Assembly: GCA_048938105.1 (NCBI GenBank)
Contig: JBHLMN010000004.1
Coordinates: forward strand, 224,001-288,000
Direction of reading: 5' to 3'
Origin: Promethearchaeota archaeon
Lineage (GTDB): Archaea; Asgardarchaeota; Heimdallarchaeia; Hodarchaeales; Hodarchaeaceae
DNA length: 64,000 nt
Every line of letters starts with the position of its first letter. Position 1 is the first letter of the stretch. Below, in pieces: positions 1 through 64,000 of this stretch. Position numbers and translations under genes: made by a program. The notes beneath the pieces were generated by a model that had not been told where the DNA came from, did no database searches, and was given only the letters and a program-made list of their open reading frames with translations.

Positions 1-59
1 TCAATACGCAAATTTCGAATGATATTTGCTTTAAGCACTGTTACCGTTCTATTTGACAA
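1..59 (-). CDS. Probable 5' end of a gene running off the window (MSNRTVTVLKANIIRNLRI...)
   Basis: TTG at 59-57 preceded by GAGGTG RBS (71-66); frame open to position 1; divergent from the MFS gene. Confidence 0.35.
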   Translation of the reverse strand, partial: MSNRTVTVLKANIIRNLRI

Positions 60-284
60 TAGAAGCACCTCATTATTATGAAAAATAAAACTAGGTACTA
101 GACTAAAGGAGACATTTTTTTTATTTAAAGAAGTACCTTAATAAACTTCCTTTGGTAAAATGACGTTTTAAGATTGACAGGGATATTTTACCATAATAAA
201 TCACATAAAACAGAAAAAATTAGACCTCTACTCGCTAATCAATGGAATTTCTGGTATGAGCTCCAACATTGGTGAAAAAATTCA

Positions 285-1520
285 GTGACAACGACGAAGT
301 TGTTGAATTCAAACGTTATTACTTTAACTGTGACCCATTTTTTATGGGGATTCGTAAATTTTGTCTATTCGATCCAAATCCAACCGTTTTTATTATCAAT
401 TTACGGCACGACTCCTGAAGCAGCTCAGATCTTGGGAACTATACTTACAATCGGAAGTTTCTCGGCGGTAATTCCGCTATTACTAAGTTTTTGTGGGGAT
501 TTATTTGGTAGGAAAAAATTCATTATTTTTGGGGAGATTATAAGCATTTTAGGGTTAATTGGATTATCATTTGCTAGTTCAGTTGTATTAATGTCAATAA
601 TTAGTCTTATTGTGTTCAATATAGGAATTGGGATTTACGATCCCCCCTTACAAGGGCTTATTCATGAATCGACTATCGTGCCGAAAAGAGGATTAGCTTA
701 TTCAATCGTGTACAACTCCTCTTCTATTGCTGGCATAATTGCTTCCTTTATAATTCAGAATGAGGTTTATGGGGGTTTCGTCATCTATTTTCAAATTAGC
801 TGCATAGTGTTTGCTCTTGCAATAATCATTAATTTCTTAATATTACGCGATATTTCCCCAAATAAGAATAGAATCTATTTTCCTTTAGTTGAGACATTTA
901 AAAAGCCAATTTCTCGATTAACAGTTCTCGCATTCTTTTTAGATACTTTCTCTTGGGGATTACCTCTATCTATAGCGAATGGGATCTATATTATTCTATT
1001 TGGAGTAGACGTCTCTTTTATTGCAACATTAACTTTGACATTAAGTGTGGTTCTTGTTCTTTTCCAATATCCTGCTGGTTCATGTGTTGATCGTTTTGGG
1101 CGGCTTTTTGGACTTATAATGGGAGAGTTAACGGGTTTTATGTGGATAATCTTAACCTTGCTCTCAATAGCGGTTCATCAAGCCGAGATATTGATTTGGG
1201 CATATGCTACATTAGGGATAAGCATTGCATTTTGGAGACCATCTGTTACATTGAGTTTTATTGAGATTGATCCTTCAGCTGTATCAACCAACTTTGGGAT
1301 CCTCTCTTTTATCCAGCGATTAGGCAGTATACCTACTGCAGCTATCGCTGGGTTTATATTTTCTATTATTGGATTTTCTCCATTACTCATTATGACTTTC
1401 AGTGGTACATTGGTTGTGATTGCAATTTTCATCAAGATAGATCAACTTCAAAAAAACCAGATTAAGGAAAAAATACGACAAGATTCTCATATTGAAACTG
1501 AAAATTCCATAAACACCTAA
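285..1520 (+). CDS. MFS transporter
   Basis: About 12 hydrophobic segments; motif A variants GDLFGRKK and VDRFGRL. Confidence 0.9.
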   Translation: MTTTKLLNSNVITLTVTHFLWGFVNFVYSIQIQPFLLSIYGTTPEAAQILGTILTIGSFSAVIPLLLSFCGDLFGRKKFIIFGEIISILGLIGLSFASSVVLMSIISLIVFNIGIGIYDPPLQGLIHESTIVPKRGLAYSIVYNSSSIAGIIASFIIQNEVYGGFVIYFQISCIVFALAIIINFLILRDISPNKNRIYFPLVETFKKPISRLTVLAFFLDTFSWGLPLSIANGIYIILFGVDVSFIATLTLTLSVVLVLFQYPAGSCVDRFGRLFGLIMGELTGFMWIILTLLSIAVHQAEILIWAYATLGISIAFWRPSVTLSFIEIDPSAVSTNFGILSFIQRLGSIPTAAIAGFIFSIIGFSPLLIMTFSGTLVVIAIFIKIDQLQKNQIKEKIRQDSHIETENSINT

Positions 1521-1541
1521 TAATTTCCCAGAAGTGGTTCA

Positions 1542-2801
1542 GTGACAGCAACTCCTAAAATTTCAATTAGAAATGCTTACATGTTACTTTTCGCTTCTCA
1601 AATCGTTAATATCGGGTTTGGACTACTTGCTATATTTATTACATTGTTAGCTGATGAAATTAATTTACGGCCACTTGAAATCGGAGTCATTATCTCCATA
1701 TTTATGGTTGCTCGTGCTATATCATCAGGAGTGGTTCCAGACCTCTCTGATAAAGTTGGGAGGAGATTGATATTGATTGTGTCTCTCGTTTTCTATGCTT
1801 GCAGTACAGCTTTGTTAGGCTTTGCTCGATCTTTTTTCTGGTTATTCATTTTAAGGATTATTGAAGGAGCTTCAGCTGGAGCTGTATTTCCGACAGCTGA
1901 AGCTTTACTTGTTGATTCAGTACCTATGAGAGACCGTGGCGCTTGGATGGGGAAATACTTTACCACATTCAATTTTGGTTTCATTATCGGTCCAGCACTA
2001 GGTGGTATTTTGTTTTCGTTTGGGACAGACGTTTTATCCCTTGAGACATTAACTGCTTTTAGTATTCCTTTTTTATTTACTGGCTTCCTTGGATTTACAT
2101 CCTTGTTATCAATAATTATTTTTGTCAAAGATATTTTTAAGAAAGATAAGAAAGAATCGATTGAAGAATTGATCACTGATGAAATAGATGATATTCCTAC
2201 CTCTATAACTCCCTATTTTAGTTCATTCTTATTTATAGGAGTATTAAGTGGATTCTCTATTGGCTTGATCATTCCTATTTTTACCTTGCATATGACCGAT
2301 GCGTTCTTATTAGATGAAGGAACGGTAGGATTTATTTTCACCATTAGTGGGAGTGTTGCTCTGTTAGTAAACTATCCTGCGGGCAAACTAAGTGATAAAA
2401 TCGAAAGAATGCAGATTGTCTGGATTGGAATGATTTTCACTGGATTAGCTTATATTGGGGTCTCTTTAAGTACAACATTGATCGCTGCAATCATTTTTTT
2501 CATATTTCGATCAACTGCTTTTCAAGCCTATCTCCCTGCTTATCGTGCTTTTCAAGCTGATAAAATCCCCCCATTGATTAGAGGTAAGGTTATGGGTCGT
2601 ATCCAATCAGCTTTCAATGTGGGAGCTACACTAGGTCCCCTTATTGGGGCTTGGATCTATGAGTTATTTGTTTCACAATCAATGGAAATACTTGGGTACA
2701 GATTTTTCGGGGGTGGACTTCCATTTCTTGTAGCAGGGATCTTCGGTTTAATTCAAGTATTTATAGCGGTTTATATCCTACGTAGTGAAAAAAAGGTCTA
2801 G
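1542..2801 (+). CDS. MFS transporter (DHA1/TetA-like)
   Basis: LSDKVGRR motif A, LRIIEG motif B, GFIIGPALGG motif C. Confidence 0.92.
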   Translation: MTATPKISIRNAYMLLFASQIVNIGFGLLAIFITLLADEINLRPLEIGVIISIFMVARAISSGVVPDLSDKVGRRLILIVSLVFYACSTALLGFARSFFWLFILRIIEGASAGAVFPTAEALLVDSVPMRDRGAWMGKYFTTFNFGFIIGPALGGILFSFGTDVLSLETLTAFSIPFLFTGFLGFTSLLSIIIFVKDIFKKDKKESIEELITDEIDDIPTSITPYFSSFLFIGVLSGFSIGLIIPIFTLHMTDAFLLDEGTVGFIFTISGSVALLVNYPAGKLSDKIERMQIVWIGMIFTGLAYIGVSLSTTLIAAIIFFIFRSTAFQAYLPAYRAFQADKIPPLIRGKVMGRIQSAFNVGATLGPLIGAWIYELFVSQSMEILGYRFFGGGLPFLVAGIFGLIQVFIAVYILRSEKKV

Positions 2802-3913
2802 GATTGAGCATACTCAGTTGTTGTAGTAAACCAAAAAGGGACAGAGAACGCAATTAAATAAAATATAGTAATAAAAAAGAAATATTGAGGAAATATATTA
2901 TCCGTTACAGCTCGGCCAACCATTACAACCAATGTCTGTATTATTAATAATCCAAGAGATATTACAAAGAGTCCTGCTAGTCCCCGCGTTATAAAGGGTG
3001 CAGATTGTCTCTTAATCTCTTTACCCCATTCAGAAGTAGACTCTCCAATAATTAACTCCTTGAAGACATATATCGCAACAATTAAGCTTACTAAAAGAGC
3101 CAGAAGAATGGATAAATCATATACAGCTAACAAAAGACTATCATTGAAAAATGAACCCAGATTTCCAGTTAAAACGTGAATATTATAACAGGAACTAAAT
3201 AAAATAGGAAACAATATGTTTCGAGTAAGGATATAGATTGTACCTGCACACAGACCGAATAAGAAGAAAGAAATGAAATTATACAGATCATAAGGATAAT
3301 TTGGGTTTAAAATATATGAGGGTATTTGAATAAAGCAATGTCCGATAGCAGATACAATAACTGCAAGTAAAGGAGATAACCCACGGTCTTCCAATAAAGG
3401 AATAATCGTCCGACGATAGATTAGCTCATCAAATATTGGTTCAACAATTAATACCAGAATAAGAAATAGAATGAAAATAAGCGGATTAAATAGTACATCA
3501 TAATCTTCAAAGGAATAAAAGGGTTGAAATGTTGATTTAAAATTAAGGAAATATTCAAAAAGATAATTTAACAGTTGTAGGAAAAATATCATGACACAAG
3601 AAAGAAAGGCAAAGATAGCAAAGCTAGTAGTATTAGCGTTCTTATAATCAGCATCTACTACTTTCAGACGAGGAATAAAAATAAAATAAACAATAAGACT
3701 TAATATACAAAATAATATATTACTTATTAATAAATTCAATAATATTTGATCCAAGTCTATTTTTGAACTAATAATTACCCATTGAAGAAATAACATTGGC
3801 CAACCAATTAGGTTAACGAGAAAGTAACCTACTGCAACAATTACCGCTGGTGTGAAGAAATTCAAGTAACTATTTTCAATCTCAACTATATTCAATTTTC
3901 TCATAATAATCAC
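2798..3913 (-). CDS. CPBP (CAAX/Abi-type) intramembrane protease family protein
   Basis: Polytopic membrane protein with EPIFDELIYRR (EExxxR-like) and YILTRNILFPIL motifs; catalytic residues partly degenerate. Confidence 0.75.
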   Translation of the reverse strand: MIIMRKLNIVEIENSYLNFFTPAVIVAVGYFLVNLIGWPMLFLQWVIISSKIDLDQILLNLLISNILFCILSLIVYFIFIPRLKVVDADYKNANTTSFAIFAFLSCVMIFFLQLLNYLFEYFLNFKSTFQPFYSFEDYDVLFNPLIFILFLILVLIVEPIFDELIYRRTIIPLLEDRGLSPLLAVIVSAIGHCFIQIPSYILNPNYPYDLYNFISFFLFGLCAGTIYILTRNILFPILFSSCYNIHVLTGNLGSFFNDSLLLAVYDLSILLALLVSLIVAIYVFKELIIGESTSEWGKEIKRQSAPFITRGLAGLFVISLGLLIIQTLVVMVGRAVTDNIFPQYFFFITIFYLIAFSVPFWFTTTTEYAQS

Positions 3914-3999
3914 TCGGATTTTGAATTTTTCTAATTATAACAGATTCTTTTTCGATTCTTGAACGATTCTTTAGGTTACAATAAGTGAAAATTATTATA

Positions 4000-4677
4000 T
4001 CAAAGTTTTTGTCTCCATTCGAGAATGTCCTTAATAGGTACAAGTATGATCGTGGAAATATGAGTTGTAGGGTCTATTTCATCTTTATTAAAACGTTCTA
4101 ATTTTATTTTGTTCAATGTTCTTAGCATCTTTTCCTCAAACTCTTTGTAAATTTGAAGAGTTTCTGTTGTAAGAGGAATGATTCTAATAAATGTTTCTCT
4201 TTGGTTATCTAAAGTTTGCAGATCAAATAAGTAACGATTATGTTCAATATATTTAATCATCCATTTCATTAAGTTAATTGTTACTAAAACGTCTGTATTC
4301 ATTAATTCAATTAATGAACCTTTTAGATCTCCTTTCTTTTCATCTGATATTTTCTGTGATTTAACCTCTTCTTGAAGTTGGTACAGTATTTTGTTTAAAT
4401 TATCTAGATTTAGTGAATAAAGACGTGTTTTGAGTCTTTTTTTATCACTTTCTTTTTCTTCCCATTTAATAATCCCCACTTCTTCTAGCTTCTTCATATG
4501 ATGGTGGATGGTTGTTTTTCCTTTTTGAAGGATTCTACTTAATTGTTTCAAAGTTAATTTTTCATATGTAAGTAAACAGAGATGAATTGCTAATCGTGTC
4601 TCATCTTTAAGCATCTCATTGACTCTATAAATTAAAGAATTAGGTAAGATTTTGTCCCCTTTTTTCTCTTTATTCAT
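4000..4677 (-). CDS. ArsR-like winged-helix transcriptional regulator
   Basis: ETRLAI...LTLKQLSRILQKGKTTIHHHMKKLEEVGII HTH. Confidence 0.85.
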   Translation of the reverse strand: MNKEKKGDKILPNSLIYRVNEMLKDETRLAIHLCLLTYEKLTLKQLSRILQKGKTTIHHHMKKLEEVGIIKWEEKESDKKRLKTRLYSLNLDNLNKILYQLQEEVKSQKISDEKKGDLKGSLIELMNTDVLVTINLMKWMIKYIEHNRYLFDLQTLDNQRETFIRIIPLTTETLQIYKEFEEKMLRTLNKIKLERFNKDEIDPTTHISTIILVPIKDILEWRQKL

Positions 4678-4949
4678 AATTATACTCCTTGAGAATCTTA
4701 CCTTTGGTTGAGATTGCTTTTCTTGCTGTTTATGTAATTAGGTTTAATCGTTTATAATTTAATATATTTAAACCAATATATTGGATAGTTTTTAACCGAT
4801 TTATTTCACCATTAATAATTCTTATAAGTTATTACTATATCTCTTCATTCAACATCGAATATACGATTAACTTAAATACTGATAGAACAAGTAATTCTCT
4901 TTCTCTGTTTAACTTTGTGTATCTATGAAAAAACAGGAGTTATGGTTGA

Positions 4950-7832
4950 ATGTGGTTAAATATCAAGTTTATACTACAGTTCTCATTTAATAGTATCAAT
5001 AAAAATTTACTTCGGTCATTTAGTCTGATTCTCTCTGTTATTCTGATAATTAGCACAACTGTCACAATGTTAGGGTGGTTAGAAGAGGCACCTAAGAATG
5101 CAATAAACGCTGCTTTTGAAAATCGAGGATATGAGGTGAAAATTTCAGAGATTTATTATCATGAGGGAGGATTAGAGACAATCCAAGCCTATCTTGAGAC
5201 AGAAAGCATTGTGGAGTCTGCTTGTATCATTCATCGCTCTTTATTCCTTTACAATCTTAACAACAGAAATTCTAACTTTAGCGTCCTTAACCCTCCAGTG
5301 AACGAAAGTGATTTTTATATTAGTAAAGAGGATTTAAGTAATGGGGCATTTTTTGTTCCAAATGAATTTTTATCACACATTCAACCCATGTTACAGTTCG
5401 AAAGTGGAAGTGATATTTCATTTGGTCAGGATAATACGAAAGTCGTTATTTCACGTCGAATGTTATCATTAATTGAGGAAAAAACAAACCAATCGGATTT
5501 AACTCTTGGGTCAACCATTAATTTCTCGATTGCCACTCAATTTTTGCCAGAAAATCACGAAGAACTAAGTGATTTAAATCCACTATCGTCAGAAAATTTT
5601 TCAATTCTCACGATAGGAGCGATTTATGATCGAATTCCTTCTCAAACTCAAATAGCTTTTGGCTTAGATTTTTATCAAGAAACCCTTGGAGATGGGATTT
5701 TTCTATCTCATGAGCTTCTATCAGAGAATTTCACTTCAGAAATTGAGGCAAATGGTTTCTTCCCAACTCTTTTTGTTAGGCTAAACAGGACTTACCTTAG
5801 TCACCTTTCAATTGATCAAGTTATCCCTCAGATAAACTATCTTACTGCCAGAATATACCAACAAGGTCGTTATAAAATCGAGATACAGACTGATGAAATT
5901 CATTCATTGCTTAATATATTTAACAAGTCATTCTTCGTCTTAATCCTCATGTTATTGCCTATGTTAATTTGCGCAGAGATTTTTTACCTTGCTTTAGTTC
6001 CACATCTTCTCAATTCACGGACAGATGAATTTCATTATCTGAGACTACGGGGTACATCCGACCGAAAAATCTATGTCATTGGAGGTTTTGAATTTGTGTT
6101 TCTGACTTTTTTTGGACTAATCGGAGGTATCTTGGGAGGTGCAGTTTTATTTGACATTTTATTAACGACTTCGAATTTTTTACAAGTTCCCTATGAATTC
6201 TTATACAGTAGGGGGAGATCTCTGTTAGAGACTCAAAGTCATATTTGGTTGAACGGTGTCATCTTTGTTTTAGCTTTGAATTTCGGGTATTTCCTACTTT
6301 TATTTAAACGAATAGTTAAAAGATTACATCAATTTGATCATGAAAGGCAGAGTAGTCGTTTCCTTTCCACACATCAGAGAATGACCTCAACAATCTTACG
6401 ATTGTTGATTGCTGGATTAGTACTTTATCTAGCTTTTACGACGCTTGCTCCAACAATACTTAATGAATTAGGTGCATCTGAGATCTCTGTTCAGCTAATT
6501 CCTCTCATTGCTATTCTTGTTATGGCATTGTGGGTACTTTTTTCCTTTTACATTCCGCAATTTTGTTTACGGATTATTCAATCAATTTTCGAAAGCTTAA
6601 AGATTTTCAAGAATCCTCGAAGAAGGATAACTTGGGTTAATCTATTTCGTCGTCGTGGTCAATTTATTAGTGTCCTTGCATTAATCACTCTAACACTCTC
6701 TCTATTTACATTTACAATAGTTTATGAGGAGACAATAAAGGATAATAGTAATAAAAACGCTGATTACTTTATTGGAGGGGATATTAAGCTTGTTACTGAT
6801 GATGTAAGTGCTTTAAATTTTTCATCTAAAATTGTTAATATATCTGGGATTGATCATTGTGTTGGATTTCCTTGCAGGACAGTTACAATTGCTCGATATT
6901 CCATTGTTTTAATTGGAATTGATCCAGATTCTTATAATGAAATCTCAAGCGTTTACCCCGAATCAATTGTTGATGGCCCAGAACCAGCTAGGTTTTGGCA
7001 TTCTTTAAGTGAGAATCCTCTCCATTCATTTATAATCAATAATTTCATGGCTGAAGTCTTTAGATGGGAAATAGGATCTGTCACTCAAGTATTAGGCCTT
7101 TTAGCTGGTTATGGAGCTGAGTGGAATCTTTCTGTTACTGGAATACTTAATTCTGCTCCTGGAGTTGGGTCTTTATATCCAGGGGAGTATGTTGCTGGTG
7201 TATACAGCTTTGGTGGGTATGCTTTTGTACATAAAGATTTACTAGAGGCTTTTGGTACAACAACTGCCAATGTTTTCCTTCTTCGTATCAATTCTACAGA
7301 TGTAGAACAACTATCACTAATAAATGACCAGTTGCAAAATTTAAATGAAATACGAATAATTCTTGAATCCTCTTCAGTAGAAAAATACCAACAAAATTTC
7401 TTCCATTTAGCAGGTGTTCAAGGACTTTTAACAATAGATTGCCTTGGAGCAATTTTAGTTGCTATTCTAGGAGTTGCAGTATTCTATCAGTATTTAGTTA
7501 GTGAACGCTTACAAGAATTCGCAATATTTCAAGCATTCGGGGCTACACGGCGTAAGATTTCAAGATTAGTATTAAACGAATCACTATTCTTAACTGGTAT
7601 TGGAATAATCTTAGGAGTCATAACGGGTAACTTATTTGCATTGGGCTTTCTTTTTGCTTCACGAACAATCACAATTAGTCCAAATAATATATTCTTATTA
7701 GAATTATCAATCTCACCCATCATTCTGGGTATTGGATTGATAATTGTAGCCCTGGTAATTTTCTTAACCTCCTTAATTCCAACGATTAAGATTTATGGTT
7801 ATGAAATAACACACCTATTGAGAGAATTGTGA
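4950..7832 (+). CDS. FtsX/MacB-like ABC transporter permease (two FtsX units)
   Basis: RTDEFHYLRLRG and ERLQEFAIFQAFGA motifs; large extracellular loops. Confidence 0.88.
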   Translation: MWLNIKFILQFSFNSINKNLLRSFSLILSVILIISTTVTMLGWLEEAPKNAINAAFENRGYEVKISEIYYHEGGLETIQAYLETESIVESACIIHRSLFLYNLNNRNSNFSVLNPPVNESDFYISKEDLSNGAFFVPNEFLSHIQPMLQFESGSDISFGQDNTKVVISRRMLSLIEEKTNQSDLTLGSTINFSIATQFLPENHEELSDLNPLSSENFSILTIGAIYDRIPSQTQIAFGLDFYQETLGDGIFLSHELLSENFTSEIEANGFFPTLFVRLNRTYLSHLSIDQVIPQINYLTARIYQQGRYKIEIQTDEIHSLLNIFNKSFFVLILMLLPMLICAEIFYLALVPHLLNSRTDEFHYLRLRGTSDRKIYVIGGFEFVFLTFFGLIGGILGGAVLFDILLTTSNFLQVPYEFLYSRGRSLLETQSHIWLNGVIFVLALNFGYFLLLFKRIVKRLHQFDHERQSSRFLSTHQRMTSTILRLLIAGLVLYLAFTTLAPTILNELGASEISVQLIPLIAILVMALWVLFSFYIPQFCLRIIQSIFESLKIFKNPRRRITWVNLFRRRGQFISVLALITLTLSLFTFTIVYEETIKDNSNKNADYFIGGDIKLVTDDVSALNFSSKIVNISGIDHCVGFPCRTVTIARYSIVLIGIDPDSYNEISSVYPESIVDGPEPARFWHSLSENPLHSFIINNFMAEVFRWEIGSVTQVLGLLAGYGAEWNLSVTGILNSAPGVGSLYPGEYVAGVYSFGGYAFVHKDLLEAFGTTTANVFLLRINSTDVEQLSLINDQLQNLNEIRIILESSSVEKYQQNFFHLAGVQGLLTIDCLGAILVAILGVAVFYQYLVSERLQEFAIFQAFGATRRKISRLVLNESLFLTGIGIILGVITGNLFALGFLFASRTITISPNNIFLLELSISPIILGIGLIIVALVIFLTSLIPTIKIYGYEITHLLREL

Positions 7833-7857
7833 AGAAAAAATCATTAGGAGGCTTAAT

Positions 7858-8895
7858 ATGGCAATTCGGGCAAGAAAATTGATGTACGATCCAACAGAAA
7901 AATTACCTGATAATTTACTAATTGCTCTATTTAATATCTACAAAATTTATCAATCTGATAAAATTGAGCATGTCGCTCTACGAGGAGTAAGTCTATCTAT
8001 TCATTCCGAGGAAATGATCAGTTGTGTTGGGCCCTCTGGTAGTGGAAAAACTACATTACTCCGAATTTTAGCTGGTTTGATTCCACCGACAGCAGGGACA
8101 GTATTTTGGAAGAAATTGGAAACAACTCTCTCTCATTTTACTATTTCCCAGTTAGCGAGTGTTCGAAACACTTTCCTTGGGTACATATCCCAACAACCCT
8201 TTCTTCTCCCACAATTGTCAGTACTGAAGAATGTGATGTTTCCAGGAATGATTTGTGACCGATCAAATGCTCGTGAACTTAAGTATAGGGCTCTAGATCT
8301 CCTTCAACGAGTGGGACTATTAGACAGGGTTGATTCCTCCCCAAATATGTTGAGTTCAGGAGAAATTCAGCGAGTTTCTCTCGCTAGTTCATTAATTAAC
8401 TATCCAGATATTGTATTCGCTGATGAACCAACAGGAAATCTCGATTTTGATACGGGTGAACAATTTCTTGATCTAATGAAGGAAATCAACGAAAGCTTAG
8501 GTACTACTTTTTTCATAGTTACTCATTCACCACAAGTAGCAAAAAGAACGAACCGAGTATTAGAACTATCGGATGGGATGCTTATTGGGCATCATACAGT
8601 TGCTAATTTAGCTGCGTTACACCATACTAGAACATTAGTACCTGATGCTCAAAATAGAATTTTTCTTCCTGAAGAGCTCATGGAAAGACTTAACTTTCCT
8701 TGGGGATTTTCAGTGGATATAGATGAAAAGAAATTAATTCTGAATCCTATTGCAATGGAAGACATTGACCCTTCCGAAATTCTTGAAAAAGAACTTCCCT
8801 GTGAGTTATGTGGTACAAAAAACCCGTACACTAATCGATTTTGTGATCATTGTGGAAGTTTGCTTTCTCAGTTCAAGTTTTTTAAGGAGGAATAA
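7858..8895 (+). CDS. LolD/MacB-type ABC ATPase with C-terminal AbrB-like and zinc-ribbon domains
   Basis: GPSGSGKT, LSSGE, FADEPTGNLD; C-terminal DAQNRIFLPEELMERL and CELC...CDHC. Confidence 0.9.
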   Translation: MAIRARKLMYDPTEKLPDNLLIALFNIYKIYQSDKIEHVALRGVSLSIHSEEMISCVGPSGSGKTTLLRILAGLIPPTAGTVFWKKLETTLSHFTISQLASVRNTFLGYISQQPFLLPQLSVLKNVMFPGMICDRSNARELKYRALDLLQRVGLLDRVDSSPNMLSSGEIQRVSLASSLINYPDIVFADEPTGNLDFDTGEQFLDLMKEINESLGTTFFIVTHSPQVAKRTNRVLELSDGMLIGHHTVANLAALHHTRTLVPDAQNRIFLPEELMERLNFPWGFSVDIDEKKLILNPIAMEDIDPSEILEKELPCELCGTKNPYTNRFCDHCGSLLSQFKFFKEE

Positions 8896-8897
8896 CC

Positions 8898-9659
8898 ATG
8901 GTTTCAGCAGTAACAGAAGAAGGATCTCACTCTTCTCAATTAGCTCAAAATTCCTCATCGCTTCTTTCAGTTTCTCATCTGAAAAAAAGCTTCACAGATG
9001 GAAGATGGAAACTGGATGTATTAAGAGATGTAACATTTAACATCTCACGTGAGGAGTGGGTTGCAATTATGGGACCTTCTGGTTGCGGAAAAACTACTTT
9101 ATTAAATTTGATTGGTTTATTAGATCAACAAGACAATGGAAAGATTATTTTTGAGGGGATCGATTCTCAGAGTTTAAACTCGCAGAAAAAAGCTCTCATT
9201 CGTTCAACCCAAATTGGCTTTGTTTTTCAAAACCACTTTCTTGTTCCAACTCTAACAGTAAAGGAAAACGTTGAATTACCATTTATCTGGTCAAAAAATA
9301 ATTTAAAACTATCTGAAATCGAAGAAAGAACGTTATCAGCAATTGAAATGGTTGGATTGCTAAATAGAGTTGATTATTTTCCAGAAGAACTCTCTGGTGG
9401 GGAAAAACAACGGATTGCTATTGCTCGTGCTTTAGTGAATAAAGCTCAACTTGTTCTTCTTGATGAACCCACAGGTAATTTGGACGCGCAGACTGGTAAA
9501 GCGATTCTAAGCATCTTTAGACGGATCGTTGATCAGGGTAAAAGCGTAATTATGGTAACTCATGATTCAGAAGCAGCCCGATTAGCAGATAGAGTACTAC
9601 TTCTTAAACAAGGGAAGATTATCCCTCTTGAACAGGAAAAAGGGGAAGTGAACCTTTGA
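8898..9659 (+). CDS. LolD/MacB-type ABC ATPase
   Basis: GPSGCGKT, LSGGEKQR, LLDEPTGNLD, VTHD. Confidence 0.95.
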   Translation: MVSAVTEEGSHSSQLAQNSSSLLSVSHLKKSFTDGRWKLDVLRDVTFNISREEWVAIMGPSGCGKTTLLNLIGLLDQQDNGKIIFEGIDSQSLNSQKKALIRSTQIGFVFQNHFLVPTLTVKENVELPFIWSKNNLKLSEIEERTLSAIEMVGLLNRVDYFPEELSGGEKQRIAIARALVNKAQLVLLDEPTGNLDAQTGKAILSIFRRIVDQGKSVIMVTHDSEAARLADRVLLLKQGKIIPLEQEKGEVNL

Positions 9660-11599
9660 AACGTACAGATCCTTGGGAAGCCTTTTTTCCAATTCTTTTT
9701 CTCCTTCTACTTTCTGTTTCGCCATCAAGTTATTCTTTAAGAATGATATCGGTATTAAATGAGGTTGATGACCTCTGTTACTGCAAAGACTCCCAATTTC
9801 CCGTTTTATCCCGACCAGTTTACTTAACCAATGATAAAATGCAAATGAAAAATACTTATTATGAAAATATCTCTTGGGTTGATTCAACAATTATTATCAA
9901 TGAATCTACTTCATTCAATTCATTTTCAAACCTTTTTATTGAGAATAGTACAATAATATTATCCCCTCGAAATCCTAGTGACCATATTAAAGTAATCATT
10001 GGAGAATCATCACTTTTCAATATATCAAATTCAATTCTATTAGTAGATGGTAGTACAGGCGGAGGAGGATCCCTAGAATTTTATGGGGATACGCTTTCTA
10101 TCATCAATTCTTCTTTTATTGGTCTTGGTTCAAACGACTATCTTCCTGGATTTTATGTCATAAATAGTCAAATCTCAATTACTGACTCTGAATTTCTTTT
10201 GGGTTATATCGGGATCACATTTCAAGATTCACAGGATGTCGCAATAGTTAACTGTTCATTTCGAGATATTACAGGAATTGAGGGATATGGTGGAATAGGA
10301 ATTCTTGGGCACAACTCGGTTCGAGTTGTTGTTTCAGGATGTACGTTCAACACTACTAATTTTGGTCTTTATCTCCAAAATTGTCGACATATATCTGTAA
10401 TAAAATCTACTTTTACTCAATGTGGCTCTTTTGCAATGTACCTACTACCTTATTTTTATTATTATGATGTTTTTGATGTTCGGATAGAGAATAACACAGT
10501 TACAGACTCAAACTTCGGAGTTCTGGTAATTGGTAGTGAAATTAATATTGTGAAAAATTCGTTTAAAGACTTAAGCCAAACAGGAGTGTATATAGCTGGA
10601 AGAGGTATTAATGTCTCGTTTAATATTTTTGAACGTTTATCAAGAGGTGTCGTTAGTCTTGAATCGTTGGGAAATCCAGCTGGAGATCTTCTTTCATCAA
10701 TATCTAATACGAGAATTCAAAGGAATTTATTCGAGAATATTACCCTAACAGGTATTTTACTTCAGAATTATGATTTTCCAACAATTTTCTATATTATTGA
10801 AAATAATTTTACTCACAATGATATAGGACTGAGGTTCAGGGGAAATTTAGGAGGAGCCGATTCGACACAGAGGTCCTGGGTTGTCGGTAATATCTTCGAT
10901 AACATGACTAAATATGCAATACAGGGGATTTCACTGGATTACCTTGCTCATTTTCAATACACTTCATTCGTAGGCAATGTTTTCGTCAATTCACCAAATC
11001 AATATACGTCATTTCAATCAAAATATTATTACATGGATGATGTTAGGTGGGATGATGGTTTCCTCGGAAATTACTGGGAATCTTTCCTAAATAACTCCCA
11101 ATGTCTAGATGAAGATAATAACAGAATTGGAGACAATTCCTATATCTTATCGGTCGATCATGGGCAGCTCGATAGGGCTCCCTTATTATCATTAGATTTC
11201 TTTAGAAAAAATTCCTTCCTTTGCAGCACTCATCCTGTAGATCTCGTTAGAACAAAATCTGAGTTGAAAAGAGAGAATAATACTCTATATTGGTCAATTC
11301 AGGGTGAAAATGGATCTTATGTTGTAGTTTTGTTAAATGGTATACAGATTACAGCTGAACAGAATGGGTCTGATGTTATAGTCTCTCTGAAATCATTAGA
11401 AATCGGATTATACAATCTTTCATTAGTGATCCGACATGGAAGTCGACTCTATAGAGATCTCGTATGGGTTCGAATCTTAAAAGACGAAAATAATTTCGTT
11501 ACTGATATTCTTATTCCATTTGGGACATTGATGTTCCTGATAGCAATTGGGATCGTGATAATTTTTCATATAAAGAGACGGAATAAATCAATTTTCTAG
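9656..11599 (+). CDS. Secreted, membrane-anchored right-handed parallel beta-helix (NosD/CASH-like) protein
   Basis: Signal peptide, Asn-ladder repeats, GNYW...D.DNNRIGD...D..PL tail typical of NosD-like domains, C-terminal TM. Confidence 0.8.
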   Translation: MKRTDPWEAFFPILFLLLLSVSPSSYSLRMISVLNEVDDLCYCKDSQFPVLSRPVYLTNDKMQMKNTYYENISWVDSTIIINESTSFNSFSNLFIENSTIILSPRNPSDHIKVIIGESSLFNISNSILLVDGSTGGGGSLEFYGDTLSIINSSFIGLGSNDYLPGFYVINSQISITDSEFLLGYIGITFQDSQDVAIVNCSFRDITGIEGYGGIGILGHNSVRVVVSGCTFNTTNFGLYLQNCRHISVIKSTFTQCGSFAMYLLPYFYYYDVFDVRIENNTVTDSNFGVLVIGSEINIVKNSFKDLSQTGVYIAGRGINVSFNIFERLSRGVVSLESLGNPAGDLLSSISNTRIQRNLFENITLTGILLQNYDFPTIFYIIENNFTHNDIGLRFRGNLGGADSTQRSWVVGNIFDNMTKYAIQGISLDYLAHFQYTSFVGNVFVNSPNQYTSFQSKYYYMDDVRWDDGFLGNYWESFLNNSQCLDEDNNRIGDNSYILSVDHGQLDRAPLLSLDFFRKNSFLCSTHPVDLVRTKSELKRENNTLYWSIQGENGSYVVVLLNGIQITAEQNGSDVIVSLKSLEIGLYNLSLVIRHGSRLYRDLVWVRILKDENNFVTDILIPFGTLMFLIAIGIVIIFHIKRRNKSIF

Positions 11600-11613
11600 A
11601 TAGGTGTGTTAAA

Positions 11614-13731
11614 ATGGTCAAATTCGATCAATTGTCCAAAAAAATCTTCTTGGTTTTTCTAAGTATATCTGTTTTTGTTCTTGTTACTCCTGTAATAGGA
11701 GCGAGAGAGCCTGACCCTTTCTTCACTGTTAACATTATGCTACCTACAAATAATCTAGAAAGACTGCAATATTCGGAGGCTATTGCGTCTGAACTAGAGA
11801 AGATAGGAATTGGAGTAAATCTAGAGATGACAACTTGGGCTGAAATTTTTCCACGTATTTTTTACGGAGAAGCTCCACCTTACAGTGAAGGAGGATATGA
11901 TGTCTGTTTTTTTGGTGTAGATATAGGATCTTCGACTAGCCATCCTGGAGGAACTTTAGAAGACACGTACAAGAATATCCCACCAGAAGGTGTAAATGTG
12001 ATGCATTGGGCGTCTGACAGGGAAGATCAAATGAATTACGGAGCGGATGAATCGGAGAGTCTTATCGAATCAATCATGACAAATGTGAATTATACAGAGA
12101 CAAAGGATGAGCTTATTGAGTGGCAAAAACTCTGGTATGATGTTTTACCTAATATCATGCTTTATAATCAATATGAAGTATTTGGTATATCTAAAGGACT
12201 TTATGGATATGACCCACTAAAAGATCCTTTAAGATCTTTAGAGACTCAATGGATGGATTCATCTTATCAAGGGTCTAATGATACTGTCGTACTTGCCGGA
12301 AATATGCCATGTTATAGTTTCAATGCAATGATCGTCCCCAATGATTACGAAAATACAGATATATATTGCGCACTTCCTCCCCTAGACTCCTTAGTTGGGA
12401 ATACTCCATCATCAGATCTTTTACTCCCCTCGAATACCAATCGTGAAGAATGGATGGTTGAAAACTTCGATACAACAGAATATCTGGAACTTTACCCACG
12501 AGTTGCTGCAGGAATGGGTAAATATTCAGAAAATGGATTACAATATAATATCAGCGTTCGAGATGACGTTTTTTGGCATGATGGCCATCAATTAGACGCT
12601 TGGGATGTTGCTTTTTCATTTCAAGCACATTATTACTTCGAAAATATCCCTCATGATCAGGAAATTTTTAGAATTGATGTTAATCCTTTCATTATTGAAG
12701 ACAAAGACAAGGATGGTTTCTATGAACATATTAGTTTTCAATTCAATCGGAAATATGCTCCTTTTGAAACTGATATACTAGGCTTACCTTTATTTCCTGA
12801 ACATATTTTAGGAGATCCAGAAGAACATGGATATATCAATGGAACTTTCGATTTTAACACTTGGATTGTTCCTCCTTATAGTTGGCAGTCCCATTCATTT
12901 AATACTGGTAACCCTGCTCATCCCGGAGGTTTGAATGGTCCTATTGGCTGCGGATCAGTTGTTTTCAAGAATGTTAATCGGATTACAAATGAAATCAACT
13001 TCCAAAAGTTTGAAAATATCCGCTGGGATAATGCTTCAGGAACTTGGGTATCAACAGCTAATAATAGTCATTTTTTGATAAAAAATGGAAAATTAACTTC
13101 GATGCCAACATATGCAAAGTTTGTAGTAGAAACAAATCTAGATGAAGCTATAGAGAAGATGAAGACAGGGGTGGTAAATATTCTTGATCCTTGGTTTCTA
13201 GATGTATTTCATTCAGATACTGAGATTCTTGCAGAGATTCTTGAAGAACTTCAGTCAGAACCATCAATTCAGCCTATACTCTCCGAGGGAACTATATGGC
13301 AAGCAATGTACTTTAATCCGAAGTTTAATGAAGGTGGAGTTCGTCATTTGAATAAAAAGGGAGTGCGACATGCGATTTCACACATGATTCCTAGAACTGA
13401 GATAATTGAGAATTTACTACATGGCTTAGGGATCCCAGCCTATAACCCGTTACTTCGGACTTCTTGGGCATCAATACCAGAAGATGAAATGCTAGATTAC
13501 AAAAAAACCGTCAAAGCAGCTGATGGTACACAACCCGAAGAAAATGCAACAACTGCTTATGATGAATACTCAATTGAGCTTGCTCTACGATGGTTGAAAA
13601 CTGAAGGATATGATACCAAAAAATGGGAAATTTATCATGGTTTAGCGGAAGCTGATTCTATTGACTTTGCTAGTCCATTAATTGTAATATTGGCTGTTGG
13701 ATTCGTGGTATTACTATTGAAGAAGAAGTAA
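11614..13731 (+). CDS. Family 5 (OppA/DppA-like) solute-binding protein, circularly permuted, C-terminal TM anchor
   Basis: FWHDGHQLDAWDV, PIGCG, VRHAISHMIPR, ELEKIGIGV motifs present but in non-canonical order. Confidence 0.85.
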   Translation: MVKFDQLSKKIFLVFLSISVFVLVTPVIGAREPDPFFTVNIMLPTNNLERLQYSEAIASELEKIGIGVNLEMTTWAEIFPRIFYGEAPPYSEGGYDVCFFGVDIGSSTSHPGGTLEDTYKNIPPEGVNVMHWASDREDQMNYGADESESLIESIMTNVNYTETKDELIEWQKLWYDVLPNIMLYNQYEVFGISKGLYGYDPLKDPLRSLETQWMDSSYQGSNDTVVLAGNMPCYSFNAMIVPNDYENTDIYCALPPLDSLVGNTPSSDLLLPSNTNREEWMVENFDTTEYLELYPRVAAGMGKYSENGLQYNISVRDDVFWHDGHQLDAWDVAFSFQAHYYFENIPHDQEIFRIDVNPFIIEDKDKDGFYEHISFQFNRKYAPFETDILGLPLFPEHILGDPEEHGYINGTFDFNTWIVPPYSWQSHSFNTGNPAHPGGLNGPIGCGSVVFKNVNRITNEINFQKFENIRWDNASGTWVSTANNSHFLIKNGKLTSMPTYAKFVVETNLDEAIEKMKTGVVNILDPWFLDVFHSDTEILAEILEELQSEPSIQPILSEGTIWQAMYFNPKFNEGGVRHLNKKGVRHAISHMIPRTEIIENLLHGLGIPAYNPLLRTSWASIPEDEMLDYKKTVKAADGTQPEENATTAYDEYSIELALRWLKTEGYDTKKWEIYHGLAEADSIDFASPLIVILAVGFVVLLLKKK

Positions 13732-13761
13732 CAATGAGCTTAGTAGTAAAATCTTCCCCTC

Positions 13762-14753
13762 TTAGGAATGGCCTATAATGGGATGAGGTTTATATGGTTC
13801 TTCCAACCGTTTAATATCATCATTAGATAATTTAATGTCCAGTGCCTCGACCGCTTGTTCCACATGTTCGATTTTGGTCGCACCAATAATAGGTGAGGTA
13901 ACATAATCTTTTGAGAATAACCAGGCAAGAGCAATTTGGGATGGTGAGACTTCTTTCTCTTGAGCGATTTCTACAACTCGCTCAACCACATCAAAATCTT
14001 CTGGTTTAAAAAAACGAGGTTTCATGTATTTGTCCGTACGAGCTCTAATATGGTCATCTGCATTGCTATCCCTAGTATATTTTCCCGATAAAAACCCTCG
14101 CGCTAATGGTGACCACGGAATAACACCAATCCCTTGATCCTTGCAGAGAGGTAACATCTCTCTCTCTTCTTCACGATAACATAAATTATAGTGATTTTGC
14201 ATGGTTCTGAAAGGTTCCAATCCGTTCCGTTCAGCGAACCACAAGCTCTTCGCAAATTGCCATGCAAACATAGAGCTAGCACCAATGTGTAGAACTGTCC
14301 CATTATTTATGAGTCGATTTAATGATCGCAATATTTCATCAATAGGTGTGTATGGATCTAAACGGTGAATCTGATAAAGATCAACATATTCCATATCTAA
14401 GCGTTTCAAAGAATCCTTGATTGCATGAGTGATATGATATCGTGAAAGACCACTTTTATTGGGTTTGGGTGTGCTGGTATAACCTTCTACTGGAAAAAAA
14501 CCTTTGTTGCTATTACAACATCATCACGATATTCCTTAAGTAGTTCCCCAGTGATTTCTTCAGATTGTCCTTGGGAATAAACATTAGCAGTATCAAAAAA
14601 ATTGATCCCAAGATCAAGGGCTTTTTTGACAATAGGGCGAGCTCCATCGATGTCAAGACACCATTTTAGTATTGTTGGATCACCATAAGACATCATCCCT
14701 AAGCAAATTCGAGAAACATCTAATCCTGTTGTGCCTAATTTGACATATTTCAC
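13762..14753 (-). pseudogene. Aldo/keto reductase split by a -1 frameshift at a T7 run (14494-14500); pseudogene, sequencing error or recoded gene
   Basis: 5' part has LGINFFDTANVY...IATK; the -1 frame continues PVEGYTSTPKPNKSGLSRYHI...SLKRLDMEYVDLYQIHR into the 3' ORF (PWSPLARG, PIIGAT). Confidence 0.85.
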
Positions 14754-14914
14754 CAGTTTTCACCGAAAGTTTTCCATCATTTACTTTTTTTATTTTGACA
14801 ATATGCAATTATATCTCTTCTTTATTATCGTTCGTGAAAATATCAGAGTGCAGCTTTTACTCTTAAGGTATCTTTTCACCTAAATAAAAAAAGAAAGTAA
14901 AAGGAGTAGTTCTT

Positions 14915-17900
14915 TTAATCACTTTTTCTTTTTACTCGTCTGATAGATATGATTAATGAAAGTATTGTTAGTAATGCAGCAGCAACTGTCCATCCAGGTG
15001 TAATGTTTGGTGTGGATGTAGCAGTTGAAGAAGACTCTTCTTCTTCTGTTGTTGTGGTAGTTGTCGTAGAACTCGTTGTTTCAATGGGAAGGATCTGACG
15101 TGGTTTTTCATAAGCATAAGCATATAAGCTAACCATATCATCCAATATTCGTGCCCGACCATCAAATATTGTAATAAAGAAGTATACTTGGTAGCCCTCT
15201 GTTCCAGTTAAATCCCATTTTTTAACCCATCCATACCATTTACCCTCAATGACATCTGTTTTGAAGGAACCCCAGAAAATTTGTTTTACATCGAATTTCA
15301 TTGTGGTATAATCCAAGTATAGGACGATTACACGTATATCAAAGTCCACAGAACCAGACTGACTGAATAAGAATTCATAACCAATATCGATAGAATCTGG
15401 TCGGTCCTCATAATAATCCTCATGGATTGGCTCCCATTCAAACTCTACACCTTGATAGCCGGTGACATCGGACCATGCGATCCATTCCTCGATTTGTATA
15501 GTTGAATAGAAATATCTTAAATCTACGAATCTCACAGAGATGTTGTAATCTCCTGTGTACACTGCTGACCATGAGATATTTATTGAATACCAAGACCCCT
15601 CCTTTACGTCTTCGGAAAAGAAATCATACACATAGGCATCAATCTCCTGCCAATATTTTTTCTCCTCATTCCAATAATTGATTCTCATCATAGCGTATAG
15701 AGATACGGGGCCAGATTTACTGAAAGTCATATCGAAACCAACTTCAATGGTATCAGTTAATCCATCAGAATCTGCATCGTACTCATAGTAGTATATATTC
15801 CAATCTTTGATGAGATGATATTTGCAGGCTTCAAACCATTCAATTGTGTCGTCGATCAAAATGTCGATTAATTTTCCGTCAGCGGTAGAGTCATAAATAA
15901 GTATTTCAAACTTGAAATCTCCATCTTCACTCGCTGGCCAGCGGAAAGAAATAGTTTCCAAATCACCAGCAGTCACTTGTATTTGAAAATGTTGATAATA
16001 ATAAGTAATCTCTTCCCAATATTCTTGTTGTTCGTTCCAGTGTCTAATATCTGCGAAAAGAGATAGGTGGGCCTCTCCACTAAATGTGAATTGTAAGTCG
16101 TACCCGATTTCGATAGTATCTTTGCAGCCATCGTTGTCTTCATCGTATTCCTCATACCAACTTTTCCAGCTGTCAAGGGCTTCAAAGGCACAGGCGTTCT
16201 CCCAATCAATGGTGTCTTCTATTAAAGTTCCACCACTTTCTCCAAAGATCTCAATTTCGAGCTTATAATCTCCAGCTTCCCAGGCTGACCACTCGAATGA
16301 AATATAGTACCAAATGTTGGTTTTAATTTCTCCCGTAAACTCGTCATGATAGTAGTCAAAATAATCCCATTCATTATATTCTGTACTCCAGACATGGATC
16401 TGTGCTCTAAGGTTTAAGGTTATTGAACCAGTAACACTGAATAACATATCGAAACCAATCTCAATGGTATCATCGCACCCATCTGTGTCTTTATCGTATT
16501 CCCTGTACCACCTGTCCCATTCTTTAATAGGATTATAAGCACAGTCAGCATACCACTCGAAACTTTCCTCAAGTAGAGGTATATCAAAATTTCTCTCCTC
16601 AATATCAACATAAAATTCGTACCTCCCACTGTCCCTGGCTTGCCACCGTAAAGACCAAGTAAGTTGTTCACCAGAAGTCACAGCCTCTTCAATATATTCA
16701 TAATAGTCATCAATCCAGTCCCAACCTTGATGGTCAGGATTCCAGTATCGGATTTCTACACGAATACGAATATACACCTGGCCTGTATAACTGAACTTGA
16801 AGTCGTACCCCAATTCAATGGTATCATCACATCCATCGTTATCCTCATCGTGTTCTATAGTCCAACTGGTCCAATTATCTAAAAGAGTAAAAGCACACGC
16901 ATCACTCCAATCGACCCATTCCTTGATTAGCTCTCTGTCGGAGTATTCATCACGAACTCTAATCGAAAAGTTGTAATCCCCTTCATACCACGCTGACCAC
17001 TGGAAAGATACGTTATACACCTCCCCTGACTTCACATCTTCCTCAAAATAATCCCATTCATCTGTAATTTCATCCCAATACCCCTTCCAATGATAAATTT
17101 CTATCCATATTTCGAGCTCTACCTCACCAGAAAAGGTAAAATTGAAAGAATACTCTATTGAAATAGTGTCCTCACAACCGTCACCATCTTCATCGGACTT
17201 GTCGACCCATCTATCATAATTAGAGAAATATGAAAATGATGATGCATCATTCCACACAACCCATTCTTCAATTATTGTTTCATCGGATTCATAACTACGA
17301 ATTCTGATCGAAAAGTTGTAATCACCATCGTACCAGGCTGACCACAGGAAAGACATGTTATACACTTCCCCTGCGGTCACATCTTCCCAAAATCTTTCAT
17401 ACCGATAGTCAATATAATCCCAATACATGTCCCAATAATAGATCTCCATCCTAAATTGTAAGTCCACCCAGCCAGAAAAAGTGAAATTGAAAAAGTACCA
17501 GATATAAATAGTATCATTTGAATTATCCCCATCTCTATCATATTCAACAATCCACCTTTCCCAGTCATTAAGAAATATAAACTCTGAGGCATCATACCAG
17601 GTTATCGTCTCTTCTATAACGATTTTGTCAGTTGAATAATCGTAAACCGTAACTGCAAAGCTATAATTACCATTGTACCATGCTCCCCATCGGTAAGACC
17701 ATATGTAGGTTTCCCCTGGTTCCACAAATGCTTCAAACCAGTCATCGTAGTCATCGAGATAATCCCAGCCCTGATCCCAATAGTAGATCTCAATTTCGAT
17801 TTCAAACTCAACCCATTCAGTGACGGTGAAATCAGAGAATTCATAAAAAATTTCAATTGTATCATACTTACCGTCAGAGTCATTATCGTATTCATCATAC

Positions 17901-18118
17901 CAACTCGACCAAGAAAAGTCAACAGTTGTGGTTTCAGCAATGGATACTTCGCTTGAAGGTTGTTGAGATTCTATTCCTGTGTTGGATAATTGGGAATGAT
18001 CAGCTAATTGCTTTGTATGGTCTGTTCCTGTAATTAGAGAATTGAATGATACTAGTATCCCCATACAAAGAATTATCACAATTAAAGAAGATATGTAATT
18101 TCTTTTTCGAATTAACAT
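14915..18118 (-). CDS. Large acidic Trp/Tyr-rich surface protein with 8 ~120-aa DxDxDG-containing repeats (copy A)
   Basis: Signal peptide; repeats W..W..E.D.D.DG..DTI.I; Thr-rich linker, TPGW, TM and basic tail. Confidence 0.85.
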   Translation of the reverse strand: MLIRKRNYISSLIVIILCMGILVSFNSLITGTDHTKQLADHSQLSNTGIESQQPSSEVSIAETTTVDFSWSSWYDEYDNDSDGKYDTIEIFYEFSDFTVTEWVEFEIEIEIYYWDQGWDYLDDYDDWFEAFVEPGETYIWSYRWGAWYNGNYSFAVTVYDYSTDKIVIEETITWYDASEFIFLNDWERWIVEYDRDGDNSNDTIYIWYFFNFTFSGWVDLQFRMEIYYWDMYWDYIDYRYERFWEDVTAGEVYNMSFLWSAWYDGDYNFSIRIRSYESDETIIEEWVVWNDASSFSYFSNYDRWVDKSDEDGDGCEDTISIEYSFNFTFSGEVELEIWIEIYHWKGYWDEITDEWDYFEEDVKSGEVYNVSFQWSAWYEGDYNFSIRVRDEYSDRELIKEWVDWSDACAFTLLDNWTSWTIEHDEDNDGCDDTIELGYDFKFSYTGQVYIRIRVEIRYWNPDHQGWDWIDDYYEYIEEAVTSGEQLTWSLRWQARDSGRYEFYVDIEERNFDIPLLEESFEWYADCAYNPIKEWDRWYREYDKDTDGCDDTIEIGFDMLFSVTGSITLNLRAQIHVWSTEYNEWDYFDYYHDEFTGEIKTNIWYYISFEWSAWEAGDYKLEIEIFGESGGTLIEDTIDWENACAFEALDSWKSWYEEYDEDNDGCKDTIEIGYDLQFTFSGEAHLSLFADIRHWNEQQEYWEEITYYYQHFQIQVTAGDLETISFRWPASEDGDFKFEILIYDSTADGKLIDILIDDTIEWFEACKYHLIKDWNIYYYEYDADSDGLTDTIEVGFDMTFSKSGPVSLYAMMRINYWNEEKKYWQEIDAYVYDFFSEDVKEGSWYSINISWSAVYTGDYNISVRFVDLRYFYSTIQIEEWIAWSDVTGYQGVEFEWEPIHEDYYEDRPDSIDIGYEFLFSQSGSVDFDIRVIVLYLDYTTMKFDVKQIFWGSFKTDVIEGKWYGWVKKWDLTGTEGYQVYFFITIFDGRARILDDMVSLYAYAYEKPRQILPIETTSSTTTTTTTEEEESSSTATSTPNITPGWTVAAALLTILSLIISIRRVKRKSD

Positions 18119-18296
18119 ATTATTAGCTCTCCTCTTCTTCTGTTAACCACTTAGTTATTATGATCAGCTAAGCTCTTTTACATGAAAGTGAGTATTAAGG
18201 GTAAGATCATCATTTAAAGTTAACTAGTAGAAAATTCGAAAGGAATTGTATCACACTCGTTCTAATTTTTATTATTAAGGAGAATGGGTCGAAAAG

Positions 18297-18323
18297 TTAG
18301 ATGCTTAATTTGACATATTCCAC
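18297..18323 (-). pseudogene. Relic of the aldo/keto reductase 5' end at the duplication junction (MEYVKLSI*)
   Basis: GTG GAA TAT GTC AAA TTA AGC versus the AKR start GTG AAA TAT GTC AAA TTA GGC, with the same upstream sequence. Confidence 0.75.
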
Positions 18324-18479
18324 AAGTTTTCACTGAAATATTTTCATTTGACACTTTTTTTCATTTTGACAATATACTCTTATCTCTTTTCTTAATCAAT
18401 AATTACACAGATATTAGATTGCAGCTTACGCTCTAAGGTCATCTTTTCACAAAAAAAATAAGAAAGTAGAGTAGTTGTC

Positions 18480-21400
18480 TCAACTACTTTTTCTTTTTAG
18501 TCGTCTGATGGTAACGATAGATGAGAGGATTGTCAATAATGCAGCAACAGTCCATCCAGGTGTAATATTTGGTGTGGATGTAGCAGTTGAAGAAGACTCT
18601 TCTTCCGTTGTTGTGGTAGTTGTCGTAGAACTCGTTGTTTCAATGGGAAGGATCTGACGTGGTTTTTCATAAGCATAAGCATATAAGCTAACCATATCAT
18701 CCAATATTCGTGCCCGACCATCAAATATTGTAATAAAGAAGTATACTTGGTAGCCCTCTGTTCCAGTTAAATCCCATTTTTTAACCCATCCATACCATTT
18801 ACCCTCAATGACATCTGTTTTGAAGGAACCCCAGAAAATTTGTTTTACATCGAATTTCATTGTGGTATAATCCAAGTATAGGACGATTACACGTATATCA
18901 AAGTCCACAGAACCAGACTGACTGAATAAGAATTCATAACCAATATCGATAGAATCTGGTCGGTCCTCATAATAATCCTCATGGATTGGCTCCCATTCAA
19001 ACTCTACACCTTGATAGGCGGTGACGCCGGTCCATTCGATGCATTCCTCAACCTCTATATTTGAAGTATAAATGCTAAGATCTGCCAATGCCACAGAGAT
19101 GTTGTAATCTCCTGTATATATTGCTGACCATGAGATATTTATCGAATACCAAGAGCCTTCTTGTACATCTTCAGAAAAGAACTCGTACAAATAAGTGTAA
19201 ATCTCTTGCCAATCCTGATCCTCCTCATCCCAATATTCGACTTTCAGCCTAGCGAGAAGGAATACGGGGCCAGATTTACTGAAAGTCATATCGAAACCAA
19301 CTTCAATGGTATCAGTTAATCCATCAGTATCTGCATCGTACTCATTGTACCACATATCCCAATCTTTGATAAGATGATATTTACAGGCATCATACCACTC
19401 AATCGTTTCGTCGATTAAATGCCAGTAAGTGGTATAGTCATAAATGCTTATTTCAAACTTGAAATCTCCATCTTTACTCGCTGGCCAGCGGAAAGAAATA
19501 GTTTCCAAATCACCAGCAGTCACATGTTTTTGGAAAAGTTGACTATAATAAGTAATCTCTTCCCAATATTCTTGTTGTTCGTTCCAGTGTCTAATCTCTG
19601 CGAAAAGAGACAGTTGGGCCTCTCCACTAAATGTGAACCTGATGTCGTACCCGATTTCGATGGTATCATTACAACCATCGTTGTCTTCATCGTATTCCTT
19701 GATCCAACTTTCCCAGCTGTCAAGAGCTTCAAATGTATAGGCATTATTCCACTGAATGGTGTCTTCAATAAAATTTCCTCTACTTTCACCATATATCTCT
19801 ATTTCAATCTCATAATCTCCATCTTGCCAAGCTGACCACTCAAACGATATATAGTACCAAATGTCCGTTGTTACTTCTCCCGTAAAAGCATCATAATAGG
19901 ACTCAAGATAGCTCCATTCATTATAATCCGTATCCCAGTATTTGATCCTTGCTCTAAGGTGTAAGGTCATTGATCCTGTAATACTGAATAATATATCGAA
20001 ACCAATCTCAATGGTGTCATCGTACCCATCCGTGTCTTTATCGGATTCTATGTACCACCTGTCCCAATCTTTAATGGGGTTATAAGCACAGTCAGCATAC
20101 CACTCGAAGCTTTCCTCTATTAGAGGGATATCATAATTCCTCTCCTCAGCTTCAACATTGAATTTGTATTTTCCGCTATACCACGCTTGCCACCGGAAAA
20201 CCCAAGTATGTTGATCACCAGAAGTCACATCCTCATCGATATAATCATAATAGTCATCAATCCAGTCCCAGTCTCCATTTTCCCAGTATTCGATTTCCAC
20301 ACGAATGCGTATATACACCTCACCAGTATAACTGAACTTGAATTCATACCCCAATTCAAAGGTATCATCACAACCATCGTTGTCATCATCGTGTTCCATA
20401 GTCCAACTGGTCCAACTATCTAAGAGAGTAAAAACGCATGCACCAGTCCAAACGACCCATTCCTCGATTAGAACTCTTTCGGAATATTCATCACGAATTA
20501 TTATCGAAAAGTTATAATCACCGTCATTCCACGCTGACCATTGGAGAGAGACATTATACACTTCCCCTGCGGACACATCTACCCAAAAATATTCATATTC
20601 AGAGTCAACTTGTGTCCAATATCCATCCCAATAATAGATTTCTATCCACATTTCTAATTCTACTTGGGTAGAACATGAAAAATTGAGTGAATATTCTATT
20701 AAAATAGTATCCTCACAACCATCACCGTCTTTATCAGACTTATCAACCCATCTGTTATAATCATAAAAATACGAAAACGACGATGCATCATTCCAAGCAA
20801 CAAAGTCTTCAATTATCATTTTATCAGTATCATAACTACGAATTTCGATAGAGAAGTTGTAATCACCATCGTACCAGGCTGACCACAGGAAAGACATGTT
20901 ATACACTTCCCCTGCGGTCACATATTCCCAAAAATATTCATATTCAGTGTCAATATAATCCCAATACATGTCCCAGTAATAGATTTCAATCCTAAATTGT
21001 AAGTCCACCCAGCCAGAAAGAGTGAAATTTAAAAAGTACCAGATATAAATAGTATCATTTGAATAGTCCCCATTTCTATCATATTCGACAATCCACCTTT
21101 CCCAGTCATTGAGATATATAAACTCTGAAGCATCATTCCAGGTTATTGTCTCTTCTATAACTTCTTTGTCAATCGAATAATCATAAACTGTAATTGAAAA
21201 GCTATAATTACCATCGTACCATGCTCCCCATTGGTAAGACCATATGTATGTTTCTCCTGGTTTCACATATGGTTCAAACCAGTCATAGTCGCCATCGAGA
21301 TAATCCCAGCCCTGGTCCCAATAGTAGATCTCAATTTCGATTCTAAATTCAATCCATTCAGTGACGGTGAAATCAGAGAATTCGTAAAAAATTTCAATCG

Positions 21401-21659
21401 TATCGTACTTGCCATCTGAATCATTATCGTATTCATCGTACCAACTCGACCAAGAAAAGTCGACAGTTGTGGTTTCAGTAATAGATACTTCGTTTGAAGA
21501 TTGTTGAGATTCTATTTCTGCGTTTGATATTTGAGATTGATCCGCTAGAGGTTTTACATTGTCTGATCCAGTAACTAAAGAATTGAATGGCATAAGTATA
21601 CCCAAACAAAGAATTATTAAAATCAAAGAAGAAATATAATTCCATTTTCGAATCAACAT
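18480..21659 (-). CDS. Paralogous 8-repeat Trp/Tyr-rich surface protein (copy B)
   Basis: Collinear with 14915-18118, same architecture. Confidence 0.85.
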   Translation of the reverse strand: MLIRKWNYISSLILIILCLGILMPFNSLVTGSDNVKPLADQSQISNAEIESQQSSNEVSITETTTVDFSWSSWYDEYDNDSDGKYDTIEIFYEFSDFTVTEWIEFRIEIEIYYWDQGWDYLDGDYDWFEPYVKPGETYIWSYQWGAWYDGNYSFSITVYDYSIDKEVIEETITWNDASEFIYLNDWERWIVEYDRNGDYSNDTIYIWYFLNFTLSGWVDLQFRIEIYYWDMYWDYIDTEYEYFWEYVTAGEVYNMSFLWSAWYDGDYNFSIEIRSYDTDKMIIEDFVAWNDASSFSYFYDYNRWVDKSDKDGDGCEDTILIEYSLNFSCSTQVELEMWIEIYYWDGYWTQVDSEYEYFWVDVSAGEVYNVSLQWSAWNDGDYNFSIIIRDEYSERVLIEEWVVWTGACVFTLLDSWTSWTMEHDDDNDGCDDTFELGYEFKFSYTGEVYIRIRVEIEYWENGDWDWIDDYYDYIDEDVTSGDQHTWVFRWQAWYSGKYKFNVEAEERNYDIPLIEESFEWYADCAYNPIKDWDRWYIESDKDTDGYDDTIEIGFDILFSITGSMTLHLRARIKYWDTDYNEWSYLESYYDAFTGEVTTDIWYYISFEWSAWQDGDYEIEIEIYGESRGNFIEDTIQWNNAYTFEALDSWESWIKEYDEDNDGCNDTIEIGYDIRFTFSGEAQLSLFAEIRHWNEQQEYWEEITYYSQLFQKHVTAGDLETISFRWPASKDGDFKFEISIYDYTTYWHLIDETIEWYDACKYHLIKDWDMWYNEYDADTDGLTDTIEVGFDMTFSKSGPVFLLARLKVEYWDEEDQDWQEIYTYLYEFFSEDVQEGSWYSINISWSAIYTGDYNISVALADLSIYTSNIEVEECIEWTGVTAYQGVEFEWEPIHEDYYEDRPDSIDIGYEFLFSQSGSVDFDIRVIVLYLDYTTMKFDVKQIFWGSFKTDVIEGKWYGWVKKWDLTGTEGYQVYFFITIFDGRARILDDMVSLYAYAYEKPRQILPIETTSSTTTTTTTEEESSSTATSTPNITPGWTVAALLTILSSIVTIRRLKRKSS

Positions 21660-22068
21660 TTTTTTAGCTCTCCTTCTCTTTTACCTACTGAAATAGTCAA
21701 TAATGTGAGTAATAATAGTTAAATTGTTATTTAAAGTTAACTATTAGAATAAGCTCAGCTCAATTGGATTTAACCCTTATTCTTATTTTCTTTACTAGAG
21801 AAAAGAACAGTGGATTATATGAAGCCTCTAAATATTATAGTACGTTTTAAACACTGAAAAATATTGTCTAATAAGATATTCGGCGTTTTGAAATTGATTT
21901 ATAATACTTAAGATAATTTCCGTTATTTTATTTAGTGGATTCTGATCCTTCTTTAGCTAATAAAAATCCATCTTGCACTCTAGTGCTAACTTCTATACTT
22001 CATTAACATTGATTTCTGGATTTTCTCCTTCAATCCCAATTAGAGTAATAGAATTAGAGTTATTGACA

Positions 22069-23892
22069 TTACTTGACAATAACGCCGTCTTCCATAATAA
22101 TCTGCCTTTGAGCATATGCAGCGATATCTTCTTCGTGGGTTATGACGATAATAGTGGTCCTGGTTTCTTCATGGAATTTTTTGAGTAAATCCATAACTTG
22201 TTTCCCTGTAACTGAATCTAAATCTCCCGTAGGCTCATCAGCAAAGATAATTGAAGGGCGATTGGTGAGAGCACGAGCTATTGCTACACGTTGCATCTGG
22301 CCACCACTTAATTGTGCAGGGAACTGCTTTGCTTGTTGGTCAATACCCACTCCAACTAGTAAATCCTCTATACGTTTTTTAATTCCCTTAGTTAATCCTC
22401 CAGCTAGATCTGCTGGCAGACTAACATTCTCTCGTGTATCGAAATGAGGTAACAACGCATAACTTTGAAAGATAAATCCCATCGACCTCAAACGTAATTC
22501 AGATTTTTCAGAATCTTTGAGTCGATGGAGATCTTGCCCCCTAAAATAAACAGCACCATGATCAGGAGTATCAAGACTCGCCATACAATTTAGTAATGTC
22601 GTTTTCCCCGCACCTGAACTACCAACGATCGCAACAAATTCTCCTTCCTTGACATCAAGGTTCACTCCACGTACTGCGTAAACTGTGGTACGACCCAAAT
22701 TATAATTCTTAAATAGTCCTCTCACTGCAAGAATTACATCTTCGTCGATTCTCTCCTGTGCTGTGTCTGCATTAGTAAGTAATTGAGTATTAAAGCTAAA
22801 AAATGGGAGATCTGAACCAAAATAGTCTGACCAAATTTTCAACATTTCCGCTTCTACAAAAAGATCAATGCTCAATTCGCTCATTGAGGTCAATGCCTGC
22901 TTAAAATCTTTGACAGATTCCGCAGTTCTGACTCCATTTACTCCTTCATCAAGGTAATCTCGAATACATAACTGACATCGTTGAATTAATTCACCAACCT
23001 CTTGGAGTTTTGATTTCCCAGTCTGAATCTCTTCCGAAATTTGAGTAAGAGCTGTATTAAAGTCGAGAAAGTCACTTTTTAAATTGTATTGAGTCAAGGA
23101 CATATGCGGAATGTCGAATAGAATGAAAATACGATAAATTAAATTCTCTAACTCTTGGAGAGCACTTAATTTAGCTACTAGAATACGTAAAAAAAGCTCG
23201 AATTTTGATTGTAATTTCTGATCATTAGTTTTATAATGTTGTTTTAGGATTTCTTGTTCCAATTGCTTAAGAATAGCATTCATTTCGTCTAGCCGCTGAA
23301 TCGTTGGTTTTAAGAAAGTTACAAAGAAATTAGCTATAAGCATTTGATCAACTATATTACCAATATTCATTGGAACTTCTATTGTCTTACCAGTAAACAC
23401 AGGAAAATCGAAACCAGGTAAATAAAACCGATAATCTTGAGTCTCATTAATATCCCAAAGGATAATAAAGCTCTTTGTGCTAAGTTCACAAAAAATTTTT
23501 GGTAAATCTGTATTGATTTTCTTTAATTGGGAGTCAAACTTTTTAGGGAGACTCGAATCGATTTCTTTAATGAAATTCTTAACGATTTGAGATGTTTCAC
23601 GTAATTCCTGATTATCTGTTAAATACTCTCGATATCGTGCTTCAATATTCTTGTTGTATTTAGCAAATCGCTTGTAAATGCTTCCTTTTTCAATTTTTTC
23701 GATTAATTTTGGATTATAAGTCCCATTCTTCTTTTCAGCAGATACAAAAATAAATGTATTCAATTCTTGGCTTCTTATAGTCTCCCTACGAGTATGTAGG
23801 ATTTTTCTAAGATCTGATGCGACCTTCATACGTAATTCATTGTTAATGGATCTTAGGGGTTTATCAATTAAAGCAGCTGTATAGACTTTCAT
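22069..23892 (-). CDS. ABC ATPase (LolD-type) fused to a ~385-aa N-terminal helical domain
   Basis: C-terminal GSSGAGKT, LSGGQ, FADEPTGDLD; N-terminal part Leu/Glu/Lys-rich with no TM segment. Confidence 0.88.
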   Translation of the reverse strand: MKVYTAALIDKPLRSINNELRMKVASDLRKILHTRRETIRSQELNTFIFVSAEKKNGTYNPKLIEKIEKGSIYKRFAKYNKNIEARYREYLTDNQELRETSQIVKNFIKEIDSSLPKKFDSQLKKINTDLPKIFCELSTKSFIILWDINETQDYRFYLPGFDFPVFTGKTIEVPMNIGNIVDQMLIANFFVTFLKPTIQRLDEMNAILKQLEQEILKQHYKTNDQKLQSKFELFLRILVAKLSALQELENLIYRIFILFDIPHMSLTQYNLKSDFLDFNTALTQISEEIQTGKSKLQEVGELIQRCQLCIRDYLDEGVNGVRTAESVKDFKQALTSMSELSIDLFVEAEMLKIWSDYFGSDLPFFSFNTQLLTNADTAQERIDEDVILAVRGLFKNYNLGRTTVYAVRGVNLDVKEGEFVAIVGSSGAGKTTLLNCMASLDTPDHGAVYFRGQDLHRLKDSEKSELRLRSMGFIFQSYALLPHFDTRENVSLPADLAGGLTKGIKKRIEDLLVGVGIDQQAKQFPAQLSGGQMQRVAIARALTNRPSIIFADEPTGDLDSVTGKQVMDLLKKFHEETRTTIIVITHEEDIAAYAQRQIIMEDGVIVK

Positions 23893-23894
23893 GA

Positions 23895-24656
23895 TTAATC
23901 CTCCGAAAAAGGGCCATATTCAACATGTGATATCTTACCATCAAGCATATGAACAATATAATCACATTTCTCTGCGATCCAACGATTATGAGTAACAAGA
24001 ACGAATGTTTGGCGGTTAATTTTATTGATTCGTCGGAAGAGAGTCATCACTTCTGCACTGGTTGTAGAATCAAGGTCACCAGTGGGTTCATCCCCGAGTA
24101 TTATAGCTGGCTCGTTGATTAATGCTCTAGCGACAGCTACTCGCTGTTGTTGTCCTCCTGAGAGTTCTAAAGGATCATGGTACAATCTATCGCCCATTCC
24201 AAGGTCTCGTAAAAGCATCTTGGCTTGTTCTCTTGCAACAGCTGAATTTAATCCTTTTAGAAGTAATGGGGTCTCAACGTTTTCCACAGCGGTAAGAAAT
24301 GGGAATAAATTAAACAATTGAAAAATGAAACCAATATTATCTCTTCGAAAAGCCGTCATTTCACCATCTGATAGCTTATTCGTGTCTATATTATCTATAA
24401 TAATTTCTCCACCAGAATTTTTGTCCAAATGTCCAATCATATTCAACAGTGTGGTCTTACCACATCCTGAGGGTCCCATAATAGCCATCATGTCTCCCCT
24501 TTTAACGTCAAGGTCGATACCTCTGAGAGCATGGACTTCATTCGATTTGCTTTCATTGTATTTCTTATGTAATCCTCTTATTTGTAAGATGGGTTGTGAT
24601 TCGTCATAAATATGGAACTTAATACCATCAATAATCATATCTTCAACACGAGACAT
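23895..24656 (-). CDS. LolD/MacB-type ABC ATPase
   Basis: GPSGCGKT, LSGGQQQR, GDEPTGDLD. Confidence 0.95.
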   Translation of the reverse strand: MSRVEDMIIDGIKFHIYDESQPILQIRGLHKKYNESKSNEVHALRGIDLDVKRGDMMAIMGPSGCGKTTLLNMIGHLDKNSGGEIIIDNIDTNKLSDGEMTAFRRDNIGFIFQLFNLFPFLTAVENVETPLLLKGLNSAVAREQAKMLLRDLGMGDRLYHDPLELSGGQQQRVAVARALINEPAIILGDEPTGDLDSTTSAEVMTLFRRINKINRQTFVLVTHNRWIAEKCDYIVHMLDGKISHVEYGPFSED

Positions 24657-24671
24657 TTCTTTACCTCCAAA

Positions 24672-27600
24672 TCAACCTACATATCTTAAAGCTTCCGCTG
24701 CAGGTATCCTAGAAGCGACCCATCCTGGGATCGCTCCCGCAAGTAAGCCAATAAAGGTAATAAGGGACAAATAGGCACCAATTGTACCCCAGGGAATAAC
24801 TACAGGGACATCCATCATATTTGCAAAACCGACATTGATAAACAAGCCATTCACAACACCAATGATGAGGCCTATAATTCCAAGGACTAATAATTCTAAT
24901 AAGGCTGCTAACATCACTTGGAGTCGTGGAAAACCTATTGCCCGCATCATTCCGATTTCACGTTTCCTTTCCGCTACATTCCGTACAGAGATCACGGCCA
25001 TCCCAACAGCCCCAATAATAAGACCAAAATTCACATAAATTTGAAGAAAGTTAGTCATTTGTTCCATCATTTCAAGCTCTGCTTCCAACTTGGAATAAAG
25101 CGATGTGGCGGTTACTACAATGAATTCATCATTGATTAGTTTCCGATATCCCGACTTCTCAGTATTTGTGAACTCTTCAATCTTCCTCGCGATGTCCTCT
25201 ATTGCTGGGTCATCAATCGCATGACTTGTCTTAAGTAGGAAAGTGTCAAATTGATTTGGGGCTCTTGATGTTGGTGTTTTACCATCTGCTTCCCCAAAAA
25301 AATTCGTATATTTTGAAAATCGCCCAGGAATATAAATATTCCCCAATTGGCTTCCAAAACCATCACTTGAGAAGCCTTCTGCAAAACCAGAAGAAGAGAG
25401 AGGAAATCCACCTGCGCGGCTGCTATCGAGTTTCCCACCAATGGTAAACGGTTGATAAACTGGGAATCCATAAATTGAAGTGTTCATAGGAATCCAGATC
25501 TGCATCCCGATAGGTAGAATAAATGAATCTGTGAAAACTATAGGATTTGTAGTATTTAGTTTCTCTATTTCATCCAATTTTTGCGAGAAAAGTTCACTCA
25601 TTTGAGAGAAATCAAAATCAGATAAAGTTTCCAAATCAAAGGATATATTATAAGCTGTCATCTTGTACGATGGATCAAAAAAGGCATCCCAAGCTTCCTT
25701 AGATAGATCTAGCAGTTCTTCATCAGAATACTCTGCTCCTCCAGTAAATCCCATTCCAGATGATACCATATCTGGAGGTCGAACACCATCCGGATATCCT
25801 GTTAGATAAAAATCATATCTCCAATTGTCTTCTGAAGCATTTGTTGCTTCTCCACGGATTTGTTCAGGTCGTAATTCCCCAAAACCAATTGGTAGGAGAT
25901 GAGATTGTTTATTAAATCCTGGTGAATAAGGATCTTTTGTTGCAACGAACTTGGTATAATCAGTTGTTGTAGTAAAAGTTTTCATTCCAATTATGTCCGT
26001 TATACTGGTATCGAGCTTATATAATTCCTCTGTATATGATGTATTATCAAGAACTGCTTCGGGTTTACTCAAAGTAGCAATTAAATCAATACCACGTGAA
26101 TCCTCTTCAGATTGTCCTACGGTACTCCCAACGTTAGTTGCCACCAACGAAGCTACAGTAACATTCAATGTTAGGACAACTGCAAAAATTGCAAAAGTAA
26201 GTGTTGAACGTGTCTTATGAGACGAAATGAGTGCTGGAGCAACTTGCGCTACACCTTTAAGACCACTAATCTTAATCAAACTTCCCCTGAGAAACCGCAT
26301 CAATGGAGAAAGGTTCATTCCTACAATCAATACAGATCCTACAACTATTTCAATAATACTAATGATTAAAATATCCAATGCTTCTCCAGATAAGTCAGAT
26401 ATCCATCCTTCACCCATTGCAACAACGAACATAAATACTGGGATCAACCAGAGGACAATAGCACTAAGGTTGAAGGCTTTAGTGCGACTAATATATCGAG
26501 ATAAAATAATTCCAATACCTGAAAAGAAAAGTCCAGCTCCTAGGAGAATATTTTCCCATTCTTTAATGCTATCCCAACCAGCTGTTTCCCAAATATACTG
26601 TAGCTCTTTATTGAAGAAACCATTATTTAAGAGTATTATAGATCCTACAAAGGTTAGAAGTAACCCTACTAAAACCAAGTTACGACTAGATTTCTTTTGA
26701 AACATTATCTTGATCCCTCTCAGAGCTTCCACAATATTTACTCGGGAAGCTCGTAAGGCGGGAAGTAAACCTGTAATAATTCCCAGAACTACACCTACTA
26801 ATACAGAGAAGATAATAACATTCTGTTTAATTATAGGTTGGACACTAGCACTACCCGAACCAAAGAGGCTCACGAGATAGAGCGCAACTATTTGGCCAAA
26901 GAGTAATCCTCCGACAAGGCCAAGAATTCCTCCAATAATCCCCTGAAAAAGCGTTTCTATTAGCATAGAGTAAAATATTCCCCTTCGTTTCTCACCAACA
27001 GCTCTCATTACTCCTGTTTGGAACTCTCGATCCTCTACAGACATTAATTGTACATTTGTTATAAGAAGAACACCTGTGATAATGATCAGAAGGCCCAATA
27101 CATTTAGAAAAGCCGACATCATATTAAAAATCAAATCAATGATCGCAATATATTGCAAACGCGCGGAATCGATAGCATAGATAGATGTATTTTGTCCTTC
27201 AACTGTTCTTTGTGGTATTACGGCTTCTAAATCGTCAAACTGTTTTTGAAGAAAATCTTCCTTGATTGGAGTTTCAAAATGATCGGTTTGGAAAGTTATA
27301 AGGTAAGAACTAATGATATCCTTATTACGGAATATATCATTCAAACATACCCAATCTTGTAAGCCTTCTAGTGAAAAAAGCATACCCCGATATGAAGCGC
27401 CAATTCCAGGCCGTCTAGAATCAAAAATTCCTGTAATTGAGAGGTCTATCCTTACACTAGAAAAAAGGGGAATGAAAATAGGCATACCAGTGGTTGTGTT
27501 AATAATGGGAAATCCAGTGGTTGGATCTATCATCATGGTGAGTGTAAGGTTAGTAAATTCCGTTGTTAAATTAACAGGGAGCTTGGTGCTCTTATTGAGG

Positions 27601-28076
27601 CCTAAATCCTCGGCAAGAGAGCTCGATATTAAGATGCTAGTATTATCCTTTAATAGTTCGGGAATATCTAGTTTCTTATCTTCAGATCGCCAATTATAAA
27701 AAACTCCAAACTCAGAGGGATAATCAAGAGGGATACCAGCCATTTCAGCCATAGGTTCAAACTGAGAACCCACCATAGCTGGTCCATAAGATTTTAGTTC
27801 TGGCATAACTGCTAATTCATTTTCAACAAGAGAAGTAATATTCTCCTCGTCTGCTGTAGACAAATAATTCCCTGTACTATTTGTAACACGGATATCTACT
27901 TCCCCTTCCCTCACAAGGAGACTGGTGAGAAAAGCATTCTCTAGGGTGTCCGTTGTGATTTGGATACCCACCATCAAGGTGACTCCTAATGTGATTGCAA
28001 GAATTGCACTCAAATTTTTCGTTTTTCTACGAACCAATGCTCTCTTAGCGATTTTTAGACTAGCTATTAATCCCAT
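24672..28076 (-). CDS. FtsX/MacB-like ABC permease
   Basis: DREFQTGVMRAVG, ERKREIGMMRAIG, PALRASRVNIVEALR. Confidence 0.92.
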   Translation of the reverse strand: MGLIASLKIAKRALVRRKTKNLSAILAITLGVTLMVGIQITTDTLENAFLTSLLVREGEVDIRVTNSTGNYLSTADEENITSLVENELAVMPELKSYGPAMVGSQFEPMAEMAGIPLDYPSEFGVFYNWRSEDKKLDIPELLKDNTSILISSSLAEDLGLNKSTKLPVNLTTEFTNLTLTMMIDPTTGFPIINTTTGMPIFIPLFSSVRIDLSITGIFDSRRPGIGASYRGMLFSLEGLQDWVCLNDIFRNKDIISSYLITFQTDHFETPIKEDFLQKQFDDLEAVIPQRTVEGQNTSIYAIDSARLQYIAIIDLIFNMMSAFLNVLGLLIIITGVLLITNVQLMSVEDREFQTGVMRAVGEKRRGIFYSMLIETLFQGIIGGILGLVGGLLFGQIVALYLVSLFGSGSASVQPIIKQNVIIFSVLVGVVLGIITGLLPALRASRVNIVEALRGIKIMFQKKSSRNLVLVGLLLTFVGSIILLNNGFFNKELQYIWETAGWDSIKEWENILLGAGLFFSGIGIILSRYISRTKAFNLSAIVLWLIPVFMFVVAMGEGWISDLSGEALDILIISIIEIVVGSVLIVGMNLSPLMRFLRGSLIKISGLKGVAQVAPALISSHKTRSTLTFAIFAVVLTLNVTVASLVATNVGSTVGQSEEDSRGIDLIATLSKPEAVLDNTSYTEELYKLDTSITDIIGMKTFTTTTDYTKFVATKDPYSPGFNKQSHLLPIGFGELRPEQIRGEATNASEDNWRYDFYLTGYPDGVRPPDMVSSGMGFTGGAEYSDEELLDLSKEAWDAFFDPSYKMTAYNISFDLETLSDFDFSQMSELFSQKLDEIEKLNTTNPIVFTDSFILPIGMQIWIPMNTSIYGFPVYQPFTIGGKLDSSRAGGFPLSSSGFAEGFSSDGFGSQLGNIYIPGRFSKYTNFFGEADGKTPTSRAPNQFDTFLLKTSHAIDDPAIEDIARKIEEFTNTEKSGYRKLINDEFIVVTATSLYSKLEAELEMMEQMTNFLQIYVNFGLIIGAVGMAVISVRNVAERKREIGMMRAIGFPRLQVMLAALLELLVLGIIGLIIGVVNGLFINVGFANMMDVPVVIPWGTIGAYLSLITFIGLLAGAIPGWVASRIPAAEALRYVG

Positions 28077-28098
28077 AAAAACACCTATTACTGTATAA

Positions 28099-28773
28099 TC
28101 ATTTCTGTTGCATTACTTTTGTGCCAGCGACGAAATCTAATACCCTTTGTTTCCTACCTCGGGTCTTTTCTGATAATATCCCAAATAGAATATCAAAGGG
28201 GAGAAATGAGGTAAGAAAGGGAACTTTAGTGACATTTCTAATAAGTGATTGAGTCCAAGTGATCTTTATTCCGGACTCATCAACAACTATAAGCCCTAAA
28301 AGTCGTTTTCCAAGGGTAGAAGAATATGTTTTCTCCACAATAATGAAGTAGCATAATATAAACCCAGCTATTGGAAAGCCAACAAAGAGAAAACTAAAGG
28401 GGATTGCTAAAGTATGCCACCTTATTTCATCGATCTGAAAATCTACTAAAATTAGCTGTATGATAAAGTAAGTTGCAAATACAACCATTAAAGCTGCAGA
28501 ATCAATCAAAGAAGCAAGTACACGGATTCCCCATCCTGCAGGTTTAGTCCCCCAATCATGCGCAATACTTAGATTCTTTGCCACTTCAGTTGGAGATCCG
28601 AAGACAACAGATGGTGGTCTCTTTTCCGATCCCATGGCGTCTTGTACATCTTTTTTTAATTCCTCCAGTACGGGAACTTTTTCCTTCTCAGGGTACGGAA
28701 GTAATGTACTGATCTCTGTTACATAACCATCAATAGGATCTAATGCATGTTGATAAGGCATGTTATCTGTCAT
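28099..28773 (-). CDS. RDD family membrane protein with N-terminal HAAS-like domain
   Basis: FGSPTEVAK (HAAS-like); RVLASLID, TLGKRLLGL, QRVLDFVAGT (RDD). Confidence 0.85.
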   Translation of the reverse strand: MTDNMPYQHALDPIDGYVTEISTLLPYPEKEKVPVLEELKKDVQDAMGSEKRPPSVVFGSPTEVAKNLSIAHDWGTKPAGWGIRVLASLIDSAALMVVFATYFIIQLILVDFQIDEIRWHTLAIPFSFLFVGFPIAGFILCYFIIVEKTYSSTLGKRLLGLIVVDESGIKITWTQSLIRNVTKVPFLTSFLPFDILFGILSEKTRGRKQRVLDFVAGTKVMQQK

Positions 28774-29119
28774 CTCCTTTATTTCTATTAATTATGTCAA
28801 GCATTATCTCATTGAATTCTTTAAGCGATATTTCCAATTGTTTGAGAAAATTCTTCCCATTTTGAGTCAGCTTGTAGAATTTTCTTTTACTCTTATCGGT
28901 TTGACTGACGATTAATTTCTCCTTTTCAAGATCTGAAAGCATAGGATAGATATTGGAACCTGCAATAGAGATTTCTCCATTAGTTAATTCCAAAATCTTC
29001 TTTGTAAGAAGAAAGGCATAACTTCTTCCTATTTCAGCAAGTGTGAATAAGATTAGAGGTTTGGAAAATCCTTTCTTGTATTCTGTTTGCCATTTTGCAA
29101 GGTGAAGCTCGTCAGACAC
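28763..29119 (-). CDS. PadR family transcriptional regulator
   Basis: KKG...IYPMLSDLEKEKLI...RKFYKLTQNG. Confidence 0.9.
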   Translation of the reverse strand: MSDELHLAKWQTEYKKGFSKPLILFTLAEIGRSYAFLLTKKILELTNGEISIAGSNIYPMLSDLEKEKLIVSQTDKSKRKFYKLTQNGKNFLKQLEISLKEFNEIMLDIINRNKGDDR

Positions 29120-29137
29120 AAGTGATCATCTCTATCT

Positions 29138-29182
29138 ATAGCCAAATATATAAGTCAATATATAGGTTACTATATTGGCTAT
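29138..29182. promoter_or_regulatory. Imperfect inverted repeat upstream of padR; candidate operator
   Basis: ATAGCCAAATATA (29138-29150) versus TATATTGGCTAT (29171-29182), around an AT-rich core. Confidence 0.5.
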
Positions 29183-29490
29183 CGTACTTTTTTCCTTCCC
29201 GTTTGTGAAAGTCAATTTACCCTGACATAATCACATAAAGGAACCCATTAACTGTTTCCTCGCAGGAGGTGTTATTCTCGTTTATCTTAAAAAGGGTTCT
29301 TATTACGGAAATAGTAATTCTTTTAGAATTTCTTCTCATTTGAATATTCATTAACTTAGATTACTTATAAAGAACATTAAGAATTATTCCTAATTTGATG
29401 AATGGACTAATACTTTGTGTATTAATTCAAGGTCACTAAATACACATGAACCGCTGAAAGAAATAATTTTCAAAGGAAAAAAATGAATAG

Positions 29491-30333
29491 CTAATGGAGA
29501 AGTGGTCGAAGGGCTTGGTTGAGTTGCCATAGTTTGTTAGTAAGCACTTTGCGGATCTTACGAGGGAGACGTGGCAAAGGGTAGGAAGAGTACTCATGTA
29601 AGGTATCGCGCACAGCTTTAAGACAGATGGTGCGCACCCAGACCCCAGGTTTCTTGACATGCTGTGCTTTCTCGGTAGGGATAAAGGTTTTAGCAAGACG
29701 AAGGCAGGCTTGCTTCACTAAGAAGATTTGCTCTTTCGAACAGGCCGTAAGCACCAACTCCCGATTCCTGACCTGCACAACCGTAGAGAAAAGGGCAGAT
29801 TGGTGGGTTTGAGCACGAGTCTTAATCCACTGGTTACGCAAGACAGGAATAATGCGTAAGAGCTTGAGCTTCCAGGTACGGACATCGTTCTTGGTGAGGG
29901 AAACATTGAGGGAGGCATTAATCTCAGCGAGCGTGGAGTCGAGGAGAGTAAGCCCGCGAAAAGAGAGATAGAGCTCAATAAAGCCTAGAAAGGATCAGAC
30001 ACGGTGGGCATGGGTACGAATACCGAGATGGTTGGGGTCGATAGTCCGTAATATAGCGACGATCTCGAGCAACCACTTTGTATGAAAGAACTCACTGAGG
30101 AGGGAGGAAATGCGGATATTTTTTTGAAAGTGCTCGGTAAAACGGGTCGCGTCGTAGGTGATCTGATTGTGGAGGGTAGCCAAGCGAGTAAAATCATTGT
30201 GTGGATCTTTCGCACGCATGAGTGATCCAAGAAACCACATTTGATACTGTTCACAATTAATTCCCCAATCGTCCACATTGAGGGTGTCTCCAAACCGCGG
30301 TTGATTGGTGTCATCCTGTAAGTGAGAACCCAT
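29491..30333 (-). pseudogene. ~280-codon ORF with one in-frame TGA (29997-29995); divergent TFB/TFIIB-like cyclin-fold candidate
   Basis: ORFs 29995-30333 and 29491-29841 share a frame and are joined by open sequence SFLGFIELYLSFRGLTLLDSTLAEINASLNVSLTKNDVRTWKLKLLRIIP. Confidence 0.6.
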
Positions 30334-30690
30334 AACTCAAACTCTCTAACTATACCAAGTAGTCGAATTGATAAGAAACACATAATTGTGGAGACAAGGG
30401 TTAAATAAAAGTTTCAATCCTTATAAATTCCTTATAAAGAAAACCAAAGTTAAGGATAATTATCATATTCTTAGGCATGATATTATGGTTGAAAGAATAA
30501 TATCCAGCCTTGGCTAAAAGGAGGTCAATGACCAGTTAAACTTGATAAAGAGAAAGAAGAGAGGGAATGAGAGGGATCCAACGCTTCAGGAAGAACGATT
30601 TTCCGAGGGGAAAAACGGGGTGTATATAAACAAAATTGGGGTAGTATCCAGCAAAAGATGTGGGAAGCTTAATATTTTGATTGCCAACAC

Positions 30691-30793
30691 TGAAAAAGCT
30701 TATAAGATCGTTTAAGCCCCTCTCAATGGAAATTTACTTGAGGTTACGCTCATTAATTGGTTTGTAATTACGACTTGACTCAAGTAATATTTC
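30691..30793 (+). promoter_or_regulatory. BRE/TATA promoter followed by a 5'-leader hairpin
   Basis: GAAAAAGC-TTATAAG (30692-30706); GAAATTTACTTGAG (30729-42) pairs with CTCAAGTAA-T-ATTTC (30779-93); AGGAGGT RBS follows. Confidence 0.5.
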
Positions 30794-30830
30794 ATCAACA
30801 ACATCTATCTAGTAGGAGGTAAGGAAAAAT

Positions 30831-31727
30831 ATGCGGAAAAGAAAAAGAGTAATCACATTTGCTTTATTGGTTCTCATCATGAACCTGACCCTTGGATTCA
30901 GGCTTGTCAGTGCTGATGTCACGGCCACTGAATGGTCGGAAACTTATTCCAGTAGTCCATATCATGACTACAGCAATAACCCAGAACGAATAGGGTCATC
31001 AATCACTGTGTATGGGTGGGGGAACTGGTTCCAAGCGGGACTTGCGGTATCAGTCTATCAATACGTTCCTTATGACATCTACAATCTCGTGCATTTCCGA
31101 GTGGCGGTGCATTTTAACTCCTGTGGGATTATAACTCCTCAGCAAAGCTATCCAGCATTCCATGCAGATGATATCATTATATTCATTGATAAAGAGGGGT
31201 ATTATTCAGAACAGTCAATGATCGTTCGAGATTTCAGTGGGGATGATGACAATCCTTATAGTCAAGGAAAAGATATCAGCACCCCATCTTTCGTTGTCTT
31301 TGATGATGAGGAAAGTGAACGGGAAGATTATGCCAGAAAAACTGTCGAATTTGCTGTCAAACAAATATGTGGTCACATCCCTTATTTAGGGGGTTATTTT
31401 GAAGAAATGCTGACTCACGATCCCGACCCAGAGGATTATGACAACGCGCTTTTTTCGAGTGGGGACACTCAAGCCCGATGTTATTGGACTGCTGCCCCTT
31501 ACGACTTTGGTATGCAGGAGAACATTGTCCAAACGTGTTTCAACACGATTGATTGGTACCAAAAACGGATCAACCCAGGAGCTGGTGGGATGGCCATCAA
31601 AGTGTGGGCTCGAATCTTCCTACATGAGGAAGGATCTGATGATTTTGAGGATTATTATGATACACCGCCAGTGTATCTCCGAATCAACCATAAAACCACT
31701 GGTGGTGGAGGAGGCCGCCTGCCATAA
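30831..31727 (+). CDS. Secreted hypothetical protein
   Basis: Strong RBS, basic-hydrophobic signal peptide, Gly-rich C-terminal tail. Confidence 0.75.
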   Translation: MRKRKRVITFALLVLIMNLTLGFRLVSADVTATEWSETYSSSPYHDYSNNPERIGSSITVYGWGNWFQAGLAVSVYQYVPYDIYNLVHFRVAVHFNSCGIITPQQSYPAFHADDIIIFIDKEGYYSEQSMIVRDFSGDDDNPYSQGKDISTPSFVVFDDEESEREDYARKTVEFAVKQICGHIPYLGGYFEEMLTHDPDPEDYDNALFSSGDTQARCYWTAAPYDFGMQENIVQTCFNTIDWYQKRINPGAGGMAIKVWARIFLHEEGSDDFEDYYDTPPVYLRINHKTTGGGGGRLP

Positions 31728-31966
31728 TCAAATGACACACCGTTACAACAAACAAAAATCCCCCCCTTGTTTCTCCGAGTCTGCTCTTATTGAAAAGCTG
31801 GGTGGATATTAACAGACTTGAATGTTAATAAAGAACAGGGATAGTGCAAATGGATCATGGGAACCCACAGAAAAAAGGCTTTTTTCGTAGTCTCATGATC
31901 TTCATTCCCCCCTTTTTTTATTTCGTATTGAGACATACGTTAGGGATGAAAAAGGTAGAGAATAGT

Positions 31967-32308
31967 CTAGCCAGGTTGAGATGGATCGGTCATATACTTA
32001 GGGAAAAGACAGGCATCACAGAAAGGATCAGACTGCCTATAGAGGGTGCAATAAAAGACAGGGGATGGAGACGTAATCCGAGTGAAGTAGACACAATCAA
32101 TATCGAATTTTTTATCCCGGGCAACTTCAAGACTCCCCGTAGGAGCGGCCACAAACTGGTCACAGCGGGCAGGACAGGGCTCATTCCAGAGTTTAAATTG
32201 AAGACAAAAACCCACGGCGCCATCACGGGAAGTAACCATGAAAAGACACTCGCGAAAGATAGCAGACGGCACCACGAGCCAAACCCGCTCCGTAAACATA
32301 GACACCAC
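31967..32308 (-). CDS. Small Cys-rich putative metal-binding protein
   Basis: 8 Cys (C-x13-C, CxxxC, C...C...CxxC); paralogue at 32764-32952. Confidence 0.55.
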   Translation of the reverse strand: MVSMFTERVWLVVPSAIFRECLFMVTSRDGAVGFCLQFKLWNEPCPARCDQFVAAPTGSLEVARDKKFDIDCVYFTRITSPSPVFYCTLYRQSDPFCDACLFPKYMTDPSQPG

Positions 32309-32435
32309 CGTGTACCATAAATAGATTATGAGGGGCTCAGGGAAGACGACAAAATAACTCCTACTTAAGGAAGTAGGAGGAGCTAGTGTCTCCGCTGACG
32401 TTGTTCAAGCTTGAGATGATAGGTTCCTAGCTTCA

Positions 32436-32636
32436 TTATTTATTCATTTTCGCTTGTATATGGTAGTTTATAATTCTACCAAGTGATGTAATGAGGAACC
32501 ATATAAAAAAGAATAGGAGGAAGAATTCTCCCAATTTTTCACCTGTACCTGTAAAAGGGCCGCTGTTAACGACGTCATTCATGTATGGTTTTTTGCTTAT
32601 TATGTTAATAATAATTTCTATTCCTTTTTTGATCAT
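32436..32636 (-). CDS. Possible small single-TM protein
   Basis: Hydrophobic stretch EFFLLFFFIWFLITSLG. Confidence 0.3.
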   Translation of the reverse strand: MIKKGIEIIINIISKKPYMNDVVNSGPFTGTGEKLGEFFLLFFFIWFLITSLGRIINYHIQAKMNK

Positions 32637-32763
32637 TTTATAATATTCTATCCTTGAATAATTAATTCAGGACTAAAACCAGCCATCCATTTATAAAGCG
32701 AGGAAAAACCAAACTGTTTGAAATCTATGTTAAAAAATAGTTGAAGACTCCAAGTCCTAAGAA

Positions 32764-32952
32764 TTATGAGATAGTATACAATTTGGCCTTCGCTTGATCC
32801 AAACTCCTTGGGATTTCCGGAATGAAATGACTACAAGAGTGAGAACAGGGTTCATTCCAGAGTTTAAATGTAATGCTGAGCCACATCGTGCCATTAACAG
32901 AGGTCAACAAGGACATATAGCGTTTAACGCGCTCATCCGGCACCATAGGCAA
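32764..32952 (-). pseudogene. Decayed, truncated paralogue of 31967-32308
   Basis: Shared FKLWNEPC..xC..F motif; several Cys lost; C-terminal half missing. Confidence 0.55.
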
Positions 32953-33142
32953 AACCTAATCCACAACCAAGCGCAAAAACACCTCGGACGAGGGGGAGTT
33001 CAAGGATATCGGACAAACCCACTCTATAATTGGATTGATAGAACAACATAAATACTAGAAATGACAATTAGATCTACGAAACGGAATCCATTTGTAGCCA
33101 TAAAATTTCTGGATGGGATAAATATTTCTACAACACTTCTAT

Positions 33143-34096
33143 TTGAGTGGAATTAGAATGGTAAGTGAACGATGGGGAACTTTGTCTGTTAGAGATCATC
33201 TCAACCCTGAACAATTAGCTATCGATCTCTTGCTCTATGATAGATTGGTTTTTCCATACCCAGGGGAACCGATGTATCATGATCAGACCGCTTTTGAAGA
33301 ATGGGAAGCTAGACGATGGCACCCAATCAAACTAAAGGAAATCTGTACAGAGTTAGGAACTCTAGCAATATTAAGGCCATGGGATAAAGAGAGGAGAGAG
33401 AGATATAAGAAAAGATTACAGGTACTCAAGGGTATAAATCTGGATGCAAAAGAGATTGTGGATGAATCCAAAAGATCTAATTTAGCAGAAGAAGAATACT
33501 ACGATATTACGCGTCAAATCTTAGCACTCGAACAGCCAATCTTGCCTAAAAATGTTTCTTACGTAAATGTTGTGGCTGCGTATCGTTCGAGAAGGAAATG
33601 TATTCTGGATTTTCAAAATAAGGAAAATGAGATTACAAAAAAACCAAGACTTTCATTTTTGATTGGGCAAAAAATTGCTATTCCCGAATTCTCATCACCA
33701 AGAAAAGCAATCGATGAAGTCTTATCCTTGGTAAGAAAAGATGACTTCAGAAGAAAAAGACGAGAATTATATGAATGGCAGGAAAAAATGATTTCAAAAG
33801 ATATACCTGTAGAAAGTGCTGTTATCGAGATGAATGAGCTTGTACAACAGTATAATGACATAATTAAAAATGCAAAAAAGGTACGAAAATACAAATTAGC
33901 CTTTACTCTGATAAAAAGCGGGATTAGTGCAGCAGCTGCAGCATTTGTCCCAATTGCGGTTGGACTAGCATTCGTGGATATTGCCCACTTTCTATTTTTT
34001 GATCGAAAACTTCAATTTGATCCAGGTGAAAACAAACCTGCTGCAATGATCCATGATATTCAAACAAAGTTAGGGTGGTCGTGGAAGGGAATCTAA
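33143..34096 (+). CDS. Hypothetical protein with C-terminal hydrophobic hairpin, probably horizontally acquired
   Basis: GTLSVRDH...DLLLYDRLVFP N-terminus; coiled segment then SGISAAAAAFVPIAVGLAF. Confidence 0.75.
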   Translation: MSGIRMVSERWGTLSVRDHLNPEQLAIDLLLYDRLVFPYPGEPMYHDQTAFEEWEARRWHPIKLKEICTELGTLAILRPWDKERRERYKKRLQVLKGINLDAKEIVDESKRSNLAEEEYYDITRQILALEQPILPKNVSYVNVVAAYRSRRKCILDFQNKENEITKKPRLSFLIGQKIAIPEFSSPRKAIDEVLSLVRKDDFRRKRRELYEWQEKMISKDIPVESAVIEMNELVQQYNDIIKNAKKVRKYKLAFTLIKSGISAAAAAFVPIAVGLAFVDIAHFLFFDRKLQFDPGENKPAAMIHDIQTKLGWSWKGI

Positions 34097-34236
34097 CTTG
34101 TTAAAATACGGGAGATAAAACGGGAAACAGGCAATGGTATTAGTCTGTTCTCAACGGTGAGTCTTAAAAACCTGGATAATTCAAATCAAACTCAAGATAA
34201 TGCCGAAGTCAGGGAAATAGCGAAAAAAGAAAGAGT

Positions 34237-34285
34237 GAGGCTTTGTCGGAACTAATGAACAATCGTTTTGTAACGACAAAGCCTC
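34237..34285. repeat. Perfect 12-bp inverted repeat (terminator-like or IS-end relic)
   Basis: GAGGCTTTGTCG-N25-CGACAAAGCCTC between convergent ORFs; T-rich tract follows on the minus strand. Confidence 0.7.
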
Positions 34286-34307
34286 CTCATAAAAAATGCG
34301 CTATTTT

Positions 34308-34526
34308 TCATTTAGGGTGAATTACACGAACACACGCCTGAATCACGTCACGGACGAGTTGTAATCGGGTCGCGTGAGGAAGTAGGGAGATACTTTCTCC
34401 GAACAATCCCTCCAAGGTCTCTAAAATGATCTTAAGAGCCTGCTCTTCTTCTCGAAGAAGATAAGTTGCTGGGTAATCCTGTATTTTCTGATGAAAAGTG
34501 TGTAAATCAAGGGGTATGATAATCAT
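34308..34526 (-). CDS. Small hypothetical protein
   Basis: 72-aa ORF with AAGGAG directly upstream. Confidence 0.45.
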   Translation of the reverse strand: MIIIPLDLHTFHQKIQDYPATYLLREEEQALKIILETLEGLFGESISLLPHATRLQLVRDVIQACVRVIHPK

Positions 34527-34922
34527 CTCCTTATTTCGAGGAGGAAAGATATCTTTGAACGTGCAAGATACCTTTTTAAACAGGCATTAAGGAATTTTAC
34601 CCGCTAAGAACTAACCAACCAATAGCACTGAAAATATACTAGACATGAAATCATACAGCAAACTGCTGTAATTAAATCTGATATGTTTAGAGCAATTAGA
34701 TAGCCGTCCTGTTGGAGAAATTGTTTGTGATTGGTTAGAATTGACTGAATAAGTGATTGTTTAAAACAAGTTAGAGTAATATACGCATGTTCCTGACGTG
34801 AATCATTCTGAGGTATTTTAGTGAGTAATGTGCGTTTGGGAGAGTTTCTTAGCTACATCTGGAACCCTTGTATCAAACAAGGAAAGAACCAGTGTAATTA
34901 AGCAAAAAATAGGAGATAGAAA

Positions 34923-35051
34923 ATGACAAAGAAAAAGACCCCCATGACAAAAGAAGCTGCTCGACGGATTCAAAGTGCTGCTGATCGTTCAGGGAAACAG
35001 CAGGACTTCAAAGCACGCGCCATGAGAGCTGCTTCTAAAAAGAAGAAATAA
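34923..35051 (+). CDS. Unannotated 42-aa basic small protein resembling the SMP (seed maturation/LEA-like) motif family
   Basis: AGGAG RBS at 34911; MTKKKTPMTKEAARRIQSAADRSGKQQDFKARAMRAASKKKK*; hairpin and T-tract downstream. Confidence 0.75.
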   Translation: MTKKKTPMTKEAARRIQSAADRSGKQQDFKARAMRAASKKKK

Positions 35052-35497
35052 GTAGAGGAGAATTCCTCCTCTTTTTCTTTTTTCCACCCCAGATTAAATA
35101 CTGATCCCATACTTTGTGTATGCTTTAGAACATTATAGGTATTTTTCCGAAGATAATCAATTCGTTTCTTCAATTCACCAGATATATATCCCTGTGTATG
35201 CATTTTCTCTAATAATTTTTGAAAATTCCTTTCATCAATATATGTTTTCAAGGATGTTTCTATAGCTGCACTAATTGCAAGGATTGTAGCTGAATATAAT
35301 CCATAATAATAAGCTCTTTCCGCTTCAGTCCGTAAAATTCTGATATTAGGTAACTCACTCTCGCTATAATCTAGATACCTATTATAGAGATCAACGACTA
35401 TTCCATATCGGTTATAATAATCAGATACTTGCTTCAGCTCATTTCTTAGAAAATCGTCCTTATTTATTCCAATATGTTGATTCTTTTTTTTTTGCAT
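34970..35497 (-). CDS. HEPN/DUF4145-like protein; 3' end probably aberrant
   Basis: EAERAYYYGLYSATILAISAAIETSLK helix and LRKNTYNVLKH; last ~35 codons run antisense through the terminator and small gene. Confidence 0.6.
   Translation of the reverse strand: MQKKKNQHIGINKDDFLRNELKQVSDYYNRYGIVVDLYNRYLDYSESELPNIRILRTEAERAYYYGLYSATILAISAAIETSLKTYIDERNFQKLLEKMHTQGYISGELKKRIDYLRKNTYNVLKHTQSMGSVFNLGWKKEKEEEFSSTYFFFLEAALMARALKSCCFPERSAAL
35055..35083 (+). terminator. Hairpin + T-tract terminator
   Basis: GAGGAG-AATTC-CTCCTC followed by TTTTTCTTTTTT, directly after the small ORF stop. Confidence 0.55.
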
Positions 35498-35544
35498 TCA
35501 TCTTAATAGCAACCAACTTTCAAACAATTATTCTACTACTCACC

Positions 35545-35676
35545 CTACGGATATAGTAGATATCGTCCATTCCATTTTCTCACAAATTTAATTTGTTCAG
35601 CCTCATGAAACGGCATAATATATCTATCTTTGACTGTAGAGGTTGTCGTACCAGAAAGGCTTATTAGTCTGGAAAT
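35545..35676 (-). pseudogene. Possible winged-helix gene fragment
   Basis: Reads ISRLISLSGTTTSTVKDRYIMPFHEAEQIKFVRKWNGRYLLYP* and is preceded by an in-frame TAA. Confidence 0.3.
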
Positions 35677-35851
35677 TTAGGATTTATAAAGGGTGCTGGA
35701 TAACACCTATATGATCGTCTCATCGTATGCCTTGGGGTTGTGTCAACCAAGAAAGTCCTTTTCTGACTTGGCAGAACTCAGATGTTGATGCTGAATAAAA
35801 TGGTACCTAATGAGGATGGCAATATTTTTCTGATTATAAGGAGAATGGATA

Positions 35852-35956
35852 ATGGATTTTGGTGAAATTCTTCTTTCAATAGGCTTAATAATTTCATTCG
35901 GGTATTTTATTTGGTATATTCTTCGCTTGATCTTTTCTGATACAGAAAAACTCTGA
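35852..35956 (+). CDS. Unannotated 34-aa single-pass membrane protein
   Basis: AGGAG (35839-43) 8 nt before ATG; MDFGEILLSIGLIISFGYFIWYILRLIFSDTEKL*. Confidence 0.5.
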   Translation: MDFGEILLSIGLIISFGYFIWYILRLIFSDTEKL

Positions 35957-36285
35957 CTGATTTCTTTCAAAAATCCTTTTCATTTTCTACTCTTTTTATT
36001 ATCTCTCTATAAAAGACTTATAAATTGAAGGGAAGTAGTTTACCTAACAAAAAAATCCAAAACGTGAACATTAAAATACAAGCAAAAAATGAAATACTTG
36101 AAATAATCTCTGTCCTAGCTTTTTTGATTGGAATTTTGTTCAGTAAATCGTAAAGAATCCATCAAGAATAGATATAATATATTTTTAAGAAAGTAATAAT
36201 TTTCAATTAAACGTTCTAGCAGAATAAAATGAAATCAAATTATCGGAAAGGATCCATCAAGAGAATAGACATTTGGTGATATATA

Positions 36286-37605
36286 TTGAGTAGAGAATTT
36301 TTAGAGATTTTTGAGGAGAAGCTAAACTTTCGATCTCAGTCTACAGACTCCAGGATGGTGAGTGTGGATTTCTTTCTTACACATATCTTACCCCAGGTTC
36401 AAGTTATTACTGTTCATAGTCCCTTTGTGCCATCTCGTAAGGGGGAGCTTGGTGGGCCTTTAAGAATTTTAACTATTCCAAAAACTTTTGATGAGACTTG
36501 GTTCGTGGGAGGTAGGAATGTAACTCCTCAAGTCCCATGTGCTGTTGTTTTTTATGGCATTGGTTTCCCCTCAGATCGTTATGACAGTTCTCCTGATGAG
36601 GATCAGATAGCTGATTTGTACTACCAAAGCATGTGGTTGAGCTCTCGAGAGGATGAGTATCCGACAATACCTAAAGATGAGGTCTTTCGGGCCATTCGGG
36701 AATCTCAAAGGGGATTACGTCAGAGGCTTAAGTGTCATGATATGTCAGTAGAGGAGATCGTGACATCTATGAGTCGGGGTTTCTGTGATGGTTGGTTAGA
36801 CATTCTTGAGACGTTGATGGCCCAAATAGTAGAAACAGGGGCAAGGGAAGCTCAAAAATTTAGTCCTAATAAAGAGTTGAGTTATCTTCTTGCCCCTGAA
36901 AATGAGGAATTGTATTGGGGGCCCACTATGGATGAATTCGAGTACTATTATCTATCCTTTCTCGATTGGGATGCAAGTTCTGATTTTAAGAATGGATGGG
37001 TAACTGCTCTCAGGCGCCAGAGACAAAATTATAAACGAGTAGCCTTAGATAGAGAGGTTTTAATGGTGGATTATCTCAAGTCATTAATTCGTGACATTAT
37101 GACAATAAAAAGGGCTTTTGGAGGACATGCTCTTTGCCCCGAGTTTCTAACACGGGGGTACCTCCAAGCAGAGCCCCTACTCATTACCCTCGTGTTTGAT
37201 GATAGTGATCGGCCCGACCCGACAGAGTACCTCCGTCAGTTTGAGGGTAAACTGAATTTCCAATCATTGTCTGGTGAGCAAAAGAAGGTTAGTACAGACG
37301 TGTTTGTTAATCACATTCTTCCCCAAGTAGTCATCTTACTCACTGATTTCACGAGAGACGAGGATGGGACGAAATATCGGGATATCGTGACGATCGGGAA
37401 AGAAGAATATGAAGACCTTTTGCAAGGGAAGTTACGTGATACTATTACTTTTCAATGGGCCATATTTGACAGAAAAACGGACTCACTTCGTTATTATATA
37501 AGTAACCTTTCAGATCACATATGCCGAATGGCAGATTACGGTTTTAATTTAGTTGAAGCTAAAAAGATTAGCAATATAATTCAGTCTCAGACTGAAGAAA
37601 ACTAA
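36286..37605 (+). CDS. Hypothetical protein with a duplicated domain at N- and C-termini
   Basis: GGTGA RBS; FEEKLNFRS...VSVDFFLTHILPQV versus FEGKLNFQS...VSTDVFVNHILPQV. Confidence 0.75.
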   Translation: MSREFLEIFEEKLNFRSQSTDSRMVSVDFFLTHILPQVQVITVHSPFVPSRKGELGGPLRILTIPKTFDETWFVGGRNVTPQVPCAVVFYGIGFPSDRYDSSPDEDQIADLYYQSMWLSSREDEYPTIPKDEVFRAIRESQRGLRQRLKCHDMSVEEIVTSMSRGFCDGWLDILETLMAQIVETGAREAQKFSPNKELSYLLAPENEELYWGPTMDEFEYYYLSFLDWDASSDFKNGWVTALRRQRQNYKRVALDREVLMVDYLKSLIRDIMTIKRAFGGHALCPEFLTRGYLQAEPLLITLVFDDSDRPDPTEYLRQFEGKLNFQSLSGEQKKVSTDVFVNHILPQVVILLTDFTRDEDGTKYRDIVTIGKEEYEDLLQGKLRDTITFQWAIFDRKTDSLRYYISNLSDHICRMADYGFNLVEAKKISNIIQSQTEEN

Positions 37606-37873
37606 ACTACAAGGACGAAGATATTTGAGAGAAGAATCATTCTTTAATACCAGTTTTAATTAAATATTGGTTAGTTTCTCCAAAATACAGAATTCATGAT
37701 GATAATTAATGAAACGAGGTTTTTTTTTCTTGATAAACATCTTTACACTTTCTGTGTATACCTTATCTTCGCGAAACTTATTCCATTTTTGTGAAGGGAG
37801 GACCATCTCATCTTATTCTTTACTTGCTGGATTTCTTGAGTTTATATGCCAAGGAAAAGAGAGAAAAAGAGGA

Positions 37874-40800
37874 TTATTTCCTCTTTTTCCAGTAGTAAAG
37901 TAAAACAGTTGGAAGTAAGGCCAGGGGAATTGAGAAAGGAGTTATTGTGGTGGTTGTAGAAGTTTCTGAGGACTCTGAGGAAGTAAGATTTGAGGTAGAA
38001 GGTTTTGTGGAAGTTGGATTTGAGGAACTAGTGGGTATAAATCGACTTTTCACAAATTCTATTTCAACCCCACCAATTAAAATCCCATCTATGTAAGCGT
38101 CGATCACATAAATGCGTTTCTCCCCTTCTTGGACATCCTCAGGGGTATTAACTGTAATTTTAATGGTTTTATTCTCCCCAGGAGTCTGGACTTGAGGGTA
38201 ATCACGTTGAATTTCGACTGGCCAAAGGTTAGCTGATCCTATTTGTCGTGCTTCGAGATAGATTAATGCAGCTTGGTCACTTGGATTAGAAAGTGTAAAA
38301 GTGGCTGTTGCAGGAGAAGAAACTGGGTGGACATGAGTATTCTCTTGACCATTATTATTATCAAAGTCAAGATCCCACGGATGATAAACAGAAATCATTA
38401 GACAGATATGACCTGTAATCGCAGGAGTCCACAATGCTTCAGCAGTTACCTCCCCATTGATAGATCCTACTCGTGCTGGTACAGTTACTTTATCATCACC
38501 GAATTTATACCATGTTTTTTGACCTGCACCCCAGAATGCCCACTCAAAGGTCACCTCAGTGTCAGTCGCTATGGCAGGCTCATCATTGAAAATTGTTGCT
38601 TTTACAGTATAAGTATGACCAACAATGAGGTCACTAGATGCAACAAGATCACTAGTTGCTGTATCTATCAGCTGAATTACTGGATTATTCCAACGAGGAT
38701 TCTCACTTCCAGGATTTAGATACCATGTATCATCTGCCCACTGGCAATAGAGATGAGGATCAGGTAAAGGTTGATTAGGAAGTCTTCTATATAAGGTTAC
38801 AGCAGTCCTTCCAGATGTACTACCTTTGGCTACTACATTTAAAAACCCTATAGACCCACTAGGAACAGTATAAGGGGAAATGGTGAACACTCCAGCGGCA
38901 TCAGTGGTTGTGGTAGTAGAGACAACATTGTCTCCGAAATAGATACTAACTGTCTCAGAGCTTCCAAAACTGGTTCCAGAAAGAGTAGCAGTAATACCTG
39001 CTGGTCCATCAGAAGGAGTAATATCAAGAGACGCACCGAGGCTTGTTACAGTAATGTCATCCTGAAAAGGAATGAAATTATGCTTAGTTACAGTTAATTT
39101 AACTGGAGTGGTTGATGGTAAAACATTAAATATGACTTCACCAGCAGGATTGGTATATTTCACTTGATGGAGGGATCCTCCATCTAAGCAAACACGAGCA
39201 TGGTCAATAGGATTTCCACCAATCAAGTCAGAGACTTTAATAATGAATTCTTGGTAACTTCCTGAACCAATAGCCTCTGGAAATTCAACCATCAATTCAG
39301 CTGGGACATCTGTCCACATCTCCATTTCTGGATCTCCAATTAAATGAAACATTTCAAAAGTTTGTTTCGTTTTAGGCTTATCATACCCGTAAACATTTGT
39401 CATATAGAATTTCCCATAATTTAACATGTGACCTAAATGATAAATTTCCCCAACATTAAATGCGGGATCAAAATCAGGCCAAATAGCATCAACCATTCCA
39501 CGTACCAATTGATCATTATATCCAGAATTGGAGTTTCTTGTTGCACCAATAGCAGCTACGGCACCACCATTTGGTTGATTAACAAATAACTCACAAATAG
39601 ATTCGAAATTTCGTGTAAGATTGCCATCATGAAATTGATCTACTTCCGAATCAAACCAACAACTTTGACATTCAATACTCAATACTACAGGTAATAACTC
39701 TCCATTAGTTAAAGCAGTAATTTGAGCATTACCAAAGAACGGATCACCCCAATGATCAGTATTGCACCACCAAGAACTAAATTCATGGTTCCAGAAATTT
39801 CTACTCCCAGCGTGATCTCGATGATAAACAAAGAAGCATCCATTTTGAAGGGCATTAGTAATATCGTTATCATCCCCGTTCCAAGCAAATCCATTTGTTC
39901 TAAGTAAATCGGCTGGAATGGGCAACCCTGCATCATAATCCACACTATAGTTACGAGGATCAGCAGCAGCAGCGGCAGTATAGACTCTAGTCACTGTATA
40001 ATCATTTTGAAGATAATCTCTGACTTCTTCACTTGTCAATGTGAATCGTCGGTCTTCATAATCATCAAGATCATCATCTTGAAATTGAGCAGTTGCTAAA
40101 ACATTTCGATAAAAATTAGGATCCGTAGGAGGATCTGTTTCATAACGGACGATCTTACTTGCTACTGTTTTTAATTCATCTTCTGAATTTACAGCTAATC
40201 TTCCATAATAGATATCAGGAAAATAATCCTCCCCATCTACTGTGAAATAATATAAATCGGTAGGAGTCTTATAGCCCCCATGTCCAAGTGATAAATGGGG
40301 AGTCTTATAATGTGTGGGAATAAAGTCTGAATCACCCACCAATAATACAAATGAAGGGGCAGGAGTCCAAGTTTCGTAAGCGTTCTTGATATAATTTGCT
40401 ATATCTGTAACTGTTGGATTCACTGAGGGAGGTTTGATTTCTGATGTTTTCACGATTCGTGTTAAGTATCCTTTTTCCTGTTTCCAATTTGCTAATAATT
40501 GAATTTCTTCAGTAAAAGTATCATATGCTATGATTAGATAGTCACAACCAGTTCGCTCTTGTCCTGGATATTCAATGGGATATTCTAATGGTAAGTCAAA
40601 CCTATATTGATAGTTTGGGATCATCATGTCTAACATTTCTTCAAATGCAGGAGATAATAACCTATCTGGAATTTCTTTAATTTGAGCTGGAGAATTATAA
40701 TTTACTCTCACTTCTATTTTTGAATAAGTTCTCACTTCCTTTGTAACGGGATTAAATTGAATTGGATAAAATGTTATAGGGAGTAATCGATGTCCTCGAA

Positions 40801-41449
40801 TGATAATTGGATCGGATTCTAATCGTGCACATTCTGAGGGGAACAAAGCATTTGTGGTATATAACATTGTATCCTTTGTAAATTTATATTTGTGTGAGTC
40901 GTTTACAAGGTCTTCGTGCAATTCTTGGGAAGGAATGACATTATAGCCTTTTAAAGTCTTTGATTGTTCATAAATGACTTTCAATGAAAATTTAACACCC
41001 ATTGGTACCTCAAAAAATCGAATTAAATGAGGAACAGCTGGTTTCCCTTGAGTTTCTAAATTACCACAATTTGGTATTGTAACTTGATGATAACTGTCTC
41101 CGTCATCCATTTCTCGTTTCATAACGTACATGCCAAAAAAATTAGTATCGATGCAGAATCCTGTTGAATCACGTGATTTGGGCAGAATAACACTATCTTT
41201 CGGATCTCCACTTATAAAAGGAACCCAATAATTTCCTGTAAAGGATTGAGAAACGCTATTAAGTGTTAGGCTAGTAGTATCTGGTATATCCACTAGATTT
41301 GTTTCGGTGGGAATGTCATACATGTTTAAAACAAAGATCCCTACAATTATTAAAACAAGAATAATTGATTTTTTCATAGTTTTGACCTTCATCTTTAGGT
41401 TAATATTTATCCTGATGATACCAAATTCTTCGATTAAAAAGCTATCCAA
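37874..41449 (-). CDS. C25 (gingipain-like) cysteine peptidase with propeptide, Ig-like domains and C-terminal anchor; real start probably 41392 or 41377
   Basis: GKPAVP propeptide, FVLLVGDSDFIP, TDLYY, DIYYGRL, His (YHRDHAG) and Cys (LSIECQSCWFD) dyad, LIGDPEM. Confidence 0.9.
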   Translation of the reverse strand: MDSFLIEEFGIIRININLKMKVKTMKKSIILVLIIVGIFVLNMYDIPTETNLVDIPDTTSLTLNSVSQSFTGNYWVPFISGDPKDSVILPKSRDSTGFCIDTNFFGMYVMKREMDDGDSYHQVTIPNCGNLETQGKPAVPHLIRFFEVPMGVKFSLKVIYEQSKTLKGYNVIPSQELHEDLVNDSHKYKFTKDTMLYTTNALFPSECARLESDPIIIRGHRLLPITFYPIQFNPVTKEVRTYSKIEVRVNYNSPAQIKEIPDRLLSPAFEEMLDMMIPNYQYRFDLPLEYPIEYPGQERTGCDYLIIAYDTFTEEIQLLANWKQEKGYLTRIVKTSEIKPPSVNPTVTDIANYIKNAYETWTPAPSFVLLVGDSDFIPTHYKTPHLSLGHGGYKTPTDLYYFTVDGEDYFPDIYYGRLAVNSEDELKTVASKIVRYETDPPTDPNFYRNVLATAQFQDDDLDDYEDRRFTLTSEEVRDYLQNDYTVTRVYTAAAAADPRNYSVDYDAGLPIPADLLRTNGFAWNGDDNDITNALQNGCFFVYHRDHAGSRNFWNHEFSSWWCNTDHWGDPFFGNAQITALTNGELLPVVLSIECQSCWFDSEVDQFHDGNLTRNFESICELFVNQPNGGAVAAIGATRNSNSGYNDQLVRGMVDAIWPDFDPAFNVGEIYHLGHMLNYGKFYMTNVYGYDKPKTKQTFEMFHLIGDPEMEMWTDVPAELMVEFPEAIGSGSYQEFIIKVSDLIGGNPIDHARVCLDGGSLHQVKYTNPAGEVIFNVLPSTTPVKLTVTKHNFIPFQDDITVTSLGASLDITPSDGPAGITATLSGTSFGSSETVSIYFGDNVVSTTTTTDAAGVFTISPYTVPSGSIGFLNVVAKGSTSGRTAVTLYRRLPNQPLPDPHLYCQWADDTWYLNPGSENPRWNNPVIQLIDTATSDLVASSDLIVGHTYTVKATIFNDEPAIATDTEVTFEWAFWGAGQKTWYKFGDDKVTVPARVGSINGEVTAEALWTPAITGHICLMISVYHPWDLDFDNNNGQENTHVHPVSSPATATFTLSNPSDQAALIYLEARQIGSANLWPVEIQRDYPQVQTPGENKTIKITVNTPEDVQEGEKRIYVIDAYIDGILIGGVEIEFVKSRFIPTSSSNPTSTKPSTSNLTSSESSETSTTTTITPFSIPLALLPTVLLYYWKKRK

Positions 41450-41595
41450 ATGGATGAGTAAGCAAAAATTACCTTTTACATTATGAGGTCGATAGTGAAC
41501 TTATGATAATAAAAAGAGATAAATCTGTTGGTCAAATAGTTTAATATAATTTGAAAGCTACAAAGAATCTTTGTTTTATCAATCTCTTTGAGAAT

Positions 41596-42102
41596 TTATT
41601 CTTTGATATTAAATTTAATTACACTTTTTATTAGTTCAAAAGCTGATTTTTTCTTGGGTGATTGAGAATATGAGAATACCTTTTCACCTAGTTTGCCTCC
41701 GATATATCCAAAACAGGCAGTAATAATGCCGATTATGACGCCAAATACAAAAATTAGTATTGTTTTGAAGGAAATTAACTGTGTAACATTTTCGAGTCCT
41801 TCTGTCATGAATAGAATGACATATCCACTGAGAATAATAATTGGAAATCCAATAACACCACTGAGAAAAGTGCTTTGATACCCGTCAGTTGAGTTTCGTG
41901 TTATAATTCCCCCAATTAACCCAGTGATACCAAAGAAAAGCCAGAATATGTATATCAACATTAATAATTCTCGACCTGTATTAATTTCATAGAGTTTTAA
42001 TCCCCAATACATTAAAATAAAGGTGATAAATCCCACTTGAGGCAGAATGAAAGCAATGATGTCAGGTAAATACATAACAATTGTGTGTTTTTCTTGAATC
42101 AT
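41596..42102 (-). CDS. Small polytopic membrane protein (DUF5518-like)
   Basis: 4 TM segments with GxxGG motifs. Confidence 0.65.
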   Translation of the reverse strand: MIQEKHTIVMYLPDIIAFILPQVGFITFILMYWGLKLYEINTGRELLMLIYIFWLFFGITGLIGGIITRNSTDGYQSTFLSGVIGFPIIILSGYVILFMTEGLENVTQLISFKTILIFVFGVIIGIITACFGYIGGKLGEKVFSYSQSPKKKSAFELIKSVIKFNIKE

Positions 42103-42195
42103 TTAGTAATGTCTCCATAGTTCACAAATACTCACGATTTTGAACCTTTTCGATTTCTACTTGAACCTCATCCTAGTAAATGTCTTTTTCTTCTT

Positions 42196-43185
42196 TTATT
42201 GAAGGGAGACTTGTTGAAAAAGGAGTTTTCTTGGTAGTGGTTGCCATAATGTTAGAGGAATGGATTCCCATTTTCCTGTTGAGCTTTCACTTAACGGACT
42301 GTCCAGTCCAGTTAAAACTGATTGATATTTCATTATTAATCCCTTGGCTAGGTATGAAAATGAATTTGCTACAAGGAAAATCCTTTTAAGATTTGGAAAA
42401 TCCTCAAATTTGATGTTGAAAACCCTTTCCGCTAGATTTTCTAAGTTATCTATGTCCAAATCTTTTTCTGAACAATATATCCATGTTTCTGTTCCTGATG
42501 CCTCAACTATTTTGATATCGTACTTTCTGGATGTTGATTGAGGTGGAAGTTTTATTTTACTATTTTCCGATAGGTATGAAGAACAGAATACTGCAAATCG
42601 TAATTCAAAAGCACGAGGATTAGGTTCGAGTTTCAGTAGCGCGGAGTAGAAAAAAGGGATAATTGCTGGATCCTCTTGTGCTAATTGCAGTAATAATTCA
42701 CTTATCTCTTTATTTTTGTAATAATCTTTTATTTTTTTGATCTCGAAGTCAAGAGCAAATTCAAGAATAAGAGGAACAGTTAACCCATCAACATCGCACA
42801 GTTCACTTATTTGCGACTGTTCATAAACACTCAAAGTTGTAGTTTGTTTAGTAGATCTTCGCAATAGTCTTTTCTTTGTCTTCCTTTTTTTTTCCGCTCT
42901 CATAAGTCTTTGATAAAGGTTTTCTGTCTTTAGATGGTTACCCGGAACTGATTTCTTAGCAATAATGGTCTTATCAACTTCTTCTTTAATTAATGGTCTT
43001 TTACAAATATTGCATGAATGAGCTACATTACCTCTTTGATTATAGCTTTGAGCTACCCCAATGTCACATAAAAAAACCTTCTTACAGCTTATACAGAACC
43101 AAATCAAATCATTAACATCAAATTCTTGTGTCCTCCCTTTTTCATGATAGCACTTTGTACATAAGGCTTGACATTGTACCTTCAT
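42196..43185 (-). CDS. N-terminal Cys/His-rich Zn-binding protein with C-terminal alpha/beta (restriction-endonuclease-like?) domain
   Basis: CxxxCxxC...CxxC...C...HxCxxC; KYDIKI...WIYC...IFLVANSFS. Confidence 0.65.
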   Translation of the reverse strand: MKVQCQALCTKCYHEKGRTQEFDVNDLIWFCISCKKVFLCDIGVAQSYNQRGNVAHSCNICKRPLIKEEVDKTIIAKKSVPGNHLKTENLYQRLMRAEKKRKTKKRLLRRSTKQTTTLSVYEQSQISELCDVDGLTVPLILEFALDFEIKKIKDYYKNKEISELLLQLAQEDPAIIPFFYSALLKLEPNPRAFELRFAVFCSSYLSENSKIKLPPQSTSRKYDIKIVEASGTETWIYCSEKDLDIDNLENLAERVFNIKFEDFPNLKRIFLVANSFSYLAKGLIMKYQSVLTGLDSPLSESSTGKWESIPLTLWQPLPRKLLFQQVSLQ

Positions 43186-43305
43186 TCGTTCTTAGCTCCG
43201 AAAATACTCATTAGCAAAGAATCAATCATATAATATCAATGTTCGGAATTACTGATCTTAATTAATCTATTTCGTCTAGTTATTTTTCAAAATTTGAATC
43301 TGGAG

Positions 43306-44253
43306 TTAATATATAATATTTTGAGCAAATTCTTGATTCAAAAAATCTACAATCAGATTTTTTGGAAAACGGAGCTTTCCTTCTTTTCGGAATATTGAAA
43401 TGCTTTTAGAAAAAGTTGTTTCTACGTAAGTTAGGAATGATTCTGCAATTATTCTTGTTGTTATGGGATCGGACTCTTTATCAGTTACTACAGCACACAT
43501 TACACCTTCTCGTTTTACGGTTAAAATTCGGCCTTTTTCAGTAGAAATTGTATTTAATCCCTCACTAGGACCGATTACACCGCTTGCAAATTGATCGAGA
43601 GCGTATAAAAAACCAGGAACTATATTTTCATCGAAATCTTCGGTTGTCCTTGTAAATCGATGGGAAGCAATTGGGATTCCAGTTGGAAGGTATAAATAAA
43701 TACCGATTAATTTTACTTTTTTCTGTTTAAGAATTGGAATGATTTTCTGAGAGAACCAACCGATAGCCTCGTCCAGATATGTCCCTTCTTTCATTGAGAC
43801 TTCAAAAATCCGGAAAGATCGTTCGGGGTTTTTTTGGGTAACTTGATCCAGTTTTATTTTGTTAATCAGTTCATTTAATTCAATATGAGCTAAATCTGCC
43901 TTATTTGCTAGTATTAATAAAGGAGCTGTGTGATTCCATTCAAGACTTTTCCAAAACCATTCAACCACTTGATCAAATCTCTTAGTATCACTTGAGTCAA
44001 TAACAAAGATGATTCCTTGAGACAATTGAACATACGTTTTCCAAAACATTTCTCGAAACGAAATATGCCCTCCTAAATCGAAGAGTTGGAAGAGACTTCC
44101 TTTGATCACGACTGATTCTATATCTAGTCCCTGAGTTGGTGTTATCGTAGGAATAAACTCTCCTGTTTGTAATCGTTTTGCTAGTGTCGTTTTTCCAGCA
44201 TTTTCTAGCCCTACAATAGCAATGGGAATCCTTTTATCAGATTGGCCTTCCAA
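43306..44253 (-). CDS. Arf/Sar1-family small GTPase fused to a C-terminal longin-like domain
   Basis: GLENAGKTT, PTQG, FDLGGH, NKAD; C-terminal IYLY..TGIPI...IVPGFLYALDQFA. Confidence 0.88.
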   Translation of the reverse strand: MEGQSDKRIPIAIVGLENAGKTTLAKRLQTGEFIPTITPTQGLDIESVVIKGSLFQLFDLGGHISFREMFWKTYVQLSQGIIFVIDSSDTKRFDQVVEWFWKSLEWNHTAPLLILANKADLAHIELNELINKIKLDQVTQKNPERSFRIFEVSMKEGTYLDEAIGWFSQKIIPILKQKKVKLIGIYLYLPTGIPIASHRFTRTTEDFDENIVPGFLYALDQFASGVIGPSEGLNTISTEKGRILTVKREGVMCAVVTDKESDPITTRIIAESFLTYVETTFSKSISIFRKEGKLRFPKNLIVDFLNQEFAQNIIY

Positions 44254-44409
44254 GTTCTTCTCTTCTCCTTTAGAGGAGTTATTTAAAGATCGTTTAAAAA
44301 TTTCTTTAACTTATCTTGTGTTTCACTCGATAAATACGACTCAAGCATTAAAAACAATTCTAGGGAAAATATCCTTCATTGTTATCCTTGAAAAAACCCC
44401 CAACACAAT

Positions 44410-45111
44410 TTATTTTCCTATAGGACATACTTTAATGCAAATACCACAGATTGAAACACCAATGAATTCCATTTCACTGATTTTTTCTAACCTAGTCTGA
44501 CATTTCACCGCATCAAGTATATTTTCTCTTTTTACTGGATAACCTTTGAAATCAAAGGATTTTAGCGCTTTAATTGGACATGCCTCTATACATTTTGAAC
44601 AAATTCCACAATTGAAGTTTTCTAATGGTTTTCCAGGACTCAATGGGATATCTGTTAGAACTGTGGCTAACCGTACTCGTGGGCCGTAATTTGGTGTTAT
44701 CAAAAGGAGGTTTTTTCCAATCCATCCTAGGCCAGCACTTCTAGCAAATGCTTTGTGAGGTGCATTGGAAGAGAGTTTGTTGTCACCCAAACTTAAAGAT
44801 GCAGGGATGGCAAGAGCAGAATACCCGCGTTGGATTATTTTTTCGGAAAGTCGTAAGGTTATTTGATCTAAGAGTAAGTTTGAAGTTCTATAATGGTGAG
44901 CATAGATTTCGCCTGGGTTTTCAACTGTTATTAGATTGAAGACACTTTTGGGTAATGAAACAGCAATTGAAATGGCATATTTGTAGGATTCAAACAGATT
45001 GGGTGGGTGAGTTGAGAGTGTTTTTACTTCATTTAAATCTGCCACCCCTACTAATGTAGCTCCAACTCTGAATGCTAAATCCATTAGCTCACTTGTGTAA
45101 TCATCGGTCAT
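44410..45111 (-). CDS. QueG/reductive-dehalogenase-like 4Fe-4S protein
   Basis: HK..A..AGLGWIGKN.LLITP.YGPRVRL; CxxCxxCxxxCP and C...CxxCxxxCP. Confidence 0.88.
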   Translation of the reverse strand: MTDDYTSELMDLAFRVGATLVGVADLNEVKTLSTHPPNLFESYKYAISIAVSLPKSVFNLITVENPGEIYAHHYRTSNLLLDQITLRLSEKIIQRGYSALAIPASLSLGDNKLSSNAPHKAFARSAGLGWIGKNLLLITPNYGPRVRLATVLTDIPLSPGKPLENFNCGICSKCIEACPIKALKSFDFKGYPVKRENILDAVKCQTRLEKISEMEFIGVSICGICIKVCPIGK

Positions 45112-45307
45112 ATCTAGCCTAGCTCCAGTATTATAATATCATAGGATCTTATTTATTAAGAAATAAAAGCTTCTTTATAGGAAATTGAAGTTTCTTTAGT
45201 GGGGTAATTAGATATACCTTTTATGAGTAGCTTATTCTAGTACTGAACTGGCTTCATACATAAAATCCAATGTGATATCTTTCTATTTATAGAACAATAT
45301 GATTCGA

Positions 45308-46996
45308 TTATTTCCATTTACTTTTTTTCTGAATAAATAGCCTAACTCCCAGTCCTAGTAAGAAAATAATGGTTGTGGCTGCTGGTACAGAGTTCGTGGT
45401 ATTGACTGAGCTTGATGTTGAGGTGATTGTTGAATTTGATGTAGTTGTAGAGGTTGTTGTTGGTGGAAGGACATCAACATAAGCAAGAACTGTATCTACT
45501 GTTGTATGCCCACCCTCATCAGCAACCACTAGACTAAAATTATGTACTCCCTTTTCTAGTGAATTAACATTAAAATTCAAAGTAGTTGGTCGCCAAAACT
45601 TATCAAATACATGATTACCTGTAGCAGTCAGATTCCCATTATGGAAGAAAGTATAAGAACCATTCATTTTCAGTTTTGTACGAAAATTATACCATGTTTG
45701 CCAAGATAGAATAATAGAGTCTCCTGTTTGTAAGAATCTATCTTGGGGAGAGCTTAAAATTGGACTTAATCGGAATCGTTCGGCTTGATAGATGCCTAAA
45801 GATCCCCCCTTATAGTACATTTCCCATACAATATTCCCAACTTCGTCTACTTCAACAAGTCTTGGGCCTATGGTTGTTGCGTCATGGGTTTTACTACCAA
45901 AAGTTCCAAATCGGTTTCCATTAGGTAACCTATCTGCATCTCCCCAATATTCTGTATAATATTCATCTGATCCTGTCCACAGCCATGATATCCATGCTTT
46001 CATGGTCATTTCATCGATTGTTATTTCCAAAATGCGAGAACGATGATTGTCACTATCTGATTTGTTTCTATAATCATTATCAAACAAGATGAAGGTGTTG
46101 TCATTCACTTTTTCCACAGCATGAGCATGATAAAAAAGATTTTGCTGTTTATTACCCCAATGATCAAAAAGAGTAAAATCTCCATGCTCTCCCAATCCCC
46201 AGAGCACTTCTCCTGTAGCGTGATCGATTTTATAGAATGTATTTATATTTCTACAATTCAGATAAATTATATCTTCTTCTATATCCCAAAAAGCAGTGTT
46301 TGAATGTGTGATATCCCTATTTGGCCCGGTGAATTCTCCTGACCACCAGTCTAATGGTATAAAAGTACTTGTATTTAAACGCCAAATTTCTTCCCCTGCC
46401 ATATTTCTTTCACAAAGGGCATCATACCGATAAGTATCGATGGTTGTTTTTTCTAGATCAAAATAATCAATGTAGTATGAAGACAAAGTCATAAAAGTAT
46501 TAGAAAATGGATTATAGGAGATATCATGAAGGCTATTAGAAGGAATTGAAACAATTTTGTCAGTCTCAATATTCCATAAATAAATAGGTTGCGAGCTTAA
46601 TAACAGGAATGTAGTAGAGTTAATTAGGTGTCCAAACCCATAATTTGCCCCACTCGGAAATTCATTGACAATATTTCCATCCATATCAGTTATTAGGAAA
46701 CTATATTCTTGATTCACAAAATCCCGTAATTGAAAGATATTATAGCCGTCAAATGCAGCCCCGGAGAGATTAACATAAGACCTATTTTCACCGAGGTTCA
46801 ATTTTAATTCTCTTTTTAAAATAGGATCTTGTGAGGTTCCAGATTGGATTTTAATCTGACTAGCATTTACCAATGAAATTACAGATTGACTGTAGGGGAA
46901 AATCAAAACGATTATGAATACAATACAAAAAAAAGACCTAAGAAAGCCTTGAATTGTTGAAAATCTCATTGTCATGAAAATACTTCCGTTATTCAC
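45308..46996 (-). CDS. Aryl-sulfate sulfotransferase (ASST)-like beta-propeller protein, surface anchored
   Basis: DITHSN, LNCRN, FYHAH, LFDND, WGDADRLPNGN; Thr-rich linker + TM. Confidence 0.85.
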   Translation of the reverse strand: MNNGSIFMTMRFSTIQGFLRSFFCIVFIIVLIFPYSQSVISLVNASQIKIQSGTSQDPILKRELKLNLGENRSYVNLSGAAFDGYNIFQLRDFVNQEYSFLITDMDGNIVNEFPSGANYGFGHLINSTTFLLLSSQPIYLWNIETDKIVSIPSNSLHDISYNPFSNTFMTLSSYYIDYFDLEKTTIDTYRYDALCERNMAGEEIWRLNTSTFIPLDWWSGEFTGPNRDITHSNTAFWDIEEDIIYLNCRNINTFYKIDHATGEVLWGLGEHGDFTLFDHWGNKQQNLFYHAHAVEKVNDNTFILFDNDYRNKSDSDNHRSRILEITIDEMTMKAWISWLWTGSDEYYTEYWGDADRLPNGNRFGTFGSKTHDATTIGPRLVEVDEVGNIVWEMYYKGGSLGIYQAERFRLSPILSSPQDRFLQTGDSIILSWQTWYNFRTKLKMNGSYTFFHNGNLTATGNHVFDKFWRPTTLNFNVNSLEKGVHNFSLVVADEGGHTTVDTVLAYVDVLPPTTTSTTTSNSTITSTSSSVNTTNSVPAATTIIFLLGLGVRLFIQKKSKWK

Positions 46997-47071
46997 TGTG
47001 ATTTAATTGAACAAAAGGCAACATAAATAAGTATTATAAGACTTATTTACTTTTTTGGATTTACAGAACCT

Positions 47072-47806
47072 TCATTTATCCTTTTCAATGAACTTTTTTT
47101 CTACTACAAGTATAATTAATATTAAACTCAGTAATATTGAACCGAAGATAGTATTTGATTGTAATTGATTATTAATAGATTTTTCAGTAGATTCGGCCTC
47201 GAATATTTCTTCATAATAGGTTTCATTTGTCTCATAAGATCTAGATCGTATATAAAAAGATGTCAACCAACCAGTTTTCCAGTTCCATTTATAACTGGTA
47301 GTTAACTCATAAGGGTACGCTTGGCCTCCATCAAAATAAACATCATATGTTCTGGAGGCTTGAATTAATAGATCACCTTGAATTGAAAATGATTGGTCAT
47401 TTTTATAATAATTTTCCCAGTAAGATCTGTTATTAACAGTTTTAATGATAATAATATCTGAAATTGGTTGTTCTTCAAGAGTTATATTTGAGTCAAAAGT
47501 CATAGTGCCAAATATTGGACCTGTGGTTGGTTTAGAAGTAATAGTATATGTAATTTTAGTTCCTTTTTCAACTGTGACTGAAACTAATTCCCCATTAACA
47601 TCAATTCCAGATACACTGAATTCATATGGGTTTGTTCGTGTTATATCATAAAAATTTTTGTAGATATAGGTAATAGCATCACCTGAGCTTACTTTCCATT
47701 CTATATTATGAGTGTTCAAAGCACCATTAGTAGCTAATATTCCATTAAAAAAGATCAGGATCAATGTAAGCAAACCAGAAATTAATGATTTTGTTTTTCT
47801 TTTCAT
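47072..47806 (-). CDS. Secreted/membrane-anchored hypothetical protein
   Basis: Signal peptide, W.V..GD.I.Y and WNWKTGWL motifs, C-terminal TM. Confidence 0.7.
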   Translation of the reverse strand: MKRKTKSLISGLLTLILIFFNGILATNGALNTHNIEWKVSSGDAITYIYKNFYDITRTNPYEFSVSGIDVNGELVSVTVEKGTKITYTITSKPTTGPIFGTMTFDSNITLEEQPISDIIIIKTVNNRSYWENYYKNDQSFSIQGDLLIQASRTYDVYFDGGQAYPYELTTSYKWNWKTGWLTSFYIRSRSYETNETYYEEIFEAESTEKSINNQLQSNTIFGSILLSLILIILVVEKKFIEKDK

Positions 47807-48060
47807 AACAAACGACTTATTCCAATGTTTTTTATTTAAAAGTAGCTAATAGTGCATATGATAATTAAGAAACTCACCTTTTAATCAATGTTCTACACTT
47901 AATTTATAGTAAAATATTAACCATGAATTCAAATACTTCTAACAGGGAGATTACTGTGGATTCATGAACGGTAGTGGATCTAAAAAGAGTAATCGAGGTA
48001 GTAATAACGAAAATTTGCACTCCAATTGTTCTGCAAGCCCAACAACATAGTTTAACAAAC

Positions 48061-48177
48061 TTACACGAGATAAGATCCCATGAACTCTGCATAATTAGGG
48101 TCGGAATACATCCGCAGTTTATGTTCCCAGATTTCTCTTTGTCTTTCCAAAATTGATAAGAACTCTTTTTTTTTCAT
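48061..48177 (-). CDS. Possible small ORF or frameshifted remnant (MKKKEFLSILERQREIWEHKLRMYSDPNYAEFMGSYLV*)
   Basis: ATG with purine-rich upstream sequence; a shifted frame continues VSLLNYVVGLAEQLECKF. Confidence 0.3.
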   Translation of the reverse strand: MKKKEFLSILERQREIWEHKLRMYSDPNYAEFMGSYLV

Positions 48178-48314
48178 TATATTATCTCTCAACAATAAGA
48201 AAAACCGTCTTAAGGAACGAATACTTGGTTCTCACAGGTTTTTACCAAATCAATTCCTAAATAAAGTCACACTAGGCAAACGAATTTAACTAAAATACAT
48301 TATGCACTTGAAAG

Positions 48315-49094
48315 GTGGTTGTATCCATGGGTAAATGGAAAGAATTGGATGATACGTTGAATAAGTATCTTAAGTTAAGTACATTTCCAATTGCAGTGAA
48401 ATTATTACAAGATGATACTGAGTTGAATGAAATTAGCCCTCTAAAAAGACCAGATAAAAAATTAGCACTTTGTCAAATATTTAGTTACTCTAGATGTTAT
48501 GGATGGACAATGGGATTAACAAAAGAAGATAATATATGTCCACTTGCGGAGATAGCGATGGGATTCGAACAACCATACAAATGGTATCTAGAGGGAGAAT
48601 TTTTTCTTCACAGGTATAATAAAACTCCTGAAGGTGCGAAAAAAACATCAGAACTGATACCCCTAATTCCATTTGGTAATTTCTCTGCCATTGTTTCGGG
48701 TGCTTTGTTTAGAATTGATTATGATCCAGATTTTATTTTGATCTATGGGAACTCAGCTCAAATAATGAGGATAATTCAAAGTGCCTTATGGAGAGAGGGA
48801 GGTAGAATGACAATATCAACTTTTGGGGATGCTGTTTGTGCAGATACAATCTCAAAGGCATTTCTTACAGGTGAAGTGCAAGTCGCAATCCCTTGCTTAG
48901 GAGATAGACGTTTTGGCCTAGCAAAAGACACTGATTTAGTTGCTTCAATACCTTTAGGAATGATTGATATGGTACTAGAAGGTTTAGAAGGAACCCACAA
49001 GGCTGGTTCAAGAATTCCTATTCCCAATGAGCTTTGTACGCCTGAATTCTTTGTAAAAATACATGATTACATCGAAGAAGCTAAAAAAGCGTGA
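48315..49094 (+). CDS. DUF169 family protein
   Basis: PIAVK, LCQ, CP.A..AMG, PD.ILIYGNSAQIMR, C.D, PCLGDRRFG. Confidence 0.88.
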   Translation: MVVSMGKWKELDDTLNKYLKLSTFPIAVKLLQDDTELNEISPLKRPDKKLALCQIFSYSRCYGWTMGLTKEDNICPLAEIAMGFEQPYKWYLEGEFFLHRYNKTPEGAKKTSELIPLIPFGNFSAIVSGALFRIDYDPDFILIYGNSAQIMRIIQSALWREGGRMTISTFGDAVCADTISKAFLTGEVQVAIPCLGDRRFGLAKDTDLVASIPLGMIDMVLEGLEGTHKAGSRIPIPNELCTPEFFVKIHDYIEEAKKA

Positions 49095-49135
49095 AATGGC
49101 TAGTAGTTAATGATTTATTGAATAAGACCTGAAGA

Positions 49136-49657
49136 TCAAGTAAAATTCCAGAGGAGATCAGATGGGATTAATTCAGGTTCAGCTCTTTTCATCTCATAAC
49201 CATACTCGTATGAACTAAGGCACATTAATGTTCGAGACCGCGCCACACCGGGTAGATTAACAATTTTCAGGATGATAAGTTCTAGAGAATCAAGGTTACG
49301 GGTTTTAACCTTAATGATAACATCAGAATCACCCGTAATATGATGCATTTCAACGATCTCTAGCTCCTGTATACGAAGTAATAAATGCTGTTCTGTGAGA
49401 GACCAGGTTTGCCTAGCACGGTCTAGAGCAACAAGAATATAAGCAGTTATTTCCTTACCAAGCTTCTTTTCATTAGTGATGATTGTATAACCTAAAATGA
49501 TCCCCTTTTCCTGAAGAGTATTGATTCGGTTTTGAACAGTTTGAGGAGAAATTTCAAGTTTTTCAGCTATTTCTCGTCGTGTCATTCGGGAATTCTTCTT
49601 CATTAGTGCTATAATTTTGCGATCAACAGAATCAATATCTTCTTTGTTAGCTATCAA
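49136..49657 (-). CDS. Lrp/AsnC family regulator
   Basis: IDSVDRKIIALMKKNSR...IAEKLEIS; ITGDSDVIIKV. Confidence 0.93.
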   Translation of the reverse strand: MIANKEDIDSVDRKIIALMKKNSRMTRREIAEKLEISPQTVQNRINTLQEKGIILGYTIITNEKKLGKEITAYILVALDRARQTWSLTEQHLLLRIQELEIVEMHHITGDSDVIIKVKTRNLDSLELIILKIVNLPGVARSRTLMCLSSYEYGYEMKRAEPELIPSDLLWNFT

Positions 49658-49832
49658 AAAGATTCCTCCATTTAATTATTTTGTCAATTCTTCTATATAT
49701 AGTTTTATATTTCTGTCTATAAAATCATTAAGTCGCGAACCTTTTGTCCATCGGTTATTATATTAGAATGATGTTTTGCTATTTATCTGGATATAACTAA
49801 TATGTATCTATTTCAAGTGAAGGTGGTTTTAA

Positions 49833-51191
49833 ATGAACAGTAGTATTCTACACAAAGGTGATCAGTCTCCCTTCTCTTTTAAATTTGCAGGTTGGGTCGA
49901 AAAGCTCCCTGAGAGTGAGATTCGCCGTTTACTAAGATTTTCCCCGAAATATTATTTTGGTGGAGGTAAACCAGGTATTTTACCAATCGAAACTTTCCAT
50001 AAGATATTAGAAGACATAATTTCTGAGGAAAAGATCCTTCTGCAACAGAAATCCATAGCAGTCTTGAGTAAGTATAATTATGGAGCTACAGAGGGTAATT
50101 TTAAACTTCGATCAGTTTTAGCTAAACGACTTAAAAAGCGCGATCATGTTTCGTGCAGCTCAGAGGATGTTCTCATCACTACTGGTTCTCAACAAATTCT
50201 TTATGCCATTAATGATTGCTTGGTTACTCCTGGTGATATTATTCTTACAACCCGGCCAACCTATTTAGGCTATCTTTTACCAGCAGAAAAAATTGGAGCT
50301 AAAATTGTTACACTTCCTTCTGATGATGGTGGATTAATACCAGAATTTCTTGATGTAGCGATTAGTTTGTGCCAAAAAGAATTTGGACGGCCTCCTAAAA
50401 TTCTTTACACTATCCCCTATTCAGATAATCCCAAAGGAACGACTCTTTCATCTAAAAGAAAAAAGCAGATTGTTGACATTACCTTTGGATATAATGATAT
50501 TCTAATAGTGGAAGATGCAGCTTACAAAGAAATACAATTTGGTAATCAGGTGAATACGATTCACCCTTTAAAGGAATTTGATTCTGATAACCAACGAATT
50601 GCCTATTTATCAACTTCTACTAAGGAAGCAGCTTCCTTTAGGATTGGTTATAGCGTATTACCTGAAGAACTACGTCAAGCAATCATCAAAGCAAAAGGTT
50701 ACTATGATTTATGTTCCTCAGAGTTTGTGCAAGCAATTCTCGCACGGTATTATGAGAAATATATTGATTTACAGCTTCCACTAATTAGACGTGGTTACGA
50801 GGATCGCTGCAAAGCTATGCTTTACGCAATTGAAAATTATATGCCCAATGGGTCTTTCACGAAACCTACTGGAGGATTCTTTATTTGGTACGAAACTGCA
50901 AGTCAGAATATTGACACTCTTAAATTTGTACAGACAGCTATTGACAAAGGTGTAGCTTATGTTCCTGGTAGTGCTTTCTATCCCCAAACTGGTTATTCTG
51001 TTACTGAAGAGTCGAAACTAGTCCGATGTGAAAGGCCGACAAATACTATGAGGTTAGGATATTCATTATTATCTCCAGAAGTGATAGCAAAAGGGATAAA
51101 GCTCTTGGGACGATTATTGAAAATGGAAACTAGACATAATATTCCTAGTATTAGTTCATCTTTCTTTGACAAAGGATCATTCATAATCTAG
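49833..51191 (+). CDS. PLP-dependent class I/II aminotransferase (2-aminoadipate/aromatic type)
   Basis: ITTGSQQ, DNPKG, VEDAAY, STSTK...FRIGY, PTGGFF. Confidence 0.92.
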   Translation: MNSSILHKGDQSPFSFKFAGWVEKLPESEIRRLLRFSPKYYFGGGKPGILPIETFHKILEDIISEEKILLQQKSIAVLSKYNYGATEGNFKLRSVLAKRLKKRDHVSCSSEDVLITTGSQQILYAINDCLVTPGDIILTTRPTYLGYLLPAEKIGAKIVTLPSDDGGLIPEFLDVAISLCQKEFGRPPKILYTIPYSDNPKGTTLSSKRKKQIVDITFGYNDILIVEDAAYKEIQFGNQVNTIHPLKEFDSDNQRIAYLSTSTKEAASFRIGYSVLPEELRQAIIKAKGYYDLCSSEFVQAILARYYEKYIDLQLPLIRRGYEDRCKAMLYAIENYMPNGSFTKPTGGFFIWYETASQNIDTLKFVQTAIDKGVAYVPGSAFYPQTGYSVTEESKLVRCERPTNTMRLGYSLLSPEVIAKGIKLLGRLLKMETRHNIPSISSSFFDKGSFII

Positions 51192-51241
51192 GAATATTTG
51201 AAAATATATAATATGGTTCTGGGGAAGAATTGAAGGTGTGA

Positions 51242-51727
51242 ATGATATCCACTATTGTAGCTATTGATAGAGCGTTCATTAATGCAGCACAGGATATCCA
51301 TGATGTTCTTTCTGAATCATTTATCCCTTTTCATCAGTACTATACAAAAGAAGCTTATCGTGCTACAGTTATTTCTGTTCGAGAAATTAAGAATCGAATT
51401 CTGAATAAGAAAACTGATGTTCTAATTGCTATTTGTAATAATAACCTTGTAGGTACAGCTACCATTGAAATACAAGAAAAAGAGAACTGGTTTATACGAA
51501 GTATGGCTATTAAACCTGATTATCAGAGGAAAAGTATTGCGTACCAGATTCTTAGGGAGATTATTAACTTAGCAAAGAAAAAACATGCTAGAACTCTATT
51601 ACTCGAATGTTTTGAACCATTAAGTGATGCAATTAATCTATATCAGCGTTCTGGATTTAAAAAAACAGGGAGAAAGAGGAATCATTATGGTATAGAAATA
51701 TTCGAAATGATAAGAGAGGTAGATTAA
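51242..51727 (+). CDS. GNAT acetyltransferase
   Basis: MAIKPDYQRKSIA; AINLYQRSGF. Confidence 0.9.
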   Translation: MISTIVAIDRAFINAAQDIHDVLSESFIPFHQYYTKEAYRATVISVREIKNRILNKKTDVLIAICNNNLVGTATIEIQEKENWFIRSMAIKPDYQRKSIAYQILREIINLAKKKHARTLLLECFEPLSDAINLYQRSGFKKTGRKRNHYGIEIFEMIREVD

Positions 51728-51790
51728 ACCTGTTTTATTGATGAAAAATCAAAATTTTTGAAATTATATTGATCTATTGGCAATTTAGAC

Positions 51791-52375
51791 TTGAGGGTGA
51801 TAATGATTAATGCAAAAATGAAAGCAACAGTCACTATTCCTTTTGAAAGATCTCTTTATCTTTTGCATCCCTATAATACATGTTTGATCACTTCAAAAGG
51901 GAAAGATGAAAAAATAAATATAATGGCTGTCGCTTGGATTACTCCTGTGAGTGTGAAACCTCCACTCATAGCCATGAGTATTCACCCAGAACGCTATTCA
52001 TACAATCTGATCATAGAAAGAGGGGAGTTTATTATAAATATCCCGCAATATGAACAAGCTCAAACAGTGTTATTCTGTGGTCGTTATTCAGGTAGAGATA
52101 CCGATAAATTTCAGAAAGTACCCCTAACACCTGAAAAAGCAAAAAGAGTTAAAGTTCCGAGAATAATGGAATGTATTGCTCATTTAGAATGTAAGGTTGT
52201 TAAGACAATTGAACTAGGAGATCATGTTTTAGTCATTGGAAAGATTATTGAAGCTTATGCTTTGAGTGATTGTTTTAATGAAGTATACAACATAACAAAA
52301 TTTCGGCCCTGTTTACATATTGGTAAAAACCTTTTTACAACTTGTATTAAGGAAACTATTGAACCTACTCTTTAA
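51791..52375 (+). CDS. Flavin reductase-like family protein
   Basis: NIMAVAW, SGRDTDKF, LECKV, GDH. Confidence 0.92.
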   Translation: MRVIMINAKMKATVTIPFERSLYLLHPYNTCLITSKGKDEKINIMAVAWITPVSVKPPLIAMSIHPERYSYNLIIERGEFIINIPQYEQAQTVLFCGRYSGRDTDKFQKVPLTPEKAKRVKVPRIMECIAHLECKVVKTIELGDHVLVIGKIIEAYALSDCFNEVYNITKFRPCLHIGKNLFTTCIKETIEPTL

Positions 52376-52453
52376 AGTTTAACATCAAAAATATTATTTG
52401 AACATTTTTTATGGAAAATAAAAAAAGAAGTTCAAAAACTCTATCTAAGATGA

Positions 52454-53152
52454 ATGAAAATGAAATGGAGTAAAGCAGAAGTTAAAGATCTATCTCCTAT
52501 TTTAGAACGAATAAAAGATGATCTAGGAGACTTAGAAAATAAAAATATTGTAGTCCTTTGCAGTGCTCAAGGAGAGATAGTTCTATGGTTAGCGGAAAGA
52601 ATGAAGGGTGGTCGGATTATTGGATTAGAGCTTGATGAAGCCTCACTCAAATTTGCGAAAAGATTAGCAAAAGAAAAGGGAATTAAAAACATAAAATTCC
52701 AAAAGGCAAGAAAAACTCGAATCCCTCTTTCTGATGAAAAATTTGACGTCTTGATAAGTGAATTTATCATTTTTCCGACAATAATGCCCACTGAAATTGG
52801 CCAGTCAGAGATGGTTCGCATACTTAAACCTGGTGGTAGTATTATTATTACAGACGTGATTTTGACACAACCAATGCCAAAAGAATTGCGGAAAAAATTA
52901 AGAGCTATTGGGTTGGATTATCTGTGTGAAGCAACACAAGAGGACTTTAAAGACTGGATGTTAGATGCTGGCCTTACTGAAATAAAGATCGTTGATTTCA
53001 CCCCCTTAGTAAAGAGTATATGGGAAAAAAGACGTGATCAAGAGATCTCCCCAGAAAAGAATGAAAGTTATTTGCTTCTGCTTGAAGATCCAGTATTTAA
53101 ATTAGGAAAAAGCATTTTTTACACATATGTTCAAGCTAGAAAAGGGGAATAG
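52454..53152 (+). CDS. Class I SAM-dependent methyltransferase
   Basis: IIGLELD, IPLSDEKFDV, EMVRILKPGG; motif I atypical (VVLCSAQG). Confidence 0.85.
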   Translation: MKMKWSKAEVKDLSPILERIKDDLGDLENKNIVVLCSAQGEIVLWLAERMKGGRIIGLELDEASLKFAKRLAKEKGIKNIKFQKARKTRIPLSDEKFDVLISEFIIFPTIMPTEIGQSEMVRILKPGGSIIITDVILTQPMPKELRKKLRAIGLDYLCEATQEDFKDWMLDAGLTEIKIVDFTPLVKSIWEKRRDQEISPEKNESYLLLLEDPVFKLGKSIFYTYVQARKGE

Positions 53153-53442
53153 TCTTTCTAATTATATTCACTTTTCATTTGTTAAATTCATGATATTAGA
53201 TTTATGCAGGTACCACGATAATCCTATTTTCCATTGATTAAGTTTTTAAAGATTTATCTGAGATGAATCTTCTGTATAGTAAGATTCTAATACGTAAAAT
53301 AACTTTTAAAGCATCTCATACTTTTAATTTGTGAAAGAATAATTCATTGTCTACAATTGTGATCTTCAAGACTTCTTTTATGATTTTTACTTAGAATTTT
53401 GTCTTCTTAATTGTTAAATATTCAAAAACCCCTTTACTCTTT

Positions 53443-53691
53443 ATGAGTCAGAGTATAGTCGATAGAATATGGGCTATAATAATAAATGAAGGATATCTTA
53501 AAGGGTTGACAAGGTCACCTCAAGGAAAGATATTCGTAATAAAGCATCCAAACACTAATCCAGCGCTAACAATAATGGATAGTCAAGATTATTTCGATAG
53601 AGGAAATGGAGAGATGTTTATTGGGAGAGAACTCCCTAATAAGGATATATTAATAGAGTTAATTCAAGAACACCAGCGATCAAGCTTATAA
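53443..53691 (+). CDS. Hypothetical protein
   Basis: 82-aa ORF with globular composition. Confidence 0.5.
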   Translation: MSQSIVDRIWAIIINEGYLKGLTRSPQGKIFVIKHPNTNPALTIMDSQDYFDRGNGEMFIGRELPNKDILIELIQEHQRSSL

Positions 53692-53706
53692 TCCTCAATG
53701 AAGCAG

Positions 53707-53982
53707 TTATTTGTCTGGTTTTTCTGTTCGGGAAATCTTGAAAACAACGGGGCGTTTATAGTCAGGACAGCAGTTAGAATGGCTATCAGGGGTATCGAAC
53801 CATGACATTTTTCCTCCACTCTGAATAATACGTATAGTAGGGAAGATGGAATGAAATGCAGAGGGACAAATCTTCCCTCTATCTTCAGGATAATTAAACA
53901 CCTCTCCAATTTTGTGTCCAGCAGGACATCTGCCTTCTTCAAGAATATTAGTTACTTCAATTTTAATTTCATAATTTGGCAC
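53707..53982 (-). CDS. TIGR04076-like small Cys protein
   Basis: G.CPAGHKIG, ICPSAF, CCPD..RPVVFKI. Confidence 0.85.
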   Translation of the reverse strand: MPNYEIKIEVTNILEEGRCPAGHKIGEVFNYPEDRGKICPSAFHSIFPTIRIIQSGGKMSWFDTPDSHSNCCPDYKRPVVFKISRTEKPDK

Positions 53983-54129
53983 GATTTTACACTCCTAAAA
54001 GAATAATTTGTTTTATTCTTCAGGGATCTTTTTATAATTCTTCACAAAAGAAACATGTCATTATGAAAGATTTAAAACGGATCAATAAATGTTAAATCAA
54101 TCTAATAGTAATTAACAGAGGAAAGTATC

Positions 54130-54795
54130 ATGCTTGATCTCTTATACGGTGTAGTATTGTTAATTGAAGTGGTCCTTGCTGTGATTATAGGTTTGTTTAT
54201 CATAAAGAGAGATAAGTCACAAACATTAAACCAAGTATTCTTATTGGTTATGCTCTCTTTTTCAGGTTATCTTTTTTTTGAATCGATAATCTATTTACTT
54301 GGTATCGAAGATCTATCAACAGTCGATCTCCTACGAGATCTTAGTGTTTTCTTTTCCACTGCTGCAGTAATTCTTTTAGTGTTTTCGGCATTAATTGTAC
54401 AATATGGAGACATAATAGTTCAGAGAAAGATAAATTTAGTGATTGGGTTCATTGTTCTAGTTTTTCTAGTAATCATTGGGATTCCTTTTGATTCAGCAAG
54501 AATTATTGATAATTATGTTATTTTTGAACAAGCGGATCCGCAATTCGGCATCATTGGAAAAACAGCTTTACTTTTCATTCCAATACTAGGAATTTTCTTT
54601 TCGATGTTTCAATATTTGAGAATTAGACAATCTAGCGAAGATGCTGTATTACGACAGAAATTATTCAGACTAGCTCTTGGATTATTTTTAATCACAATTG
54701 GTATCGCATATTTTGCAATTTTCCCAGAGTTCCGCTATCCAGGACATATTGCATACATTGCTGGTTTACTAAGCCTATTTTGGGCATTCAAATGA
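54130..54795 (+). CDS. Stand-alone 7-TM membrane protein (HisKA_7TM-like sensor domain)
   Basis: Seven hydrophobic segments; LNQVF motif after TM1; no cytoplasmic output domain. Confidence 0.7.
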   Translation: MLDLLYGVVLLIEVVLAVIIGLFIIKRDKSQTLNQVFLLVMLSFSGYLFFESIIYLLGIEDLSTVDLLRDLSVFFSTAAVILLVFSALIVQYGDIIVQRKINLVIGFIVLVFLVIIGIPFDSARIIDNYVIFEQADPQFGIIGKTALLFIPILGIFFSMFQYLRIRQSSEDAVLRQKLFRLALGLFLITIGIAYFAIFPEFRYPGHIAYIAGLLSLFWAFK

Positions 54796-54863
54796 TTAAA
54801 GAGTTTTTCGAATTCTCGCATTATTAAGTTTGTTTTATAGGATTCGCCATGGTATGAGTAAAG

Positions 54864-55448
54864 ATGACATATCCAACAGGGAATAAGGGATCATACTTCA
54901 AGGTTTGTCTAATTGGAGATGGGGGAGTAGGAAAAACCTCTCTACGTGAACGAGTTCTAGGAGAAGATTTTGAAAGTACCTATTTATTGACCATAGGAGC
55001 CGATTTTGCCATCTATCAGGCTGATATTGATGGACACATATATAAATTCCAAATCTGGGATTTATCTGGACAACAGCGGTTTGACATTGTAAGAGCAGTT
55101 TATTACAGGGGTTCACATGGAGCTATCCTCGTCTTTGATCAGACCCGTCCAGAATCATTTTCTAATCTGGAGAATTGGAGAAAAGAGCTTTTTACTCACG
55201 TTAATCGGAGAGTCCCCTTTATTTTATTAGGTAATAAATGTGATCTGAGGAGTAAGATTGATCGGAATGCATTAAATGAGTTCATTGAGAAATCTGAGAA
55301 GGAGTTCTCATATGCAGGTAATCCATTTTCAATTCCATATCTTGACACATCTGCTCGTACAGGTCACAATGTGAATGAAGCTTTCGAGACATTAATTATG
55401 GCTATTAGGAATTTCGTTATAAACAATGTTAAAAAGACAAAGCATTAA
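54864..55448 (+). CDS. Rab-like small GTPase
   Basis: GDGGVGKTS, TIGADF, WDLSGQQRF, YYRG, GNKCD, TSA; no C-terminal Cys motif. Confidence 0.93.
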   Translation: MTYPTGNKGSYFKVCLIGDGGVGKTSLRERVLGEDFESTYLLTIGADFAIYQADIDGHIYKFQIWDLSGQQRFDIVRAVYYRGSHGAILVFDQTRPESFSNLENWRKELFTHVNRRVPFILLGNKCDLRSKIDRNALNEFIEKSEKEFSYAGNPFSIPYLDTSARTGHNVNEAFETLIMAIRNFVINNVKKTKH

Positions 55449-55469
55449 CTAACCAAAGGTTTAGATAAA

Positions 55470-55964
55470 ATGTCAAAAGAATTAAAAGACAAGCTCCTAA
55501 AAGAGTTTCCAGGTAAAATGGAAAATGAACAAGCATTCATCATGCAATTCATAATGAAAGAAGCTCAACAAGGTAGGAAACCACCATCTAAAGATGATAT
55601 TGATGAAAGCATCAAAAAAATGGTTAAAAAAGGTATTTTCGAAAAGAAGGGTCCTCTATTAATTTTGAGGGCCTCCAAACCGCTTGTGACAATATCTGAA
55701 GAGGAGGAGGAGGAGGAAGAAGAGACTCCAATTGTTTCTCCCAATTTGATAACAGGGAATTTTACTGAGAGTCAAAAGATTATTCTTAATGCTTTTCAAG
55801 GGAAATACGAGAATCGTTCAGCTATTATCATGAATGTTACAATGACAGAGTTATCTAAGGGAAAAAGACCTCCAGAAAGAGGAGTCCTGGAAAAAAGTAT
55901 TGAAGAATTAATAGAAAAAGGAGCATTGGAATTAAAAGGGGATCTATTAATTAAAAAACTTTAA
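55470..55964 (+). CDS. Tandem winged-helix-like protein with poly-Glu linker
   Basis: Two ~65-aa repeats (F.GK.EN..A.IM...G..PP....SI..L..KG..E.KG.LLI). Confidence 0.75.
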   Translation: MSKELKDKLLKEFPGKMENEQAFIMQFIMKEAQQGRKPPSKDDIDESIKKMVKKGIFEKKGPLLILRASKPLVTISEEEEEEEEETPIVSPNLITGNFTESQKIILNAFQGKYENRSAIIMNVTMTELSKGKRPPERGVLEKSIEELIEKGALELKGDLLIKKL

Positions 55965-56114
55965 AATCATTTTAATGTTTGTACTGACTTGACAATTACT
56001 TGATTATTTTCTGTAGGGAAGGATTAGAGTATATATGATAATATTCCTTGTGATATAAGTTGGTTTATCAGCTTAAAAGGTTTCTAGGATTTGTTTTATG
56101 CTCATCCCAAAAGT

Positions 56115-56200
56115 GTTCACAAAATCGAACACCCCGTTCTAAAGTTCAGACATGCTGTACTAGTTTTAGAATAGGCCGTTCGACTGTATAGGTATTTAAA
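56115..56200 (+). promoter_or_regulatory. Four 21-bp-phased GTTC(N8)GAAC-like boxes followed by a TATA box
   Basis: GTTC/GTAC at 56115, 56136, 56157, 56178; TTTAAA at 56195-56200. Confidence 0.6.
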
Positions 56201-56252
56201 GGTATGTTCGATAAAAATAATCACATTACATAAGAGAAACGGTGTTGATTTA

Positions 56253-58454
56253 ATGAGAATAAATGGGAAATTAAGAAAGTACGGCCTCTTTTCCTCTATT
56301 GGAGGAGGTTTGGCAGCGATTCTAATTTTTATCCTTGCAATAGGCCTTTTTAATCCATTAAGTGTTCCAATGAATATTCCAGATATGGATACACCTTCTT
56401 TACTCGACGGAACAGCCTTAACTTACCAGATAAAAAATAGTCTTCAAACAGAATTTGGGAGTTATATTCCCCAAAATTTGTCTTATGATCCTAAAGTGGT
56501 TCCCACTCAAATACAATCGAATCTTGCTAATGTTGATTTACAAGGATTAAACATTCAATCTGATGTAAAAAAAGACTTAGAAAAATATGGTTTTGTCTTA
56601 GTTGATGAGGGTTTTGAAGATATTTATGAAATCTATCCACGTTTAGAATATCCAAAATTCGTAACCACAGATCTTTGTCTCCATGCGTATCATGTATTAT
56701 ATGATATTAGTTTACGAATATTAGAAGGAACCTACTTTAATGATGATTTCGAAATAATGTTACAAGAATTAAGAACTGCACAAATAGCTTTAAGTGGTAA
56801 GGTTACTGAAAGCAACGTTAATGATGCTCTAAACAAGAATATTGCTTATCTCACTGTCATGCTCTATTTAATCGATAATACTACTACTACGATTCCCAAA
56901 CAGGTTGAAGGTCTTTTTCTTTCAGAATTAGCAAAAATAAAAGCAGAAAAAAGAAATATATCAACTATTTTTGGATATGAAGAGGATTACACTCAGTATA
57001 AAGTACGAGGACACTATACACGAAATACTATCTTATCTAATTATTTCAAAGCTATGATGTATGCTGGTAGGATGGGATTTTTATTACAAAGTCCTTTTGG
57101 TGATATACAAATGGGTATCGATCACACTCGAATGGCTATGTTGCTTTTATCTTCCTTCAATGTTACTATTGGATCTGAAACTGTCTGGGATTACTGGGAT
57201 CGGGTATATCAACCAACAGCGTTTTATGTTGGTGCTAGCGATGATTTAACACCTATTGAGTATTACCAGATTTGGAAGATGTTTAATTTCCCTGGAGGAG
57301 ATCTTCTAGCTAGCGATGAGTTAATACTAGACATGATTAACGAGGCTAAAACTTATCGAAAACCGCAAATAAATTCCATGTTCATTTCTGATGCATATGA
57401 TCATGAGAATGTTACTCATGGATTTAGACTCATGGGTCAAAGATTTATTCCTGACTCATATATTTTCCAACAGTTGGTACATAATAAAGTAATAGGGCGT
57501 TATTTTCCTAATGGGCTAGACGTATTTTCTGTTTTTGGTAGTCCCAGAGCAAAATATCACCTCCAATCAGAGAATGAAAGTTATTCTGACTATAGTTCAC
57601 AGATTATTAAACTTCGAGATGAATTTTCTAATTTAACGGACTATGATTGGACACAAAACTTGTATTGGTTGTGGCTTTATTCATTGTTTCCATTGTTACA
57701 CCCAGCAAATGAGGGTTATCCTGGTTTTATGCGTAGTGATGCTTGGTTAGACAAAGCATTAATGACTGTACTGGCTTCCTGGGCCGAATTACGTCATGAT
57801 ACAATTCTCTATGCCAAACAATCTTACACCTATAAATCCGCAATAGCTGAACCCCTAAAAGGATATGTTGAACCCTATCCTAAAGTTTATGCACGATTAG
57901 CAACATTAGTCCGTTTGATGGAAGATGGGCTAGAGGAACGTGGGTTAATCATTGAAGGCTTTAGTTACAAACTTGATATTCTTGCAACTAAATTTAATCG
58001 TTTAGTTGAGATTAGTATCAAAGAACTTGAGAATGAGCCATTAAACGATAGCGATCTTTTTTTCATTAATAACTTTGGAGAAGAACTTGCCTCTATTGCT
58101 AGTTTTCATGATCCAAGCGCAAAACCATACGTTAGTGAAGCTGATGATCGAATGGCTATTATCGCGGATGTTCACACCGATATAAACTCTGGAAGAGTGC
58201 TGGAAGTAGGTACAGGCAATCCTTACGTTATTTATGTTATTGTACAAGATCATAATGGGAAATTATTCTTAACTCGCGGAGGTGTTTTTTCCTATTATGA
58301 ATTCAAACAACCAATGACCAATCGCCTAAATGATGAAGAATGGCATAAATTACTAGATACTAATCCTCCCTCATTGCCTGAATGGGTCTCCAATTTATTA
58401 ACCATATATTCGAGTGAAACTGTTTTAAATGCGATTGCTCTTAAAGAAGATTAA
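56253..58454 (+). CDS. DUF3160 domain protein with N-terminal TM anchor
   Basis: FVTTD..LH.YH, DYTQYKVRGHYT, MGQRFIPDSY, SWAELRHDTILYAKQS, GYVEP, IADVHT. Confidence 0.92.
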   Translation: MRINGKLRKYGLFSSIGGGLAAILIFILAIGLFNPLSVPMNIPDMDTPSLLDGTALTYQIKNSLQTEFGSYIPQNLSYDPKVVPTQIQSNLANVDLQGLNIQSDVKKDLEKYGFVLVDEGFEDIYEIYPRLEYPKFVTTDLCLHAYHVLYDISLRILEGTYFNDDFEIMLQELRTAQIALSGKVTESNVNDALNKNIAYLTVMLYLIDNTTTTIPKQVEGLFLSELAKIKAEKRNISTIFGYEEDYTQYKVRGHYTRNTILSNYFKAMMYAGRMGFLLQSPFGDIQMGIDHTRMAMLLLSSFNVTIGSETVWDYWDRVYQPTAFYVGASDDLTPIEYYQIWKMFNFPGGDLLASDELILDMINEAKTYRKPQINSMFISDAYDHENVTHGFRLMGQRFIPDSYIFQQLVHNKVIGRYFPNGLDVFSVFGSPRAKYHLQSENESYSDYSSQIIKLRDEFSNLTDYDWTQNLYWLWLYSLFPLLHPANEGYPGFMRSDAWLDKALMTVLASWAELRHDTILYAKQSYTYKSAIAEPLKGYVEPYPKVYARLATLVRLMEDGLEERGLIIEGFSYKLDILATKFNRLVEISIKELENEPLNDSDLFFINNFGEELASIASFHDPSAKPYVSEADDRMAIIADVHTDINSGRVLEVGTGNPYVIYVIVQDHNGKLFLTRGGVFSYYEFKQPMTNRLNDEEWHKLLDTNPPSLPEWVSNLLTIYSSETVLNAIALKED

Positions 58455-58587
58455 AATCTTTTCCTGCTCATTAAAAGGTAGGAAATTCCTTCATCTCTTT
58501 TTTTCATTGTAATTACCTTAAGGAAAATAATTGTCACTTTCAACTTAAGCTAGCTTTTATTTATATTGAAAAAATACAGTGTAGGGA

Positions 58588-59043
58588 TTGGAAGCTATAG
58601 TAATGGAAGAACATTCAGACGAATTACTGCAAGGTAAAACCATGAAAATTTACTGGTTTTTGCTTACTCATGGTGAAAGTGGTATTCGTGAAATAAAACG
58701 TCATCTGAAGATTGCTTCGCCATCTACAGTCTCTTATCACATGAACAAGCTCGTTGAGGCGGGTTTGGTCTCAAAATCAACAGCAGAGAAATATATTGTA
58801 GAAGAAACAGTAAAATCAGGGATCTTTGGCCTTTATATTAAGATTGGTACACGTATGATTCCAAGAATGCTGTTTTATATATCATTTTTCACAATCGGCT
58901 GTTTTTTGTATTTATTAGTCATACTTAATCGAGGAACTGTAATAATACACACAGAAGATTTCCTTTTTATTTTCTTTTTAGTAAGTGGAATCATTTTCTT
59001 TAGTTATGAAACTTACCGTATTTGGACAATGAAACCTCTTTGA
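58588..59043 (+). CDS. Winged-helix regulator with two C-terminal TM helices
   Basis: SGIREIKRHLKIASPSTVSYHMNKLVEAGLV followed by 2 TM. Confidence 0.85.
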   Translation: MEAIVMEEHSDELLQGKTMKIYWFLLTHGESGIREIKRHLKIASPSTVSYHMNKLVEAGLVSKSTAEKYIVEETVKSGIFGLYIKIGTRMIPRMLFYISFFTIGCFLYLLVILNRGTVIIHTEDFLFIFFLVSGIIFFSYETYRIWTMKPL

Positions 59044-59093
59044 TAATTAAGTTAATAAAAAATAGAGAAAAGAGAAGGATTATTCCCTAGAAT

Positions 59094-62000
59094 TCATTTT
59101 TTATAGGGTCTTCGTTTCAGAAGAATTCCACCAATAAATACTATTATTATCAGTGGAAATTCGAAACCTGGCCCTGGCGAGGGAATTGAAGGTGTTTCAG
59201 TTTTAGATGTTTCTTCCTCAGTAGTTGTGGATTCTTCTGTAGTCGTGGGTTCCACTGTGGTGGGTATTTCTGTAGTAGTGGTGGTGGTAGTAGTTGTAGT
59301 GACTGGTGGGCCTTCCAATATGATTGATTCTTCCCAAATAGGGGTCCATATGCATCTTGTGTTACCTTCTGGTGACCAGTTCATTATAAGTCCCAAAATA
59401 CAATCAACGGTTTCTTCGACTTTAAGCAGACATGAAAATGATATTGTTTGCCCAGTGGTAATTTCAAAAAGAGAATTAGGAACTACATAGATATTGGAAA
59501 ACCAAAGATCCTCTCCGATAACCTGCTCGTATCCACTCCATGTATAATTTTCTTTAGCAAGCATACCATCAATAGAGAGGTTGGAGGCACTGACACTGTC
59601 TGTATTGAAATATAGCTCAAAATTTGGACTTGGATGGTGTTTGATGACTGCGTTCAATCCTAAGGCAGCATAGTCATTATCCGCATAATAGAGAATGTGC
59701 GTTTCACTACCTAGCTGAAATAACTTCGGTTTACCATTATTTAGGAAATAGGTTCGATGTCGCCCTGGTGCTTCTGGTGAGCCCTCTTTGATAGAATAGG
59801 CGTGAACTCCACTAATGAGAGCGTCCCATGACCGAGTTTCATTATGGAACCATGAAATATCGAAGATGTCAGATTTATCCCCATCACCGTTTAAGTCAAG
59901 GTCTAACACGCTCTCCTCAAGCTTTCCTTCCCCCTTAACGAGTGATAGTTCGTAATATGTCTTTTCCCAAGAAATTGGTAAGGTACCAGAGATCGCTGGT
60001 GCTCCTGTGTTCTGAATATTAACAATGAATTTGTAAACGTTTTCCGATATTTTCGTTAAGGAATAGTCAAGTAAATTGAATTCTGGTAATTCCACTAATA
60101 ATTCTTGGCCAAAAGGAATCCAGCGAAGTCTGATATTGTTGTCTGGTGACCAGTTCACTACATGTGCCAACTCACAAGGAGTCGTCCTCCAGTTTCCAAT
60201 GAGCTTATAAGTTATTATTACAGATTCTCCTGTACTAATCTCAAATGGATTCTCAGGTATGATTATATATACCTTGGAAGTCCAAGGGGTCCATCCTAAG
60301 TTAGATTCCACTCCTGTCCATTTGTAATTCACTTTCACAGGAAATCCATTAATACGAATATCAGTGGCGCTTACGTCTGTTGAATTGAACCATAAATAAA
60401 AGTTTGGGCTTGGGAACTCTGATATAAAGGCATTACCTAGCCCAAATGCAGCGTAGTCGTTTGTTGCGCAATAAAGTGTGTGTGTTTCACTACCCAATTG
60501 GAAGAGCTTTGGTTCTCCATGGCGATAATAAGTTCGATGACTCCATGGATCTTCTGGTGGTCCCTCACAAAGTGAAGGTGCACGGATGTATCCATTGATC
60601 ATGGCATCCCATGGTCTAGTTTCGGTACGGTACCAGCTTACCTCGAAAGTATCCGTTTTAATTCCGTTACCATCTAGATCGAGGTCTACGACGCTCTCTT
60701 CAAGAGTCCCCTTGCCATCTACCATTGGGATTTCATAATACATTTGTTCCCATGAAATGGGTACAGTCCCAAGAGTAGCTGGAGAACCATTATTTTGAAT
60801 AGTTGTCGTCACCTGAAAAACCCCAGTAGAAACTGGCGTTATAGAGCTGTCGATCAGATTGAATTCAGGCTGGGGATAATCTAGAGGATACATCACTCGT
60901 GGATCTTCAGGGTTCATACCCCAGATCGGAGAGAATTGGTTGTATCCAAGTTCTTGGAATCCCCATGTGGAGTAATTGACCAATTTCCCCCAAGAGGGTA
61001 AAATTTCATTGACCCAATCCTTAATATAAATATTTCGATCAATAAAGTCCCAATCCTCATCTTTAAGGCCTGCAATGGCACTGGCAGCAGTATTAACTAT
61101 TTTATAAGTGACTGTTGTCAGAGTAGGATTAGGAAGCCAATTTCCTCCGCCTAACATAGTTGGATTATGGCCCATCTTTGTTTCGTCGTAATAAGGATTT
61201 ACTTTGATTACAATGGTATCCATGAAATCGTACGAGTCGAACTGATAAGGACCACAACCAATAGGAGAATATTCGGTGTTGGTTTTATCAATATGCCAAT
61301 CTGCAAAGGGTATGACGCTCATTTGAGCTTTTTGTAATAAATCTAAACCAAACAATATGGTTTCTACATCTGGATGAAACTGAGGTAAGGTAAATCTCAC
61401 ACTGTAGGTTCCCGTTTTGACAATATTACTAGCATCACCAAGAATTTCTTCTAGTACTCTACAGTAGGGAGATATTGTGTCTGTGTCCATTGCTGCCTGA
61501 TAGGTGAATAGGACATCATCCGCAGTGACCTCGGTACCATCACTCCATTTAACTCCTTGCCTAAGTATGACATCCCACGTTAAATAATTAGGACTGTGAG
61601 TCCATGATTCAGCCAACCATGGCACTGTATGCGTAATATTATATGCTCCTCTTCGTCTGGAAAGACTACAGAAGATATTATCGAGAACGTAAAAATCGGA
61701 ACCTACATCTGATATCACTGGATTAAAATTAACATAGTCATATGGTTGTGCAATAACTGCTGATGTTTGAGTCCCTATTGTCCAATTCTGTATATTATAT
61801 CCAAGGAGGGGGTCAACTCCTTCTAAAAGTGGATCCATGGCCCACAGGTCTAGTAGTTGAATTATGGTAGACCTTGGAACCTCTTCATGATACCAGTTCT
61901 GGAAGTCCTTGTTAGCCTGAATTCGGTCAGCGATGTCAACTGAACTCCATGCTCTGTCGCTAATATCATCTGCATTCGCATCTACGATCCAATTATAATT

Positions 62001-64000
62001 ATGAGAATCATCGGGTGGCCATTTATCACTAGAATAATATGTGGGAATAACTGCGTCAGGATTGTCTGTCCAGCCAATATAGAAAGCATCCATCCCTCCG
62101 TGATTATAATCGAAACCAATATCAATAGGATCCGTGAAGATTCGATCCGTACCGATACCCCAATCCCATAACTTCAAGGTAACATTGATACCGATCTGCT
62201 GGAAATTCAAAGCAGTTAACCCAGCCCAACGAATTCGATCAGATCGAGAAATAGGTGCAGAAAGAGTCATATCGAAATAAGTATCCTCAGATCCATTAGT
62301 TTCCCAGGTAATATATCGGTAACCAAAAACGTCTTGGAGGAGATCTTTTGCTTGCTCAAGGTCGATCTCTCGTGCCTGAATGCTAGAGTCATACACTCCA
62401 ACATATTTCTCATCAATAGGAGTAGCGGATTTCAATGCGTATCCTCCTGCTACTTTTTCAACGATATATTCACGTGGAATTGCCATATCCATAGCCTGTC
62501 TAACTTTCTTACGGTCATCAGGAGTCAGGTTATCATAATACCATTCCAAATTACTCACAGGTTCTGGCAAAGGGTCAGGATACATCACGCGTGGATCCTC
62601 GGGATTCATTCCCCAGATAGGAGAATACTGGTTGTAAGTCAATTCTTGCCAACCCCATGAAGGTGTTTCCACTATTTTACCCCAAGTGGATGCAGCAATT
62701 GTGGTATAGTGCTGTTCAATCTCCATAAGATGATCAATAACATCATACGCCCCTGTTTTCAAATTATCAAAGGCATCTTTTGGATCTGATACAACTTTGA
62801 TATAAGCAGTTGAGATAGAAGCATTAGGCCACCAAATACCGCCACCAGTCGCACTTGGGTCATGTCCCATCCGCAGATCGTTGTAAGTGTTCGCTTTTCT
62901 AAGCGTAACAGTAGTTCCGTCAAATCCATCAAAGTAATAGGGGCCAAAACCCTGAAGCTGCTCTGTTCCAAGGTTAGTACCATGATCTCTCCAGCTTGAT
63001 GGAGGGATAAGCTTCATTTGTGCTTTTTGTAGGATTGTTAATCCAAATCCTAATGATTCTACGAAGGGATGGAAATCGGGTAATTTAAACCTTACTTGGT
63101 ATGTGGATAATTGTTCGATATTACTTGCTTCCCCAAAGATATCAGTCATAACTGCTCGTAAGTAACTATCCACTCCGATTGTGTCATTAAAGATAGCTTT
63201 ATAGGTGTAAACGACATCCTTAGCAGTCACCTCGGTGCCATCGTGCCATAAAACTCCTTGTTTGAGGGTGACATCCCACGTTAAGTAGTCAGGACTATGG
63301 GTCCATGAATCCGCAAGGAAGCCAACTGGATGAGTAAGATTGTGTTCACCTCTTATCTTAGTGAGTGATCCATGGACATTTTCTGAGACACTAAGATCTC
63401 TATCCCATGAAGCTGGGAGAGAAAAAAGTGGATTGAAACTCGAAAAGTTCAAGGGTTGTACATAGGTTACATCAGTCTGAGCAAGAGTCCAGTTTTGGAA
63501 GTTATGACCATGAAGTCGATCAAAACCAGACAAAGAGGAATCCATGGCATAAACATCTTTACTGTGAAAGACAACAGATTTAGGAACTTCATCATAAAAC
63601 CAGGCCTGAAAGTCCATTAAAGCTTGTATCCTCTCTGCCATGCTTGTTGAATTTATTGCTCTGTCCCAAATGTCATCTACCTCGGTATTATTGATCCAGG
63701 CCGTATTTTCGCCATCAGGAGCAAAATCACCACTGGTGAACAAATCACTGTAGTCTATACCTTTTGTATCGATGTTCATCCCTCCAGTTGAAATAGATGA
63801 ATAACCAACGAAAAAAGCATCATATCCTCCATGTTCATAGTCAAATCCAATACCAGTTGGGTCGTCGAAGATCCGGGGCATAAAGATGTTCCAATTCCAC
63901 CATTTCAAATCTACATCTATTCCAATTTGACCAAATGATCTAGCGATTAATGCAGCCCACTGTGTTCTCGCTAAGTTGCTAATGGGCGCTATAAGTGTCA
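59094..64000 (-). CDS. Giant surface protein, 5'-truncated by the window: at least 2 tandem family-5 SBP units, 2 copies of a ~265-aa unknown domain, Thr/Glu linker and PGF-TM anchor
   Basis: Frame open to 64000 (TLIAPISNLARTQWAALIARSFGQIGIDVDLK); WHDG/WSDG motifs twice; YNQ.SPIWGMNPEDPRVMYP twice; GPGFE-TM-KRR. Confidence 0.9.
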   Translation of the reverse strand, partial: TLIAPISNLARTQWAALIARSFGQIGIDVDLKWWNWNIFMPRIFDDPTGIGFDYEHGGYDAFFVGYSSISTGGMNIDTKGIDYSDLFTSGDFAPDGENTAWINNTEVDDIWDRAINSTSMAERIQALMDFQAWFYDEVPKSVVFHSKDVYAMDSSLSGFDRLHGHNFQNWTLAQTDVTYVQPLNFSSFNPLFSLPASWDRDLSVSENVHGSLTKIRGEHNLTHPVGFLADSWTHSPDYLTWDVTLKQGVLWHDGTEVTAKDVVYTYKAIFNDTIGVDSYLRAVMTDIFGEASNIEQLSTYQVRFKLPDFHPFVESLGFGLTILQKAQMKLIPPSSWRDHGTNLGTEQLQGFGPYYFDGFDGTTVTLRKANTYNDLRMGHDPSATGGGIWWPNASISTAYIKVVSDPKDAFDNLKTGAYDVIDHLMEIEQHYTTIAASTWGKIVETPSWGWQELTYNQYSPIWGMNPEDPRVMYPDPLPEPVSNLEWYYDNLTPDDRKKVRQAMDMAIPREYIVEKVAGGYALKSATPIDEKYVGVYDSSIQAREIDLEQAKDLLQDVFGYRYITWETNGSEDTYFDMTLSAPISRSDRIRWAGLTALNFQQIGINVTLKLWDWGIGTDRIFTDPIDIGFDYNHGGMDAFYIGWTDNPDAVIPTYYSSDKWPPDDSHNYNWIVDANADDISDRAWSSVDIADRIQANKDFQNWYHEEVPRSTIIQLLDLWAMDPLLEGVDPLLGYNIQNWTIGTQTSAVIAQPYDYVNFNPVISDVGSDFYVLDNIFCSLSRRRGAYNITHTVPWLAESWTHSPNYLTWDVILRQGVKWSDGTEVTADDVLFTYQAAMDTDTISPYCRVLEEILGDASNIVKTGTYSVRFTLPQFHPDVETILFGLDLLQKAQMSVIPFADWHIDKTNTEYSPIGCGPYQFDSYDFMDTIVIKVNPYYDETKMGHNPTMLGGGNWLPNPTLTTVTYKIVNTAASAIAGLKDEDWDFIDRNIYIKDWVNEILPSWGKLVNYSTWGFQELGYNQFSPIWGMNPEDPRVMYPLDYPQPEFNLIDSSITPVSTGVFQVTTTIQNNGSPATLGTVPISWEQMYYEIPMVDGKGTLEESVVDLDLDGNGIKTDTFEVSWYRTETRPWDAMINGYIRAPSLCEGPPEDPWSHRTYYRHGEPKLFQLGSETHTLYCATNDYAAFGLGNAFISEFPSPNFYLWFNSTDVSATDIRINGFPVKVNYKWTGVESNLGWTPWTSKVYIIIPENPFEISTGESVIITYKLIGNWRTTPCELAHVVNWSPDNNIRLRWIPFGQELLVELPEFNLLDYSLTKISENVYKFIVNIQNTGAPAISGTLPISWEKTYYELSLVKGEGKLEESVLDLDLNGDGDKSDIFDISWFHNETRSWDALISGVHAYSIKEGSPEAPGRHRTYFLNNGKPKLFQLGSETHILYYADNDYAALGLNAVIKHHPSPNFELYFNTDSVSASNLSIDGMLAKENYTWSGYEQVIGEDLWFSNIYVVPNSLFEITTGQTISFSCLLKVEETVDCILGLIMNWSPEGNTRCIWTPIWEESIILEGPPVTTTTTTTTTTEIPTTVEPTTTEESTTTEEETSKTETPSIPSPGPGFEFPLIIIVFIGGILLKRRPYKK

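Follow-up and report, generated by a model that had tools for sequence, protein, structure and literature searches.

A loose, lineage-specific cluster of genes for a Rab-like GTPase, an orphan tandem winged-helix protein and a seven-helix membrane protein in one genus of Hodarchaeales

Introduction

Asgard archaea encode dozens of Ras-superfamily GTPases and, to our knowledge, the partners and roles of these proteins are essentially unknown. In prokaryotic pairs of the MglA-MglB type, a small Ras-like GTPase is encoded beside its regulator. HisKA_7TM (PF16927) is the seven-transmembrane (7TM) sensor region found at the N-terminus of histidine kinases, and proteins that carry two winged-helix (wH) domains per chain include the cullins with their WHA-WHB pair, the ESCRT-II subunits and KITE Nse1/Nse3. 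The Rab-like GTPases of Asgard archaea, of which Thor-Rab is an example, have a Ras/Rab core with Rab-type switch and interswitch motifs and lack a C-terminal Cys (Tran et al. 2024, PMC10933270). In the Lokiarchaeon MK-D1, small GTPase genes are reported as a rule not to share an operon with roadblock, longin or TRAPPC3 genes (Tran et al. 2024, PMC10933270). A search of the literature for links between 7TM proteins or GPCRs and GTPases in Asgard archaea returned nothing specific.

The window considered here is the whole 64,000-nucleotide stretch G000:C27:224001-288000, which is taken from a Hodarchaeales (Heimdallarchaeia) assembly of 5.85 Mb that is 99% complete. Near one end it contains genes for a 7TM membrane protein, a Rab-like small GTPase and a tandem wH protein. 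A stand-alone 7TM gene of GPCR fold beside a Rab-like GTPase gene, in the closest archaeal relatives of eukaryotes, resembles a proto GPCR-G protein system, and the sequence-only reading of this locus had proposed that the GTPase may be recruited or activated by the 7TM protein, with the wH pair as the effector. The analysis presented here points instead to a loose, lineage-specific and probably co-transcribed cluster, in which the GTPase and its orphan tandem-wH partner would form the older core, with the 7TM gene as a facultative neighbour. This reading is given a rough probability of 0.45, which is a little short of even.

In its GTPase and wH genes the locus is reminiscent of the MglA-MglB type, in that the gene for a small soluble GTPase is followed, after a short gap and on the same strand, by the gene for a small soluble protein. 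The candidate partner is, however, a tandem winged helix and not a protein of the roadblock/LC7 fold, and the pairing is not strict. The GTPase shares with other Asgard Rab-like proteins the Ras/Rab core, the Rab-type motifs and the missing C-terminal Cys, but it belongs to a fast-evolving, genus-restricted clade and often has a tandem-wH gene on its 3' side. The 7TM protein has the seven-helix fold in common with HisKA_7TM. Unlike HisKA_7TM it carries no kinase or other output and ends at helix 7, it is missed by PF16927, and its family is a small, separate one of 68 representative clusters. With GPCR-G protein coupling the locus shares the arrangement of the seven helices, the predicted N-out/C-in topology and the presence of a GTPase gene nearby, but by sequence the 7TM protein belongs to no GPCR family, its cytoplasmic loops are short and it has no C-terminal tail, the GTPase is not a G-alpha, and the linkage is not conserved. 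Finally, the wH protein resembles the known tandem wH proteins in having two such domains in one chain, yet here the domains are held on a disordered acidic linker and are not packed together, the sequence matches fall below threshold, and the winged helices of transcription factors and of ORC/Cdc6 score equally well.

Arrangement of the genes

The first open reading frame (54130..54795, plus strand) encodes the stand-alone 7TM protein of 221 aa. It is followed by a spacer of 68 bp (54796..54863) and then by the gene for the Rab-like small GTPase of 194 aa (54864..55448, plus strand), which was recognised from the reading frame and its match to Pfam Ras. After a further 21 bp comes the gene for the tandem wH protein of 164 aa (55470..55964, plus strand), which was assigned from the reading frame and an AlphaFold2 (AF2) model. 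The earlier description of three co-oriented genes separated by gaps of 68 and 21 bp is therefore borne out.

The host genome contains at least 57 genes for Ras-family GTPases, so one adjacency to a GTPase gene carries little meaning, and only the recurrence of such an adjacency carries weight. Taken in a single genome, the adjacency itself lies within chance expectation.

The seven-helix membrane protein

A hydropathy scan of the 7TM protein gives six clear hydrophobic segments and a short C-terminal one. The AF2 model, built from an alignment of 18 homologs with a pLDDT of 90.5 and a pTM of 0.88, places helices at residues 2-27, 32-56, 62-92, 100-120, 140-168, 172-197 and 203-220, with a beta-hairpin (residues 122-133) in the loop between helices 4 and 5. 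The sequence-only reading had described seven hydrophobic helices without a kinase or cyclase output, and both parts of this description stand, as seven helices are modelled and no kinase or cyclase domain is present in the 221 residues. Structure prediction with a fold search, which had been put forward as a check, also returned a receptor-shaped fold. An N-out/C-in topology is predicted from where the Lys and Arg residues lie. On this topology the conserved polar residues R69, D70, D121 and H206 lie on the outer side, and R166, S168, S169, D171 and K177 lie in the cytoplasmic loop between helices 5 and 6. This loop motif is conserved equally in those homologs that are not linked to a GTPase or wH gene. 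The model has short cytoplasmic loops and no C-terminal tail beyond helix 7.

Scans of the protein against Pfam (E<=1) and NCBIfam, including PF16927 and the 7tm_* families, gave no match. By shape there is a match to HisKA_7TM, the Atlas fold search aligning the model with PF16927 clusters at TM-scores of 0.80-0.83 (rmsd 2.8-2.9 Å over 210-218 residues). The matched clusters comprise histidine kinases, stand-alone proteins of 240-255 aa and one form fused to GerE. The view of histidine kinases as the usual fusion partners of HisKA_7TM domains is therefore only partly true, as stand-alone and GerE-fused clusters exist as well. When the profile of the 7TM family was compared by hhalign with the HisKA_7TM domains of kinases from the same genus, a weak match was obtained (85.8%, E 5e-6, 174 columns) that spans helices 1-6. 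Weak PF16927 matches are also seen in two of the 58 members of the family, the best with an E value of 6.5e-4, to be set beside the E values of 1e-47 and 1e-51 scored by the two true HisKA_7TM kinases of the host genome. A profile search of 1.8 billion representatives recovered only 68 clusters at E<=1e-3, nearly all of them stand-alone proteins of 220-280 aa, with an N-terminal DUF7282 in two. The 7TM gene belongs to the HisKA_7TM-like fold group as a divergent member that stands alone, and by sequence it is not a member of PF16927.

The arrangement of the helices is also that of a GPCR. The best match found by VIA-align is the adhesion GPCR ADGRL3 (Z 17.0, rmsd 3.3 Å over 203 residues), and many GPCR classes align at Z scores of 14-16. 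The Foldseek matches to GPCRs are weaker, with E values of 1e-4 and TM-scores of 0.5-0.6.

The Rab-like GTPase

The GTPase matches Pfam Ras (PF00071) with an E value of 6.2e-44. Its nucleotide-binding motifs are complete, with GDGGVGKT as G1, T43 as G2, WDLSGQ as G3, NKCD as G4 and TSA as G5. The catalytic Gln70 is present, as are the IGADF, RF and YYRGS signatures. In an alignment of 25 orthologs and near relatives the elements GxxxxGKT, T43, WDxxGQ, NKxD and TSA are invariant, and a C-terminal Cys is found in none of the 25. There is no Gly2 in the protein, and its score against the Pfam G-alpha family is 12.7 bits, below the cut-off of 48.8. The earlier account of a protein with all of the G1-G5 motifs, Rab-type IGADF/RF/YYRG signatures and no Cys for prenylation agrees with the Pfam match and with the alignment.

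In phylogenetic terms the GTPases that adjoin a wH gene fall into one clade of 48 tips (support 0.95), apart from a conserved Rab-like paralog of 182-185 aa. The same clade holds solo GTPases, of which P0138 is an example.

The tandem winged-helix protein

The wH protein consists of an N-terminal domain (wH-N, residues 1-66), a disordered acidic linker (residues 69-93) that includes nine Glu residues, and a C-terminal domain (wH-C, residues 100-162). Over 57 aa the two halves share 42% identity (E 5e-16), and DSSP assignment on the AF2 model gives each of them an H1-S1-H2-H3-S2-S3 topology. The proposal of two homologous wH-like halves joined by a run of nine Glu is upheld by this identity and by the modelled topology. 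Both domains, whose third helices are neutral to acidic, are mildly basic (pI 9.1-9.6), and an acidic linker lies between them.

The family to which these domains might belong was sought in several ways. In a Pfam scan the one match was Cullin_Nedd8, which at 16.7 bits falls short of its cut-off of 36.9. A profile search of the PDB with the wH protein found no meaningful sequence relative, and the language-model atlas returned only unnamed clusters, below 0.9. In the fold search the best single-domain matches are to cullin WHB (Z 9.2-9.3, rmsd 2.0 Å over 64-68 residues, 22-25% identity). The domains match cullin WHB, ORC/Cdc6, MecI/BlaI, Fur and RPA32C about equally, with Z scores of 8-10 and rmsd values of 1.3-2.8 Å. 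DEP, ScpB and Vps25 are winged helices linked to GTPases or to receptors. None of these three appears in the Pfam scan of the wH protein, DEP and ScpB are absent among the fold-search matches listed, and ESCRT-II chains match the domains weakly (E 0.016-0.06). The domains match DNA-binding and protein-binding winged helices equally well, so that the protein may have a DNA-binding role independent of the GTPase.

The wH gene occurs as a single copy. It turned up in 11 of the 21 genomes of one genus, and the other genera searched had none. Prediction of a complex between the GTPase, with GTP and Mg, and the wH protein gave an ipSAE of 0.01 in both runs, a value that is counted neither for nor against binding.

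Gene order among relatives

The survey of synteny covered about 20 related loci, all of them from one Hodarchaeales genus, and the order of the three genes is not conserved amongst them. The intact order of 7TM, GTPase and wH was seen directly at three loci (G000, L050 and ENA contig 14125) and is probably present at a fourth, ACFFC6, according to its locus tags and the length of its contig. In G003, G012, G014 and L051, and to judge by locus tags in ACFFDT and ACXADY, the 7TM gene is followed by the wH gene with the GTPase gene absent. In G011 a GTPase pseudogene lies between the two, with an in-frame TAA and an NKxD motif decayed to NKSG. The GTPase and wH genes occur without a 7TM gene in G009, G020, G016, G001, G006 and L048, and the wH gene has neither neighbour in G015, L049 and L046/L047. 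The wH gene is the sole constant gene of the cluster in these relatives.

Where the GTPase gene is absent from the cluster in G003, G012 and G014, no ortholog of it was found elsewhere in the genome, the best match being a 61% paralog that also occurs in G009 and G011. In a tree of the flanking aminotransferase and DUF3160 genes together with the wH gene, G000 with its intact triple pairs with G003, in which the GTPase is lost (0.995), and G014, again without the GTPase, pairs with G009, in which the 7TM gene is lost (1.0). The tree of the 7TM protein gives the same picture. On the basis of these trees the ancestor of the group formed by G000, G003, G009, G011, G012 and G014 had all three genes. 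The GTPase gene then disappeared independently at least three times and became a pseudogene once, in G011, and the 7TM gene disappeared at least once, in G009. After the loss of the GTPase the gaps between the 7TM and wH genes are 24-80 bp. An apparent overlap of 4 nt between the 7TM stop and the wH start in L051 was set aside as probably an over-extended start call, there being a conserved Met 8 residues further in.

Outside the cluster, 7TM homologs at 61-66% identity (P0017, P0021 and P0022) lie in unrelated gene contexts, and no GTPase or wH gene was found within 1.5 kb of the more distant 7TM paralogs at 15 loci, where the neighbours are YhbY/CRM, DUF6171-like or bactofilin genes. In GCA_048885365.1 the 7TM and wH genes are on separate contigs with unrelated neighbours. 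Recruitment or activation of the GTPase by the 7TM protein is not supported by this pattern, in which the two genes are lost separately and divergent 7TM homologs are unlinked. A lack of conserved gene order among relatives had been named beforehand as grounds for rejecting that proposal, and this is what the loci show. The three genes do not make up a fixed receptor-to-GTPase unit, because in close relatives the GTPase gene or the 7TM gene has repeatedly disappeared while the wH gene was always kept. The comparative data show that selection does not maintain the coupling, and the cluster is not an obligate receptor-GTPase module.

The GTPase and wH genes are adjacent at ten of the approximately 20 loci (G000, L050, ENA-14125, G009, G020, G016, G001, G006 and L048, with ACFFC6 probable), always on the same strand and with gaps of 0-90 bp. 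The pair is kept down to a wH identity of 47-54%, and it stands in two flanking contexts, with either DUF3160/ArsR or a convergent gene for a protein of about 375 aa downstream. The latter is annotated as Peptidase_M48 only in L048. The order of GTPase and then wH is the sole link of the cluster that survives the change of flanking genes. The pairing is nonetheless not strict, with the wH gene lacking an adjoining GTPase gene in G015, L049 and L046/L047 and the P0138 GTPase standing alone.

Possible explanations for the cluster

In the loose cluster favoured here, the Rab-like GTPase gene followed by the tandem-wH gene would be the older and more persistent unit. The GTPase, with its catalytic motifs intact and no lipid anchor, would work as a soluble nucleotide switch. 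The wH protein, in which a flexible acidic tether connects two equivalent winged helices of mildly basic character, would most likely bind the switch as an effector, regulator or adaptor, a role for which the pairing of the genes is the only evidence. The 7TM gene encodes a stand-alone membrane protein of the HisKA_7TM fold, probably a sensor, and would have been added to the locus in the forebear of a single subclade of the genus. Later the 7TM and GTPase genes were lost independently in different lineages, with the wH gene staying behind.

A simpler explanation, somewhat unlikely though of real weight, is that the genes are independent and have no functional relation. They would be neighbours only because close relatives inherited the arrangement from a common ancestor, and the short gaps would be those of a compact genome. 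The whole neighbourhood is syntenic across the same genomes and, because the neighbouring aminotransferase, acetyltransferase, EamA and DUF3160 genes keep their order over the same distance, the adjacency of GTPase and wH may be inherited synteny only, with all of the evidence coming from one genus. Moreover, each of the three genes is also found without the other two, about 2% of genes would adjoin a GTPase gene by chance in a genome with at least 57 Ras-family members, and in MK-D1 small GTPases do not in general share operons with roadblock, longin or TRAPPC3 genes (PMC10933270). What shared ancestry explains less readily is that the GTPase-wH pair persists at 47-54% wH identity across changed flanking genes, and that every pair is on the same strand with a gap of 0-90 bp, an arrangement typical of co-transcription. 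The GPCR-like model, in which the 7TM protein would recruit or activate the Rab-like GTPase at the membrane with the wH pair as effector, is very improbable. It has in its favour the GPCR arrangement of the helices (as in the ADGRL3 alignment), the predicted N-out/C-in topology with a conserved cytoplasmic loop between helices 5 and 6, and the recurrence of the intact triple in L050, ENA-14125 and probably ACFFC6. Yet the GTPase is repeatedly lost with the 7TM gene kept and the 7TM gene lost with the GTPase kept, the divergent 7TM homologs and paralogs never adjoin a GTPase, the GTPase is of the Ras/Rab type and not a G-alpha, and the 7TM protein offers only short cytoplasmic loops and no C-terminal tail. 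As selection does not maintain the coupling, biochemical evidence would be needed before the cluster is cited as a proto GPCR-G protein system.

Two further explanations give the central place to the wH protein. It is unlikely, though conceivable, that the 7TM and tandem-wH proteins form a two-part pair of sensor and output, a split analogue of the HisKA_7TM-HTH fusions, with the GTPase as an older, dispensable alternative input. All of the GTPase losses, at least three, and the pseudogene are in lineages with the 7TM gene directly upstream of the wH gene, the two being separated by only 24-80 bp after the loss, and a HisKA_7TM fused to a GerE HTH exists as a cluster. The sister genomes G014 (7TM-wH) and G009 (GTPase-wH) show complementary losses. 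Against such a pair, 7TM homologs outside the subclade never adjoin a wH gene, the cytoplasmic loop motif is equally conserved in unlinked homologs and is thus not specific to a wH partner, the wH gene also occurs with neither neighbour, and the apparent overlap in L051 is probably an artefact of the start call. A closely related idea, about as doubtful or slightly more so, is that the wH protein is a dedicated output or adaptor with interchangeable inputs, either the Rab-like GTPase without a lipid anchor or the GPCR-fold 7TM sensor. On that reading the complementary losses in G014 and G009 would reflect interchangeable inputs to one wH output. If true, an Asgard Rab-like GTPase would have a partner encoded in its own operon, which is rare, and a route would lead from a 7TM sensor to a wH protein in the cytoplasm. 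For the loose cluster with a GTPase-wH core, which is preferred here, the recurrent though loose gene pair is a cheap and testable lead to one GTPase partner.

Transcription signals and upstream reading frames

The divergent TIGR04076 gene upstream of the 7TM gene leaves 147 bp for a promoter, and the wH gene is followed on its 3' side by a gap of 288 bp with a TATA-like element. These two gaps would fit one transcription unit. Within the 68-bp spacer a T5 run comes right after the 7TM stop and a TTTTATA lies about 27 nt before the GTPase ATG, and these could be a candidate terminator and internal promoter, respectively. The corresponding spacer is shorter in L050 (32 bp) and in ENA contig 14125 (54 bp). 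The 21-bp spacer between the GTPase and wH genes leaves no room for such elements.

The reading frame at 53443-53691 was considered as a fourth conserved member of the cluster and was rejected. The small upstream reading frames of the relatives belong to two unrelated families, one of about 80 aa in the G000 group and one that is Cys-rich, of about 87 aa, in G016, G001 and L048.

Decay of a GTPase copy and the wider GTPase complement

The GTPase copy at G011:C17:21725-22270 (locus L035), in the genome of a relative, is a pseudogene in the process of decay. An in-frame TAA occupies the position of K61, the NKxD motif has become NKSG and the branch leading to this copy in the GTPase tree is long. 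The genome of the Promethearchaeota archaeon itself (G000) encodes at least 57 Ras-family small GTPases when the whole genome is counted at a threshold of E<=1e-10, and several of these genes lie in tandem, for example at C6:74011-75506, C2:36053-37203 and C38:100882-101943.

HisKA_7TM kinases, and relatives of the 7TM and winged-helix proteins

Two tandem genes for bona fide HisKA_7TM histidine kinases (L052 and L053; 603 and 609 aa) are found elsewhere in G000, at C49:94272-96887. Such kinases were detected in 11 of 13 other genomes of its genus and in none of 26 genomes from other genera of the same class. Distant 7TM paralogs of 250-280 aa occur at five loci of the genus g5 (L008, L010, L013, L018 and L020), where a YhbY/CRM-domain gene (93-99 aa) regularly follows on the same strand, some 170-190 bp to the 3' side. 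A homolog of the tandem winged-helix protein, with 47% identity, is located within a region of a divergent Hodarchaeales contig (L046 2016-4480; L047 208-2672). Two genes upstream on the same strand is a Gtr1/RagA-like GTPase (288 aa), separated from the homolog by an AP-endonuclease-2 gene.

Genes and elements flanking the cluster

Upstream of the 7TM gene, and divergent from it, lies a gene for a Cys-rich TIGR04076 family protein of 91 aa (53707-53982, minus strand; E 2e-21), the position of which is kept in G003, G012, G011 and L051; comparison of related loci showed that it is not conserved at the corresponding place in G014 and G009. Also upstream of the cluster is a small plus-strand ORF (53443-53691, 82 aa) without a family match, whose upstream placement is kept in eight related loci at 58-76% identity. 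This ORF has no relationship to a Cys-rich 87-aa ORF that precedes the GTPase-winged-helix pair in G016, G001 and L048.

Downstream of the winged-helix gene, a perfect palindrome, GTGTTC-N8-GAACAC (56113-56132), and a TATA-like element shortly after it stand ahead of a DUF3160 gene (56253-58454). The gene that comes next (58588-59043) codes for a wHTH protein of the ArsR type that carries TM helices in its C-terminal part, and this order, DUF3160 then ArsR, is kept in G003, G014, G011 and G009.
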